A stretch of DNA of 48,442 nt from positions 1 through 48,442 of the forward strand of contig JAUIMK010000003.1 in the NCBI GenBank assembly GCA_030432735.1. Direction: 5' to 3'. A program made the translations under genes and the position numbers. Shown piece after piece: positions 1 to 48,442 of the stretch. The DNA comes from a bacterium (GTDB taxonomy: Bacteria; Myxococcota_A; UBA9160; UBA4427). Position 1 is the first letter of the stretch; every line of letters starts with the position of its first letter. The notes below the pieces were generated by a model that worked only from the letters and a program-made list of their open reading frames with translations, had not been told where the DNA came from and did no database searches.

Positions 1-1365
1 CCGCAATCGATCGATCGGATGAGGGGTCGCGTCCGCCAGCGCGGCGAAGCGCCGGGCCGCCTCTTCGTGGCGACCGAATCGATAGTCGCTCCAGCCGAGC
101 CGCCAGAGCGCCGCGCGCTTGTTGCCGTTGCCCTTGGGATCGTTCGCCAGGACTTCGAAATGCGCCCGGGCCTCGTCGTCGCGATCGCGCCCGTCGAGCA
201 GCAGCGCCGCGAAGTAGTGGGCGCGCATCTGATTCGAGCCGGGCTTCTTCGCGAGCTTCTCGAAGGCGGCGATGGACTCGGGGACCCGATCCGCCCGAGC
301 CAACGACCGCGCGGTCCAGATCGGCGTGTCCCCGGTCTGCGGCAAGGCGGCGAAGGCTTCGACCGCCTCCGGGTAGCGGCGCATCCGGAAGAGCGAGTGG
401 GCGCGCTGCTTGCGGGCGCGCCGCGCCTCGGAGTCGGGCAGGCCCATCGCGAGGGCGCGATCGTAGGCTTCGAGCGCCTCCTCGTTCATGCGCTCGCGGA
501 AGAGCCGGTCGGCTCGCCGGCGCCAGTCGCTCGCGCGCCGCAGCTTCTCGCCGAGATGCGCCTCGATCACGTCGAGGCGATGGCTCGCCTGCTTCGCCTC
601 CTCCGTCGCGGGATGGGCGTACCAGAGAAGGCGCCAGGTGACCCCCGCGGCGCGATCCTCGCCGGAGCGCTCCTCGCTTCGAGCGACCTTGCGCAGGAGC
701 GCGGCGCGCTGATCGTCGTCGTCCGTCGCCGAGAGCGCCGCAGCCCACGCCTCCCGGGCGCCGGCCTCGTCGCGCCCCCGCACGAGCGCCTCCCCGACCA
801 GCTCGTGAAGCGGGGCGCGCAGGGGCGAGTCGCTGAACTCGGACAGGGTGCGCGCCGCGATCTCGCGGGCTTCGGCGGCCCGGCCGCGGTCGAGATGGAG
901 CCGCGCACGGAGGAGCCCCGCGTGGTCGCCGACGATCGGGTGGCGTTGGCCGATCTGGGCGTAGAGCCAGTCCGCGTGGGCATAGTCCTCGGCCTCGACC
1001 GCCTCCGCCGCGGCCCGGAAGAGCGCCGCGGGATCGTCGAGCATCGCCTGGCTCTGCGCGCGCAGGACGGCGTCCGCAGGCGGCGTCGGAAGCCCGTCCC
1101 GAAGCGTCTCCGCCGGACGCTCCGACGTCCCGTCGGCGTCGGGCGTGGCCGGCGTCTCGTCCCCTGCGCGCGCCGGCGCGACGTTCTCCGGCGGCCGTCC
1201 CGACTCGAGGGGCGGCTGGACGCCGGCATCGACGCGCGCGAGCGACGCGCCGGGCAGCGCGACCGGCAGGGCGAACACCGAAGCGAGCGCGAGGACGAGC
1301 ATCCCCCGCCGGCGGACCCGCCGACCGACCTGCGTCTGCTCCGAATCCTGCCTCATCGTGACCAT
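1..1365 (-). CDS. Secreted TPR-repeat protein, probably the N-terminal part of an Slt70-like lytic transglycosylase (partial, runs off left edge)
   Basis: Frame read by hand (absent from the ORF track because it has no stop in the window). ATG at 1365, GAGGAG upstream, hydrophobic signal segment (MLVLALASVFALPVAL), TPR-like helices (EALEAYDRAL, RYPEAVEAFAAL, ALWRLGWSDYRFG). The catalytic SLT domain is not visible. Confidence 0.7.
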   Translation of the reverse strand, partial: MVTMRQDSEQTQVGRRVRRRGMLVLALASVFALPVALPGASLARVDAGVQPPLESGRPPENVAPARAGDETPATPDADGTSERPAETLRDGLPTPPADAVLRAQSQAMLDDPAALFRAAAEAVEAEDYAHADWLYAQIGQRHPIVGDHAGLLRARLHLDRGRAAEAREIAARTLSEFSDSPLRAPLHELVGEALVRGRDEAGAREAWAAALSATDDDDQRAALLRKVARSEERSGEDRAAGVTWRLLWYAHPATEEAKQASHRLDVIEAHLGEKLRRASDWRRRADRLFRERMNEEALEAYDRALAMGLPDSEARRARKQRAHSLFRMRRYPEAVEAFAALPQTGDTPIWTARSLARADRVPESIAAFEKLAKKPGSNQMRAHYFAALLLDGRDRDDEARAHFEVLANDPKGNGNKRAALWRLGWSDYRFGRHEEAARRFAALADATPHPIDRLR

Positions 1366-1405
1366 CCTCGCCGACTCCTCGTTCGCGGCCGCCACCGGAC
1401 CACCG

Positions 1406-1433
1406 AGTCTGGCCCGGGAAGCGGGGGTGTCAA
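1406..1433 (-). promoter_or_regulatory. Putative sigma70 promoter for the TPR/Slt-like gene
   Basis: Minus strand TTGACA-N16-CAGACT, about 40 nt upstream of the ATG. Confidence 0.5.
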
Positions 1434-1577
1434 TCGGACCGAATCCACACACGCGTCCGTTCGATCGACGGACGTCCGCGCGGACTGCGGCCCCCTGAAT
1501 GAGTGCCCCGCATTGAGGTGAAGGGCACGCAAAGTTAACGTTCCCCCGCTTTGCTTCCCCACCCGTTCCATTCCGCG

Positions 1578-2873
1578 ATGCGGAGGCCCCTCGTGGGGTT
1601 GGCAGGCCTGCTTGCCGGCCTCCTGCTGGCCTGCGCTCCCGATCCGCCCCCCCGCCCCGAGCCGCGGACGGTCGAGCCGACGCCCGGCCCGGTGGCGCGA
1701 GAAGCGGAAGCGCCGGCGCCGCACGCGCGCGGGCTGTGGATCCTCGCCGAAGGCAGCGAGCGGGTCCTCGATGCGCCGCGCGAGCGGCTCGGCCCCCTGC
1801 TCGATCGCGCCGCACGGCTCGGCGCGACGGAGCTCTACGTCCAGGTCTATCGCGGGGGGCGGGCCTTCTACGCAGCCGGGCCGGGGATCGAACGCAGCCC
1901 GGCGGTCGATGCGCTCGCGGCGGACGGCGTGGACGGACTCCGTCAGCTGCTCGACGGGGCACATGCCCGGGGCTTCCGCGTGCACGCCTGGGTGAACGTG
2001 CTGTCGCTCTCGACGCGGCGCGACGCGGCGCTGATCCAGCAGCTCGGGAGGGAGGCGATCCTGGTGGACCGGCAGGGTCGCTCGGTGCTCGACTATCCGG
2101 ACTTCGAGGTCCCGCAGCCCGACCGGCGCTACTACCGGATGGGGACGCGCGGGATCTATCTCGACCCGGCGGTGCCGGCGGTGCGCGACCGGCTGGTGGC
2201 GACCTTCGTCGACCTCTTGCGGCGCTACCCGGAGCTCGACGGCCTGCATCTCGACTACATCCGCCATCCGGGCGTCCTCCCCTTCGCCCCGGGCTCCCGC
2301 TTCGGGGTGGGCCTCGAGTTCGGCTACGGGGCGACCGCGCGCGCGCGCTATCGCGCCGAGACGGGGCGCCCCGATCCGATCGACGGCGCGGAGCCCGGCG
2401 TGGTTCGCAGCGCCAACGCCTGGGACGCCTGGCGGCGCGAGCAGGTCACCACGCTGGTCGACGCGATCGCCTCGAACGCCCGGGCGACCCGGCCGGGGCT
2501 CGAGGTCTCGGCGGCGGTGATCGCCTACGACGACCGTGCGTACCTCTCCCTCGCGCAGGACTGGCGGGGGTGGCTCCGCTCCGGAGCGCTCGATCGGGCG
2601 ATGCCGATGGCGTACACGCTCGACGACGCGCTGCTCCGCAACCAGCTCGAGAGCTTCGCCGGCTGGCCCTACGCCGAGCGCGTCTGGCCCGGTCTCGGCG
2701 TCTGGCTCTTCGACCACGACCCGGCGCGGGCCGTCGCCCAGCTCGATCGGCTGCGCGGGCTCGGGTTCGGCGGCGAAGTGCTCTTCTCCGACGACGCGAT
2801 CGCCGAGAGCCCGGCGCTCCTCGAAGCGCTCGCGGCGACGGCGCCGACGCGCGTCCCGGTGGCGCGACCGTGA
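1578..2873 (+). CDS. GHL10/DUF187 (YddW/DigH-like) glycoside hydrolase lipoprotein
   Basis: Lipobox LLLAC; motifs ARGLW, YVQVYRGG, HARGFRVHAWVN, YLDPAVPAVR, DGLHLDYIR, QDW, PMAY. Confidence 0.85.
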   Translation: MRRPLVGLAGLLAGLLLACAPDPPPRPEPRTVEPTPGPVAREAEAPAPHARGLWILAEGSERVLDAPRERLGPLLDRAARLGATELYVQVYRGGRAFYAAGPGIERSPAVDALAADGVDGLRQLLDGAHARGFRVHAWVNVLSLSTRRDAALIQQLGREAILVDRQGRSVLDYPDFEVPQPDRRYYRMGTRGIYLDPAVPAVRDRLVATFVDLLRRYPELDGLHLDYIRHPGVLPFAPGSRFGVGLEFGYGATARARYRAETGRPDPIDGAEPGVVRSANAWDAWRREQVTTLVDAIASNARATRPGLEVSAAVIAYDDRAYLSLAQDWRGWLRSGALDRAMPMAYTLDDALLRNQLESFAGWPYAERVWPGLGVWLFDHDPARAVAQLDRLRGLGFGGEVLFSDDAIAESPALLEALAATAPTRVPVARP

Positions 2874-2878
2874 GCGCG

Positions 2879-3985
2879 ATGACGTCCCGCGACGATCCCC
2901 TCGCGATCCTCGACGACTACGACTTCCCGCTGCCCGAGTCGTCCATCGCGCAGACGGCCCTCACCGAACGCGACGCCGCGCGGCTCCTGCTCCTCGACCG
3001 CGAGACCGGGACCCGGGAGGCGCGCGACCGGGACGTCCGGGTGCGGGACCTGCCGGACTGGCTTCGACCGGGGGATCTGCTCGTGGTGAACGCGACGCGC
3101 GTGCTCTCGGCGCGGCTGGTCGGACGCAAGGCGAGCGGCGGGTCCGCCGAGGCCCTCCTGCTCGGGGCGGATCCGGATCGGCCCGGTGCCCACCGCGCCC
3201 TCGTGAAATGCACCGGCCGGGTCCGCGAGGGTCTCGAGCTCGTGCTCGGACGCGGCGAGGGGCTCCCCGCCACCATCGAAGCGCTCCACGGTCGAGGGGA
3301 GGTCTCGCTTCGCTTCGCGCCGGGCGCGGATCCCTATGCGGAGGGCCAGGCGCCGCTGCCGCCCTATATCCGCCGCGACGGAGCCGAGGACGCCGACGCC
3401 GACCTGGCGCGCTACCAGACCGTCTACGCCCGGGAGCCCGGCGCGATCGCGGCGCCGACCGCCGGCCTCCACTTCACGCCGGCGCTCCTCGATGCCCTCG
3501 CGGACCGGGGAATCGAGCGAGCCGAGGTCGTCCTGCACGTCGGTGCCGGGACGTTTCGGCCGCTCGACGACGAGGCGATGACGACCGGGCGGCTGCACGA
3601 GGAGGCCTTCGAGCTGCCCGAGGCCACCGTCGACGCGATCGAGGCGACCCGGGCCCGCGGCGGGCGCGTCGTGGCGATCGGGACGACGACGGTGCGCGTC
3701 CTCGAGAGCCGCGTCGACGAAGACGGCCGACTCGAGGCCGGCCGGGGCACGACGCGGCTCTTCCTCCGGCCGGGCGGCGCGCCCTTCCGGGTCGTCGACG
3801 CCCTGCTGACCAACTTCCACCTGCCGCGCTCGTCGCTCCTGCTCCTGGTCGCGGCGTTCGTCGGCCGCGAGCCGATGCTCGAGGCCTACCACGAGGCGAT
3901 CGCCGAGGGCTTCCGGTTCTACTCGTACGGAGACGCCATGCTGATCGCCCCGGGACTGACCGACGCGTCGAGGGAACGTCGATGA
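2879..3985 (+). CDS. queA: S-adenosylmethionine:tRNA ribosyltransferase-isomerase
   Basis: DYDFPLP, PLPPYI, YQTVYA, AAPTAGLHF, LHVGAGTF, TNFHLPRS, FYSYGDAM. An alternative GTG at 2870 overlaps the upstream stop. Confidence 0.97.
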   Translation: MTSRDDPLAILDDYDFPLPESSIAQTALTERDAARLLLLDRETGTREARDRDVRVRDLPDWLRPGDLLVVNATRVLSARLVGRKASGGSAEALLLGADPDRPGAHRALVKCTGRVREGLELVLGRGEGLPATIEALHGRGEVSLRFAPGADPYAEGQAPLPPYIRRDGAEDADADLARYQTVYAREPGAIAAPTAGLHFTPALLDALADRGIERAEVVLHVGAGTFRPLDDEAMTTGRLHEEAFELPEATVDAIEATRARGGRVVAIGTTTVRVLESRVDEDGRLEAGRGTTRLFLRPGGAPFRVVDALLTNFHLPRSSLLLLVAAFVGREPMLEAYHEAIAEGFRFYSYGDAMLIAPGLTDASRERR

Positions 3986-5130
3986 GCGTGATCACCCGCG
4001 CGGAGGGCTTCGGCCTCGAGGTCCTCGATCGAGAAGGCGCCGCCCGGCGCGCCCGTCTCGTGACGCCCCACGGCGTGATCGAGACGCCGACCTTCATGCC
4101 CGTCGCGACCTACGGCGCCGTCCGCGGCGTGAGCTTCCAGGAGCTCGCCGAGGCCGGCGCCCAGATCCTGCTCTCGAACACGTACCACCTCCACGAACGA
4201 CCCGGTGAAGACACCGTCGCGTCCCTCGGCGGCCTGCACGGCTTCACCGGCTGGGACGGCCCGTGGCTCACGGACAGCGGGGGCTTCCAGGTCACGAGCC
4301 TCGCCGATCGCGCGAAGACCGACGAGACGGGCGTGACCTTCACGTCTCCGCTCGACGGCCGCCGCCGGCAGCTCACGCCCGAGAACACGATCGCGATCCA
4401 GGAGGCCCTCGGCTCCGACATCGCGATGGTGCTCGACGAGTGTCTGCCGATCGATCACGACGAGGCCGGACGGACGGCGACCCGCGAGATGCAGCGCGCG
4501 ATGGAACGCACGCTTCGCTGGGCCGAGCGGGCGCAGGCGGCCCGTCGCCGACGCGCCCAGGCGGTCTTCGCGATCGTCCAGGGCGGGGCCTCGGAGACGC
4601 TTCGCCGCGCGAGCGCCGAGTCGACCGCGCAGATCGAGTTCGACGGCTACGCCCACGGTGGCCTCGGCCTCGGCGAGAGCCGGGAGGAGCGCCGCGCCGC
4701 CGTGGCGACCGCGAACGCCGCGCTGCCCGACGATCGGCCGCGCTACCTGATGGGGCTCGGCCGTCCGATCGACCTGCTCGACGGGGTGGCCGCCGGCGTC
4801 GATCTCTTCGACTGCGTGGTGCCGACCCGCAACGGCCGCCACGGGCTCGTATTCACGTCCCAGGGCACGGTCAGCCTGCGCAACGCCGGCTACGCGCGGG
4901 ATCAGGACCCGATCGACCCGGCCTGTGCCTGCCCGGCCTGTCGCCACCACAGCCGCGGCTACCTGCGCCACCTAGTGAAGACCGGCGAGTCCCTGGGCCG
5001 CCGCCTCTCGGCGCTACACAATCTCACGTACTACCTCACGCTCCTGACCCAGGCCCGCGAAGCAATACGGGAAAACCGATTCGCGGCTCTCCACGCGGAC
5101 GTCGAGGCCATCGCCGACGTGCGCCTCTAG
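3982..5130 (+). CDS. tgt: tRNA-guanine transglycosylase
   Basis: TPTFMPVAT, NTYHL, TDSGGFQV, RYLMG, DLFDCVVPTRNGR, Zn site CACPAC...H; ATGA overlap with queA. Confidence 0.97.
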   Translation: MSVITRAEGFGLEVLDREGAARRARLVTPHGVIETPTFMPVATYGAVRGVSFQELAEAGAQILLSNTYHLHERPGEDTVASLGGLHGFTGWDGPWLTDSGGFQVTSLADRAKTDETGVTFTSPLDGRRRQLTPENTIAIQEALGSDIAMVLDECLPIDHDEAGRTATREMQRAMERTLRWAERAQAARRRRAQAVFAIVQGGASETLRRASAESTAQIEFDGYAHGGLGLGESREERRAAVATANAALPDDRPRYLMGLGRPIDLLDGVAAGVDLFDCVVPTRNGRHGLVFTSQGTVSLRNAGYARDQDPIDPACACPACRHHSRGYLRHLVKTGESLGRRLSALHNLTYYLTLLTQAREAIRENRFAALHADVEAIADVRL

Positions 5131-5215
5131 GGCGCTCGGCCGCGCGGCATCGCCGACCCGGCCGGTCGTCCGCGTCCCGGCCCGGGCGACTCGCCCCGGG
5201 TGCGCGGCGCACTGC

Positions 5216-5243
5216 TCAAGGCCTGCACACGCTTCGCCGATGG
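5216..5243 (+). promoter_or_regulatory. Putative sigma28 (FliA-type) promoter
   Basis: TCAAG-N15-GCCGATGG directly upstream of an MCP gene. Confidence 0.65.
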
Positions 5244-5251
5244 CCTTCCTG

Positions 5252-6955
5252 ATGGTGCATCGGGAATCTCCGCAGGCAGAAACGGGCGGCGCGCGCCGGA
5301 CGCCGTCGGCGATCAGACTCAGGGGGCGTCCGCGGGCGCTCGTCGCCAGCCTCGCGATCCTGGTCGTCGGGCTCGCCACCGCCCTCGCCGGCCTCCCGAG
5401 CGAGTGGATCACCCTGCTGCTGGCGGCGGCGATCTTCGAGGGCATCCGGCGCCTCGACGCGCAGCGCGCCCGTCTCGAAGACGCCCTCGCGCGCGTTTCG
5501 GACGACGCCTGCGACCTCGCGTTCACGAACGCAGCCGACCTCCCGGACCGCTGGCGCCGCGAGTGGCCCGCCCGCGCGACACGCCTCCGCCGGGCCGAGA
5601 CGCTGCTCTCCCGCGCAAGCGTCCTGCCTCCGCTCGTCGAGGAGCGCCTCGGCCGGTTGACCGACGCCGCGGATCGTCAGGAAGAGGCCATCGAGGAGAC
5701 CGCCTCGCTCGTCGCGAACATGCGCCAGTCGATGCGCGAGGTCGCCGACCAGGTGGACCACCTGCGCCAGTCCTCGGACCAGTCCGCTTCCTCGATCCAC
5801 CAGCTCGGACGATCGATCGATCAGGTCGCCGACGGCACCGCCTCCCTCCACGAGCGCGTCGAGGCCTCGACCAGCTCGGTCCACGAGATGAGCGCTTCGA
5901 TTCGTCAGGTCGCGACCAGCGCCGAGCAGGTCCAGGAGATGGCCGAGACCACGGCCGTCGCCGTGGGTCAGATGGATCGCTCGATCCAGGAGGTCTCGAA
6001 CCACGCCGTCGAGGCCGCGACCCTCACCGATCGCGCGCGCGAGGGCGCGACCGACGGGCACCGCGCCGTCCGGTCGACGATCGAGGACATCGAGCGGATC
6101 TCGACGCTCACGACCGACGCGATGGAGCGGCTCGACGGTCTCGTCAACCGCCTCGCCCAGATCGGCAGCATCCTCGGCGCGATCGACGAGATCAACGACG
6201 AGACGAACCTCCTCTCCCTGAACGCGGCGATCATCGCCGCGCAGGCCGGTGAGCAGGGCAAGGCCTTCCTGGTGGTCGCGAACCACGTGAAGACCCTCGC
6301 GCGACGCACCGCCTCCTCGACCCAGGACATCGAGCGCCTGATCGGCGCCATCCACGAAGAGTCGAGCCGTGCCGTCGACGCGATGCGTGCCGGGATCGAC
6401 GCCGTGCGCACCGGCGTGGAGCGCTCACAGGGCGCCGGTGCCGCCCTCGAGGCGATCCAGGAGGCGTGCAGCGAAGCCAGCGAGCGCGTCGCCGAGATCG
6501 CGCGCTCCACCGCCGAGCAGTCGCGCAACTCGAAGGGCGTCGCCGAATCGACGCAGCAGACCTCGGCCCAGATCCAGCAGATCTCACAGGCGATCGAGGA
6601 GCAGAGCCGGGCCAGCGAGTCGATGCTCGAGAACTCGGAGAGCGCCCTCGCCAGCTGCCTGTCCGTTCGCCGGGCCACCGACGAGCAACGCCAGACGAGC
6701 CGCCACATCACCGAGTCGATCGGCGGGATCAGCGAGTTGATCCGCGAGATCGGCCTCCGGGCGCGGACTCACGCCGAGGCCAGCGAGGCCACCGGCGAGA
6801 CCGTGACGCGCCTCCTCGAGAACGCGCAGGCGACCGTCGCTCACGCGGCGCCGCTCCGCGAGCTCTTCGACGAGCTGACGCCCGCCGCGTCTCCCGACGC
6901 TCCGCTTCCCAGCGAGGCCGAAGAAGAGGCCGACGCGCGGGCGGCTCGCGCCTAA
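5252..6955 (+). CDS. Methyl-accepting chemotaxis protein
   Basis: Two short N-terminal hydrophobic segments, long heptad coiled coils, signalling tip ETNLLSLNAAIIAAQAGEQGKAFLVVA. Start placed at 5252 because ATG 5240 lies inside the putative -10 box. Confidence 0.92.
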   Translation: MVHRESPQAETGGARRTPSAIRLRGRPRALVASLAILVVGLATALAGLPSEWITLLLAAAIFEGIRRLDAQRARLEDALARVSDDACDLAFTNAADLPDRWRREWPARATRLRRAETLLSRASVLPPLVEERLGRLTDAADRQEEAIEETASLVANMRQSMREVADQVDHLRQSSDQSASSIHQLGRSIDQVADGTASLHERVEASTSSVHEMSASIRQVATSAEQVQEMAETTAVAVGQMDRSIQEVSNHAVEAATLTDRAREGATDGHRAVRSTIEDIERISTLTTDAMERLDGLVNRLAQIGSILGAIDEINDETNLLSLNAAIIAAQAGEQGKAFLVVANHVKTLARRTASSTQDIERLIGAIHEESSRAVDAMRAGIDAVRTGVERSQGAGAALEAIQEACSEASERVAEIARSTAEQSRNSKGVAESTQQTSAQIQQISQAIEEQSRASESMLENSESALASCLSVRRATDEQRQTSRHITESIGGISELIREIGLRARTHAEASEATGETVTRLLENAQATVAHAAPLRELFDELTPAASPDAPLPSEAEEEADARAARA

Positions 6956-7908
6956 CGTCCCGCCGGCTGGAGGGCGACGGCGAAGCCGGCCCGCTCGGGC
7001 AGGGTCTTGCCGAGCGCGGCGGGCACGATCTCGAGTCGCTCCGCCTGCCGGGGCCAGAGCCGCGTCGCGAGTCGTGCGCGCAACGGAGCGAAGCAGAGCG
7101 CCTCGCCGGCGGCGACGGCGATCGTGCCGAGGACGATGCGGCGGGGCTCGAGCAGCATCACGATCGCCGCGATGCCCTGGGCGAGGTCGTCCAGCCAGCG
7201 GCCGAAGACTTCGTTCGCCCACGCGTCCCCGGACCGCGCCGCCTCCACCACGTGTTCCGGCAGGAGCGCCGCGGGGTCCCCGCCCGCGCGGACGACGGCG
7301 TCCGAGTCGGGCGGCGCGATCGTGCGCAGGTGATCCCGCCACGCGTTGCCCCCGGTGTACGCCTCGAGGCAGCCGCGGAGCCCGCACGCACAGACGCGCC
7401 CGTCCGGCACGATCGGCATGTGTCCGGGCTCCCCGGCAGCACCGAAGGCGCCGTGCACGAGACGGCCCCCGCTGATCACGCCCCCGCCGACGCCGGTCGA
7501 CATCGTCAGATAGACCAGGTCGTCGACGCCCTGCCCCGCGCCGAAGCGCGCCTCGGCCAGCGCCGCCGCATTCGCGTCGTTCTCGATCCGCGCGGGCACG
7601 CCGAGGGCGTCGGAGAGATGCGCGGCAACGGGGACATCGCGCCAGCCGGGCAGATTGGGGGGATTGATCAGCACCCCCGTCGCCGGATTGCAGGGCCCCG
7701 GCACCGAGACGCCGATGCGTGAGAGCGCGCTCGCCTCGAGCCCCGCCTCGTCCAGCAGGCCACGCGCCTCGTCGACCAGCCCGTCGAGGTCCGCCCGCCA
7801 ATCGCCGGAGAGCGCCATCGGCCGCCGCCGGGAGGCGCGGCTCCGGCCCTCGGCGTCGCCCACCGCGAGGACGACCTTGGTCCCTCCGATGTCGATTCCG
7901 AGCAGCAA
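6952..7908 (-). CDS. ROK family sugar kinase (glucokinase-like)
   Basis: GIDIGGTK, ENDANAAALAE, STGVGGG, GHM, CACGLRGCLEAY; TTG start after GGAGG. Confidence 0.93.
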   Translation of the reverse strand: MLLGIDIGGTKVVLAVGDAEGRSRASRRRPMALSGDWRADLDGLVDEARGLLDEAGLEASALSRIGVSVPGPCNPATGVLINPPNLPGWRDVPVAAHLSDALGVPARIENDANAAALAEARFGAGQGVDDLVYLTMSTGVGGGVISGGRLVHGAFGAAGEPGHMPIVPDGRVCACGLRGCLEAYTGGNAWRDHLRTIAPPDSDAVVRAGGDPAALLPEHVVEAARSGDAWANEVFGRWLDDLAQGIAAIVMLLEPRRIVLGTIAVAAGEALCFAPLRARLATRLWPRQAERLEIVPAALGKTLPERAGFAVALQPAGR

Positions 7909-7964
7909 CGCCGCTTCCTCCCCGGGCGCCGATGCCCTCCGGGGTCAAGCTATCACAATCACGC

Positions 7965-7992
7965 TGAAGAACCGCGCGGGTCGCGCCGATGA
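7965..7992 (+). promoter_or_regulatory. Putative sigma28-type promoter
   Basis: TGAAG-N15-GCCGATGA upstream of the lipoprotein/REC-PilZ genes. Confidence 0.55.
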
Positions 7993-8062
7993 GATTGGCA
8001 TTCACGCCCGGGCACCTGCAGCGGATGCTGCGTGTCCCCGGTCACATCCTCCGGAGATCCGC

Positions 8063-8530
8063 ATGACGTCGACCGTCGCCTTCCGCCTCCCGGCCCGCGC
8101 CCTGGCTCTGATCGGCCTGTCCGCTCTCGTCCTCGCGAGCACCGGCTGCGCCTTCGGCGAGTTCCGTCCGACGGACCCCTTCGACCGCCAGCTGAGCCTC
8201 GACCAGGCCCAGCACCGCTACACGGTCCTCGTACGCTTCTCCGACTTCACGCGCGCCCGCGCCTTCGTCGCCGAGGACCATCGCGACGCGTTCGCGCAGC
8301 GCATGAAGGCGCTCGATGAGGCGCGCTTCACCGACTACGAGTCGGAGAGCGTGGAGCTCGACGCGGAGAAGGAGAAGGCGACCGTGCGCGTGACCTACAC
8401 GATCTACACGCCGGCGCTGCCCTACGAGGTCGAGGTCGCGGAGATCCAGGAATGGAGCCGCGACGGGATCGGCAACAACTGGCGCGTCGTCTCGACCTTC
8501 GAAGGTCTCCAGCAGATCGTCGCGAACTGA
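8063..8530 (+). CDS. Hypothetical lipoprotein
   Basis: GGAG SD; signal peptide ending LASTGC; globular composition and GC3-rich codons. Confidence 0.8.
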   Translation: MTSTVAFRLPARALALIGLSALVLASTGCAFGEFRPTDPFDRQLSLDQAQHRYTVLVRFSDFTRARAFVAEDHRDAFAQRMKALDEARFTDYESESVELDAEKEKATVRVTYTIYTPALPYEVEVAEIQEWSRDGIGNNWRVVSTFEGLQQIVAN

Positions 8531-8565
8531 AGAACGAAAACCACACCGCCCCCGCAGTGACGCTC

Positions 8566-9276
8566 ATGTCGAACACCTCGCGCATCCTGCTGATCGACGA
8601 CGTCCCGATGTTCCGGGAGCTCGGCCAGATCTTCCTGTCGCGGAGCGGCCCGGTCGATCTCGCCGATTCCGGCTCCGCCGCGTTCCAGAGCGCAGACGAA
8701 CGGCCGCCTACGGTCGTGATCGCGGACATGCACCTCCCCGACATCGAAGGCGCCGAGCTCTGCCGTCGCTTCAAGACCCACCCCGGCTGGGGCTGTCCGC
8801 GCGTCGTGCTGCTCGCGCGCCCCCACGCGCCCGAGGACCACGCCGAAGCCGTCCGCGCCGGTGCCGACGACGTGCTCTTCAAGCCCCTCGAGCGGGACAG
8901 CCTGATCAGCGCCGTGCGTCGCCTCGTCGACTTCGACACGCCGCGCGGGCTGCCGCGTGCCCGGATCACCGAGCGCGTCGAGATCACGACCCGCGGCCGC
9001 CAGATCGAAGGCACGCTTCGCAACGTGAGTCGCGGCGGCGTCTTCGTCGATGCCGCGCTGCAGATGAATCCCGCCGAGGAGGTCTCGCTCTCCTTCAGCC
9101 TCGACGGCAACGGATCGGTCGTCGCCCCGACCGCGCGTGTGGTCTGGGCCGAGCACGGCGAGAACGGTGTGGATCACGTCGGTCTCCGCTTCCTGGAGAT
9201 CGACGCGCAGACCGTCGAACGCATCGACCACTACGTGAGCGACCACTTCCCGCGCACGACGAGCCTGCCCGCGTAG
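8566..9276 (+). CDS. Response regulator receiver-PilZ domain protein
   Basis: REC motifs LLIDD, VVIADM, FKP; PilZ motifs RGLPR (RxxxR) and NVSRGG (D/NxSxxG), C-terminal GLRF. Confidence 0.9.
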   Translation: MSNTSRILLIDDVPMFRELGQIFLSRSGPVDLADSGSAAFQSADERPPTVVIADMHLPDIEGAELCRRFKTHPGWGCPRVVLLARPHAPEDHAEAVRAGADDVLFKPLERDSLISAVRRLVDFDTPRGLPRARITERVEITTRGRQIEGTLRNVSRGGVFVDAALQMNPAEEVSLSFSLDGNGSVVAPTARVVWAEHGENGVDHVGLRFLEIDAQTVERIDHYVSDHFPRTTSLPA

Positions 9277-9307
9277 GCTCGTCGCGCGCCCGCCGCAGGA
9301 GATTCCC

Positions 9308-9766
9308 ATGACTCGTACGCATCGCACCGGCCGCCGCGCGGCCGCCGAAGCCCTCGCCTTCGCCCTCGCCTTCACGGCCGGGCTCGCGCTCGCGGAGACC
9401 GAAGAGGAGATCCTCGCCAAGCGGACGCAGTGGCAGGAACGCTACCGGGTCGCGCTCACCAACCGCGAGATCCTGAAGGAGAACATCGCGAAGCTGCGCC
9501 ACAACTACGCCCAGGCCCAGCGACGCAACTATCCGCGCGGCGGTGCACGCGAAGCGTTCCTGACCAAGGCGCGCGAGCAGGAAGTCCTGCTCGAGGAGAC
9601 CGAGCAGGAGATCGTCGAGATCCGCGCGGAGGCGCGCGCCGCGAGCATCCCGCCCGGCTGGCTCGCGGAGGTCGAGGACGAGGACATCGTCGCGCCGGCG
9701 GCTCCGGCCGAAGACGAAGAGATCGATCGCGAAGGGCGGAACCCGCTCTACCTCGACGACGAGTAA
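9308..9766 (+). CDS. Secreted coiled-coil hypothetical protein
   Basis: AGGAG SD, signal peptide ending ALA, helical charged body, acidic tail. Confidence 0.75.
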   Translation: MTRTHRTGRRAAAEALAFALAFTAGLALAETEEEILAKRTQWQERYRVALTNREILKENIAKLRHNYAQAQRRNYPRGGAREAFLTKAREQEVLLEETEQEIVEIRAEARAASIPPGWLAEVEDEDIVAPAAPAEDEEIDREGRNPLYLDDE

Positions 9767-9830
9767 CGGACGAAGCGGAGCGCGACGCGCTTCACGCGAG
9801 CGCCGCACGTCGGGCCGGATCAGGCAGGCG

Positions 9831-9862
9831 ACGTCCCGCGGAGGCGAGCCTCCACGGGACGT
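9831..9862. terminator. Hairpin between convergent genes (possible bidirectional terminator)
   Basis: ACGTCCCG-C-GGAGG / CGAG loop / CCTCC-A-CGGGACGT; no strong U-tract. Confidence 0.5.
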
Positions 9863-9873
9863 GCCCATTCGAC

Positions 9874-10479
9874 CTAGTAGTCGAAATCGCTCTCGGACTT
9901 GGCCTTCAGCGGTCGCTGCCGGCGTTCGCCCTTGATCACGGACACGACACGGTCGCCCTTCTTGACGATCGTCCAGTGTCGGGTGGCCAGGCTGTCGGAC
10001 GGCTTCATGCGTCGGCTCTCGATGACGGTCGGCTCGTCCGAGTCGTCCGCTGCGTCCATCGGGACGCGGAGAGAGACGCCATTGCGTCCGGATCGCGTGG
10101 TTCCGCCGGTCACGGCGACGGTGTAATCCATCGACGTCCCTGCAGCGACCACGGCCCCCGCCACGGCACCTTCCGGCGCCGTCCGAAGCGCGTCCCGTCG
10201 CGCGAGGATGCGATCCTCGTACGACTCCTTGGACTTCTGCGAGTCGACCTCGGTGAAGCGCTCGTATCGCGAGAGCTTCCCCATCGATCGCCGCGTGGCT
10301 TCGTTGCGGTGCTTCGCCGGGATTCGCTTGGAATCGTCCGTGAACGCGTAGGTCCCGTCTTCGGTCACCCACGAGTACACATTGCCGGCAAAGGCGGGCC
10401 CGGCCAGACCGACGATCAGGACGGCCCCCGTAAGGAGTCGTCCGAATCGCATCCCAGTCTTGACCTTCAGCATGAGCAT
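9874..10479 (-). CDS. DUF4124-domain secreted protein
   Basis: GGAGG SD; signal peptide ending PAFA followed by VYSWVTEDGTYAFTDDSKRIP, the typical DUF4124 pattern. Confidence 0.8.
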   Translation of the reverse strand: MLMLKVKTGMRFGRLLTGAVLIVGLAGPAFAGNVYSWVTEDGTYAFTDDSKRIPAKHRNEATRRSMGKLSRYERFTEVDSQKSKESYEDRILARRDALRTAPEGAVAGAVVAAGTSMDYTVAVTGGTTRSGRNGVSLRVPMDAADDSDEPTVIESRRMKPSDSLATRHWTIVKKGDRVVSVIKGERRQRPLKAKSESDFDY

Positions 10480-10793
10480 GAGCAATGCCTCCATGTCGAA
10501 TCGTGGAGGCGGGCTCGCGGATGTGGCTGGCTTTCGGCGCGCGTGCGCGGGAGTTGCGCCCGCGCTGCCGATCCCCGGGGAGCGCAGGACGGGCGCGCGC
10601 GATTCGAGCCCACGCGGGGCGTGTTCTGCGCTGCGAATCGGAAGTGCCCGAGGCCCGTCCGAGCGGGTCGCCCGCGTTTCGGATCGCGCCGAGAGTCCCG
10701 ATCTCCGGGGCGAGACGCGGATCCGACGCACCGTGGCGGGCGCGTCTCGGCCCGAGCGCGAATGCCCTGAGGTGGCGCGGCGTTACGGGGGAA

Positions 10794-10821
10794 TTGACAA
10801 AACGGTGACGCCCCATACAAT
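10794..10821 (+). promoter_or_regulatory. Sigma70 promoter of tRNA-fMet
   Basis: TTGACA-N16-TACAAT, about 31 nt upstream of the tRNA. Confidence 0.85.
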
Positions 10822-10852
10822 CCGGCTCCCCTCTCGTAGGGCCTGGATTTGT

Positions 10853-10929
<77 letters not shown>

Positions 10930-10934
10930 CTTTT

Positions 10935-11016
10935 TCTGTTTCGGCAGCGAAGAATTCTGTTTCGGCAGCCAAGTGGTCTGTTGCGGCAACGAAGCTTCCT
11001 GCTCGGACAGACGAAG
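10935..11016 (+). repeat. Degenerate tandem repeat, 21-bp period, about 4 units
   Basis: TCTGTTTCGGCAGCGAAG (10935), TCTGTTTCGGCAGCCAAG (10956), TCTGTTGCGGCAACGAAG (10977), CCTGCTCGGACAGACGAAG (10998). Confidence 0.8.
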
Positions 11017-11020
11017 AACG

Positions 11021-11056
11021 AACGCCCGGAAGTCGCATCGGCTTCCGGGCGTTTTC
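11021..11056 (+). terminator. Intrinsic terminator after the tRNA
   Basis: AACGCCCGGAAGTCG-cat-CGGCTTCCGGGCGTT followed by T-rich sequence. Confidence 0.75.
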
Positions 11057-11107
11057 GCTTCGTTCCCTCCGGATCCGCCCGGGACCGGACGGAACGGCGG
11101 AGCCCTC

Positions 11108-11440
11108 ATGTCCGATCCCGAGAACGCCCGCTGCCCGGTCTGTACGATGGACGATCTCCTCGAGCGCGAGGCGGTCGTCGAGTGCGCGACCTGCGGGCAC
11201 GAGTGGGCGCGGGCGTTGGTCGTGCACGACGCGAACGGGCACCCCCTGGCCGACGGGGACGCGGTCACCCTCGTGAAGGACCTCAAGGTCAAGGGCAGCT
11301 CCAGCACGCTCAAGGCCGGCACCAAGATCAAGAAGATCCGGCTGGTCGATCCCGCCCGGAACGCCGATCACGACATCGATGCGAAGACGCCGGAGGGCAT
11401 GGGCGTCCTCATCCGCTCGAAGTGGGTCCGCAAGGCGTAG
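11108..11440 (+). CDS. PhnA/YjdM-family zinc-ribbon protein
   Basis: CPVC...CATCGHEW; DANGHPLADGDAVTLVKDLKVKGSS; GTKIKKIRL. Confidence 0.92.
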   Translation: MSDPENARCPVCTMDDLLEREAVVECATCGHEWARALVVHDANGHPLADGDAVTLVKDLKVKGSSSTLKAGTKIKKIRLVDPARNADHDIDAKTPEGMGVLIRSKWVRKA

Positions 11441-11466
11441 TGCCGTGGACCGTCGACGCGCCCGCC

Positions 11467-12252
11467 CTACGTGCGCGCCGCGTTCCTCCGCAGGCCCGCG
11501 AAGCCGACGGCCGCGAGCAGGACCACCAAACCGCCCCCCGCCCACGGCGTCATCGACGGCACCACGAGCGGCGCATCGTCGAGCTGGAGCTGGACGTTCC
11601 CGATCGCTGCAGCGGTCTGTGCCCCGCAGCAGTCGTCCCCGTCGGCGGTCGCCGACGCCACCGCGGACCAGACGTACGTCCCCGGCGTGATCACCCCCGA
11701 GACGTAGGTCCCCGCTGCGCCCGACGTGGGCGCGCTCCACACGAAGACCGGGGACGAGGCGCCCTCGCGACGGAGCTCGTAGACGAGCGACGCGGCCCCG
11801 CCCTCCGGCGTCGCGGACGCAGACGGGAAGCTCCCGGTGCTGTTGCCGTTGGCGAGCGCGTAGGTCGCGCGGGCATCGATCGAGAAGCGGATCGTGAAGT
11901 CGTGAGCCGCGGAGGCGAGTGCCGCCGCGCCCCCGGCCCCCGCGGTCGAACGCGTCGACATGCGGAGACGGCCTACGGACACGGCGTGCGCGGAGAACGA
12001 GAAGTTGTTCGAGCTCGTGTTGGTTCCGAAGCTCTGCGACACCGAGATGTTCGGCGCGAGATCGAACGACTGCGCCGAGTCGGACCAGCTGTCCTGGTCG
12101 TCCGAGAGCGAGCCGGCGACGTTCGTCTCGCTCGACAGGAGCGTCGTCACGACGGCCTGGGCGGGGGATGCGAGGACGCATAGGGACGCCGCCAGGGAGA
12201 CGAGCGACGCGGCGAGCGACCGGGTCCAGGAGATTCGGGGAGCAAGCAGCAT
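11467..12252 (-). CDS. Secreted Ser/Ala/Thr-rich protein with IPTL-CTERM-like sorting tail
   Basis: GGAGG SD; signal peptide ending AQA; C-terminal VPSMTPW + hydrophobic helix + RR basic tail. Confidence 0.75.
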   Translation of the reverse strand: MLLAPRISWTRSLAASLVSLAASLCVLASPAQAVVTTLLSSETNVAGSLSDDQDSWSDSAQSFDLAPNISVSQSFGTNTSSNNFSFSAHAVSVGRLRMSTRSTAGAGGAAALASAAHDFTIRFSIDARATYALANGNSTGSFPSASATPEGGAASLVYELRREGASSPVFVWSAPTSGAAGTYVSGVITPGTYVWSAVASATADGDDCCGAQTAAAIGNVQLQLDDAPLVVPSMTPWAGGGLVVLLAAVGFAGLRRNAART

Positions 12253-12305
12253 GGGGAGCCTCCGGGGTGACATTCGAAAGCGTAGCAGCGGACGCCCCGC
12301 CCGAT

Positions 12306-13136
12306 TCACCCCTCGAGCAGCCGCCCCGCATCGTCGTAGTCGATCAGTCCGAGCCGCGCGCCGAAGGCCGGATCGTAGGAGCGGAAGCCGAGCAGGTACT
12401 GGACGTCCGCCGGAAGCGTCTTCGCGACGTCGAGGGGCACCGTCAGCTGGTGGTTCTCCTCCGCGCGCAGCCAGCCGCGGCAGAAGCCCGCGTGGAGTCC
12501 GACGCGCCACTCGTCCTCCGTGGTGTTCGCGCCGCCTCCGTGGACCACCTTGCCGGAATAGAGCAGCGCCGATCCCGCCGGCATCGTCGCGCGACAGGTG
12601 GTGCCCGGCGGCACCTCCGGCAACGCCCCTTCCCAGTGGTTCGAGCCGGGCGCGATCACCGTCGCGCCGTTCTCCTCGGTGAAGTCGGTCAAGGCGAAGA
12701 TCGCGGTCACGGTGATCTCGTCGTCGCGCATCGCGTGGGGCCAGTTGAGCTCGTCGCGGTGGAGCATCTGGGCCGTCTCGCCGGGACCGATGCAGATCAG
12801 CTGGCCCGTGTTCAGCCAGTACTCGTTCCGGCCCAGATAGCGATCGCCCATGCTGCGATAGGCCTCGTCCTGGAGGAGCTCGACCCAGGCGGGCGACACC
12901 GCCGGCAGTCCCGTGATGCGCTTGGTCTGCTCGCCGTGGAACTCGGTCCAGAGGCCGGGGGTCGTGCTCCCCGGCGTCTTCTTCGCGACGAGCGGCGCGA
13001 CGTCGCTCTGCAGCCGCGCGAGGAGCGCCTCGTCGAGGAATCCCTCGACGATCACGCCTCCGTCCCGGTCGAAGGCAGCAAAGACCCGGTCCCAATCGAG
13101 ATCGTCGCTGCGCTGGAAGTGCTGGAGCTCGGGCAT
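12306..13136 (-). CDS. Phytanoyl-CoA dioxygenase (PhyH) family Fe(II)/2OG dioxygenase
   Basis: QMLHRD (HxD), NGATVIAPGSNHW, VVHGGGAN, WLRAEEN. Confidence 0.92.
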   Translation of the reverse strand: MPELQHFQRSDDLDWDRVFAAFDRDGGVIVEGFLDEALLARLQSDVAPLVAKKTPGSTTPGLWTEFHGEQTKRITGLPAVSPAWVELLQDEAYRSMGDRYLGRNEYWLNTGQLICIGPGETAQMLHRDELNWPHAMRDDEITVTAIFALTDFTEENGATVIAPGSNHWEGALPEVPPGTTCRATMPAGSALLYSGKVVHGGGANTTEDEWRVGLHAGFCRGWLRAEENHQLTVPLDVAKTLPADVQYLLGFRSYDPAFGARLGLIDYDDAGRLLEG

Positions 13137-13285
13137 CGTCGATCCTCGTGCTGGTCTGCGTCTGCGACTGCATCTACGTTTGCGCGGAGCGCGCCGCAGA
13201 GCGGCCTCTCCAGGTTTATCAGGCGCACGCGGCGAGAGCCACGCAATCGTGTGTCCCGGACGGGAACGCCCGGTACCCTCCCGCC

Positions 13286-14425
13286 ATGCCGACGATCCAG
13301 GAGACGATTCCCGATCATCTCGCCGACGCGGCGGAGGCGGCTCGGGCGTGGTTCTCCGCGGATCAGGGCAGCGAGTTCAAGGTGACCGGAATCGTCGATC
13401 CGGGCGACTCGACGGAGGTCCCGCTCCAGCTGATCCTCTGCGGGACCCAGGCGGGCCAGGACGTCTGCCTGCGGGAGCGATTCGACGTGCGCCGCGCCGC
13501 CGAAGGCTTCGACGTCGCGCACCTCGAAGACCCGCCGCCCGCCTTCGGCTCGGTGGCATCGCTCCTCGATCCTCCGGAGGGGGAACGCCGGGGCTGGCTC
13601 GAGGCGACGATCGCGAAGCACGCCTTCACCGTCGTGCTCTTCTATCGCGGCTTCTGGTGACCGCCCTGTCGCCGCGAGTTGCGCGGCTACACCCAGGAAG
13701 GCGTCACCGAAGCCATCCGCGCGGCGGGCGGTGAGATCTACGCGGTCACGAGCGAGCCGCATTCCCTCGCGAGAGACGCCGAGGCCGACTGGGAAACGGG
13801 ACTCACCCACGTCGGTGATCCGCACCAGGAGATCGAGGCGACCTGTCGCGAACGCGGTTGGCTCGCGCTCTTCACGCATCACTGGGACGGCGATCGGCTC
13901 GGCGCCCACGCCGACTGGCTCTCCCACCCGAAGGGCTACTACCAGCCCGGAGTGTTGGTACTCGGCCGCGAAGGGCGCGTGCTCTATCGCTGGCGATCGC
14001 GTCCGAGCCGCTCGAATACCGGCGGCGCGACGGGCCGGCCGACGGCGGCGCACGTCTGGAGCGCCGTCCAGGCGGAGCTCGCGAAGCCCGCCGACGCCCC
14101 CGATGCGCCCCCCGACGACGACCCGACCCTCGATTCGCCGCCCACGCCGTGGCCGCTCTTCGTGCTGCTCCTCCTCGCGAACGGGTGGTTCCTGAAGCCG
14201 CAGACCTTCGATCACTTCGGCGGCGAATTCACTTCCTTCGAACGCATCCGACGCGCGCAGAAGCGTATGGCGGTCTTCGTCGTCGCGTGGATCGCCGCGG
14301 CCTGGCTCCTGCCTGGCTGGCTCGTCGCCCTCGCCTTCGCCGCCTGGGCGATCAAGGTCGGGCCCGGCGTGCGAGACATCCACAGAGGCTTCCAGAACGT
14401 CGGACCGGACGAAGAACCGGACTGA
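13286..14425 (+). CDS. Probable selenoprotein: peroxiredoxin/AhpC-TSA-like redoxin with UxxC, an N-terminal domain and a C-terminal hydrophobic region (TGA 13658-13660 read as Sec)
   Basis: ORFs 13148-13660 and 13679-14425 share a frame and join across one TGA as VVLFYRGFW-U-PPCRREL, matching the redoxin FYRGxWCPxC motif. It continues IYAVTSE...HVGDP...QPGVLVLGREGRVLYRW. A SECIS-like hairpin follows the TGA. Confidence 0.82.
13671..13687 (+). promoter_or_regulatory. Putative bacterial SECIS element
   Basis: GCCGCG-AGTTG-CGCGGC 6-bp stem. The apical loop starts after a 16-nt spacer from the TGA and has G at loop position 2, fitting the bacterial SECIS model. Confidence 0.65.
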
Positions 14426-14497
14426 CGCCCGGTCGCTGGTCGGTCGCGCGGGACTGGTCGAATCTCCCCCGCAATCCCGCACAGAGGAACCGACGAC

Positions 14498-15337
14498 ATG
14501 GCGCTCTCCATCCAGCCGACAGGCCACGTCTGTGGCGCGCGCGTCACGGGGCTCGACCTGACCACGTCGCTCGACGACACGACCGTCGCGGCGCTCCGGG
14601 ACGCGTGGCTCGAGCATCACGTGCTCGTCTTCCCCGGCCAGCCGATCGACGACGACGATCTCGAGCGCTTCGCGCGCTATTTCGGCCCTTTCGGACACGA
14701 TCCCTTCTTCGGCCCGATCCCGGGTCGCGAGCACATCGCAGCGATCCGCCGCGACGCCGACGAGACCTCGCCGCTCTTCGCCGAGAACTTCCACTCGGAC
14801 TGGAGCTTCCAGGAGCGGCCGCCCCAGGGCACGGTCCTGCGCAGCGTCGTCACGCCCCCGAGCGGGGGAGACACGCTCTTCGCGGACCAGCACGCCGCCT
14901 ACGCGGCGATGCCGAGCGTGCTCCGCGAACGAATCGACGGGCTGCGCGCGATCCATTCCGCGAAGCTGCCCTATTCGAAGGAGGGCACCTATGGTGAGGC
15001 GGACCGGAGCGCCCGCAGCATGGACATCCGGCCATCGGACGAAGCCCTCGCGGAGTTCGTTCATCCGCTCGTCCTCGAGCACCCCGAGACCGGTCGTCGC
15101 GGCGTCTTCAGCACGCTCGGGTACATCATCGGGATCGAAGGGATGGCGCCGGAGGAAGCGATCCCGCTCCTCAAGGAAGTCTACGACTGGCAGACCCGGG
15201 AGGAAGTGATCTACCGCCACGTCTGGGAGCCGGACATGCTGGTCCTCTGGGACAACCGCAGCGTCCTCCACGCGGCGACCGGCGGCTACGAAGGCCACGA
15301 CCGTCTGCTCCATCGCACGACGATCGGGGCCGCCTAG
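14498..15337 (+). CDS. TauD/TfdA family Fe(II)/2OG dioxygenase
   Basis: FHSDWSF (HxD), GGDTLFAD, HPLVLEHPETGR, WDNRSVLHAA, RLLHRTT. Confidence 0.93.
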   Translation: MALSIQPTGHVCGARVTGLDLTTSLDDTTVAALRDAWLEHHVLVFPGQPIDDDDLERFARYFGPFGHDPFFGPIPGREHIAAIRRDADETSPLFAENFHSDWSFQERPPQGTVLRSVVTPPSGGDTLFADQHAAYAAMPSVLRERIDGLRAIHSAKLPYSKEGTYGEADRSARSMDIRPSDEALAEFVHPLVLEHPETGRRGVFSTLGYIIGIEGMAPEEAIPLLKEVYDWQTREEVIYRHVWEPDMLVLWDNRSVLHAATGGYEGHDRLLHRTTIGAA

Positions 15338-15361
15338 CCGCCCGCGCGCCCTCGCTCGCGA

Positions 15362-16561
15362 TCAGGCGAAGAAGGCGTCGATCGTCTCGCCCATGTAGGC
15401 GATCCCCTCGTCGTCGATCCCGTGGTTCGACGGCAGGATGAGCCCCTGCTCCATGACCCGGTCACAGTGGCCGAGTCCGCCCGGCGCGATCCGATGCGGC
15501 TTGTCGCGGAACGCCGGCTGTCGCGCCACGTTTCCGCTCCACACCATCCGGGTGTCGATCCCGCGCGACTCCATGTGCTTCTGGAACTCGCCCCGGCGCA
15601 CGCCGGACTCCGGACGGATCAGGAAGGGATACATGTGCCAGGCGGTCTCGATTCCCGGCGTGATCCGCGGGAGCACGAAGACGTCCGGGCGTTTCGCGAG
15701 GATCTCCGTCAGGAGCGCGAAGTTGCGCTGACGTCGCGCGAGATTCTCCGGCAGCTTCCGCATCTGGACGCAGCCGAAGGCCGCCGAGAGCTCGCTCGGC
15801 TCGAAGTTCCATCCCACCTCGTCGAAGATGAAGAGGTCGTCGTACTCGAGGCCGTCGAGGTCGCTGAAGAAGGTCCGGGTCCCCTTCTGCGAGCCGAAGA
15901 ACTTGGGCTCGGAGCGCCGGCCCCAACGACGGAGCGTGAGCGCGCGGTCGACGAGCGCTTCGTCGTCCAGGCAGACCATGCCGCCGGTTCCCGCCGCCGT
16001 GATGATGTGGGAGAGCGCGAAGCTGGTGACCGTGATGTCCGAGCGGGTCCCCGTCGGCGTCCCGTCGAGGGTCGCGCCCAGGCAATCGCAGCTGTCCTCG
16101 ATCACCTGGAGTCCGTGCCGGTCCGCAATCGCGCGGATGTCGTCCCAATTCGGGCAGTTCCCGATCAGGTTCGGCGCGAGGATCGCCTTCGTCTTCGGAC
16201 CGATCGCGCTCTCGATCTGGTCTACGTCGATCTGGTAGGTGTCCTCGGTCACGTCGACCAGGACCGGCACGAGGTTCGTGCGCAGGATCGACGCGATGTC
16301 CGTCGAGAACGTGAGCGCGGCGGTCAGGACTTCGTCGCCGGGTTCGAGGCCGAGCAGCTCGACGGCCAGGTAGAGCGCGCTCGATCCCGAGTTCACCATC
16401 ACGCCCCGGCGCTTGCCGAAGGCCTCGGCGACCAGACGCTCCATCTCGCGCGTGTGCTTGCCGAGCCGAAGCGCCGTCGCGCCCCCGCGCAGGACGGAGA
16501 CGACCGCCTCGATCTCCTCTTCGTCGTGAACGCTCCCCGCATACTCGATCCGCTTCGTCAC
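15362..16561 (-). CDS. DegT/DnrJ/EryC1/StrS family PLP enzyme, His-type (E1/ColD-like sugar-nucleotide 3-dehydratase subgroup)
   Basis: VNSGSSAL, IEDSCDCLG, SFALSHIIT (His at the usual Schiff-base Lys position), GIDTR; GTG start overlaps the SDR stop. Confidence 0.88.
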   Translation of the reverse strand: MTKRIEYAGSVHDEEEIEAVVSVLRGGATALRLGKHTREMERLVAEAFGKRRGVMVNSGSSALYLAVELLGLEPGDEVLTAALTFSTDIASILRTNLVPVLVDVTEDTYQIDVDQIESAIGPKTKAILAPNLIGNCPNWDDIRAIADRHGLQVIEDSCDCLGATLDGTPTGTRSDITVTSFALSHIITAAGTGGMVCLDDEALVDRALTLRRWGRRSEPKFFGSQKGTRTFFSDLDGLEYDDLFIFDEVGWNFEPSELSAAFGCVQMRKLPENLARRQRNFALLTEILAKRPDVFVLPRITPGIETAWHMYPFLIRPESGVRRGEFQKHMESRGIDTRMVWSGNVARQPAFRDKPHRIAPGGLGHCDRVMEQGLILPSNHGIDDEGIAYMGETIDAFFA

Positions 16562-17367
16562 GCGCCCTTCTCCCGGTTGAGTTCGACGGCGTCGAAGCCC
16601 GACGCCGCCACGTTTTCTTCGACGGCCTCGGGGTAGGCCGGCGTGATGGCGATCCGCCGGATCGTCTCGCGGGCCGCGAGCGCGTTCACCACCTGCTCGC
16701 CGATCGAGGACGGATCCATCATCCGCCCGTAGAGGTAGCCCTGTCCCTGCCACTGCTGGACGATGGGAATCACGCGCTCCACGTCGACGCCGTGTCCGAA
16801 CTCGGAGAGGGTGTCGCCGCAGGCGATCGCGGTGAAGCCGACGGCGCGATGCTCCCCCTGCCAGGCCTCGATGAGGCGCTCGAGGGCGACCTTGCTCACG
16901 CCGTAGGTCGCCTGGTACGGCCGCGGCGGTGAGTCGTCGATCGTGATCGACGAGATGATCACGGCGCGACCTCGCGTGGCGGTCAGGTGTGCGATGGCCG
17001 CGTTCAACACGAGGGAGACGCCGAAGACGTTGGTCGCGAAGACGTCGTGCCATTCCTGCGCACCGATCTCCTCGATCGGTCCGAAGGTCGAGATCCCCGG
17101 CGCGTAGACGACCGCGTCGAGCCCCCCGAGCCCGTCGACCGCCGTCTCGACGGCGGACCGGCAGGAGGCCTCGTCCCGGACGTCGCACGGGACCGCGAAG
17201 GCGCCCTCGCCCGCCGCTTCGACGGTCTCGGCCAGACGATCCGTCCGCCGGGCCGCGACGCAGACGCGTCCCCCCTCGCGCGCCACTTCGAGCGCGGAAG
17301 CCTTGCCGAGCCCGGAGCTCGCTCCGAGGACGAGCACCCGTCTACCATCCAGTCGCATCGAAACCAC
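16558..17367 (-). CDS. SDR family oxidoreductase
   Basis: GASSGLG, CDV, YGVSK (YxxxK). Confidence 0.9.
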   Translation of the reverse strand: MVSMRLDGRRVLVLGASSGLGKASALEVAREGGRVCVAARRTDRLAETVEAAGEGAFAVPCDVRDEASCRSAVETAVDGLGGLDAVVYAPGISTFGPIEEIGAQEWHDVFATNVFGVSLVLNAAIAHLTATRGRAVIISSITIDDSPPRPYQATYGVSKVALERLIEAWQGEHRAVGFTAIACGDTLSEFGHGVDVERVIPIVQQWQGQGYLYGRMMDPSSIGEQVVNALAARETIRRIAITPAYPEAVEENVAASGFDAVELNREKGA

Positions 17368-17448
17368 GGCCTCCCCGCCGCTCTGCGCGGCGAGGCGACA
17401 CGATATCGGAATGTTCCGGCCCGGCTAGACGCACCCCGTGCGCATGAC

Positions 17449-18402
17449 CTACGGGCGCGTGCCGATCATCATCACGACCCGACCGTCCTGCACGATCTCG
17501 TCGCGCTGGTTCACGATCTGCAGCGCGAACTCGACGATTCCCATGCCGGGACGACTCGCAGACGGCTTCCAAGCGACCGGCCGGTGGCGCGTCCGCAGCG
17601 TGTCGCCGACGAAGACCGGTGCCAGGAAGCGCCATCGGTCACCGAGGTGTCCCGCGAAACCCGTCGACGGCATCGACACCGACAGCAGATCGCGAAGGTA
17701 GTCGCCGAACCCGCGACAGAAGGTCCACATCGGCGGCGCGATCCGGGCGCCGAAGCGGCCCGCTCGCGCGAAGGGCGCGTGCAGGTAGACCGGGTCGAGC
17801 TCGCCGGTGAAGCCGGTCCAGGCCACGAGATCCGCTTCGGTCACCGTTCGTCCGAGGCTCTCGCCGCGCGGTCCCCGCTCGACCATGTCGTCGGCGTAGA
17901 GCGGCGACGGCGCGTCGGCGCGCGACCAGGGTCCGATCTCGAGGGGCTCCGGCGGCCCCGGAAGCGCGCCCCCACCGCGCACCACGCTGACGCTGCCCGT
18001 CGTCGAGACCTCGCCGCGCTGGTTCACGATCTCGAACGCGGTGTCGAGGCGGCCGTCGGCCGCGAGTCCCTCCGTCGCCGGTGTCTCCCCGTCTCGCCAG
18101 CGCAGCGAGAAGAGATCTCCGACGTACGTCATACGCGAGAAGCGGACGCTCATGCCCGCCACGTACGCGTCGCCCTCCCCGATCGCGAGCCGTTCCGGTG
18201 CATGCTGGGCCAGCGCACCGAGACTCCACGCCCCCGAGAGCAGGCCGTGCGCGATCGTGCCGCCCATGCCCTGCGCCGGGCCGAAGTCGAGATCGAAGTG
18301 CATCCGCGCGTAGTCGCCGGTCAGCGCGCCGAACTGCAGGATCGACGCCTCGCTCACGGTCCGATGGCCACAGGGCTCACTCGCCGGGTTCGTCTGGGTC
18401 AT
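17449..18402 (-). CDS. Double MaoC/hot-dog (R)-specific dehydratase
   Basis: Two MaoC motifs: LTGDYARMH...IAHG and FTGELDPVY...RFLAPVFVGDTL. Confidence 0.85.
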   Translation of the reverse strand: MTQTNPASEPCGHRTVSEASILQFGALTGDYARMHFDLDFGPAQGMGGTIAHGLLSGAWSLGALAQHAPERLAIGEGDAYVAGMSVRFSRMTYVGDLFSLRWRDGETPATEGLAADGRLDTAFEIVNQRGEVSTTGSVSVVRGGGALPGPPEPLEIGPWSRADAPSPLYADDMVERGPRGESLGRTVTEADLVAWTGFTGELDPVYLHAPFARAGRFGARIAPPMWTFCRGFGDYLRDLLSVSMPSTGFAGHLGDRWRFLAPVFVGDTLRTRHRPVAWKPSASRPGMGIVEFALQIVNQRDEIVQDGRVVMMIGTRP

Positions 18403-18522
18403 CTCGGAAACGTATCGCCCCCGGTGTCGCAAATCGCCTCACCGGGCGCGGCGAGGCCCCGGCCCACCTCGCGCTCTTCGACTACGCTCCGCCTCCGCCC
18501 GCACCGCAAGGAGGAAGCACCG

Positions 18523-20187
18523 ATGGCGAAGCACGAAGAGCGACCGAAGTCCCCCGAAACGCCCCGCGCCGAGACCTCGTCGCTCTCCCGCCGAAGCTTC
18601 CTCGGGGCGACGGCTTCGGGACTCGCGCTCGGTGCGAGCGCCCTCGCCTGCGCGCCGGAAGATTCCGCCTCCGGCCCGGACTGGGATCGCGAAGTCGACG
18701 TCGTACTCGTCGGGACCGGCACCGGCCTCGTCGGCGGCCTCGCGGCGGCGGCGGCGGGCGCGTCGGTGCTCGCGCTCGAGAAGCGATCGGTCGTCGGCGG
18801 GAGCACGGGCCATTCGGGTGGGGTCGCGTGGGTCCCGAACAACCACTGCATGGCCGCGGAAGGCATCGAGGACAGCCGCGAGAACGCGCTGCTCTACTGC
18901 ACGCGTCTCGCCATGCAGCAGGCGGACGACGCCTTGCTGGAAGCCTTCGTCGACGGCGCCCCCGAGATGCTCCGCTTCGTCGAGGACAACACGCCGCTCA
19001 CGTTCCGCGTCTCCACGATCATGGGCGACAACGCCGACTATCATCCCGAATGGCCGGGGGCCGTCCAGAAGGGGCGCAGCGTGGAGCCCGTCGTCGAGCG
19101 CGAAGGCCTCCTCGGCCCCGAGCTGATCGAAGGCTTCCGCCAGGGCTTCGAAGCCGCGGGCGGAGAGATCCTCACCGAAACGCCGGTCCGGCGCTTGATC
19201 GTCGCGCCCGACGACCAGGGGCGCAGCCGGGTCGTCGGCGTCGAGGCCGAGCGCGAGGGCCGGGCCTTCCGGGTCCGGGCCCGACGCGGCGTCCACCTCG
19301 CCGCCGGCGGCTACGAGTGGGACCCGGAGATGAAGCGGCACTTCCTGCGCGGGCCGTCGGCCTACACCCTGGGCGCGTCGGGCAACGAGGGCGACGGGAT
19401 CAAGATGGCGCAGGCGATCGGCGCCGATCTGCGCAACATGAACGAGGTCTGGGGGATCACCGTCTACGTGGGCGAGGCCGAGCCGCTGGTCGAGCACCGC
19501 ATGGGCGCCACGCTGAACGCGGAGATCGAGAAGCGCTCCGCCGGCTCGATCGTCGTGAACGCACGCGGCGAGCGCTTCCAGAACGAGGCGGCGGACTACG
19601 ACACGACCTGGCGCAGCTACCACACGTGGGAGAACTGGGGCGAGCTCGGCTACCGCAACCTGCCGGCGTTCCTGCTCTTCGACGGCGCCGCGCGGGAGCG
19701 GGGCACGATCGCCGGGATGCCGGCGGACCAGCCGCTTCCCGACTGGGTCGAGAGCGCGCCCTCCCTGCCCGAGCTGGCGCGCAAGCTGGGGATCGATCCG
19801 GCGGCTCTGTCGCGAACGGTGGCCCGCTTCAACGCGTTCGCCCGCGAGCTGCGCGATCCCGACTTCCACCGCGGCGAGAGCAGCTACGACCGCTACGGGC
19901 AGCCGGACAAGGGGATCACCCTCGCGCCGCTCGAGCAGGCGCCGTTCTACGGGGCCCAGATCGCCGCGGCGGATCTCGGAACCTGCGGCGGTGCGCGGAT
20001 CGACGCGAGCGGGCGGGTGCTCGATCCCTTCGGCGAGGCGATCCCGGGACTCTACGCGTCCGGCAACAACGCCGGCGTGGGGAGCCCCGGCACGAGCTAC
20101 GGCGGCGGCGGCGGGACGATCGGTCCGGCGATGACCTTCGCCTATCTCGCGGGTCGCGCGCTCGGCGAGACGGACGCCGGGGCCTGA
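18523..20187 (+). CDS. FAD-dependent oxidoreductase, 3-ketosteroid dehydrogenase/FAD_binding_2 family, with Tat lipoprotein signal
   Basis: AAGGAGG SD; SRRSFLG twin-arginine motif and ALAC lipobox; GGSTGHSGG, GDGIKMA, RFQNE, GLYASGN, GGTIGPAM. Confidence 0.88.
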   Translation: MAKHEERPKSPETPRAETSSLSRRSFLGATASGLALGASALACAPEDSASGPDWDREVDVVLVGTGTGLVGGLAAAAAGASVLALEKRSVVGGSTGHSGGVAWVPNNHCMAAEGIEDSRENALLYCTRLAMQQADDALLEAFVDGAPEMLRFVEDNTPLTFRVSTIMGDNADYHPEWPGAVQKGRSVEPVVEREGLLGPELIEGFRQGFEAAGGEILTETPVRRLIVAPDDQGRSRVVGVEAEREGRAFRVRARRGVHLAAGGYEWDPEMKRHFLRGPSAYTLGASGNEGDGIKMAQAIGADLRNMNEVWGITVYVGEAEPLVEHRMGATLNAEIEKRSAGSIVVNARGERFQNEAADYDTTWRSYHTWENWGELGYRNLPAFLLFDGAARERGTIAGMPADQPLPDWVESAPSLPELARKLGIDPAALSRTVARFNAFARELRDPDFHRGESSYDRYGQPDKGITLAPLEQAPFYGAQIAAADLGTCGGARIDASGRVLDPFGEAIPGLYASGNNAGVGSPGTSYGGGGGTIGPAMTFAYLAGRALGETDAGA

Positions 20188-20237
20188 CGGCCGCTCCGCC
20201 CTCCCCTCGCGCCCGCTTCGGCGCTCGAAAGGACCCC

Positions 20238-21401
20238 ATGCCCCTTCGCTTGCTCCGCTTCGTCGTCGCGCTCTCGCTCGCGCTGAGCCTGGCCGGATGT
20301 GCCCACCGCCTCTCCGGCCCGATCCACGACGCGGACGGCCCGCCCTGGCTCGCCGACGACGCACCGCCCTCCGCCCGCGTTCCGGCGATCGAGGTCGCCC
20401 ACCGCGTCGTGCTGATCGGCGATGCCGGCTACTTCCTCGAAGACGACCCGACCCTCGCCGCCCTCGACGTCTGGGCGACCGGCGCCCCGTCCGCGTCCGT
20501 CGTCTTCCTCGGCGACAACATCTACAACGAAGGGCTCACCGACGACGATCGCGAGCGCGGGGAGACGATCCTCGGCCAGCAGCTCGCCGCGACCGCCGTC
20601 CGCAAGATCGTGATCCCCGGCAACCACGACTGGGGACTGCTCCCGCGCAACTACAACGCGAAGGCGATCCAGAACCAGCAGGCCTTCGTGGACGGCTGGG
20701 AGGACGGCAGCGCGGAGTTCATTCCGAAGGACGGCTGCATGGGCCCGACCACGCGGGTCCTGCTCGAAGCCACGGACGACACGCCCGCAGTCGTGTTCAT
20801 CGCTCTCGATCCGACGCCCTGGATCCAGGAGCGGATCCGCGAGTATTGCCCGCTTCCCGAGGGCGCGGGAGACGATCCCAAGGCGCTTCACCTGGCAGGT
20901 CTGGCCGAGGCACTCGAGCGCCACGCCGACGATCACGTGATCCTCGCTTCCCACTACCCGATGCTGACCGGGGGACCCCACGGCGGACTCACCTACGGGT
21001 TCGTGGCGGACATGATCGTCACGCCGCTGGGGTGGATGATGGGGGGCCTGATCAACACCTACGAGACGGACTACGCGGACTGGATCGCCCAGGCGCAGGA
21101 GGTCATGCACGCGCATCCGCCCGCGATCTACGCCGCCGGACACGACCACAACCTCCAGCTCCTCGAGAGCGGAGACGTGGCCGGTCTCTACGTCGTGAGC
21201 GGCGCCGGGGCACGGGAGCGCGTCTCGACCGTGACGCACATCGACGAGACGATCTTCGCGCACGCCGCGGAGGGCTTCGTCGTCGTCGACTTCGGCCGGA
21301 CCGACGCCGGGCGCGAGACCGCAGTCGTCCGGGTCGTCGAGCCGCTGGTCTCGGTCGAAGCCCCGGTCTACGAATACGAAGTCCGCGGCGCCGAGCGCTG
21401 A
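20238..21401 (+). CDS. Metallophosphoesterase lipoprotein
   Basis: LAGC lipobox; IGDAG, LGDNIY, PGNHDW, AGHDH. Confidence 0.9.
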   Translation: MPLRLLRFVVALSLALSLAGCAHRLSGPIHDADGPPWLADDAPPSARVPAIEVAHRVVLIGDAGYFLEDDPTLAALDVWATGAPSASVVFLGDNIYNEGLTDDDRERGETILGQQLAATAVRKIVIPGNHDWGLLPRNYNAKAIQNQQAFVDGWEDGSAEFIPKDGCMGPTTRVLLEATDDTPAVVFIALDPTPWIQERIREYCPLPEGAGDDPKALHLAGLAEALERHADDHVILASHYPMLTGGPHGGLTYGFVADMIVTPLGWMMGGLINTYETDYADWIAQAQEVMHAHPPAIYAAGHDHNLQLLESGDVAGLYVVSGAGARERVSTVTHIDETIFAHAAEGFVVVDFGRTDAGRETAVVRVVEPLVSVEAPVYEYEVRGAER

Positions 21402-21404
21402 CGC

Positions 21405-21833
21405 CTAGCTGTCGTCAGGCAGGTACTCCGCAAAGAGATGACCGGAGATCGGGTCGTCCGCGCTCGGCACGTCGTACCAGGTCCGGATCTCGCAGCTGCC
21501 GTCGTCTCCGAAGCGGTAGTTCTCGATCGACTTCATGACCTGGCTCTTGCCGTCCTTGGTGAAGGTGTTGGCCATTACGAAGCTCACTTCGTTCCCGTTG
21601 ACGAAGAGCGTCTCGGGATCGATGTACATCTGCAGCGAGGGCTGGAAGAGGTCGTAGGGCTCGAGACAGCAGCCCTCGAAGTCGAACTTGGGCGGCGTGC
21701 CGACGGGGTCCCACATCTTGAAGTCGCCGTAACAGAGCTTCCGCCAGTTCGCGATCCAGGCTTCCTTGTCCCCGGCGTTCCAGAGTTCGGCGTAGTTCTT
21801 CGCCCAGGTGGCGAGCTCTTCTCGGGTCGGCAT
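21405..21833 (-). CDS. NTF2/SnoaL (ketosteroid isomerase-like) protein
   Basis: YAELWNAGDKEAW, WDPVGTPP, FGDDG pattern; GAGG SD. Confidence 0.75.
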   Translation of the reverse strand: MPTREELATWAKNYAELWNAGDKEAWIANWRKLCYGDFKMWDPVGTPPKFDFEGCCLEPYDLFQPSLQMYIDPETLFVNGNEVSFVMANTFTKDGKSQVMKSIENYRFGDDGSCEIRTWYDVPSADDPISGHLFAEYLPDDS

Positions 21834-21937
21834 GGCGCGGTCTTCCTCTCTCGGATCCGGACGAGGACCGGATCGGATCGGCGAAGGTCCGGCCCCGGTG
21901 AACACCGGTCGGTCCCTCCGCTTCGTGCCGCCCCAGT

Positions 21938-24211
21938 CTAGAGAGCTTCGACGCGCGCCGCCGTGCTCTTGTGCCACGGCGTTCCGGCGAGATCGTCACA
22001 GTCCTCGCTGGCGGTCAGCTCGTTCGGAGCGATGCCCCCGACGACTCCGTCCGCATCGGCATGCGCGACCCCGGTTCCATTCGGGAGCGCGCAATGCCCC
22101 GGCTGCATCCGATCCGAGACCGCGATCGAGACCTCTACGGAGCCTCGCTTCGTGGACAGCCTCGCCCGCCCGCCGTCCGCGAGCCCGAGTCGCTCCGCGT
22201 CCGCGGGCGCGATCGCGAGCGCCCCGTCGGCGCCCTTCTTCCGCCAGCCCGGATGGCGGACGATCGTGTTCGCGGTGAACGAGCGCCGTTCCCCTGCCGA
22301 CAGGACCATCGGGAAATCCGGGTTGCGCGGCATCCTCGTGCTGGTCGCCAGGCCGTCGAGCGCTTCGAAGAGCTCCGGCACCGCGAAGTCGATCCGGCCT
22401 CCCTCGCGACCAATCTTCCCGAGGCTCGCCTCCCACTCGTCGACCGCGAAGACGAGCCCCCGGTCCGATCCGATGATCGCATCGAAGAGCGCGTCGCCGA
22501 GGTTCGGCCCGTCGATGCCCGCCCGGCGGATCGAGTCGGGGATCTTGGTCGCGGCGATCTGGGCGATGGCCCAGAGGGCGGCGCCTTCGGCCCGCCCCTT
22601 CGGCAGCTCGTCGCCGATCGCGCGGTAGAGCGTGGCGGGGGCGCTGCCCATGAAGCTCGCGTCCGATCCCACGAGGTCGAAGAAGGTGTTCCGGAACGCG
22701 TCCCGGCCTTCGTCCCAGGCCGCCGCGAGCGCGTCCACGTGCGACTGTTTCAGCGTTCCCCACGCTTCGGCGAGCCGCGCATGGAGCTCCGGCTCCGAGA
22801 AGAGCCCCTCCGGCGGATCCATCAGCGCGGTGCGCAGGTGGAAGTAGTTCTTCGGGAACTCGAAGTTGAAGAAGGTCGCTTCCGCCTTCTCGAACTGCGT
22901 CGCCACCGGCAGTACGTAGTCCGCGAGCTGCGCGGTCTCCGTGAGCGCGACGTCGACCACCACGACGAATTCGAGGGCCTCGAAGGCTTCCCGCATGCGA
23001 CGGGAGTCGGCGAGGGAGTGGACCGGGTTCGCCGCCTCGACGAAGGCAGCGCGCAGTCGATCCGGATGGTCCGTCAGGATCTCGTCCGGGATGCGGTTGC
23101 AGGCGACGAGACCGTTGATGATCTTCGTCCCGGTGACCGGCGCCGTCTCCCCTTTGTCGGGCCCCGCCTGCAGGATCTGCTGGAGCGAGCTGACGGGATA
23201 CTTCGAGCCCTTGCGGCCGTAGTTCCCGGTGCCGAACGCGATCAGGTAGTGGAGATAGCTGACGAGCGTCGAGTTCCGGTTCATCTGGACGCCGAGGTCC
23301 TCGAACATCGCGACGCTGCTCGCGTTCGCGATCACCCGCGCCGCCTCCCGCACCTGCTCCTCGGGGCAGCCGGCCTCCTCGCAGTACTGCGCGATCGGGA
23401 GCGCCTCGAAGTGCGGCCGCACCTGATCGAAATTCTCGCCGCGCGCCTCGATGAAGTCCTCGTCGAGCAGCCCCTCCTGCACGATCACCGCGAAGATCGC
23501 CGCGAGCAGCCACGCATCCCCCGCCGGCTTCACCTGCAGGTGGATGTCGGCGAGGTCCGCCGTCTCCGTCCGGCGCGGATCGATCACGATCATCGTCCGG
23601 CTCGGATCCTTCGCGAGCTCGCGCAGGGTCACCCGGGCGCGCGGGAGGCTGTGGGAGAACCAGGGGTTCTTTCCGATGAAGACGCCGACCTCGCAGTGCT
23701 CGAAGTCCGCTCGACAGAGCGTGCCGATCATCTTGCCGAGGACGAACGCTTCGCCGGTCTTCTCCTGCGCCAGCGCGTTCGAGGCGTAGCGGATCCCGAG
23801 CGCGGCGCGGGTCGACCGCGCATAGCCACCCGGGAGGTGGTTCCCCTGCCCGCCGCCGCCGTAGTACAGGATCTTGTCGCCGCCGTGCGCGTCCCGGATC
23901 GCCGCGAGGCGCGTCGCGACCTCGCGGATCGCGGTGTCCCAGTCGACCTCTTCGAAGCGACCGTCGTCCCGGCGACGGAGCGGCTTCGTGATCCGGCCCG
24001 CGTCGTTCTGATAGAAGTCGAGGCGCGAGGGCTTCTCGCAGGCGTAGCCCTCGGAGGCGGGATGCGCCTTGTCGCCGCGAACCTTCAGGAGGCGGCGCCC
24101 GTCCTCGCCGCCGAGCTGGACCTCGAGCCCGCAATTGCACTCGCAGAGGATGCACGCGGTCGGCTTCCATTCCGGGGCGGCGGGCGACTCGAGTTCGGAC
24201 GGTGCGGGCAT
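21938..24211 (-). CDS. Molybdopterin (bis-MGD) oxidoreductase, cytoplasmic
   Basis: CILCECNCG...C Fe-S motif, GDKAHPAS, IDPRRTETA, TETAQLADYVLP, C-terminal molybdopterin dinucleotide-binding domain; no Tat signal. Confidence 0.92.
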   Translation of the reverse strand: MPAPSELESPAAPEWKPTACILCECNCGLEVQLGGEDGRRLLKVRGDKAHPASEGYACEKPSRLDFYQNDAGRITKPLRRRDDGRFEEVDWDTAIREVATRLAAIRDAHGGDKILYYGGGGQGNHLPGGYARSTRAALGIRYASNALAQEKTGEAFVLGKMIGTLCRADFEHCEVGVFIGKNPWFSHSLPRARVTLRELAKDPSRTMIVIDPRRTETADLADIHLQVKPAGDAWLLAAIFAVIVQEGLLDEDFIEARGENFDQVRPHFEALPIAQYCEEAGCPEEQVREAARVIANASSVAMFEDLGVQMNRNSTLVSYLHYLIAFGTGNYGRKGSKYPVSSLQQILQAGPDKGETAPVTGTKIINGLVACNRIPDEILTDHPDRLRAAFVEAANPVHSLADSRRMREAFEALEFVVVVDVALTETAQLADYVLPVATQFEKAEATFFNFEFPKNYFHLRTALMDPPEGLFSEPELHARLAEAWGTLKQSHVDALAAAWDEGRDAFRNTFFDLVGSDASFMGSAPATLYRAIGDELPKGRAEGAALWAIAQIAATKIPDSIRRAGIDGPNLGDALFDAIIGSDRGLVFAVDEWEASLGKIGREGGRIDFAVPELFEALDGLATSTRMPRNPDFPMVLSAGERRSFTANTIVRHPGWRKKGADGALAIAPADAERLGLADGGRARLSTKRGSVEVSIAVSDRMQPGHCALPNGTGVAHADADGVVGGIAPNELTASEDCDDLAGTPWHKSTAARVEAL

Positions 24212-24257
24212 GGAGATCCTCCGGCGGGGGCGCGACGCTTCGGAGGCTGCCGAATCC

Positions 24258-24274
24258 GGTCCTTTCAAGCAACC
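24258..24274. promoter_or_regulatory. Possible operator between the divergent Mo-oxidoreductase and HxlR-type regulator genes
   Basis: Imperfect palindrome GGTCCTTTCAAGCAACC in an AT-richer intergenic patch. Confidence 0.3.
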
Positions 24275-24306
24275 ATATTCTCCGGCCCCGCGCTAGACTC
24301 CGAGTC

Positions 24307-24804
24307 GTGCCCCGAACCTCCTTCGAAGACCTCAACTGCTCGATCGCGCGCAGCCTGGACGCGCTCGGCGACGGCTGGACGATGCTGATCCTCCGCGACG
24401 CGTTCTTCGGCGTGCGCCGCTTCGCGGACTTCGAACGCGACCTCGGGATCTCGAAGAACGTCCTCGCGGCCCGCCTCCGTGCGCTCGTCGAGCACGGGAT
24501 CCTCGAGCGCGTCGACGAAGGCGTCCACGGCGAGCGCTTCGAGTACGTGCTGACGCCGAAGGGCGAAGCGCTCCTGCCCGTCCTGACCGCGCTCCGGGAA
24601 TGGGGCGACCGGTGGGTGTTCGGCGAAGGCCACGAGCCCTACGTCGTCCGCGAACGGACGACCGGGAAGCGTCCCGATCCCCTCGTCGTGCGCGGGGCCG
24701 ATGGCCGTGCCCTCACCCGACGCGACCTGCGCGGAGAAGCGGGCCCCGGCGCCGACGAGACGACGCGCCAGCGCTTCGGCCGACGACGCGCGGCGAAGGC
24801 CTGA
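24307..24804 (+). CDS. HxlR-family winged-helix transcriptional regulator
   Basis: CSIARSLDALGDGWTMLILRDAF, RRF, LAARL, EYVLTPKG, WG. Confidence 0.92.
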   Translation: MPRTSFEDLNCSIARSLDALGDGWTMLILRDAFFGVRRFADFERDLGISKNVLAARLRALVEHGILERVDEGVHGERFEYVLTPKGEALLPVLTALREWGDRWVFGEGHEPYVVRERTTGKRPDPLVVRGADGRALTRRDLRGEAGPGADETTRQRFGRRRAAKA

Positions 24805-24850
24805 CCGCCCCCTCTTCCCGCCGCTCTCCGAAGCGACGACATGGAGTGAC

Positions 24851-25357
24851 ATGAAGTTCTCACAGCTCGCCGTTCGCCTCGCGGTCACGCCCTTCGGTGC
24901 CGCGCTCGATCGCTGGTGCGTCCGCTTCACCGGCGAGAGCCCGGTGTCCTGGGTCTTCGCCCGCTCCGAGGGCGTCGACTACAACCCGCCGATCCTGTTG
25001 ACGACGCGGGGACGCAAGACGGGGCGCGAACGGACCGTGGTCCTGCCGCATTTCGATGCCGATCACGTGATTCCCGGCGCCGTCGCGATCGTCGGCTCTC
25101 GTGGCGGGATGCCGACGGATCCGCATTGGGCCCGCAACCTGAGGGCCAGCCCGGAGGCGCGGATCTGGTACCAGCGGCGCGAGATCCCGGTCGACGTCCA
25201 CCTGCTCGAGGGCTCGGCCCGCGACCCGCTGTGGAAGACGATCACCGAGCGCTCTCCGGTCTACCTCGCCTATCAGGAGCGCGCCTCCGGCCATCGCGAG
25301 ATCCCCGTCTTCGTCCTCGTCGCGAAGGACGGAACCCGACTGGAGGCACCGGCGTGA
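24851..25357 (+). CDS. Deazaflavin (F420)-dependent nitroreductase/oxidoreductase family (Ddn-like)
   Basis: LLTTRGRKTGRERT, VGSRGG, PHWARNLRASP, YQER...REIPVFVL. Confidence 0.88.
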   Translation: MKFSQLAVRLAVTPFGAALDRWCVRFTGESPVSWVFARSEGVDYNPPILLTTRGRKTGRERTVVLPHFDADHVIPGAVAIVGSRGGMPTDPHWARNLRASPEARIWYQRREIPVDVHLLEGSARDPLWKTITERSPVYLAYQERASGHREIPVFVLVAKDGTRLEAPA

Positions 25358-25824
25358 GCAGCGGCGTGAAGTACATGATGCACATCGGGATCTGCGTGGC
25401 GGATCTCGCTCGCTCGATCCGCTTCTACCGCGATGGCCTCGGGTTCAGCGAAGGCCCCGAGCTGACGGTGGAGGGCGAGCCGACGGCCACGATGCTCGAC
25501 CTGCCCTCGGACATGCGTCTCGACGCGATCTACCTCGACCGCGAGGGCTTCCGGATCGAGCTCCTCTCGTACCCGAAGCCGGGCGTGATCGGCGAGGCGA
25601 AGGCGCGGCCGATGAATCGGCTCGGCCTGACCCACTTCGCCCTGCGCGTCGACGACCTCGACGCCGCCATCGAGCGCGTCGAAGCCCACGGCGGCGCCCT
25701 CGTCGAAGGCTCCCGCATCCGCAACGACGCCTTCGAATCGGACCTCTGCTACGTGACCGACCCCGATGGCGTCCGTCTCGAGCTCGTCCAGGTCGTCGCC
25801 GATCCGACCCGCCCCGGCCGCTGA
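25354..25824 (+). CDS. VOC/glyoxalase family protein
   Basis: HIGICVADLARSIRFYRDGLGF, IELL, THFALRVDD, DPDGVRLEL; GTGA overlap with the upstream gene. Confidence 0.9.
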   Translation: MSSGVKYMMHIGICVADLARSIRFYRDGLGFSEGPELTVEGEPTATMLDLPSDMRLDAIYLDREGFRIELLSYPKPGVIGEAKARPMNRLGLTHFALRVDDLDAAIERVEAHGGALVEGSRIRNDAFESDLCYVTDPDGVRLELVQVVADPTRPGR

Positions 25825-25893
25825 CGCCGGACTGGCCCGAAGCCTCGGCACACGGGCCAACGACGGACCCGGCGGGCGCCCCGAGCCGGAGGA

Positions 25894-26652
25894 TCAGCCC
25901 GCGTCTTCGAACTTGATCAGCCCGCCGCCGTCCAGCACCCAGGTCTGGCCGGTGATCCAGCGCGCGCTCGCAGCCGCGAGGAAGAGCGCGGCGCCCGCGA
26001 CGTCCTCGGGCTCGCCGAGGCGGTGGAGCGGGTAGTTCTTCGCGACCTTCTCGCCCCGGCCCTTCTCCCAGAGCACGCGGGCGAAATCCGTCTTCACGAG
26101 GCCCGGCGCGAGGCAGTTCACGCGGACCCCCGGCGCCAGCTCGGCCGCGAGCTGCTTCGTCATGTGGATCATCGCCGCCTTCGTGATGTCGTAGACACCG
26201 AGGATCGGACTCGTCGCCAGCCCGCCCACGCTCGCGATGTTCACGATGGCGCCGCCGTTCTCCTTCATCCACGCGTTCCAGACGCGCTGCGTCCAGAAGA
26301 GCGGCGCGGTCAGGTTCGTATCGAACGTCTTGTCCCAGGCGGCGCGTGGCGCTTCGATCGTGGGCCCCGCGTAGGGATTCGTGGCGGCGTTGTTCACGAG
26401 GACGTCGATGCGACCGAAGCGGTCGAGGGTCGACTGCACGACCCGGTCCGCGTCTTCGTCCCGTCCGATGTGACCGGCTTCGTAGGCGACCGCGCCGCCG
26501 ATCGCCTCGGCGGCTTCCCGGCAGCTCTCTTCCGAGCGCGAAGTGATCATGACCTGCGCGCCCGCGTCGGAGAAGACCTGCGCGATGCTCCTGCCGATGC
26601 CACGCGAGCCGCCGGTGACGATGGCGACCTTGCCGTCGAGTCGAATGTCCAT
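25894..26652 (-). CDS. SDR family oxidoreductase
   Basis: TGGSRGIG, NNAATNP, NIAS, YDITK, VNCLAPG. Confidence 0.92.
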   Translation of the reverse strand: MDIRLDGKVAIVTGGSRGIGRSIAQVFSDAGAQVMITSRSEESCREAAEAIGGAVAYEAGHIGRDEDADRVVQSTLDRFGRIDVLVNNAATNPYAGPTIEAPRAAWDKTFDTNLTAPLFWTQRVWNAWMKENGGAIVNIASVGGLATSPILGVYDITKAAMIHMTKQLAAELAPGVRVNCLAPGLVKTDFARVLWEKGRGEKVAKNYPLHRLGEPEDVAGAALFLAAASARWITGQTWVLDGGGLIKFEDAG

Positions 26653-26772
26653 GCCGCGCACGGTAGCCATGCGCGTCGTCTCCCGCCGCGACGTCGAGTT
26701 TCGATTCGCCGCCCGTGGACCTAGACTGGGCGGTCCCACGATTTTCGCCCCACGATCCCGAGGAGACGAGTC

Positions 26773-27825
26773 ATGCCCCATCGCGTCGTTCAATGGACGA
26801 CCGGGAACGTCGGTCGCCGGTCCGTCCGCGCGATCGCCGCCCACCCCGAGCTCGAGCTCGTCGGCTGCTATGCCTGGGGCGACGACAAGGTCGGTCAGGA
26901 CGTCGGCACCCTGGCCGGGATCGAGCCGCTCGGAATCCAGGCGACCCGGGACGTCGACGCGCTGATCGCGCTCGCGCCGGATTGCGTCTCCTACAACCCG
27001 CTCTGGCCCGACGTCGACGTGATGTGCCGCCTCCTCGAGAGCGGCATCCACATCGCGACCACCGCCGCGTTCATCACCGGCCACGGACTCGGCGAGGAAG
27101 CCCGCGCGCGCATCGCCCGGGCCTGCGACAAGGGCCAGGCGGCGATCTTCGGTTCGGGCATGAACCCGGGCTTCGCGAACCTTCTCGGCCTGGTCTCGGC
27201 CGGAATCTGCGACCGCGTCGACAAGATCACCGTGACCGAATCCGTCGACGCGACCGGCTACGCCTCCGCCGAGACCCAGCAGAGCGTCGGCTTCGGCCAT
27301 CCGATCGATCATCCCGGCCTGCACGACATGGTGGAGAGGGGAACCGCGGTCTTCGGTGACGGCGTCTACATGATGGCCGACGCGCTCGCGGTCGATCTCG
27401 ACGAGGTGCGCTGCGAATCGGACTTCGCCGTCGCGACCGAGGACCACGACCTCGGCTTCATGCGGATCGACGAAGGCTGCGTCGCCGGCGTCAAGGCGAG
27501 CTGGCATGGTCTCGTCGGCGGCCGCTCCGTCATCGAGCTGCGCGTGCTCTGGAAGATGGGCCAGCACATGGAGCCCGATTGGCCCCTCGAGCACGGCTAC
27601 CTCGTCCGCGTCGACGGGCAGCCGGAGGTCCGGACGAAGCTCGAGATCCGACCGCCCAAGGGCTTCGAGGCGAAGAGCTTCGAGGATTTCATGCAGCTCG
27701 GCATGATCATCACGGCGATGCCGGCGATCAACGCGATCCCGCACCTCTGCCGGGGCGCCGAGCCCGGCATCCGCGGCTACGCAGACTTTCCGCTCATGAC
27801 GAGCGCGGGGCTCGTCTCCGCCTAG
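26773..27825 (+). CDS. NAD(P)-dependent amine dehydrogenase / dihydrodipicolinate-reductase-like protein
   Basis: VVQWTTGNVG, KVGQDVG, GSGMNPGF, TAMPAINAIP. Confidence 0.85.
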   Translation: MPHRVVQWTTGNVGRRSVRAIAAHPELELVGCYAWGDDKVGQDVGTLAGIEPLGIQATRDVDALIALAPDCVSYNPLWPDVDVMCRLLESGIHIATTAAFITGHGLGEEARARIARACDKGQAAIFGSGMNPGFANLLGLVSAGICDRVDKITVTESVDATGYASAETQQSVGFGHPIDHPGLHDMVERGTAVFGDGVYMMADALAVDLDEVRCESDFAVATEDHDLGFMRIDEGCVAGVKASWHGLVGGRSVIELRVLWKMGQHMEPDWPLEHGYLVRVDGQPEVRTKLEIRPPKGFEAKSFEDFMQLGMIITAMPAINAIPHLCRGAEPGIRGYADFPLMTSAGLVSA

Positions 27826-27883
27826 CAGTCGGGGCGGACGACGCGGGGCCGTTCGGCGAGGTCGGGCGCTCGGCAGAAAGGCG

Positions 27884-29116
27884 CTAGGCGCCGGCCTGCC
27901 CCTCGCTTCGAACCTTCTCGAGGAAGGCCGCGACGGCGAGGACGGCGTGCTCCGTGCGCGGCGACTGGAAGATCTCGAACGCGTGCTGAGCCCCCTCGAG
28001 CTCCGCGAAGAGGACCGGGGCGTTGCTCTTCTCGCGGAGCGCGGCGACGAACGTCACGGCTTCCTCGGCCATCACCAGGCTGTCGTGGGAGCCCTGGATC
28101 ACGAAGAAGGGCGGCGCCTCCGCGTGCACGCGCCCGAGCGGGCAGACCGACTCCCAGAGCTCCGGATTCTCGTCGGGGCTGCACTTGAAGACCAGCGGCC
28201 CGAGCGCGTCCGCCATCTTGCCGAGCTTGCGATCGTCGGCGCGATCGAGGAAGTCGAAGACGCCGTAGAAGGGCACCGCGGCCGCGAGACGGGTGTCGAC
28301 CTGCTCGAAGCCGGGCTGGAAGCGCGGATCGTTGGCGGTCAACGCGGCGAGGGACGACAGGTGGCCTCCTGCGGAGCCGCCGGTGATGCAGACGAAGTCG
28401 GGGTCGCCCCCGTACTCGGCGATGTGCTCGCGGATCCAGGCGATCGCCCGCTTCACGTCGACGATCTGATCCGGCATCGTCGCCTTCGGGCTCAGCCGAT
28501 AGTTGATCGCGACGCAGACCCACCCGCGCGACGCCATCTCGCGCATGAGGGGGCGCCCCTGCTCGCGCTTGTCGCCGATGATCCAGGCCCCGCCGTGGAC
28601 CTGTAGGAGCACTGGCCGCCGGTCGCCGGGCGCTGCCGCCCGGGGCACGACGAGGTCGAGGAGGTTTCGCCCGCCCTTGTCTCCCGGGAGCGACTCGCCG
28701 TAGGGGATGTCGTAGAGGCGCTTCACGTCGGGATGCGCGAAGCCGAACGGATTCGGGAACCCGTGGAAGGCCGAGACGACGCGATCGACGGAGAGTCCCT
28801 CCGGCGCGAGGGCCGCGGCGAAGGTGCCGCCCGCCGCCACGCTCCTTCGATGGGCTACGAGGAGCAGCCCCCAGGACGCGAGGGTGAGCACCAGCCCCGC
28901 TTGTCCCGTCGGCGCCTCGAGGGCTCCGTACGAGACGAAGATCGCGGTGACCGCGGCTTCGATCGCGAGGGTCCAGAGCACCAGCTCGCCCCGGAGCCAG
29001 CCGACGACGAAGGTCGGCACGAGCAATCCGCCCACGATCCGGACGCGCGGCACGACGGCGAGGCTGAGGAGAAGGCCCACGATGGAGAGGGCCAAAAAGG
29101 CGTTGGGCACGTTCAT
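27884..29116 (-). CDS. Alpha/beta hydrolase (HSL-type esterase) with N-terminal membrane anchor
   Basis: HGGAW, NYRLSP, GGSAGG, D in HDSLV, H in AQHAFE. Confidence 0.92.
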   Translation of the reverse strand: MNVPNAFLALSIVGLLLSLAVVPRVRIVGGLLVPTFVVGWLRGELVLWTLAIEAAVTAIFVSYGALEAPTGQAGLVLTLASWGLLLVAHRRSVAAGGTFAAALAPEGLSVDRVVSAFHGFPNPFGFAHPDVKRLYDIPYGESLPGDKGGRNLLDLVVPRAAAPGDRRPVLLQVHGGAWIIGDKREQGRPLMREMASRGWVCVAINYRLSPKATMPDQIVDVKRAIAWIREHIAEYGGDPDFVCITGGSAGGHLSSLAALTANDPRFQPGFEQVDTRLAAAVPFYGVFDFLDRADDRKLGKMADALGPLVFKCSPDENPELWESVCPLGRVHAEAPPFFVIQGSHDSLVMAEEAVTFVAALREKSNAPVLFAELEGAQHAFEIFQSPRTEHAVLAVAAFLEKVRSEGQAGA

Positions 29117-29375
29117 CGGAGCCTTTCCTCGATGCGAGCGGGAGACCTCGATCGGGCCTCGGGCCGACATCCCAGAATCGACTCGAGAGTACAAGAGTGA
29201 AGCGCGCGGAAAAACACCGGAATCAGGGTCCGGAGAGGCTTCGTCGGTCGCACGCGAATGAAGGCAGGAAAGACCCGACCGCGCCTCGTTCTGCGGCTCC
29301 CGGAGGCGCGCCGGGTATGCCAGAATCGCCACCCGCCCGCGACGAGCCGGGACGACAGCTTCGGAGTATCCCTGA

Positions 29376-30491
29376 ATGAGCGAAGAGATCGCGAACGTAA
29401 ACCCGCTCGGCCACGCGAGCGACGACGAAGCGCTCCGCGCGCCCTTCCGCGACTGGCTCGCATCGAAGTGGACGGACGTGGAAGACCTCGAGGTCGCGCC
29501 CTTCGAGGTCCCGAAGTCCGGCTATTCCGCGAAGACGGTCTTCGTTCCGCTCGCCTACACGCGAGACGGCCAGCGGGTCGAGGAGAAGGTCTGCCTGCGG
29601 ATCGAGAATCCGGAGCCCGCGATCTATCCGCAGCAGGCGCCCGGCCTCGACGTCGAGATCGAGATCCAATACCGGTCGATGGAGCTGCTCGAGAAGACCG
29701 GCAAGGTCCCGCTGGCGAAGCCGCTCGGCTACGAGGCCGATCCCAGCATCCTCGGCCAGCCCTTCTTCGTGATGGAGTTCGCGGGCGGCGACGTCATGAC
29801 GGAGGATCCGCCGTATACCCAGGCGGGCTTCTTCTTCGACGCGAGTCCCGACGAGCGCCGGAAGATCTACCGGCGCGCGATGCAGCAGATGGTGAACTTC
29901 CACACCATCGACTGGCAGGACGCCGGCTTCGACTGGCTCGTCGCGCCCGGAGCGACGCCTTCGGTCGAGCGGCAGATCGACGTCTGGGAGAGCTACGGAC
30001 GCCGCGAGCTCGGCGACCGGGTCCACGAAGACTTCGAGATCGGCATCGAGTGGCTGCGCAAGAACCTCCCGACGGACCTCCCGCCGGCGCTGTCCTGGGG
30101 CGACTCGCGCCCCGGCAACATCATCTTCCGGAACAACGAGGTCCACGCGATCACGGATTTCGAGAACATCGCCGTGGCGCCGAAGGAGATCGACGTCGGC
30201 TGGTGGATGCTCTTCGATCGCACGATGCACGAAGCGATCGGCAACGAGCGCCCGGCCGGCGAGCCGACGCGGCAGGAGGCGCGCGCGCTCTATGCGGAGC
30301 TCGCTGGCGAGCCGGTGCCCGACACGTTCTATCACGAGATCCTGGGCGGGGTGCGCTACGCGGCCATCGTCGTTCGCGTGATGAACCGCATGGTCGATCG
30401 CGGGCAGCTCCCGGCGGACCACACCATCTGGCTGAACAATCCCGCTGCCACGGCCCTCTCGCAGCTCCTCGACAAGGGCGGACTCCGGTAA
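29376..30491 (+). CDS. Phosphotransferase (APH/choline kinase-like) family protein
   Basis: LGQPFFVME, WGDSRPGNIIF, TDFE. Confidence 0.9.
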   Translation: MSEEIANVNPLGHASDDEALRAPFRDWLASKWTDVEDLEVAPFEVPKSGYSAKTVFVPLAYTRDGQRVEEKVCLRIENPEPAIYPQQAPGLDVEIEIQYRSMELLEKTGKVPLAKPLGYEADPSILGQPFFVMEFAGGDVMTEDPPYTQAGFFFDASPDERRKIYRRAMQQMVNFHTIDWQDAGFDWLVAPGATPSVERQIDVWESYGRRELGDRVHEDFEIGIEWLRKNLPTDLPPALSWGDSRPGNIIFRNNEVHAITDFENIAVAPKEIDVGWWMLFDRTMHEAIGNERPAGEPTRQEARALYAELAGEPVPDTFYHEILGGVRYAAIVVRVMNRMVDRGQLPADHTIWLNNPAATALSQLLDKGGLR

Positions 30492-30520
30492 CCCGGAGCG
30501 AAGCCCACGGTCCGCCGAAG

Positions 30521-31072
30521 GTGTCCTCCCTCCCCGTCTCGTACGCCCTCACGTCGACCGCTCTGTTCCTGCTGGTGCTCGCCCTCGCCTGCACGTCGCC
30601 GGCGGGCACGCGCCTCGACCTACGGCCCCGTGACGGGTCCCTGCGAGCGGGGCACGAGGTCGAGGTCAAAGCCGGGCCCGCCGTCGAGTTCCTCGAGGTC
30701 GACGGAACGGCGGTCGACGCGACCGGTCTCGTGCTCGCACCGGGAAGACATGCCATCCGCTACCGCGTGCGTCGCCACCTGCGCAAGGTCAGCGACATGC
30801 TCGACGGCGTGTTCCACATCGGAGAGTGCCGCCTCGAGATCGACGCGCTGCGCGGCTTCGACTACGAGGTGCGCTACGCCGCCCGCCAGGAGACCGGCGC
30901 GACGCGCGGCCCGGGCCTCGGCGCGGGCGCGCAGGCGCAGCGCTTCCGAACGCAGATGGTCCTCGAGAACACCGTCACCGGCGATCTCGTCCCCCTGCCC
31001 TGCGAGCTCGGCTTCGATTGCCGCCGGCTGAAGGACGGCGTGCGCCGCTCTCGCTTCTGCGTGCTCGACTGA
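30521..31072 (+). CDS. Hypothetical lipoprotein
   Basis: Hydrophobic signal ending LALAC; start codon uncertain. Confidence 0.6.
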   Translation: MSSLPVSYALTSTALFLLVLALACTSPAGTRLDLRPRDGSLRAGHEVEVKAGPAVEFLEVDGTAVDATGLVLAPGRHAIRYRVRRHLRKVSDMLDGVFHIGECRLEIDALRGFDYEVRYAARQETGATRGPGLGAGAQAQRFRTQMVLENTVTGDLVPLPCELGFDCRRLKDGVRRSRFCVLD

Positions 31073-31103
31073 CGCGGCGCGCGCTGGATCGACGCCCCGG
31101 GAC

Positions 31104-33101
31104 TCAGTCCGGCAGCGCGTAGGCGACGAGCGCGTCGCCCGGCTTCGTGCCGAGGAGCATGTGTCCGCCGGCCGCGATCACGACGTACTGCTTGCCGTCC
31201 GGGTCGAGGCGATACGTCATCGGCGTGGCCTGCGCGCTGGCGGGGAGCCGCGCCTTCCAGAGCTCTTCGCCCGTCTCGGTCGCGAAGGCGCGCACGTAGG
31301 CGTCCGTCGTCGCCCCGATGAACGTGAGGCCGCTCGCGGTCGTGATCGGCCCGCCCAGGTTCGGCACACCGATATCGCCGAGGAACCACCAGATGGGCCA
31401 CGGTGCGAGGTCCCGCGCGTTGCCGAGCGGCACTTCCCAACGCACGTCGCCGGTCGCGAGGTCCACGCCGACCAGGGTTCCCCACGGCGGCGGGTTGCAG
31501 GGCGCGCCCAACATCGGCGAGAGGAGCGGGTAGCGCTCGAGGGCATAGGGCGTGCCGAGCTGGGGCTCGAAGCCGAAGGCCGGCTCCTCGCCCCCGTTCG
31601 CCTCGACCATCGCGTCGTACTCGGCCCGCGGCACCATCCGGATGTAGGTCGCGATCCGCTGCGTGTTGACGACGAGCATCCCCCGTCCCTGGTCCACCGA
31701 GAGCGAGCCCCAGTTGAGACCGCCGACCATGCCCGGGTACTGGATCGTGCCCTGGGTGCTCGGCGGCGTGAAGATCCCCTCCGAGCGCGCGGCCTCGATG
31801 ATCTCTCGACAGGCGGCCTTCTCCCAGGGCGTGAAGCCGAAGGCGTCCTCCGGCCGGAGTCGGTCCGGGTGGAGCGGCGGCGGCTTGACCGGGAAGGGCT
31901 GCGTCGGCGAGAGCTCCGTCTCCTCGGGCACGCCGCGCCGCGGCACGCGCCGTTCCTCGACCGGGAGGAGCGGCTCGCCCGTACCGCGGTCGAGGAAGAA
32001 GAGATGCCCCATCTTGGTCGCGGCGATCACGCCGGGACGCGTCCCGCCCTCCGTCGGAAAGTCGAAGAGCACCGGCTGCGCGCCGATGTCGTAGTCCCAG
32101 ACGTCGTGGTGAACGGTCTGGAAGTTCCACACGACCTCGCCGGAATCGCCGTCGAGGGCGATGATCGAGCTCGAGTAGTAGTCGAGGCCGTCGCGGTGAC
32201 CGCCGTAGTAGTCGGGGCTCGTGTTCCCGGTCGGGACGTAGATCAGATTGCGCACGGGATCCGCCGACAGCGCGGTCCAGGCGTTCGAGGTCCCACGACG
32301 GTACTCACCGGTCCGGGTCGTGACCTCTCCGGGCACGAGCGCGTTCCAGGCCCACAATCGCTTCCCGGTCCGCGCCGAGTACGCGCGGACGACGCCGCTC
32401 GGCGCGTCGACCCGCCGATTGTCGAGGACCATCGACCCGGTCACGATCCGATCGCCGAGCACGACCGGCGGCGACGTGACGCCGTACTCGCCGGGACCGA
32501 CTTCGCCGATCCCCTCCGTGAGGTCGACCGTTCCGTCCTCGCCGAAATTCGGGCAAGGCTCGCCGGTCAGGGCGTCGAGAGCGATCAGGCGCGCATCGAT
32601 CGTCCCCGTGAAGATCCGCGTCGCGCAGTGTGCCCCCGGCTGCGCACGGGCATCGGTCCACGCGCTCACACCGCGGCAGTTGAGCAGATACTGCCCTGCG
32701 AGACTCACCTTCGGGTCGTACTTCCAGCGCTCCTCGCCGGTCTCCGCGTCGAGCGCGATCACCTTGTTGAAGGGCGAGCAGACGTAGAGGGTGTCGTCGA
32801 CCAGGATCGGGGTGTTCTGGAAGGTCGTCGACGCCGGCGTGCCGTGGGCCCCGACCTCGCCGAGGGTGCCACCGAGGATGTCGCCGTGGTTGTAGGTCCA
32901 GGCCACCTCGAGGTTCGAGACGTTCTCCGGGGTGATCTGATCGAGCACCGAGTGCCGCCGCCCGCCCGCATCACCGCCGTAGCTGTCCCAGCCGGCGACG
33001 ACGTCGCTCTCGTTCGGCGCGACCGAGCCCGAGTCACCACAACCGGCGACGAACGAGAGCGAGACGACGGCGAGAATCGGAGCGAGGCGATTTCGGAACA
33101 T
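31104..33101 (-). CDS. PQQ-dependent dehydrogenase (glucose/quinate/shikimate family), lipoprotein
   Basis: VAGC lipobox; QITPENV, NTPI, CRGV, HHDVWDYD, PPWG, ATPMTY, KQYVVIAAGGH. Confidence 0.93.
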   Translation of the reverse strand: MFRNRLAPILAVVSLSFVAGCGDSGSVAPNESDVVAGWDSYGGDAGGRRHSVLDQITPENVSNLEVAWTYNHGDILGGTLGEVGAHGTPASTTFQNTPILVDDTLYVCSPFNKVIALDAETGEERWKYDPKVSLAGQYLLNCRGVSAWTDARAQPGAHCATRIFTGTIDARLIALDALTGEPCPNFGEDGTVDLTEGIGEVGPGEYGVTSPPVVLGDRIVTGSMVLDNRRVDAPSGVVRAYSARTGKRLWAWNALVPGEVTTRTGEYRRGTSNAWTALSADPVRNLIYVPTGNTSPDYYGGHRDGLDYYSSSIIALDGDSGEVVWNFQTVHHDVWDYDIGAQPVLFDFPTEGGTRPGVIAATKMGHLFFLDRGTGEPLLPVEERRVPRRGVPEETELSPTQPFPVKPPPLHPDRLRPEDAFGFTPWEKAACREIIEAARSEGIFTPPSTQGTIQYPGMVGGLNWGSLSVDQGRGMLVVNTQRIATYIRMVPRAEYDAMVEANGGEEPAFGFEPQLGTPYALERYPLLSPMLGAPCNPPPWGTLVGVDLATGDVRWEVPLGNARDLAPWPIWWFLGDIGVPNLGGPITTASGLTFIGATTDAYVRAFATETGEELWKARLPASAQATPMTYRLDPDGKQYVVIAAGGHMLLGTKPGDALVAYALPD

Positions 33102-33172
33102 GGAGCCTTCCTGTGGCCGCCGAGGACGTGGCGGCGTGCGGGCACGCAGTCTAGACCGGTGGACCCCGGCCG

Positions 33173-33622
33173 CTAGTCGTCCAGGGGCGACGACTGCCCG
33201 ACCGGATCGAAGAGGCGGCGCTGGGCATAGTGCGTGTCGAGGTGTTCGTGGATCTCGGCGATCCGGCCGTCGCGAACCGTGAAGACGAAGACGTACTGGT
33301 TCTCGTAGGGGGCGCCCTTCGCCGTCGTCGCCGTCATCGTCATCTCGACGAAGACATGCTCGTCGGAGGCCGCCCGCGCCGTCGGCCGGATGTCGAGGGA
33401 GCCGGCTGCGTAGAGATCCACGCCGCCTCCCATGCCCGCGAGCACGGCGTCCTTTCCCACCCAGGGCCCCGGCATCGGCGAGCTCTGGGGCGTCCGCCAG
33501 ACCACGTCGTCGGTGAAGAGATCCCCGATCTCCGGATCGCCGCTCGCGACGGCCGCGAAGTACCGGTCGATCAGCTCGAGATTCGGGTGGACGGGGCGCG
33601 GGTCGGATCGGGATTCAGCCAT
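33173..33622 (-). CDS. NTF2/SnoaL-like protein
   Basis: DDVVW, YENQYVFVFTVRDGRIAEIHEHLDT. Confidence 0.85.
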   Translation of the reverse strand: MAESRSDPRPVHPNLELIDRYFAAVASGDPEIGDLFTDDVVWRTPQSSPMPGPWVGKDAVLAGMGGGVDLYAAGSLDIRPTARAASDEHVFVEMTMTATTAKGAPYENQYVFVFTVRDGRIAEIHEHLDTHYAQRRLFDPVGQSSPLDD

Positions 33623-33695
33623 CCGGGTACGGTAGCCTCCGGAGCCCGCGGATCGGCCGATCCTTCGACGCCCGATCGACGACGAGAGGATCTCC

Positions 33696-34664
33696 TTGCT
33701 TCGCGCTCCCCTCCTCCACTTCCTGCTGCTCGGCGGACTCTTCTACGCGTTCCAGTCGATCGGCTCCGATACGGCCGAGGTGCCCGTCGTCGAGGTGCAG
33801 CGGAGCGCGATCGAGGAGCGGATCGACGTGTACCGGCAGCAGATGGGGCGCGCGCCCAGCCCCGAGGAAGCGCAGTCGATCGAGCGGCAGGTCGTGGACG
33901 AAGCGCTCTGGCTCCAGCAGGCCTTCGCGATCGGGCTGCACGAGGTCGACTCGGTCGTCCGCCAGCGGCTGCTCCTCAACATGCGCTTTCTCGAGGGCGA
34001 GAGCGACGCGAGCGAGGCGGAGCTGATCGAACGCGCCATCGAGCTCGGCATGGATCGAAGCGACACCGTCGTCCAGCGCCGTCTCATCGATCGTGTCCAG
34101 GCGATCCTCCGCGCCGGCGTGCGCGCCCAGCCGCCGGACGACGCGACCCTCGAGGCCCACTACGAGACGACGGCGGAGCGCTGGCGGGAGCCGCCGCTGC
34201 TGGATCTCTCGCACGTCTACTTGTCCCGTGATCGACGTGGCGACGCGACCGTCGCGGACGCGACGAAGCTGCTGGCGCGAGTGCGGCGGGAGTCGCTCGA
34301 GGCCGAGGCCGCGATCGCGTTGGGGGACCCCTTCCTCGCGGGCCATCGTCTGCGCGGCGCCAGCCCGAACCGGATCGTCGCGCGGCTCGGCCCGAGCTTC
34401 GCGGACGGCGTCGCGGAGGCGGAGACGGGAACCTGGCTCGGGCCGGTGGAGAGCGCCTTCGGCCAGCACCTCGTCTGGATCCACGATCGCGTCGAGAGCC
34501 GGATTCCACCCCTCGAGGAGATCCGCACCCGGGTCCTCGAGGACTGGATCGAGCAGGAGTCGCGGCGCGTGCTCCGCGAACACGTCGACGCGCGGCGCAC
34601 GCAGGTCGAGGTCCGCATCCTCGACGACACGGGCGCCGGCCGCCGGGAGCCCGCGGCGGGCTAG
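33696..34664 (+). CDS. PpiC/parvulin-type peptidyl-prolyl isomerase family protein
   Basis: PLLHFLLLG N-terminus, DSVVRQRL, HVYL, GDPF, WLGPVESAFGQHLV; TTG start. Confidence 0.85.
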   Translation: MLRAPLLHFLLLGGLFYAFQSIGSDTAEVPVVEVQRSAIEERIDVYRQQMGRAPSPEEAQSIERQVVDEALWLQQAFAIGLHEVDSVVRQRLLLNMRFLEGESDASEAELIERAIELGMDRSDTVVQRRLIDRVQAILRAGVRAQPPDDATLEAHYETTAERWREPPLLDLSHVYLSRDRRGDATVADATKLLARVRRESLEAEAAIALGDPFLAGHRLRGASPNRIVARLGPSFADGVAEAETGTWLGPVESAFGQHLVWIHDRVESRIPPLEEIRTRVLEDWIEQESRRVLREHVDARRTQVEVRILDDTGAGRREPAAG

Positions 34665-34679
34665 CCGGAGGTCCGTCGC

Positions 34680-35090
34680 TCAGTCGCCGGCGACGTGGAC
34701 GACGACGGTTCGGGGCCCCGGGGCGTGGCGGTGCTCCCAGAGATAGATGCCCTGCCAGGTCCCCAACGCCAGGCGTCCGTCGGCGACGGGAATCGAGAGC
34801 GACGTCGCCGTCAGCGCCGCCTTCACGTGGGCCGGCATGTCGTCCGGCCCTTCGAGGGTATGCGTGAAGAGCGCGTCGTCCTCGGGCACCAGGCGCGTGA
34901 GCCAGCGCTCGAGGTCCCGCCGCGCGGACGGATCCGCGTTCTCCTGGATCACGAGGCTGGCCGACGTGTGCTGCACGAAGAGCGTGCAGAGCCCGTCACC
35001 GATCCGCGCGTGCGCGACGGTCTCCGCCACCTGATCCGTGATCTCGAAGAGTCCCTGTCCCCGCGGACGGATGCGGATTCGATCGATCAT
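34680..35090 (-). CDS. yjbQ: UPF0047/YjbQ family protein
   Basis: HTSASL.IQENADP, EGPDDMPAHVK, LGTWQGIYLWEHR. Confidence 0.93.
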   Translation of the reverse strand: MIDRIRIRPRGQGLFEITDQVAETVAHARIGDGLCTLFVQHTSASLVIQENADPSARRDLERWLTRLVPEDDALFTHTLEGPDDMPAHVKAALTATSLSIPVADGRLALGTWQGIYLWEHRHAPGPRTVVVHVAGD

Positions 35091-35151
35091 GCGATGCGCC
35101 TCTCCCGCTCTGCGAAGCACCGTGCCGGCAGGCCGGGGAAGCGCGCCGTTC

Positions 35152-35210
35152 CGCCGAGCGCCCGCAGGCGACGGTGACGGTTCCCTCGCCGAGCGCCCGC
35201 AGGCGACGGT
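35152..35210. repeat. Perfect 24-bp direct repeat, two copies
   Basis: CGCCGAGCGCCCGCAGGCGACGGT at 35152-35175 and 35187-35210. Confidence 0.85.
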
Positions 35211-35477
35211 TCAGTCGGCGCGCCGGGAGTCCGTCTGCGCCGGCTTCTCCGCGCGGCGCCGCCCGCCGGACCGGACCGCGCGCAGCGGCTCGAGATCGGC
35301 CACCAGGAAGGGGCGGGTCACCCCGTTCTCGCCGTCGATCGCCACCTGGTGTCCCAGCACCGCGACGCCGGGCGCCTGGCTGCTCGGCGCGTCCGCGATG
35401 GTCCCTCGGGCGCCGGTGTACTCGTGGTTCGGGTTGATCACGCGGACGCGGTCGCCGCGGCGAAACGGGGAGCTCAT
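35211..35477 (-). CDS. Small SH3/KOW-like hypothetical protein
   Basis: FRRGDRVRVI...YTGARGTI...DLE pattern; GAGG SD. Confidence 0.7.
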   Translation of the reverse strand: MSSPFRRGDRVRVINPNHEYTGARGTIADAPSSQAPGVAVLGHQVAIDGENGVTRPFLVADLEPLRAVRSGGRRRAEKPAQTDSRRAD

Positions 35478-35568
35478 CGGGGATCCTCTCGGCGCCGAGC
35501 GGGGGGTGGCCCCGGCGCGGATCCGAGAGTGTTGCAGATCTCGCCGCCGTGCGGGAGAGCCGGGTCGC

Positions 35569-37659
35569 TCATCGCGCGGTGACCTCCTCCACGAGGGGCG
35601 ACGGCGTCCCCACGCTCGTCATCCAGAGCTGATGGACGGCGCGGGTCGCGGCAACGTGGAGCTGGCGCCGCGAGGCCGGCGTGTCGGGGTAGTGCTTCGC
35701 ATCGACGTCGAGCACGATCACGTAGTCGAACTCGAGGCCCTTCACCTGGGTGACCTCGGTGACCTCGATGCCCGCCTTGAAGGGGAACTCCCCGTCGCGG
35801 ATGCGCCGCAAGCGCGGCAGCTCCGCCCGCGCGAGCCCCTCGTAGTAGAGGTCGCTCGCGTGCTCGTTCGGCGTCAGCACCGCGACGCTCGCCAGGGGCT
35901 CCGTCGCCATCAGGTCCCGGAGCACGTCGGAGAGGAACGCGACGCAGGCGCCACGATCGGTCATCCGGAAGAGCTCGACCGGCGGCCCCGACCGCGTGGT
36001 CACGACTTCTTCGTCTTCCTGCAGATTTCCGAGCAGGGACGTCGCGAAGCGCATGACCTGCTCCGAGGATCGGTAGCTGACCTTGAGCGTCTCGATCTCG
36101 GCGCCTCCGAGCCCCAGCTCTTCGAAGAAGCCGGTCCAGCTCGTGAAGCCGGAGTTCTCCATCAGGTGCTGCTGGGTATCGCCCGAGAGCGTGATGCTCG
36201 ACTCGCGCTCCATGCACTCGAGCAGCACGCGCACCTCGATCGGCGCGAAGTCCTGGACCTCGTCGATCGCGATGTGACGAAGCCGGAGCGGGCGCTTGCC
36301 GCGCTCGAGCGGGCCGATCCTGCGCTGCCAAGCGCGAAGGAGGAGCGCATCGTCCTCCGCGTCGAGGCCGGCGTCCGCCTCTTCGTCCCCCGCCTGGAAC
36401 TCCGAGATCGCCTCGAGGCGCCGGCGATTCCAGTCCACGAATCGGTCGAGCTCGCTGTCGCTGAAGGCCCCGGGTGCCACCTCGGCGAAGACGTCCCCGA
36501 GCAGCCGCCGTTGCGTGAGCACGCTCGCCCAGTCGTCCGTCGCCTGGTCGACGGTCCGGCCACCGGGCACCCGGGCGACCTGTCTCTCGAGGGCGACGTC
36601 GAGCGCGGAGTGGAGCTTGATGCGCTGGACGACGGCGGGCGTGTCCTCGCGCTGCGCGTTCGGAAGGCGCGGGAAGTGGCGCTTGCGTTCCTCGAGGATC
36701 CAGTCGCGATAGGTGGTGATCCGGACGCCTTCCAGTCCCAGGGAGGGGAGGACGTGCGCGACGTAGCGCGCCAGCGCACGCGAGAAGACGACCACGAGCG
36801 TATCCGGCCCGTCGATCCGCTCGTCGGCGTAGGCGAGGTACGCGATCCGGTGGAGGGCCACCGTCGTCTTGCCGGATCCCGCGCTCCCGCGGATCACGAG
36901 GTAGCCGGCGGCCGGCCGGGTGATCAGGTCGAACTGGGTCGGGTCGATCAGACTCGTGATCTCGGGGAGATGTTTGTCGGCGCGAAGCGCCTCGCCCATC
37001 CGCCCCTCGCCCATCCTTCGCGTGAGGTCGAGGCTGTCCGCGTCGTAGCGGAGCGCCGCGGCCTCGCCGCCCGCGAGCTTCGGCGTCCCCGTCTCGTTGC
37101 GACGCCAGCCGGAAGGCATCGCCGCATCGAGGCTGTAGTCCCCTTCCGGCGCCTGCACGCGCTCGAGTACGCCGTCCCGGATCCGTACCATGCGGCGGGC
37201 CAGCACTTCCCCCGAGCGCTCGCGCCCGGAGATCTCCTCGTCGAATTCCTCGCCCTGACGGTAGCTGTAGAAGATCTTGCTGATCGGGGCGTCCCGCCAG
37301 TCGACGATGCGCAGCCCCTTCTCGAGGCAGGTCGTGTGGCCGAGGAAGAGGTCGCGCCGTCGGCCCTCCTCTTCGAGCCGCAGGTGCGCGAAGTACGGAG
37401 ACGCCGCATCGACCTGGACCGCCTGGCCCGCTCGGCGGAGCTGGTTCAGGATCGCGGACTGATTGTGGTACTGCTCGGTCAGCGCCGAGAGGTCCTTGTT
37501 CTCGTCCCCCGAGAGCAGCCGCTCGCGGATCCGCTCGAGCTCCTTGACGATCGGCGCTTCGCTCGCGGTCTTCGCCGGCGGGAGCGCAGCGAGCCTCCGC
37601 GAGACGTCCTCGAGCGCTTCGAGCTCCTCTCGAACGACCTCGTCCGGCCGATCGTCCAT
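35569..37659 (-). CDS. HelD-like SF1 ATPase (RNA polymerase recycling factor / UvrD-like)
   Basis: PYFAHL, IVDWRDAP, GSAGSGKTTVALHRIAYL, DEVQD, GDTQQ, SYRS, KGLEFD, VAATRA. Confidence 0.85.
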   Translation of the reverse strand: MDDRPDEVVREELEALEDVSRRLAALPPAKTASEAPIVKELERIRERLLSGDENKDLSALTEQYHNQSAILNQLRRAGQAVQVDAASPYFAHLRLEEEGRRRDLFLGHTTCLEKGLRIVDWRDAPISKIFYSYRQGEEFDEEISGRERSGEVLARRMVRIRDGVLERVQAPEGDYSLDAAMPSGWRRNETGTPKLAGGEAAALRYDADSLDLTRRMGEGRMGEALRADKHLPEITSLIDPTQFDLITRPAAGYLVIRGSAGSGKTTVALHRIAYLAYADERIDGPDTLVVVFSRALARYVAHVLPSLGLEGVRITTYRDWILEERKRHFPRLPNAQREDTPAVVQRIKLHSALDVALERQVARVPGGRTVDQATDDWASVLTQRRLLGDVFAEVAPGAFSDSELDRFVDWNRRRLEAISEFQAGDEEADAGLDAEDDALLLRAWQRRIGPLERGKRPLRLRHIAIDEVQDFAPIEVRVLLECMERESSITLSGDTQQHLMENSGFTSWTGFFEELGLGGAEIETLKVSYRSSEQVMRFATSLLGNLQEDEEVVTTRSGPPVELFRMTDRGACVAFLSDVLRDLMATEPLASVAVLTPNEHASDLYYEGLARAELPRLRRIRDGEFPFKAGIEVTEVTQVKGLEFDYVIVLDVDAKHYPDTPASRRQLHVAATRAVHQLWMTSVGTPSPLVEEVTAR

Positions 37660-37901
37660 CGCTGGCTGCCCCCCTGACTCGGCGATTGCCGGCTGTTCCC
37701 GGCTCGCGCTTCGCGGCCCGCCCCGGACGCGCGGAACGCCCCGAGACGACGGTCGCGCTCGCTGCGCCGCCGCCGCGAGGCGGTCTCTGTTTATACGCGC
37801 TTTTCGCGGGGCTGCCTAGCCTGTCGACCGCGTGGGGCGGAGCGAGGTGTGCTGCGCGTCACGACGCTGCCGCGCAGCCTTCGATCGTCTTCCGGGCGAG
37901 C

Positions 37902-38885
37902 TCAATCGACGAGGATGTCGCGCTCTTCCGGCGGGCGGGTTCCGAAGCTGAGCCCGATCCGGTACTCGCTGTCGGCGGTGTACCCGACCCAGCCGGCGCC
38001 GAGCCCCGCGGCCTCGGTCGCCTGCCGGGCGGTGCCATAGGCTTCGAAGCTGTCGTTCCAGACGTGGAACCGGACGAAGTCCCGACCGGGCCGTCGGCGC
38101 GCGAGCCATTGGCGCCACACCTCGCTGGTCGCGAGCCGCGCGGGCTCGATGCCCCGATCCGCGGGCGGCCAGTCGAGCCGCACGCGGTTCGGACGGCCGG
38201 GCTCGAGGAGCCAGCGGAATCCGTCGCTCCCGACGCGCCGCTTGCGGAGATAGAGCGCCGCCGACTCGAACTCGTCCTGCCGAAAGGCGCCACCCGAGGC
38301 ATCGGCCTTGAGCAGGCGGGCCAGGGCGTTCGTGCCTGCATCGAAGAGTGCCTTGCGATCGACGGGAAAGACCCGGCCGTGCCGGACGAGCACCCAGGAC
38401 TCGAGTCCCCGCTCGACCCGGGGGTCGGGAAGGCGGGCGACGCGCTCCTTCGCGACGGTCCGGAGGGCGTCTTCGCGAACGCGCCGATCGTCGAGGGCGC
38501 GCCGCGCGTCGAGATTCTCCCGACGAAGCGTAGACAGCCGCGCGAGCTTCTCGGACACGCCCTCGGCGTCGATGCGAGCCGCCGGTCCGAGGTCGTCGAT
38601 CGCGTCGAGGATCTCGTCCGCCAGCGCGACCGCCTCCGCGTCCACGCGCAGGCCGCGCGCCGCGAGCGCCTCCGTCCGGGCCTCCAGCGCGCCCTGTCGT
38701 TCCGGAATCGACGAGACGAAATCCTGCTCCGCCGCGAGCTGCTCGGCCTGGCGCCGGAGCACCCGGTCGAGGGCGCCGCCGAGCTCGATCTGCGTCAGGG
38801 CGAGCACGATCACGAGGATGCCCACCACGTTCGACAACGTGTCGACGAGCGGTCCGAGATTGTCCGCGAGGGCCCGCCGCCTCAT
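37902..38885 (-). CDS. Single-TM coiled-coil protein, ExbD/TolR-like (TM Asp present)
   Basis: N-terminal LGPLVDTLSNVVGILVIVLAL, coiled coil, C-terminal VRFHVWNDSFEAY...AAGLGAGW resembling the ExbD periplasmic fold. Confidence 0.65.
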   Translation of the reverse strand: MRRRALADNLGPLVDTLSNVVGILVIVLALTQIELGGALDRVLRRQAEQLAAEQDFVSSIPERQGALEARTEALAARGLRVDAEAVALADEILDAIDDLGPAARIDAEGVSEKLARLSTLRRENLDARRALDDRRVREDALRTVAKERVARLPDPRVERGLESWVLVRHGRVFPVDRKALFDAGTNALARLLKADASGGAFRQDEFESAALYLRKRRVGSDGFRWLLEPGRPNRVRLDWPPADRGIEPARLATSEVWRQWLARRRPGRDFVRFHVWNDSFEAYGTARQATEAAGLGAGWVGYTADSEYRIGLSFGTRPPEERDILVD

Positions 38886-38907
38886 CGGCGCTCCCCTGCC
38901 CGTGCCC

Positions 38908-39681
38908 TCAAGGCGCCGCCTCCGAGCGACGCAGCAATCGCCAGTCGAGCTCGCCGTCGCCGGGCAGCGGAAGCCGCGCGACCCGGATCCCGGCCTCCCG
39001 CGCGACACGAACGGTCGCGCGCGAGGTGGGCAACCCGTCCGGCCGCACGAGCAGCACCAGGAGCGCCGACGGCTCCGCGCTCACCCGGCGCAGATAGCGG
39101 CCGAAATCCCCGTCCCGCGCGATCGCGTCCGCGGGCACGAAGTAGCGGAAGTCGTCCGTGACGCGGAGCGCGGTGATCCCGCCGTCGTCGCACTCGATGA
39201 AGAAGGGCTGCCAGCGTCCGGAGAGATCCGTCGGATCGATCAGGATGGGCAGCGTCTCCCGTCGCGACTCGAGGACCGCGAGGCTCGTCTCGACGTCGCC
39301 CCGCTCCGCATCGATCTGCTCGGCCTCCGTCCGGGCCGCGGCGAGCGCCTCGTCGATCGCCTCGGCCCGCGCCGCCTCCCGCAGCCGGTCGGTGATCGCC
39401 TCGAGATCCGCGTCGGGCGCGAGACCGAGCGCCGGGATCGCGCGGTCCACGTCTTCCCATCGCTCGACCGCCCGCTCGATTTCCGCGAGCTCGGCCTCGA
39501 AGCGGGCGCGCTCGACGGCGAGCGCTTCGCGACGTTGCTGCCCCTCGGTCTGCGCGCTGCGGCTCGTGTCGACCGCGGCCAGGGCCATCACGGCGAGGAG
39601 CACGACGAGCGCGCCGATCGTACACGCCAGCACGCTCATGAAGGGGAAGAGCGCGGACGGCAGGCCGTCACGACGCGCCAT
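38908..39681 (-). CDS. Single-TM coiled-coil protein, ExbD/TolR-like (no TM Asp)
   Basis: N-terminal ALFPFMSVLACTIGALVVLL, coiled coil, C-terminal LVLLVRPDG...AREAGIRVARLP. Confidence 0.65.
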   Translation of the reverse strand: MARRDGLPSALFPFMSVLACTIGALVVLLAVMALAAVDTSRSAQTEGQQRREALAVERARFEAELAEIERAVERWEDVDRAIPALGLAPDADLEAITDRLREAARAEAIDEALAAARTEAEQIDAERGDVETSLAVLESRRETLPILIDPTDLSGRWQPFFIECDDGGITALRVTDDFRYFVPADAIARDGDFGRYLRRVSAEPSALLVLLVRPDGLPTSRATVRVAREAGIRVARLPLPGDGELDWRLLRRSEAAP

Positions 39682-39684
39682 CGC

Positions 39685-40674
39685 CTAGACGTCCGCCCCA
39701 CTGCTCGAGGCGCCGACCTGCTCGAGGAGCTTGCGGGCCACTGCAGCGATCGTCTCGTCTTCACCGCCACCGGATTCGCGCAGACGCGGGACCAGCCACT
39801 CGGCGCAGTAGTCGTCGACCGCGCCGACGAGCCCCTCCTCCATGCGCTGGACGATGCTCGCTGGGAACATGATCACGATGCTGAGGACGAGGGCGAGCAG
39901 GGTCGTATCGAACGCGATTCCAAGCCCTCCCGTCACCGACCCGATCGACGCCTTCAACCCCTCGAGGCTCGCAGCGCTCTCGAGGCTCTCGGAGAAGCCG
40001 CCCACCGCCGCGCCGAGGCCGAGGACGGTGCCGATGAAGCCGAGGGTCGGGACGGCCCAGACGAAGACGCGCACGAGGGCGTAGCTCGCGTCGACACGTC
40101 CTTCGTCGGCGGCGGACTCGGAGGCGAGGAATCCCTGAACCGCGGAGATCCGTGGCCGCACCTCGAACTGGCGGAGCGCGCGATCGAGGCGCGCCACCAG
40201 GAAGGCATCGGCGGACTCGCCGGCGCGGGTCGCGAGCTCGCGCCGCAGCGCACCCGCCCGCTCGGGCCGGATCCCGGTCTCGGACTCGGCGGCGAAGAGA
40301 TCGACCCCGAGGATCCGGGTCTCGGAGCGGAGACGCGCCCAGCGTGCGCCGATCAGCAGCAGCGCCCAGGCCGAGGCGGTCGTGATCAGGACCGGAACGA
40401 ACCCCCGCTCCAGGAAGAGCTCGCCGATCCGGCCCGCCGGAATCGCCTGGAGCAATGAATAGAAGACGAGCGTGAAGACGACGGCGCCGAGCGCCGGGAG
40501 CCAGTCCGCTCCCTCCCCGGGTGCGCGACGCGGACGCAGACGATCGCCTGCCCCGGTGCCGCGGTCGACGTGCGCCGCCAGGCAGGACTGTCCGCAGCTC
40601 GCACAACGCAGCACATCCGCTTCCCCCGTCGGAGCGAGGGCGATCTCGTCACAATGCGGACAGGGCCTGTCCAT
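39685..40674 (-). CDS. MotA/TolQ/ExbB proton-channel family protein with N-terminal Zn ribbon
   Basis: CPHC...CASC; PTLGFIGTVLGL and GLGIAFDTTLLAL channel helices; GGGAGG SD. Confidence 0.88.
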   Translation of the reverse strand: MDRPCPHCDEIALAPTGEADVLRCASCGQSCLAAHVDRGTGAGDRLRPRRAPGEGADWLPALGAVVFTLVFYSLLQAIPAGRIGELFLERGFVPVLITTASAWALLLIGARWARLRSETRILGVDLFAAESETGIRPERAGALRRELATRAGESADAFLVARLDRALRQFEVRPRISAVQGFLASESAADEGRVDASYALVRVFVWAVPTLGFIGTVLGLGAAVGGFSESLESAASLEGLKASIGSVTGGLGIAFDTTLLALVLSIVIMFPASIVQRMEEGLVGAVDDYCAEWLVPRLRESGGGEDETIAAVARKLLEQVGASSSGADV

Positions 40675-40777
40675 CCAGCCTCCCCTGGGATCGACGGGAA
40701 GACTAGGCCCTCGTCGGCCGCGGCGCCGCGAGGACGGCAGACACCCCCCTTCCCCTCGCCGCGCTAGCCTGCGCGGG

Positions 40778-42058
40778 ATGTCCGGCCCCCGCGTCCCGAG
40801 TCGCGCCCAGCTGAAGCGCATCCTCGACCTGCCCGCGAACGCGCGCCGGGACGAGATCGTCGCCGCGCTCGATCGACTCGTCGCCGCGCTCCGCGCACGA
40901 AGCGCGATGCCCGATACGAGCGCCTCGGAGCGGGACGCCCTCGAGGTCGAGATCGAGCGCCTCGAGGCCGCGCGGCCGCGCACCGTTGCGGCGCGCCCGG
41001 ACCGACTGCCGCTCGTCGGTGCCCTCCTCGGGACCGCGGTCGCGCTGGCGGCCCTGTTCCTGACCTACGGCGGCGGGGACGACCGCGGCGAGCGTGTCCC
41101 CGGCGTCGCGCTGGCCGAGAAGCCTCGACTCGAGATCGAAGGACCGCTGCCGATGGCGACGCTGCGCGTCCTCGACGCGGACCGCACGACCCTCATCGCC
41201 GAGATGCGCGCCGAGGGGGCCGTCCTCGAGCTGGACCGCGGGCGCTATGCGCTCGAGGTCCAGCGCCCCGGATGCGACGAGGTCTGGTCCCGGTCGGCCT
41301 ACTTCGCGCCGGGAACGGTCCACCGATTCGCGCCCACCCTCTGCTCCGGCGAAGGTCGTCTCGTCGTCCGCTCGAACGTGCCCGACGGCCGCCTTCGCAT
41401 CGACGGGGACGTCGTCGGCGCCCCCGGCGACAAGGCTCACGTCCTCCCCGTCGGCGAGCACGAGATCAGCGTCGAGCGCGAGGGCTTCCGGCGCTGGGTC
41501 GAGCGGGTCCGCGTCGCGCCCGATGCCCGGCTCGAGCGGATGGCCCTGCTCCTGCCCGAGCGCGACGAGACGCCGCGCCCTCGGCAGCTCGATCTCGGCT
41601 TCGATGCGACCACGCTGGCGCCGCCGCCCCCTCCGGCTCCGACCCCCTTCGACATGGGGGATCTCGCGGATCAGGTCGCCCCCCAGAAGAGCGGGCGACC
41701 CTCGACGCGTCTGCTCGAACGCGCCGGTCTCGGCGGACTCCCGGACGGCGGCTCCACCGCCTGGCACGACCGCGTCCGCAAGGAGTTCCTCACCCGCTTC
41801 GATCGCGACGTCTCGGGTCGGATCGATCGCGTCGAGGAGAGCGAGGCCATCTCCTGTGCCTGGTGGCGCGAGACCGAACAGAGCTTCGACGAGGGCGGAC
41901 TCGGCCTCTCGATGGCGCGCTACTACGGATTCGACGGCAGCGAATGGCATCCCGCGGCCCTGGGCTTCGCGCGCGATCTGCGCAGCGTCGCGTACGAGCG
42001 GATGCGGGCGTGCGGGCTCCAGGCCCGCGCGCTGCGAGCCCCTTCGGCCCGGATCTAG
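40778..42058 (+). CDS. Membrane-anchored PEGA-domain protein with Pro-rich linker and EF-hand-like C-terminal motif
   Basis: One TM helix; GRLVVRSNVPDGRLRIDG...LPVGEHEISVEREGF (PEGA); APPPPPAPTP; FDRDVSGRIDRVEE. Confidence 0.78.
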   Translation: MSGPRVPSRAQLKRILDLPANARRDEIVAALDRLVAALRARSAMPDTSASERDALEVEIERLEAARPRTVAARPDRLPLVGALLGTAVALAALFLTYGGGDDRGERVPGVALAEKPRLEIEGPLPMATLRVLDADRTTLIAEMRAEGAVLELDRGRYALEVQRPGCDEVWSRSAYFAPGTVHRFAPTLCSGEGRLVVRSNVPDGRLRIDGDVVGAPGDKAHVLPVGEHEISVEREGFRRWVERVRVAPDARLERMALLLPERDETPRPRQLDLGFDATTLAPPPPPAPTPFDMGDLADQVAPQKSGRPSTRLLERAGLGGLPDGGSTAWHDRVRKEFLTRFDRDVSGRIDRVEESEAISCAWWRETEQSFDEGGLGLSMARYYGFDGSEWHPAALGFARDLRSVAYERMRACGLQARALRAPSARI

Positions 42059-42151
42059 GGCGAATCCCCGAGCCGTCGGTCGTCTTCCCCTCACCCCCTC
42101 GGCTTTCCTACCGAAAATCTGCTCCTTTCCCCCGATACCGGGAAATCCGGG

Positions 42152-42209
42152 GATCCCTACCTTGAAAATCCCGATTCGATGATTTTCAAGGATCCAGTGC
42201 GTAGGGATC
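42152..42209. promoter_or_regulatory. Nested inverted repeat upstream of the LuxR-type regulator
   Basis: CCTTGAAAATC (42160-42170) / GATTTTCAAGG (42181-42191), flanked by GATCCCTAC (42152-42160) / GTAGGGATC (42201-42209). Confidence 0.6.
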
Positions 42210-42225
42210 GATCAAGGGGGGAATC

Positions 42226-42867
42226 ATGGTCAGTATCGTGGTGGCGGACGATCACAAGATCGTCCGAGAGGGACTCATTCGTTTGCTGGAGGCGCGGGAA
42301 GACTTCACCGTGATCGGCGAAGCCGCGAACGGCGAGGAAGCCGTCCAGCTCGTGATGGAGAAGCGGCCCGACATCGTCCTGATGGACATCAACATGCCGA
42401 AGCTCTCGGGGATCGATGCGACGCGTCAGCTCGGCAAGGCCGGCTGCCAGTCGAAGATCCTCGTGCTCTCGATGCACGAGAGCCGTGCCTACGTGGAGGA
42501 GGTGCTCCGCGCGGGCGCCTCGGGCTACGTCGTGAAGAACTCGGCGTCGAAGGACGTGCACAACGCGATCGACGCGGTCCGCTCCGGCGCGTCCTATCTG
42601 TCGCCGGCGATCACCCAGCAGGTGGTCGACGCGATCGCGCGCCCCGGCGACGCGGGACCGTCCGGCGTCTCGATGCTCACCGAGCGCGAGCGCGAGGTGC
42701 TGAAGCTGATCGCCGAAGGCCTCTCCTCGAAGGAGATCGCGGCGGACCTCGGCGTGTCGCTCAAGACGATCGACTCCCACCGGTCCAACCTGATGGAGAA
42801 GCTCGACATCCACAAGGTCTCGGGGCTGGTGCGCTTCGCGATTCGCGCGGGGCTCGTCGAGCCCTAG
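42226..42867 (+). CDS. NarL/FixJ-family response regulator (REC + LuxR HTH)
   Basis: VADDH, LMDINMP, LSMH, GYVVK, LTEREREVLKLIAEGLSSKEIA. Confidence 0.96.
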   Translation: MVSIVVADDHKIVREGLIRLLEAREDFTVIGEAANGEEAVQLVMEKRPDIVLMDINMPKLSGIDATRQLGKAGCQSKILVLSMHESRAYVEEVLRAGASGYVVKNSASKDVHNAIDAVRSGASYLSPAITQQVVDAIARPGDAGPSGVSMLTEREREVLKLIAEGLSSKEIAADLGVSLKTIDSHRSNLMEKLDIHKVSGLVRFAIRAGLVEP

Positions 42868-42993
42868 GCCTTCGTCATCCGATCCGCCGCGGTGTCGCAT
42901 CTCACCGCGCGAACGAGGAGCCCGTCCCCGGCCTGGCCGAGGGCGGGCTCCCGTCCGTTCGGGGCCCATGCTCGGCTCGCAGCGGCGAATCGA

Positions 42994-43596
42994 TCAGCGA
43001 AGGGGGCGGAGGTCGACGCGCCGGTTGTAGAGCTTGTCCTGCGGGTTCTCTTCGACCTCTCGAAGCGGCTCCGAAGCACCGAAGCCCCGCGCGACCAGAC
43101 GGCTCTCGTCGAGCCCGTGCTCCTCGACGAGATAGTCGCGGGCCGTCTGCGCCCGCGCCTCGGAGAGCGGCTGATTGACCGCTTCGTCGCCGTCCTGATC
43201 GGTGTGCCCACCGAGCACGAAGCGCATGCTGCCGTAGTCCTCGCCCTTCAGGGCCGCGGCGAGCTCGTCGAGGCTCGACCGGGACTCGTCGGTGAGGCGC
43301 GCGGTGTTCTTGGGGAAGTGGATCTCGAAGTTGATGCGCGGCGTCCGCTGGATCGCGACGGCGGTGGCGTCCCCGGACTCCAGGGCGCGCAGGGCCGAGA
43401 GCGCCTCGCTGATCACGCTCGCGTCGATGTTGTCCTTCGAGAGGTACATCTGACCCGAGACGGTGTCGATCCGGCCGGAGCCGCTCGGCGGCGCCAGGGC
43501 CTCGTAGAGGCGCGCGTTGATCGCGTCGGCGTCGACGTCCCCCTCGGCCTTCGCGAGACCGGAAACGACGACCAGCGCGACGCAGAGCATCATCAT
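42994..43596 (-). CDS. OmpA-family peptidoglycan-binding protein
   Basis: Signal peptide ending AKA; IHF, GHTD, NQPLSEARA, GFG, NRRV. The start could extend to 43665. Confidence 0.9.
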   Translation of the reverse strand: MMMLCVALVVVSGLAKAEGDVDADAINARLYEALAPPSGSGRIDTVSGQMYLSKDNIDASVISEALSALRALESGDATAVAIQRTPRINFEIHFPKNTARLTDESRSSLDELAAALKGEDYGSMRFVLGGHTDQDGDEAVNQPLSEARAQTARDYLVEEHGLDESRLVARGFGASEPLREVEENPQDKLYNRRVDLRPLR

Positions 43597-43862
43597 CGTG
43601 CCTCGCGCGTGCCGCGCGCGATCCACGCCTGAATAGAGTCCGTTTCGCATGCTGTAGGTCCCCATGGTCTGCCCAGACCGCCCGCCCAGACCATGCCCCA
43701 GCCGGTCCCGAGCGGCGAGCGCCGTCGTCGGCGAAGAAGATGTCCCGGGCCTCCGCGAGCGGGTGTGCCGAAACGAGGGGTGCGGGTTCCGGGTTCGCGC
43801 CCGCCCTCGACCGGCACGAGGCCGGATCCCCTCGCGGCGGATCGCGGCCCTGGATCGCGACC

Positions 43863-44444
43863 CTAGAGCGGCGGTGCCGGACGTTCGAGCACCTCTTCCC
43901 CGTGCACGAGTCGATCGACGTGGTGGCCCTTCAGCTCGCGCTTCTCGAGGAGCGCCTCCGCGAGCTCCTCGACGGTGCTCCAGACGGGTCCGAGCAGACG
44001 TTCCGCCTCTTCGCAGTACTCGGTGTAGAACTGCTCCGCAGGACGCTCGAGGCCGATCAGCTTGGCCATGCGCGCGAGCTCCTCGCGCCCGCGGCGGGCC
44101 GCGCCGAACCAGCGGGTCCAGAGCAGCTCGGAGTCGAGGTCGACCGGATCGAAGCGGCCGTTGCGGAGCGCGATGCGCTCGGCGGCGATTCCGGCGTAGG
44201 CGAACACGCCGTGGGAATCGATCAGCTTGTCGGGGACGACGCCCACCTGCTCGCCGCGGCGCCGCCCCGCCGGCGGACGACAGTCGATCGGCAGCGGCAT
44301 CCCGGAGAACGTGACGACTTCGCCCTCCCCGGCTTCGGCGTCGATGACGGCATGCTTCAGAACGTTCGGTCCGTACAGGACCTCACAAACCGTTGCGCGG
44401 CCGGCTTCCCGGTAGGCCACGCGCGCCAGAGCATTCGTCGACAT
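43863..44444 (-). CDS. Stand-alone FtsH-like peptidase M41 domain protein, predicted inactive
   Basis: VAYREAGRATV versus FtsH TAYHEAGHAIV; YAGIAAERI versus LAGRAAEEI; ELAEALLEKRELKG versus LAEALLEKETL.G. Confidence 0.7.
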   Translation of the reverse strand: MSTNALARVAYREAGRATVCEVLYGPNVLKHAVIDAEAGEGEVVTFSGMPLPIDCRPPAGRRRGEQVGVVPDKLIDSHGVFAYAGIAAERIALRNGRFDPVDLDSELLWTRWFGAARRGREELARMAKLIGLERPAEQFYTEYCEEAERLLGPVWSTVEELAEALLEKRELKGHHVDRLVHGEEVLERPAPPL

Positions 44445-44476
44445 CCATCCCCCTCGATTCAACGGAGCCTTGGCTT

Positions 44477-44504
44477 TCATCGGACGAACGCGCCGTCGGC
44501 TTGA
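44477..44504 (-). promoter_or_regulatory. Putative sigma28-type promoter
   Basis: Minus strand TCAAG-N15-TCCGATGA, about 32 nt upstream of ATG 44444. Confidence 0.6.
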
Positions 44505-44617
44505 TCGACAAAACGCTGGAATTCCGGTGGGTCCGGGCTCGGTCTGCGTGACACCGGCGACCGTCTGGGGCGTGTGCGACTCTCGCGGCGAACCGATCAC
44601 GTGGAGGCGAGCTCGAC

Positions 44618-45553
44618 ATGCGGGACGATGCGCGACTGGAGGACCTCGGCGCGGGCATCTACGCCTGGATCCAGCCCGACGGATCCTGGGGGCTCGCGAA
44701 CGCCGGCCTCGTGTCCGACGGCGACGCGAGCCTGCTCGTCGACACCCTCTACGACCTGCCGCTCACGAAGCGGATGCTCGACGCGATGGCCGACGCGACT
44801 CCGGCGGCGCGCAGGATCGACACCCTGGTCAACACCCACGCGAACGGCGACCACTGCTTCGGAAACCAGCTCGTCGGCGACGCGCGCATCATCACTTCGA
44901 CCGCGACGGCCGCGGAGTGGGACGAGGTGCCGCCGGCGATGATGGCCCAGATGGTGGCCGCGTCGGACCAGATGGGGCCGATCGGCGACTTCGTGCGAAA
45001 GGCCTTCGGCGCCTATCGGTTCGAGGGGCTTTCGCCGACGCCGCCGACGGAGACCTTCGACGGGCGGCTCGATCTCACGGTCGGCGACCTCGCGGTCGAG
45101 CTGATCGAGGTCGGTCCGGCCCACACGGCGGGGGACGTGATCATCCACGTCCCTTCCACGCGGACGATCTTCACCGGCGACATCCTCTTCATCGAAGGCA
45201 CGCCGATCATGTGGGAGGGGCCGGTCGGGAACTGGATCGCGGCCTGCGAGAAGATCGCCGAGCTCGATCCGGAGGTGATCGTGCCGGGCCATGGCCCGCT
45301 CACGGATACCCGCGGCGCCCTCGCCGTCCGCGACTATCTCGTCTACGTCCGCGACGAGGCGCGCAAGCGCTTCGACGCAGGGCTCTCGATCCGGGACGCG
45401 GTCCATGACATCGCGCTCGGTGACTACTCCGCCTGGCTCGACTCCGAACGCATCGCCGTCAACGTCTCGACCCTCTACAAGGAGTTCGGCTACGCCGGGC
45501 CACCGCCGGACACGATGGAGATCTTCGGTCTGATGGCGGAGCTCGCACGGTAG
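44618..45553 (+). CDS. MBL-fold metallo-hydrolase (cyclase-like)
   Basis: NAGLV, NTHANGDHCFGN, AHTAGD, FTGD, VPGHG. Confidence 0.92.
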   Translation: MRDDARLEDLGAGIYAWIQPDGSWGLANAGLVSDGDASLLVDTLYDLPLTKRMLDAMADATPAARRIDTLVNTHANGDHCFGNQLVGDARIITSTATAAEWDEVPPAMMAQMVAASDQMGPIGDFVRKAFGAYRFEGLSPTPPTETFDGRLDLTVGDLAVELIEVGPAHTAGDVIIHVPSTRTIFTGDILFIEGTPIMWEGPVGNWIAACEKIAELDPEVIVPGHGPLTDTRGALAVRDYLVYVRDEARKRFDAGLSIRDAVHDIALGDYSAWLDSERIAVNVSTLYKEFGYAGPPPDTMEIFGLMAELAR

Positions 45554-45557
45554 GCCG

Positions 45558-45773
45558 ATGGTGGTCCGCGCCGGAGACGACGAACGGCCCGACTGTCTGC
45601 ACTGCGTCCACTATTTCGTGACGTGGGAGTCGGATCGTCCCCGGGGCTGCCGTGCCTACGAGTTCAAGTCGGCGGAGCTGCCGTCGGACGTGGTCTTCTC
45701 GTCGTCGGGCGAGCGCTGCCAGTGCTTCGAGCGCAAGCCCGGCGCGAAGCGGAAGCCCCGGCTCCTTCGCTGA
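45558..45773 (+). CDS. Small Cys-rich, probably metal-binding protein
   Basis: CLHCVHYFVTW...PRGCRAYEFKS..LPS.VV..SSG..CQCF. Confidence 0.75.
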   Translation: MVVRAGDDERPDCLHCVHYFVTWESDRPRGCRAYEFKSAELPSDVVFSSSGERCQCFERKPGAKRKPRLLR

Positions 45774-45819
45774 GCCGAAGCGCGATCCACGCGGAGCACC
45801 GGCGCGGGGCCCGCGGTTG

Positions 45820-47193
45820 CTAGGCCGACCGCTCCGCGAGGACTCGATCCACGAGAACGCGCTCGTCGTCGATCCCGGTCTCGTCCTGGATCTCCCGGGC
45901 CCGCGCGAGCAGGCGCCCGAGCTCCGGTCCCGCCTCCACGCCGCGACGCATCAGCGTGGCCGCATGGACGACGTCCTCCCGCGGCCCGCGCTCGACGAAG
46001 GCGTCCCGCGCGGCGGCGAGGAACGCGGCGCCCTCGTCGAAGCGCTCCGCTCGGGCGTCCGCGGTCGTGCGCCCGAGATGGTCCGCCCGCGCGACGCGTT
46101 CGAGGTCGATCGGCGTGAGGCCCGCCGCGGCGAGCTTCCGAGCCAGACGTCGATAGCCCCGCGCCTTCGCCCCGTTCTTCACGTAGAGCGCGGGCGCCAG
46201 GTGGTAGCGGACCAGCACCGCGACCGCCGCGATCCGACGCTCGCCGAGGCGAAGCGCGCGAAGCCACGCGCGGGTGATCGCCGCTCCTTCCTCGTCGTGC
46301 GCGTAGGACCGAACGCGCCCGTCGTCGCCGATCGTCGTCGTCGACGGCTTGCCCAGGTCGTGACACAGCGCGCTCCAGAGCAGGACGGCGCGGGCCTCCC
46401 CCCGGATCGCCTCCTGCCGCGCGATCTTCGCCGCCCGGTCGACGACCATGCCCGTGTGCACGAAGACGTCGCCTTCCGGATGCCAGGCCGGGTCCTGGGG
46501 CACGCCGCGGAGCGCAGCGAGCGGCGGAAAGACGTCGAGCTGTCCCAGGGCATCGAGTCGTCCGATCGCGCGCCACGGCGCCGGCAGCTCGAGGAGCATC
46601 CGGTCGAGCTCGCCGGCCAGTCGCTCGACGGGAACGTCGGTGAGATCGAGCCGGCGGCAGAGTCCCACCAGCTCGGCGTCGGGCTCCATCTCGAGGGCCG
46701 CCGCCAGGCGAGCCACCCGGAGCACGCGAAGCGGGTCGTCGCCGAAGGTCGTGACGTCACAGGCGCGCAGGCGGCGGTCGCCGAGGTCGCGCCGACCGTC
46801 GAAGGGATCGAGCACTTCGCCGGTCAGCGGATCGAACGCCATCGCGTTGATGCGGAGATCCCGCCCCCGCGCCGACCGTGCGAAGTCGAGCGCGGGGTCC
46901 GGATCGCCGTCCGCCCCGAAGCGCGGGCGAGCCACGTCGATGCCTTCGCGGGTATGCCGCCAGACCGCGAAGCTCCGACCGACGCGGGAGGTGAAGCCCC
47001 GCGGCCCGAGCACCGCTTCGATCCGCTCGTCGGAGAGCCCGTAGACCTCGAGGTCGAGATCCTTCGACGCGGCGCCGCGCGCGGCGTCCCGCACCCAACC
47101 ACCGACGACGTAGAGCCGACCGCCCTCGGCCTCGAAGGCCCGCGCGAGCGCGTGGACGAATTCCGGGAGACGGGAGGGATCCGGGTCCGTCAC
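45820..47193 (-). CDS. Class II tRNA nucleotidyltransferase with HD domain (possibly CC-adding)
   Basis: VVGGWVRD, KDLD, RDLRINAM, DDPLRVLR, WHPEGDVFVHT, CHDLGK. Confidence 0.9.
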   Translation of the reverse strand: MTDPDPSRLPEFVHALARAFEAEGGRLYVVGGWVRDAARGAASKDLDLEVYGLSDERIEAVLGPRGFTSRVGRSFAVWRHTREGIDVARPRFGADGDPDPALDFARSARGRDLRINAMAFDPLTGEVLDPFDGRRDLGDRRLRACDVTTFGDDPLRVLRVARLAAALEMEPDAELVGLCRRLDLTDVPVERLAGELDRMLLELPAPWRAIGRLDALGQLDVFPPLAALRGVPQDPAWHPEGDVFVHTGMVVDRAAKIARQEAIRGEARAVLLWSALCHDLGKPSTTTIGDDGRVRSYAHDEEGAAITRAWLRALRLGERRIAAVAVLVRYHLAPALYVKNGAKARGYRRLARKLAAAGLTPIDLERVARADHLGRTTADARAERFDEGAAFLAAARDAFVERGPREDVVHAATLMRRGVEAGPELGRLLARAREIQDETGIDDERVLVDRVLAERSA

Positions 47194-47206
47194 GGACGAT
47201 CCGACC

Positions 47207-47452
47207 TCAAACGATCTCGTCCTCGTCGAGCTCCTTCACGCAGATGGGATGGGGTGAGAACTCGGGTCCCCCTTCCCACCCCGGGATCTGCGCCGCCTGC
47301 GCGAGCCAGGACTGGGCCAGGGACTCGTCGAGCGCGACGTCGTTGTTGTCGAAGGCCTCCGTGATGGACTCCCACAGGTCGCGGCCCCCGTTCTCCCACC
47401 ACTCGGGGGCCGGGTTTTCGAAGTCGATGGCCAGCTTGATCATCTTGTTCAT
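47207..47452 (-). CDS. Small acidic Trp-rich hypothetical protein
   Basis: GGGGA SD; tightly packed in an operon; non-shadow amino-acid composition. Confidence 0.8.
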   Translation of the reverse strand: MNKMIKLAIDFENPAPEWWENGGRDLWESITEAFDNNDVALDESLAQSWLAQAAQIPGWEGGPEFSPHPICVKELDEDEIV

Positions 47453-47461
47453 GGGTCCCCC

Positions 47462-47782
47462 CTACTTGCGACGCACCCGGGGCTTCCACCCGTACGTCTC
47501 GAGATCGATGCGCCCACGCCGGTCGAAGCCGACGCCCTCCGCTTCGAGGAGCGAGCGCTGGAGATCGGCATACGTGCGCTCAGCGCGGGCGCTGATCTCG
47601 CCCTTCGCGTTGATCACGCGATGCCACGGCACGTTCTCGTCGCCGGACAGCGCGTGGAGCGCATACCCCACCTGCCGCGCCGCCCGCGGCATCCCGGCGA
47701 GCGCGGCGACCTGACCATAAGTCGAGACCCGCCCTTCCGGAATCCGCTTCACCACGCGATAGACCGGGGCCCATCCGCTCAC
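47462..47782 (-). CDS. Alkyltransferase-like protein (Atl/YbaZ, MGMT family)
   Basis: [23 protein letters not shown] (Trp replaces the catalytic Cys); GTG overlaps the upstream stop. Confidence 0.92.
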
Positions 47783-48442
47783 GCGGCGAGTCCCGAGTGT
47801 CGCAGCAGCGCCTCCGGCGAAGGGGCCCGCCCGCGGAAGGCCTCGAAGACCTCCATCGGGGGCGCGCCGCCGCCGAGGGCGAGCACGGTCTCGCGGAAGC
47901 GCCTTCCGGTCTCGACGACCGCCGCCTCGTCGTCGAGCCCGGCCTCCTCGAACGCCGAGAACGCATCCGCCGACAGGACCTCGGCCCACTTGTAGCTGTA
48001 GTAGCCCGCGGCGTATCCGCCGGCGAAGATGTGCCCGAAGCTGCAGAGAAAGCGGTCTTCGGGAAGCGGCGGCAGGACCGTCGTCTTCGCGGCCACCTCG
48101 CGCTGGACGTCGAAGATCGAGCGACCCGTCGTCGCCAGGTCCTCGCGGTGCAGCGTCATGTCCATCGTCGCGAGATAGAGCTGCCGGAGCATCGCGCTGC
48201 CGGCGCGAAACGTGCGCGCCGCCTCGATCTTCTCGAAGAGCTCCTCGGGCAGCGATTCGCCCGTCTCGTAATGACCCGACAGACCGAGCAGCGTCTCGCG
48301 GTGGTAGCACCAGTTCTCCATGAACTGACTCGGCAGCTCGACGGCGTCCCACTCGATGTTGCGGATCCCGGAAGCGAGGCCGTAGTCGACGCGTGTCAGC
48401 ATGTGCTGCAGGCCGTGCCCGAACTCGTGGAAGAGCGTGAGC
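47779..48442 (-). CDS. prlC: M3A oligopeptidase A, C-terminal part (partial at right edge)
   Basis: [49 protein letters not shown]. Confidence 0.92.

What the first reader, a model, noticed from the sequence alone, without database searches (positions are those of the whole stretch)
13286..14425. Hidden selenoprotein: in-frame UGA in a UxxC redoxin motif with a SECIS-like hairpin
Seen: two same-frame ORFs are separated only by TGA at 13658-13660. Readthrough gives TVVLFYRGFW-U-PPCRREL, where TGA falls exactly on the first Cys of the Prx-like FYRGxWCPxC motif. A perfect 6-bp hairpin (GCCGCG-AGTTG-CGCGGC) follows at SECIS-compatible distance, and the downstream ORF has only a TTG start with no SD. 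Known: bacterial Sec is encoded by UGA plus an adjacent SECIS, and thioredoxin-fold UxxC proteins are common selenoproteins. Inference: a 379-aa selenoenzyme that standard callers split or call a pseudogene.
Basis: partly seen in the sequence, partly recalled or inferred. Interest (0 to 1): 0.88.

Follow-up and report, generated by a model that had tools for sequence, protein, structure and literature searches.

The report
Unannotated membrane-anchored Prx-like selenoprotein gene
The in-frame TGA is a real selenocysteine codon in a 379-residue membrane-anchored, peroxiredoxin-like redox protein that gene callers split in two; the kind of protein is already known, so this is a well-supported annotation fix, not a new mechanism.

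Summary
Window 13286-14425 (+) is one 379-codon gene. Its TGA at 13658-13660 falls on the first position of a U-P-P-C redox motif. In related genomes, all 31 matches that span this residue carry exactly one TGA. In 80 named genome loci, 77 of 81 motif instances have TGA at this codon and 4 have Cys codons.

The hairpin at 13671-13687 meets all four published bacterial SECIS constraints. Across 83 distinct sequences, 97% of its cells are paired, against 31-55% when the partners are slid. Three of its six pairs show compensatory changes, and synonymous sites are frozen in the stem.

The genome encodes tRNA-Sec, SelA, SelB and SelD. All 22 relatives that carry the family have selA, while selA was not found in 3 of 4 Cys-form genomes.

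The protein has three parts: a cystatin-like N-domain with an invariant Cys pair, a Prx-fold domain, and a C-terminal hydrophobic anchor. "Prx-like UxxC" selenoproteins have been described since 2005, so this is a new member of a known kind. Databases hold it as split "hypothetical" fragments. Its substrate is unknown, and selenium incorporation has not been shown biochemically.

The parts
13286..14425 (+). Complete selenoprotein CDS: 379 codons plus the terminal TGA, with Sec at codon 125.
   Evidence: Homologues align from residue 1 to about 378 in one frame. Among 16 homologues, the codon aligned to position 1 is ATG in 13 and GTG in 1. The tblastn match of the other 2 began at query residues 3 and 6.
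13286..13540 (+). N-terminal domain, about residues 1-85: one helix packed on a 4-stranded antiparallel sheet, a cystatin/NTF2-like arrangement. No Pfam family.
   Evidence: AF2 models. VIA-align best match 3ima_D: Z 7.2, rmsd 2.6, 70 residues aligned. The tool warns that Z under 8 may be generic. Foldseek found no match at E <= 0.001. Pfam found nothing for residues 1-124.
13439..13441 (+). Codon of Cys52, invariant in the family.
   Evidence: Invariant column in A2 (26 sequences) and A4. It lies on strand 47-55, facing Cys61 on strand 58-70 across a 2-residue turn. That register is inferred from the DSSP string.
13466..13468 (+). Codon of Cys61, invariant in the family. It is the probable cross-strand partner of Cys52.
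   Evidence: The pairing is an inference; no distance could be measured.
13565..14089 (+). Prx-fold (AhpC/TSA-like) redoxin domain, about residues 94-268. The TGA interrupts it.
   Evidence: Pfam PF00578 scores 27.3 bits against a cut-off of 26, over residues 112-183. Foldseek matches AhpC 1n8j_A at E 1.2e-5 and PrxQ 5iow at TMt 0.65.
13658..13660 (+). Sec codon (UGA), residue U125, first position of the U-P-P-C128 motif.
   Evidence: DNA contigs of two public runs cover the whole stretch and list no difference at this place.
13667..13669 (+). Codon of Cys128, the proposed resolving partner of U125. It aligns with the peroxidatic position of canonical Prx.
   Evidence: Invariant in A2. It aligns with the Sec of this genome's own TxxU peroxiredoxin.
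13671..13687 (+). bSECIS core hairpin: stem 13671-13676 / 13682-13687 and apical loop AGUUG at 13677-13681. A weaker 3-bp lower stem extends it to 13667-13691.
   Evidence: MFE is -10.5 kcal/mol for 17 nt and -13.1 for 25 nt. Covariation is shown. Synonymous sites are frozen. The four model constraints are quoted.
14147..14194 (+). First C-terminal hydrophobic segment, residues 288-303.
   Evidence: Hydropathy scan. AF2 helix 289-298.
14267..14356 (+). Second hydrophobic stretch, residues 328-357, with Pro-Gly in the middle. AF2 models it as a helical hairpin. Together with the first segment it is the likely membrane anchor; the topology is unresolved.
   Evidence: AF2 helices 317-341 and 344-368.
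14423..14425 (+). True stop codon, also TGA.
   Evidence: The terminal stop is TGA in 12 of 16 homologues, so TGA is an ordinary stop in these genomes.

Best explanation
Window 13286-14425 is a single gene for a 379-residue selenoprotein.

How decoding works: during translation, the mRNA hairpin 16 nt downstream of UGA-125 (stem 13671-76 / 13682-87, loop AGUUG) is bound by SelB carrying Sec-tRNA(Sec). Selenocysteine is inserted instead of termination. The same hairpin bases also encode R129-R130-E131-L132-R133-G134, so RNA structure and protein sequence constrain each other.

What the product is: three parts. (1) A cystatin-like N-domain carrying an invariant Cys52/Cys61 pair. (2) A peroxiredoxin-fold domain with a thioredoxin-type U125-P-P-C128 centre. 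(3) A C-terminal hydrophobic anchor.

How it probably acts (inferred): the selenolate of U125 attacks an oxidised substrate, either a disulfide or a hydroperoxide near the membrane. C128 resolves the intermediate into a selenylsulfide, which a cellular thiol system then reduces.

What is shown: the gene structure, the conserved Sec codon, the conserved and covarying SECIS, the Sec machinery in the genome, and the fold. What is inferred: actual Se incorporation, the catalytic cycle, the substrate, the membrane topology and the role of the N-domain.
For: Gene and Sec codon:
- One frame, TGA at codon 125.
- 31 of 31 matches spanning residue 125 in 61 related genomes hold exactly one TGA.
- TGA is in the same column in 16 of 16 homologues.
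- 77 TGA and 4 Cys codons among 81 instances in 80 named loci.
- 12 full-length database homologues have Cys there, FYRGFWCPPC.

SECIS:
- It meets the published constraints: 5-nt loop, 6-bp stem, G at loop position 2 followed by U, 16-nt spacing, MFE -13.1.
- Across 83 distinct sequences 97.0% of cells are paired, against 31-55% when slid.
- 3 of 6 pairs show compensatory change. 49 double-change cells were observed against 3.8 in shuffles, and 0 of 500 shuffles reached the observed value.
- Pair 17-27 uses CG, GC, UA, AU, UG and GU, and is never unpaired.
- A non-synonymous base of residue 130 covaries with the wobble base of R133.

Synonymous freezing:
- R129 is CGC in 84 of 85, E131 is GAG in 85 of 85, and G134 is GGC in 50 of 51.
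- Mean codon entropy is 0.80 bits for codons 126-136 against 1.44 elsewhere.
- The lowest 11-codon window in the gene is 123-139.

Downstream start excluded: the supposed TTG start codon is TTA in 31 of 85 homologues.

Machinery: tRNA-Sec, selA, selB and selD are present. selA is present in 22 of 22 relatives with a strong family match. None of the 6 relatives without selA has one. selA was not found in 3 of 4 Cys-form genomes.

Same genome: three more redoxin genes have TGA at the redox motif and (A)GUU(G)-loop hairpins.

Cys forms: their hairpins fold weakly, at -6.7, -7.8, -3.0 and -0.3 kcal/mol.

Fold: AhpC and PrxQ.

DNA reads: DNA contigs of public runs show no difference at the TGA.
Against: - There is no biochemical evidence of selenium in the product.
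- The contigs from RNA libraries lie on both sides of the TGA, but none bridges it. The tool warns that such libraries can hold DNA.
- The single-sequence folding z-score is unremarkable: -1.76 for the 66-nt context.
- The UGA-to-loop spacing of 16 nt sits at the lower limit of the published 16-37 range.
- 15 of 83 distinct sequences carry a G.G mismatch at pair 16-28.
- The 4 Cys forms still have 5-6 of 6 positions pairable if wobble is counted. The Sec/Cys contrast therefore rests on energies, with n = 4.
- The Pfam hit is marginal: 27.3 against 26 bits, and 23.2 when the TGA is unread.
- The genome is a 544-contig assembly with 5.34% contamination and two copies each of selA and selB. Part of the machinery could belong to a second strain.
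- No conserved neighbour gene gives a clue to function.
Confidence: 0.9

Rival explanations
1. Same selenoprotein, different chemistry: it is a peroxidase. U125 reduces hydroperoxides directly, perhaps membrane lipid hydroperoxides. C128 acts as the resolving residue, as in a glutathione-peroxidase-like cycle. It would not then be a thiol:disulfide oxidoreductase.
For: The fold is Prx-like. C128 occupies the peroxidatic position of canonical Prx. The hydrophobic C-terminus places the enzyme at the membrane. From recall, not from a call: Sec at the N-terminus of helix 1 of a thioredoxin fold is also the position of the catalytic Sec in glutathione peroxidases.
Against: The Pro and Thr of the Prx PxxxTxxC signature are replaced by R121 and U125. 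The literature files UxxC Prx-like proteins as 'thiol:disulfide oxidoreductase', and says the motif is thioredoxin-like. No assay exists either way.
Confidence: 0.3
2. The TGA is a stop codon. The locus would then encode a 124-residue N-terminal protein and a separate 248-residue protein started at TTG 13679, which is how gene callers read it.
For: Table-11 ORF calling gives exactly these pieces. 107 of the 120 best database hits are fragments of 218-279 aa.
Against: The TGA cuts the redoxin fold between strand 114-120 and the active-site helix 126-137. Cys-form homologues are single polypeptides of 387-401 aa. The TTG is TTA, which is not a start codon, in 31 of 85 homologues. The TTG also lies inside the conserved hairpin loop. 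The stem covaries.
Confidence: 0.02
3. The gene is a pseudogene inactivated by a nonsense mutation, or the TGA is an assembly error.
For: A single in-frame stop is the usual mark of a pseudogene. A few relatives do look broken: a frameshift in L031, and extra TAG codons in L021 and L035.
Against: The same codon is TGA in 96 of 100 instances, across homologues down to about 44% identity, with conserved protein on both sides. DNA contigs of public runs agree at the site.
Confidence: 0.01
4. The UGA is decoded without selenocysteine. This could happen by a reassigned genetic code (for example UGA = Trp or Gly), or by near-cognate read-through.
For: None specific. Read-through of UGA occurs at low levels in bacteria (recalled).
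Against: TGA also ends the gene in 12 of 16 homologues. The position pairs with Cys in homologues, not with Trp or Gly. A covarying hairpin of SECIS geometry follows it. The full Sec machinery is present and co-occurs with the TGA form.
Confidence: 0.02

Closest known systems
Prx-like thiol:disulfide oxidoreductase selenoproteins (PF00578, UxxC/UxxU). These are the 'Prx-like protein' of the Sargasso Sea study and 'Prx-like 1' of the GOS study.
   Same: Distant AhpC/TSA homology with a thioredoxin-like UxxC motif in place of TxxU. There is a bSECIS inside the coding region just after the UGA. The family is marine, and the function is uncharacterised. Sources: passages of PMC1088965; Table 2 of PMC2398784; Table 1 of PMC13188914.
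   Different: This subfamily adds a roughly 85-residue cystatin-like N-domain with an invariant Cys pair and a C-terminal hydrophobic anchor. No NCBIfam model covers it. It is almost always Sec in the loci sampled (77 of 81), and it occurs in up to 5 copies per genome. I could not compare it with the listed representative WP_010940744.1, because no tool fetches by accession.
Canonical Sec-containing peroxiredoxin (PxxxTxxU), as in Eubacterium acidaminophilum. This genome has its own copy at G000:C4.
   Same: The same fold family, with a Sec in the active-site turn and a SECIS hairpin just downstream.
   Different: In canonical Prx the Sec is the peroxidatic residue at the last position of TxxU. 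Here Sec takes the place of the Thr, and Cys128 takes the peroxidatic position. The signature Pro is Arg121.
E. coli fdhF-type bacterial SECIS and the bSECISearch consensus model.
   Same: A stem-loop immediately 3' of UGA, with a small apical loop holding G followed by U, spacing within 16-37 nt, and MFE below -7.5 kcal/mol. The constraints are quoted from PMC13188914, Fig. 2 legend.
   Different: The stem is short (6 bp), and the spacing is at the minimum of the range. Rfam release 15 gave no relevant match here. Binding by this organism's SelB is untested.
SelL-related redox protein (NCBIfam NF040769).
   Same: A Prx-like redoxin family that contains selenoproteins. It was the best NCBIfam hit.
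   Different: It scores 17.7 bits against a cut-off of 120, so this protein is not a member.

Membership tests
Bacterial selenoprotein gene (Sec-UGA with bSECIS) | In-frame UGA that aligns with Cys in homologues, with conserved protein sequence on both sides. | tested here: met
   TGA in 77 and Cys codons in 4 of 81 instances. 66 invariant columns are spread over the whole length of the 26-sequence alignment A2.
Bacterial selenoprotein gene (Sec-UGA with bSECIS) | Stem-loop meeting the bSECIS model: 3-9 nt loop, 4-16 bp stem, G in the first two loop positions, 16-37 nt from UGA to the loop, MFE <= -7.5 kcal/mol. | tested here: met
   The constraints are quoted. Observed: 5-nt loop AGUUG, 6-bp stem, 16-nt spacing, MFE -10.5 and -13.1. 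The loop's A, G and the second U are invariant in 96 sequences.
Bacterial selenoprotein gene (Sec-UGA with bSECIS) | The RNA structure is under selection (covariation). | tested here: met
   3 of 6 pairs show compensatory change, and 0 of 500 shuffles reach the observed covariation score; synonymous sites are frozen in the stem.
Bacterial selenoprotein gene (Sec-UGA with bSECIS) | tRNA-Sec, SelA, SelB and SelD encoded in the genome. | tested here: met
   all score over the curated cut-offs. selA is in 22 of 22 relatives that have the family.
Bacterial selenoprotein gene (Sec-UGA with bSECIS) | Selenium demonstrated in the polypeptide. | not testable with these tools
   This needs 75Se labelling or mass spectrometry.
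Prx-like thiol:disulfide oxidoreductase selenoprotein (PF00578, UxxC) | Match to PF00578 (AhpC/TSA). | tested here: met
   27.3 bits against a cut-off of 26 with Cys in place of U, which is marginal. It scores 23.2 bits with the TGA unread. The fold search supports the Prx fold.
Prx-like thiol:disulfide oxidoreductase selenoprotein (PF00578, UxxC) | UxxC motif at the active-site turn, in place of TxxU/C. | tested here: met
   U125-P-P-C128. U aligns with the Thr and C128 with the Sec of this genome's own TxxU Prx.
Prx-like thiol:disulfide oxidoreductase selenoprotein (PF00578, UxxC) | Sequence relationship to the published representative (WP_010940744.1). | not tested
   No tool fetches a protein by accession.
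Canonical peroxiredoxin | PxxxTxxC/U active-site signature. | tested here: not met
   The Pro is R121 and the Thr is U125. Only the Cys position is kept, as C128.
SelL-related redox protein (NF040769) | Score over the curated cut-off of 120 bits. | tested here: not met
   17.7 bits.
Cystatin / NTF2-like fold (N-terminal domain) | Structural match clearly above background. | tested here: inconclusive
   Best Z is 7.2 (3ima_D, rmsd 2.6, 70 residues aligned). The tool states that Z under 8 is typical of unrelated models. Foldseek found nothing at E <= 0.001.

The most novel reading that the evidence does not exclude
This may be a distinct, almost obligately Sec-using three-domain family: a cystatin-like Cys-pair domain, a UxxC Prx-fold domain and a C-terminal membrane hairpin. 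No family model or paper that I could see describes it as such. It has expanded to several paralogues per genome in marine genome bins labelled Myxococcota and Gammaproteobacteria. It could carry out a membrane-proximal redox reaction not yet assigned to any selenoenzyme, with the N-domain Cys52/Cys61 pair relaying electrons to the U125-C128 selenylsulfide.
Probability: 0.35. Interest if true: 0.55.

Novelty: new member of a known kind. Interest (0 to 1): 0.4.

Why it matters
There are three practical points.

1. Annotation. Public databases hold this gene family as 240-250-aa "hypothetical protein" fragments. No NCBIfam model recognises it, so a widespread marine selenoprotein is systematically missed. 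The 26-sequence alignment and the SECIS pattern found here would be enough to build a model that fixes this.

2. A clear example of dual coding. A base that changes residue 130 (Arg, Ser, Leu, Phe, His or Ala) covaries with the silent wobble base of Arg133 and with residue 134 (Gly, Ser or Asp). Here an RNA structure visibly shapes protein sequence.

3. Sec dependence. In the sample the family is about 95% Sec, and Cys forms appear mainly where selA was not found. That makes it a useful case for asking what Sec provides that Cys cannot.

None of this changes what is understood about Sec decoding.

Tried and rejected
Things that led nowhere:
- Genomic context. The window's neighbours are PhyH (12306-13136, minus strand), TauD (14498-15337) and DegT (15362 onward, minus strand). 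They recur in only 5, 5 and 3 of 100 loci. All-against-all clustering of flanking ORFs found no conserved neighbour. The other large clusters are antisense or overlapping ORFs of the gene itself in GC-rich DNA.
- Solved structures. A profile of A2 against PDB sequences gave 0 hits at E <= 0.01.
- Rfam. An E-value search of 13500-13900 gave only two chance-level matches to unrelated families.
- C-terminal 111 residues. Only a sub-threshold FA_desaturase hit, E 0.0051, which I did not use.
- N-domain fold. Foldseek found nothing at E <= 0.001. The VIA-align cystatin-like matches are within the background range.
- RNA evidence. Four 151-nt contigs from two metatranscriptome runs of one study lie at 13386-13536, 13663-13813, 13715-13864 and 13799-13949. 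None bridges the TGA. The tool warns that DNA can be present in such libraries, so I do not claim transcription.
- DNA evidence. Runs X2 and X3 gave contigs of identical length and nearly identical depth. They may be one data set, or the source sample, so they are not independent support.

Limits on the tree and on novelty claims:
- The tree is FastTree only and midpoint-rooted, so I make no claim about the ancestral state.
- Literature. 'selenoprotein' + 'Myxococcota' returned 4 papers whose titles and abstracts in the listing were unrelated to this family. 'selenocysteine/UxxC/peroxiredoxin-like/metagenome' from 2018 on listed nothing that names this architecture. The GOS paper's Figure S1 (Prx-like fusion proteins) and its datasets may bear on novelty.

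Rows dropped:
- P0005 was left out of alignment A2, because its predicted sequence is out of frame across the active site.
- L021, L028, L031, L035 and L036 were left out of A2 as truncated or broken.
- The codon-entropy analysis kept 85 distinct sequences of the 93 long Sec forms.
Full report
OBSERVATION. The window has ATG at 13286, and one reading frame that is open to TGA at 13658-13660. The same frame continues to TGA at 14423-14425. Reading the first TGA as U gives a 379-residue protein with ...VVLFYRGFW-U125-P-P-C128-RRELRGY.... A perfect 6-bp hairpin, GCCGCG-AGTTG-CGCGGC, lies at 13671-13687. Table-11 ORF calling instead lists a 248-aa ORF starting at TTG 13679, inside the hairpin loop. 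The protein database holds exactly that fragment (P0002).

IS THE TGA A CONSERVED CODON? I searched 61 genomes (the window's own plus 60 relatives), reading through stops. This gave 46 matches.
- 31 matches span residue 125 (E <= 5.5e-43), and every one holds exactly one TGA.
- 5 are C-terminal pieces that do not reach residue 125, and they hold none.
- 10 are weak hits to other small redoxins.
In 16 of 16 full-length loci the TGA falls in the same MAFFT column, inside an invariant FYRG[FR]W-U-PPCR motif, at 44-78% identity to the query. A scan of species-representative genomes found 168 relatives. In the best 80 loci, 77 of 81 motif instances have TGA, and 4 have TGT or TGC. One locus holds two tandem copies. 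The terminal stop is TGA in 12 of 16 homologues, so TGA is an ordinary stop in these organisms.

In the protein database, 107 of the best 120 hits are fragments of 218-279 aa. Those that carry a name are called 'hypothetical protein'. The other 13 hits are full length, 387-401 aa. Twelve of them read FYRGFWCPPC, and P0005 is out of frame there. This is the TGA/Cys pairing expected of a selenoprotein family.

THE HAIRPIN. A 2026 review quotes the bacterial SECIS model as follows: a 3-9 nt apical loop, a 4-16 bp upper stem, G in the first two loop positions (usually followed by G or U), 16-37 nt between UGA and the loop, and MFE <= -7.5 kcal/mol (PMC13188914, passages read). Here the loop is the 5-nt AGUUG, the stem is 6 bp, the spacing is 16 nt, and the MFE is -10.5 (17 nt) or -13.1 kcal/mol (25 nt). 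Energy alone is weak evidence in DNA this GC-rich, with z between -1.8 and -2.6. Covariation is decisive:
- In 96 Sec-form sequences (83 distinct), 97.0% of cells are paired, against 31-55% with the 3' partners slid by 1-3 columns.
- 3 of 6 pairs show compensatory change.
- 49 cells carry double changes, against 3.8 in shuffles (0 of 500 shuffles as high).
- Pair 17-27 uses CG, GC, UA, AU, UG and GU, and is never unpaired.
- One recurrent imperfection is a G.G mismatch at pair 16-28, in 15 of 83 distinct sequences. It occurs in the variant with Ala at residue 130.

Column 17 is the second base of codon 130, which varies among Arg, Ser, Leu, Phe, His and Ala. Column 27 is the silent third base of Arg133. 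So a change of amino acid is matched by a silent change across the stem. Column 16 is the first base of codon 130, and it pairs with the first base of codon 134 (Gly or Ser). In one sequence, Arg129 CGU pairs with codon 134 GAC (Asp).

Synonymous sites give an independent test. R129 is CGC in 84 of 85 sequences, E131 is GAG in 85 of 85, and G134 is GGC in 50 of 51. The same amino acids elsewhere in the gene use two to six different codons. Mean codon entropy is 0.80 bits for codons 126-136 against 1.44 elsewhere, and the lowest 11-codon window in the gene is 123-139. The four Cys-form loci fold weakly at the same place: -6.7, -7.8 (a different structure), -3.0 and -0.3 kcal/mol. Most Cys forms have Leu in place of Arg133.

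MACHINERY. The genome is 544 contigs, 91% complete and 5.3% contaminated. It has tRNA-Sec (67.8 bits; ARAGORN calls it SeC, anticodon tca), selA (545 and 519 bits), selB (349 and 306 bits) and selD (264 bits). Among the 61 genomes, all 22 with a strong family match have selA over its cut-off. None of the 6 without a selA match has the family. These genomes are kin, so the counts are not independent. Of the four Cys-form genomes, selA was found only in the one whose Cys form is nested among Sec forms (L042). It was not found in the other three, whose completeness is not given. The window's genome also has three more AhpC/TSA-type genes with a TGA at the redox motif. One is a canonical FTPG-U peroxiredoxin. 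The other two are UxxC redoxins, and one of these lies next to selB. Their hairpins have (A)GUU(G) loops like this one.

THE PROTEIN. The AF2 model (pLDDT 80.8, pTM 0.73) shows three parts.

(1) Residues 1-85 form a helix on a four-stranded sheet. They have no Pfam family. The only structural matches are cystatin/NTF2-like and within background (best Z 7.2). Cys52 and Cys61 are invariant. They face each other across a beta-hairpin. That is my inference from the strand register, since no distance could be measured.

(2) Residues 94-268 form a peroxiredoxin fold (AhpC 1n8j_A at E 1.2e-5; PrxQ at TMt about 0.6). The Pfam AhpC-TSA score is marginal, 27.3 against 26 bits. In an alignment with this genome's own Sec-peroxiredoxin, U125 falls on the Thr of the PxxxTxxU signature, C128 falls on the peroxidatic position, and Arg121 falls on the signature Pro. 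The site is therefore thioredoxin-like UxxC on a Prx scaffold. The 2005 Sargasso Sea paper says exactly this of its 'Prx-like' selenoproteins (PMC1088965, passages read).

(3) Residues 288-303 and 328-357 are hydrophobic, and the second stretch is modelled as a helical hairpin. There is no N-terminal signal peptide. The loop before the hairpin is rich in Arg and Lys. I therefore infer, with low confidence, a cytoplasm-facing enzyme tethered to the membrane.

MECHANISM. The decoding step (UGA, SECIS, SelB, Sec-tRNA) is strongly supported by comparative evidence, but it has not been shown biochemically. The catalytic cycle is inferred by analogy with CxxC/UxxC thioredoxin-fold enzymes: U125 attacks, C128 resolves to a selenylsulfide, and a thiol system reduces it. 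The substrate is open, and could be a disulfide or a hydroperoxide. No conserved neighbour helps to decide.

DISTRIBUTION. The record labels of the 80 loci are mostly Myxococcota or 'Deltaproteobacteria', and marine Gammaproteobacteria (Halieaceae, Pseudomonadales, Azotimanducaceae, Pseudohongiella). Single loci are labelled Hydrogenedentota, Alphaproteobacteria, Acidimicrobiales and Acidobacteriota. The Cys forms are labelled Saprospiraceae and Verrucomicrobiales. Some labels are doubtful (see the items noticed in passing). Genomes hold up to 5 copies. A FastTree of 77 Sec and 16 Cys rows needs only 2 Sec/Cys changes.

READS. DNA contigs of two runs cover 13150-14550 with 3 differences, none at the TGA. 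The two may not be independent. Contigs from RNA libraries lie on both sides of the TGA, but none bridges it.

COMPARISON AND NOVELTY. 'Prx-like' UxxC selenoproteins appear in the Sargasso Sea study (22 sequences) and as 'Prx-like 1' in the GOS study (pfam00578, UxxC, 225 sequences). The 2026 review lists them as 'Prx-like thiol:disulfide oxidoreductase'. This gene meets the two features that define that class. It is not a canonical peroxiredoxin, and it is not a member of NF040769. I saw no description of the N-domain plus anchor architecture. I therefore file it as a new member of a known kind.

VERDICT. I put confidence at about 0.9 that this is a true Sec-encoding gene. Interest is moderate (0.4). 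It is a clean, database-wide annotation gap and a good example of a SECIS constraining protein sequence, but it is not a new principle.

Noticed in passing
G000:C211:2617-3006 (L118), next to selB at G000:C211:616-2508: A second UxxC redoxin gene (FFRGHW-U-PYC) has an in-frame TGA, hydrophobic N-terminal segments, and a hairpin GUCGCCG-AGUUG-CGGCGAU with the same loop as the target. It lies about 100 bases from one of the two selB copies.
   Followed up: partly
G000:C4:25517-25897 (L117) and G000:C129:2580-2849 (L119): Two further candidate selenoproteins sit in the same genome. One is a canonical peroxiredoxin, FPKAFTPG-U-TVEL (88 bits to PF00578). The other is a UxxC redoxin, FIRHFG-U-LFC. 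Each has a stable hairpin after the TGA.
   Followed up: partly
G000:C428:3265-6542, G000:C487:1671-3035, G000:C211:616-2508: The assembly holds two selA copies (545 and 519 bits) and two selB copies (349 and 306 bits). Nearly all relatives show one selA. This could be a real duplication, or a second strain in a bin with 5.3% contamination.
   Followed up: no
L037/L076/L093 and L096: Some taxonomic labels look wrong. The closest homologue (72% identity) is labelled 'uncultured Spirochaetaceae', although genome search places that genome (G010) in the window's own genus, whose other members are labelled Myxococcota or Deltaproteobacteria. One locus with this bacterial-type in-CDS SECIS is labelled Nitrosopumilus, an archaeon, which probably reflects mis-binning.
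   Followed up: no
L085:2171 and L085:3364; G009, G018, G010, G036: The family is multi-copy. One Pseudomonadales-labelled genome has two tandem copies. G009 has 5 family matches, G018 has 3, and G010 and G036 have 3 each, all with the TGA.
   Followed up: no
L031 (G035:C104), L021 (G046:C17), L035 (G021:C613): Some copies look damaged. L031 changes frame near residue 227-231. L021 has an in-frame TAG at codon 346. L035 has 3 TAG codons besides the TGA. These may be decaying paralogues or assembly errors.
   Followed up: no
P0005: A 395-aa database protein of this family reads out of frame for about 35 residues, exactly across the active site, and then returns to frame. It looks as if a gene call or assembly skirted the TGA.
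   Followed up: no
window 12306-13136 (-), 14498-15337 (+), 15362-16600 (-): The flanking genes are a PhyH-family dioxygenase, a TauD/TfdA-family dioxygenase and a DegT/DnrJ-type aminotransferase. They are conserved next to the gene only in the closest relatives: 5, 5 and 3 of 100 loci.
   Followed up: yes
A3 columns 16 and 28 (window 13673 and 13685): The variant with Ala at residue 130 (GCGCCG/CGGGGC) keeps a G.G mismatch in the middle of the stem. It recurs in 15 of 83 distinct sequences from several clades, and its MFE is still -8.1 kcal/mol. This SECIS seems to tolerate that internal mismatch.
   Followed up: partly

Follow-up and report, generated by a model that had tools for sequence, protein, structure and literature searches.

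Motors built on a 5:2 plan drive flagella, outer-membrane uptake, envelope integrity, gliding, type IX secretion and Zorya defence. To our knowledge, each new branch of 5:2 motors has so far brought a new use of membrane potential outside the cytoplasm. Current models of rotation depend on two Asp residues that alternate, and we know of no characterised precedent for a rotary motor with a single Asp. In the gliding motor of Myxococcus, AglQ and AglS are short canonical TolR/ExbD proteins. In the type IX secretion motor, GldL is a two-helix protein whose Glu forms the charge pair with an Arg of GldM.

Further motors have been proposed from genome data. Passages of PMC12204202 describe tolQ-like genes accompanied by heterologous pairs of pore-helix von Willebrand A (vWA) proteins, as well as TPR-tolQ-tolR-tolR-vWA clusters in the PVC group. 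In those passages the motors are proposed from synteny and structure prediction only.

The A-B-C locus and its distribution

The window, which is the whole stretch of 48,442 nucleotides that was analysed, carries three genes designated A, B and C. These genes, their parts and the helicase gene that follows them are as follows.

39685..40674, minus strand: gene A, 329 amino acids (open reading frame list and PF01618 match)
40585..40674, minus strand: N-terminal Cys4 zinc ribbon of A (C5, C8, C24, C27), from Cys conservation
39826..40200, minus strand: MotA_ExbB core of A, residues 159-283, with the last two membrane helices
38908..39681, minus strand: gene B, 257 amino acids (open reading frame list)
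39574..39657, minus strand: membrane helix of B with the invariant motif LFPF-x-S-x-LAC-x-IG, from alignments
39253..39573, minus strand: periplasmic helical stalk of B, from the AlphaFold2 model
38962..39243, minus strand: TolR-like alpha/beta C-terminal domain of B, residues 147-240, from the fold search
37902..38885, minus strand: gene C, 327 amino acids (open reading frame list)
38784..38861, minus strand: membrane helix of C with the motif L-x-D-T-x-x-N-x-V-G, from alignments
38457..38783, minus strand: periplasmic helical stalk of C, from the AlphaFold2 model
37905..38438, minus strand: alpha/beta C-terminal domain of C, residues 150-327, from the AlphaFold2 model
35569..37659, minus strand: HelD-like UvrD-family helicase, 696 amino acids, 242 bp downstream of C on the same strand

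The open frame of A spans 39685-40983, and an ATG at 40674 yields the protein of 329 residues. The frame of C spans 37902-39008, and an ATG at 38885 yields 327 residues. These shorter starts are supported because homologues begin at the same points. With them, the gap between A and B is 3 bp and that between B and C is 22 bp, which bears out the tight three-gene packing reported in the preliminary description. B and C are real genes rather than chance open reading frames, because their homologues are found at E values down to 3.8e-176 (C) and 1.7e-124 (B).

Besides the helicase, the neighbouring genes that were scanned encode a UPF0047, a PPIase-like and a PEGA protein. They gave no match to a tonB, tolA/B, pal or flagellar family, in agreement with what had been noticed at the outset. 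Canonical sets exist elsewhere in the genome, with eight ExbD-type (PF02472) and nine ExbB-type matches.

Loci with A, B and C occur in Myxococcota, Planctomycetota and Verrucomicrobiota, and the A-B-C order is kept in 57 of the 59 loci that have enough upstream DNA. The module is present in 23 of 401 sampled genomes from the phylum of the window and in 8 of 401 from the Planctomycetota sample. Within the phylum of the window it is largely restricted to one family (20 of 25 genomes), and most of the others sampled yielded none. No fourth gene is conserved across phyla, and only A, B and C are conserved in PVC loci.

The helicase gene follows C in 38 loci as well as in the window, all of them non-PVC-labelled. 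It occurs in none of the 22 PVC-labelled loci with at least 2500 nt of downstream sequence (one of the 22 is labelled Chitinophagaceae). Helicase-bearing loci also contain other syntenic housekeeping-type genes, such as the one encoding UPF0047, which suggests synteny inherited within one family. The helicase, which matches the NCBIfam model HelD_BACSU at 168 bits against a cut-off of 419, is a lineage-specific neighbour that probably lies outside the core module.

Protein A, a divergent channel subunit

By its sequence, A is a divergent four-helix member of the MotA/TolQ/ExbB family, a family assignment that had already been made from its channel motifs. It matches Pfam PF01618 (MotA_ExbB) at E 3.6e-8 in a scan of the window (33.6 bits, cut-off 22.9). 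In a genome-wide scan its 35.1 bits make it the weakest of ten matches above the cut-off, the others scoring 75-115 bits, and an eleventh match falls below. The same model is matched above the cut-off by all six of the homologues from PVC loci that were scanned (31.9-43.2 bits). An hhalign comparison of A with the nine canonical family members from the same genome gives a probability of 92.9% and an E value of 3.8e-7 over 75 columns.

Hydropathy places four hydrophobic helices in A, at residues 60-78, 92-110, 200-218 and 257-275. The core contains the invariant motifs PxLGFxGTV, with T216, and AFDTT, with D256, T257 and T258. In the hhalign alignment, T216 and T258 are paired with the conserved Thr residues of the GLLGTV and AL-x-TT motifs of the canonical members. 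The conserved Thr residues of the family in the last two membrane helices line the pore, according to a passage of PMC12204202.

Four cysteines that form an N-terminal zinc ribbon, presumed to be cytoplasmic, are kept in at least 95% of 59 homologues. In an alignment of 28 sequences from three phyla, C5, C8, C24 and C27 are invariant together with T216, D256, T257 and T258. The ribbon has weak zinc-ribbon matches among PDB sequences and in Pfam. When the A profile was searched against PDB sequences at E <= 1, only zinc ribbons were retrieved and no MotA, ExbB, TolQ or ZorA chain. Beyond the last helix, A has a tail of about 45 residues. In its homologues from Planctomycetota and Verrucomicrobiota, the C-terminus is extended by a further helical tail of roughly 150-200 residues.

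Proteins B and C, two stalked partners

Hydropathy and AlphaFold2 models of B and C show a single N-terminal membrane helix, as initially described, followed by long helices and an alpha/beta domain. Neither belongs to a Pfam or NCBIfam family, and neither reaches Pfam ExbD at E <= 0.1. Two homologues of C from PVC loci likewise give no Pfam ExbD match at E <= 0.05.

C spans the membrane once, N-terminus inside, and has a membrane Asp, a stalk and the larger of the two alpha/beta C-terminal domains. A Kyte-Doolittle scan finds its one hydrophobic helix at residues 13-31. The PLVDTLSN segment singled out earlier is present and conserved, and D15 is near-invariant, being found in 143 of 149 sequences; the six exceptions are four gaps, one Asn and one Gly. 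The residue is invariant in a set of 35 sequences, and Asp occurs in all 68 loci from which the motif was recovered. D15 aligns, weakly, with the Asp of the genome's own ExbD proteins (E 1.3e-3 and 6e-4) and is presumed to be the ion-binding residue. The AlphaFold2 model of C (mean pLDDT 82.2) has helices at residues 11-76, 83-98 and 107-143 followed by the alpha/beta domain. Most of this domain has a pLDDT above 90, and it contains an invariant W-x-D-S-F-x-x-Y...R...W motif.

B likewise crosses the membrane once with its N-terminus inside; it has a stalk and a TolR-like domain but lacks a membrane Asp. Its homologues, 190 clusters at E <= 0.001, are all annotated as hypothetical or bear incidental names. 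The one hydrophobic helix of B lies at residues 17-35 by the same type of scan, and the AlphaFold2 model (mean pLDDT 82.4) shows helices at 12-84 and 93-143 and then the alpha/beta domain. The segment FPFMSVLAC, described as devoid of acidic residues, is present and conserved. Ser16 of B occupies the site of the Asp in ExbD/TolR and in C. Position 16 is Ser in 61 of 66 sequences, the window among them, and Asp in the other five. The C motif was recovered from three of the five loci with Asp-bearing B, and in all three C has Asp too. The earlier statement that only one partner carries the Asp thus describes the majority state and does not hold as a rule.

The preliminary description had also assigned ExbD/TolR-like C-terminal segments to both partners, and the two proteins differ in this respect. 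For B the assignment stands with two aligners. Foldseek ranks E. coli TolR (5by4) first at E 6.2e-4, the sole match at E <= 0.001, with ExbD (8pek) at rank 34. VIA-align also ranks 5by4 first among 48161 chains (Z 8.0, rmsd 3.2 A, 87 of 105 residues aligned). For C the likeness is weak only. Whole-model fold searches are dominated by coiled coils. When the Foldseek list was re-aligned, ExbD 8pek (Z 4.0, rmsd 3.5 A, 85 residues aligned) and TolR 5by4 (Z 4.0, rmsd 3.3 A, 84 residues aligned) took ranks 2-3 of 999 chains, with a Z score that ties with RNase-H-like and ribosomal S11 folds. The model of C leaves a TolR/ExbD-like core with an insertion as a possible description of this domain. Profile-profile comparison of the C-terminal domains of B and C with the ExbD proteins of the genome gives no significant match (E 0.16 and 0.17), and hhalign of B with these ExbD proteins gives E 0.41.

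Paralogy and predicted pairing of B and C

At the sequence level, B and C are distant paralogues. Their N-terminal parts align by hhalign at E 6.6e-5, with S16 of B opposite D15 of C, and their C-terminal parts at E 4.7e-5 with a probability of 68%. Open reading frames of the B type also match the C profile at E 1e-5 to 1e-13. The Ser/Asp split at position 16 of B fits a loss of the pore-helix Asp in most lineages.

Structure prediction was applied to the pairing of B with C, and a complex is predicted well above controls (score 0.74, best control 0.00). Individual runs scored 0.73, 0.74 and 0.74 and shared at least 81% of their contacts, with partner pLDDT of at least 75. A score of 0.74 is reached by 116 of 157 solved complexes and by 2 of 215 mismatched pairs. 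In the predicted interface, residues 90-141 of B pair in parallel register with residues 99-144 of C along the stalks. C residues 275-284, 299-303 and 327 take part as well, and the interface includes a conserved W276/D278/F280/Y283 patch of C. The membrane helices are absent from the confidently touching residues. Single-chain models fold the stalks of B and C back as helical hairpins rather than as one long rod, so the suggestion that they reach across the periplasm is unsupported.

A proposed motor with an asymmetric axle

On balance, we favour the view that A, B and C make up a self-contained, divergent 5:2 ion-driven motor of the MotA/TolQ/ExbB class with a chemically asymmetric B-C axle. 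The channel ring, pentameric by analogy, would be made of A. B and C would each supply an N-in pore helix of the ExbD/TolR type, then about 110 helical residues in the periplasm and an alpha/beta head. They would join as a heterodimer through their second stalk helices and C-terminal domains and be seated in the centre of the A ring. Protons or another ion may pass via Asp15 of C, which would face Thr216 and Thr258 of A. The axle would be chemically asymmetric because B offers Ser16 at the site that matches Asp15 of C, and the invariant Asp256 of A may add further charge. Beyond the stalk, the B-C head, TolR-like at least in B, could grip the cell wall or a periplasmic partner, such that the A ring and the B-C axle would then turn against each other. 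The site of work might be the periplasm or else the cytoplasmic side of A, where the zinc ribbon and the tail of PVC homologues would be located.

A more specific proposal, to which we give slightly less than an even chance, is that the module is a naturally occurring A5:B1:C1 rotary motor that operates with one Asp in its axle and constitutes an unnamed branch next to Mot, Tol, Ton, Agl, Gld and Zor. In Planctomycetota, Verrucomicrobiota and one Myxococcota family, this branch would have an output of its own, by way of the zinc ribbon or tail of A or of the stalked B-C head. If true, a single-Asp motor that works would serve as a natural experiment on stepping, because the models of rotation rely on two Asp residues. 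The minority clade with two Asp would offer a built-in comparison for it. The branch is large, since a profile search with C retrieves 709 cluster representatives (50% identity) at E <= 1e-10. It is without family annotation. The module is a starting point, too, for tracing an energy-dependent envelope process in Planctomycetota and Verrucomicrobiota, whose envelope biology is little understood.

Alternative roles for the three proteins

In one alternative, which we regard as unlikely, a C homodimer serves as the Asp axle in the manner of ExbD2 and TolR2, and B is a peripheral force transducer like TolA or TonB, with its membrane helix outside the ring and a long helical spacer that lets its C-terminal head contact a target in the periplasm or outer membrane. 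The lack of the Asp in most B sequences agrees with such a role, and the build of B, with a membrane helix, long helices and a globular head, resembles that of TolA. The confident B-C contacts are periplasmic rather than in the membrane helices, so B could bind C from outside the ring. The membrane helix of B is nevertheless paralogous to that of C with Ser16 at the Asp site, five loci retain Asp in B, and the head of B is TolR-like rather than TolA- or TonB-like. Passages of PMC12204202 state that TonB and TolA require a conserved His (SHLS motif). At none of residues 9-29 of B is His among the four commonest residues in a 67-row alignment.

It is improbable that the module is a Zorya-like envelope sensor or anti-phage system in which the A/B/C complex detects damage to the envelope and the cytoplasmic face of A signals to an effector, in this Myxococcota lineage the adjacent UvrD/HelD-like helicase. 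Such a system could account for the patchy distribution, for the extra helical tail on A homologues from PVC loci and for the recurrence of the helicase, which matches PADLOC models of the GajB and NERD+UvrD types. In its favour too, the only defence-type matches of A in PADLOC and NCBIfam are to ZorA; they are weak (best E 8e-6 at 22.5 bits in PADLOC; 17.7 bits in NCBIfam, far below the cut-off of 100). Against it, PADLOC gives no match for C and weak coiled-coil-type matches only for B, and neither shows an OmpA-like ZorB domain. The helicase is missing from every PVC-labelled locus with enough flank, it travels with syntenic housekeeping-type genes, and its best named match is HelD, an RNA-polymerase recycling factor. 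No further gene stays beside A-B-C across phyla to take the place of an effector.

We give little credence to a non-rotary role, as a gated ion channel or as a static envelope scaffold whose B-C coiled coils act as a spacer or ruler between inner membrane and cell wall; the low PF01618 score of A within its genome and the loss of Asp from one of two axle positions speak for it, but a static scaffold is hard to square with motor residues (the pore-helix Thr of A and the Asp of C) being the most conserved parts of all three proteins.

Comparison with known systems

Literature searches found no match to an already described system. In operon order the module resembles TolQ-TolR and ExbB-ExbD, with a channel protein first and N-in partners of one membrane pass after it. 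The P-[LF]-x-D pore-helix motif of C, the TolR-like periplasmic domain of B and the conserved Thr residues in both pore helices of A are further points in common. It differs in having two heterologous partners, neither of which matches Pfam ExbD, and in the approximately 110 helical residues that lie between membrane helix and head in B and C. In addition, one partner has Ser instead of Asp, and A combines four helices with a zinc ribbon. Unlike the Tol and Ton systems, the module has no TolA, TonB, TolB or Pal gene adjoining, nor did any of these prove to be conserved beside it.

AglR-AglQ-AglS likewise combines a single TolQ-like subunit with two TolR-like subunits that differ from each other. 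In contrast to AglQ and AglS, B and C fail the PF02472 model and carry long stalks. The concentration of the module in one family of its phylum is a further difference. The likeness is by analogy only, because B and C are not TolR proteins of the PF02472 type. GldL-GldM and PorL-PorM provide another parallel, as ion-driven motors whose single-pass partner is a long periplasmic dimer; searches of B and C gave no sequence or fold match to them.

Zorya ZorA-ZorB shares a divergent MotA-like subunit, a patchy distribution and a cytoplasmic C-terminal helical extension, the last seen in A homologues from PVC loci. The present module has two partner genes rather than one and no conserved effector gene, and neither Pfam nor PADLOC detects a ZorB or OmpA-like domain in B or C. 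ZorA was tried as an identity for A and rejected (NF033915 below cut-off as given above; PADLOC ZorA at most 22.5 bits, over about 68 residues), and the tail of about 45 residues in A contrasts with the long cytoplasmic tail expected of ZorA.

The systems outlined in passages of PMC12204202 are similar in that an uncharacterised TolQ-like motor has two different partners that send an Asp-bearing helix into the ring, and in their occurrence in Verrucomicrobia and Planctomycetes. As described there, each of these partners has a C-terminal von Willebrand A domain, and the Asp residues come as a pair, one per monomer. B and C have no vWA family match in Pfam at E <= 0.1 and none in fold searches. 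Compared with the systems of those passages, the A-B-C module has a TolR-like head in B and possibly in C, helical stalks and usually one Asp.

Gene layout and distribution

Three adjacent genes, here called A, B and C, encode a MotA/TolQ/ExbB-family protein and two stalked, single-pass partners. The best-supported reading places them among the MotA/TolQ/ExbB ion-driven motors, as a new branch that has no name yet. A helicase gene follows C at a distance of 242 bp, in the same orientation.

39685-40674, minus strand: A, 329 aa
38908-39681, minus strand: B, 257 aa
37902-38885, minus strand: C, 327 aa
35569-37659, minus strand: HelD-like UvrD-family helicase (168 bits to HelD_BACSU; the model's cut-off is 419)

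The open frames of A and C extend upstream to 40983 and 39008, respectively, and the methionine starts chosen are those at which homologues begin. With these starts, the intergenic gaps of 3 and 22 bp given in the preliminary description are borne out, and its observation as a whole, of a three-gene ion-motor-like operon, is confirmed. Many shadow ORFs overlap the three genes because the G+C content of the window is approximately 70%; homologues were found only for the frames of A, B and C. A PEGA-domain protein (40472-42058, plus strand) is divergent to A and is conserved at this place upstream of A in close Myxococcota-type loci only. The longest ORF called for it shares about 200 bp with the start of A, and its true start is therefore probably further downstream.

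A promoter and terminator scan of 35300-41200 found no promoter-like sites and a single terminator-like site, on the plus strand, with no excess over shuffled sequences. Two metatranscriptome runs from one study contain 6-7% of sampled words. The contigs that they yield on A, B, C and the helicase gene are short (151-442 nt) and 90-100% alike, and none crosses a gene junction with 31 nt to each side of it. DNA carry-over is possible, and these contigs are no usable evidence on co-transcription or habitat.

A pattern scan using one genome per species recovered 78 loci. The order A-B-C, with A and B upstream of C on the same strand, is found in 57 of the 59 loci for which 2300 nt or more of sequence before C is available, the exceptions being L034 and L051. 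According to record titles, a first group comprises 26 loci from Planctomycetota, Verrucomicrobiota or Victivallales (PVC) and one from Chitinophagaceae. The remaining loci form a second group from Myxococcota or Deltaproteobacteria-type bins, some of them labelled Spirochaetaceae. These last titles (L004, L007, L012, L013, L014, L029, L059 and L066) are attached to Myxococcota-type contigs carrying A-B-C and the helicase. They look like mislabelled bins, since one such contig has 'MYXO' in its isolate name.

A, B and C are the sole conserved genes in the 27 first-group loci; when the 3872 flanking ORFs of 90 aa or longer were clustered, antisense shadow ORFs were the only further conserved neighbours there. 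The helicase is downstream of C in 38 related loci, every one of them in the second group. It was rejected as a fourth core component because, among loci with enough flanking sequence, all 22 of the first group and six others lack it. The helicase moves with other syntenic genes such as UPF0047, so its position is taken to be gene order passed down within a single lineage.

Matches to C (E <= 1e-10) occur in 23 of 401 genomes evenly sampled from the window's phylum and in 8 of 401 from a comparable sample of the phylum to which L053 belongs (Planctomycetota by title), counts that are lower bounds because only five candidates were scored per genome. In three of the matching Planctomycetota genomes (G473, G498 and G747) the gene sits on the contig numbered 1, which in one case is at least 7.17 Mb long, and these may be closed isolate genomes. 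Within the window's own family, 20 of 25 genomes match, and there are few matches elsewhere in the phylum sample. Among 1.84 billion cluster representatives, the C profile retrieves 2117 proteins at E <= 0.001, of which 709 reach E <= 1e-10 and 275 reach E <= 1e-30. One copy from the window's genus (G368:C1:562621-563644) is split into two adjacent matches covering profile positions 2-112 and 88-330, which suggests a frameshift or assembly error.

A divergent MotA_ExbB-family protein with an N-terminal cysteine cluster

Gene A matches the Pfam MotA_ExbB model (E 3.6e-8, 33.6 bits, cut-off 22.9) and is an outlier in its own genome, scoring 35 bits versus 75-115 bits for nine canonical members. 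Profile-profile comparison of 28 A homologues with these nine members aligns the last two membrane helices (probability 92.9%, E 3.8e-7). In this alignment, the invariant residues Thr216 (PTLGFIGTV) and Thr258 (AFDTT) fall on the conserved threonines of the family. A does not keep the Glu found in the canonical S-E-A-L motif; invariant Asp256 is located three residues beyond that position. A hydropathy scan places four hydrophobic helices at 60-78, 92-110, 200-218 and 257-275.

Four cysteines (5, 8, 24 and 27) reside within the first 30 residues of A. Each is kept in all 28 sequences of a three-phylum alignment, and conservation in a set of 59 is at least 95%; the region that contains them weakly matches zinc ribbons. 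When the A profile was compared with sequences of solved structures, only zinc ribbons were returned (best E 0.029), and no MotA, ExbB, TolQ or ZorA chain appeared at E <= 1. Homologues of A from Planctomycetota and Verrucomicrobiota are 370-560 aa long, mostly with an extra C-terminal helical stretch. In versions of roughly 500-560 aa (L036:5180-6709, L045:5321-7000, L053:5618-7180 and L074:5697-7193) this stretch comprises some 150-200 residues and gives weak apolipoprotein or coiled-coil-type Pfam matches; it is absent from the window's A.

Folds of B and C

Searches of B and C against Pfam and NCBIfam at E <= 0.1 returned no family beyond coiled-coil noise, and the Pfam ExbD model, which picks eight other genes in this genome, picks none in the window. 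Both proteins have an Arg-rich N-terminus followed by one hydrophobic helix, which suggests the ExbD/TolR orientation with the N-terminus inside. In the AlphaFold2 models (mean pLDDT 82), the membrane helix continues into a long helix, a turn connects this to another long helix, and an alpha/beta domain follows. The preliminary description had proposed that the stalks might reach across the periplasm; the models lend this no support, folding the stalks as hairpins with roughly 50 residues per arm.

The proposed ExbD/TolR-like C-terminal domains hold for B and are only weakly indicated for C. By two routes, the best Protein Data Bank match of B is E. coli TolR (5by4). This chain is the sole Foldseek match at E <= 0.001 (E 6.2e-4), and it ranks first when B is aligned, independently of Foldseek, with each of 48161 representative chains (Z 8.0, rmsd 3.2 A, 87 of 105 residues, model residues 147-240). 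ExbD (8pek) ranks 34th in the Foldseek list for B. The whole C model has no Foldseek match at E <= 0.001. Its wide VIA-align list is filled by coiled coils over residues 5-80, so that the C-terminal domain was barely sampled there. When Foldseek's 999 best chains for C were realigned, ExbD and TolR ranked second and third with Z 4.0, level with a Holliday-junction resolvase and ribosomal protein S11; the modelled likeness of C to this fold is weak.

The C profile against sequences of solved structures gave only coiled-coil noise (best E 0.11). Aligned by hhalign with this genome's ExbD proteins, the C-terminal domains of B and C gave no significant match (E 0.16 and 0.17), the alignment of B being topologically sensible. 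In the ESM Atlas, the 30 nearest clusters of each protein all bear the name 'hypothetical protein' and no Pfam family; most come from Planctomycetota and Verrucomicrobiota, and they provide no functional lead. A 533-aa protein (P0101) was rejected as a B-C fusion; it joins the tail of B to C with garbled stretches and is most likely a frameshifted gene call.

Paralogy and the membrane aspartate

B and C align with each other by hhalign over their C-terminal parts (E 4.7e-5, probability 68%) and over their N-terminal 45 residues (E 6.6e-5, probability 64%), and on these sequence comparisons they are paralogues. The N-terminal alignment places C Asp15 opposite B Ser16. The motif of C also aligns with that of this genome's ExbD proteins, Asp on Asp (E 1.3e-3 and 6e-4). 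The window's C was aligned with the 148 sequences of 280 aa or more among its 150 best profile matches. Asp occupies position 15 in 143 of these 149; four have a gap there, one has Asn and one Gly.

The earlier claim that only one partner carries the membrane Asp is correct for the majority of loci: B position 16 is Ser in 61 of the 66 sequences with a residue there. The other five have Asp (L032, L040, L055, L063 and L072), and C also has Asp in all three of these loci where its motif was recovered. This minority clade is labelled Planctomycetota or Pirellulales, with one Chitinophagaceae bin, and has the motif FPFLDIL where others have FPFLSIL or FPFMSVL. The simplest account is that B and C would derive from a common ancestor with an Asp-bearing pore helix, and that the Asp was probably lost from B in most lineages.

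Predicted B-C complex

B and C were folded together, each with its own alignment, alongside three controls. The median run scored 0.74 (0.73, 0.74 and 0.74), and the best control 0.00. In calibration, 116 of 157 solved complexes and 2 of 215 mismatched pairs reach this mark, counts that hold only roughly for B-C because custom alignments were supplied. At least 81% of contacts are shared between runs, with a partner pLDDT of 75 or more.

The confident interface pairs B 90-141 with C 99-144 in parallel register and includes the linkers and C-terminal domains of both proteins, where B 207-218 and 233-241 contact C 275-284, 299-303 and 327. The most conserved patch of C, W276-x-D278-S-F280-x-x-Y283, falls within the predicted interface. 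Membrane helices are absent from the confident contacts. The prediction supports a B-C heterodimer; this was the only combination folded, so a preference over other pairings is not implied.

Comparison with known motors

In a motor of this kind, A would form a ring of presumed stoichiometry, and the B-C heterodimer would supply the axle, usually with a single Asp, and the periplasmic stalk. Ion flow, rotation, a binding target for the TolR-like head and the role of the machine are likewise putative. The module is of real interest to the motor field, though without an assigned function.

A second motor cluster occurs in the same genome on contig C189 (L098:3138-4833), outside the window, and encodes TPR, TPR, MotA_ExbB (216 aa), ExbD and ExbD proteins, followed by a 466-aa ORF with no Pfam match. 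Its first ExbD has Asn at the membrane Asp position kept by the genome's other seven ExbD proteins; canonical TolR/ExbD pairs with a single Asp thus also occur in this genome.

A full-text literature search found no description of the A-B-C module, although the supplements of PMC12204202 might list further families. Non-flagellar MotAB relatives are classed as structurally diverse in PMC12505986, whose abstract and relevant passages are silent on zinc ribbons, coiled coils and heterodimers. The nearest relatives in concept, judging from the portions of PMC12204202 concerned, are the tolQ-like motors proposed there from synteny and AlphaFold3, which have heterologous pairs of Asp-bearing pore-helix proteins ending in vWA domains, and the TPR-tolQ-tolR-tolR-vWA clusters reported there from the PVC group. 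The C189 cluster resembles the TPR-tolQ-tolR-tolR arrangement of these clusters. B and C differ from the partners in the tolQ-like motors in lacking the vWA domain.
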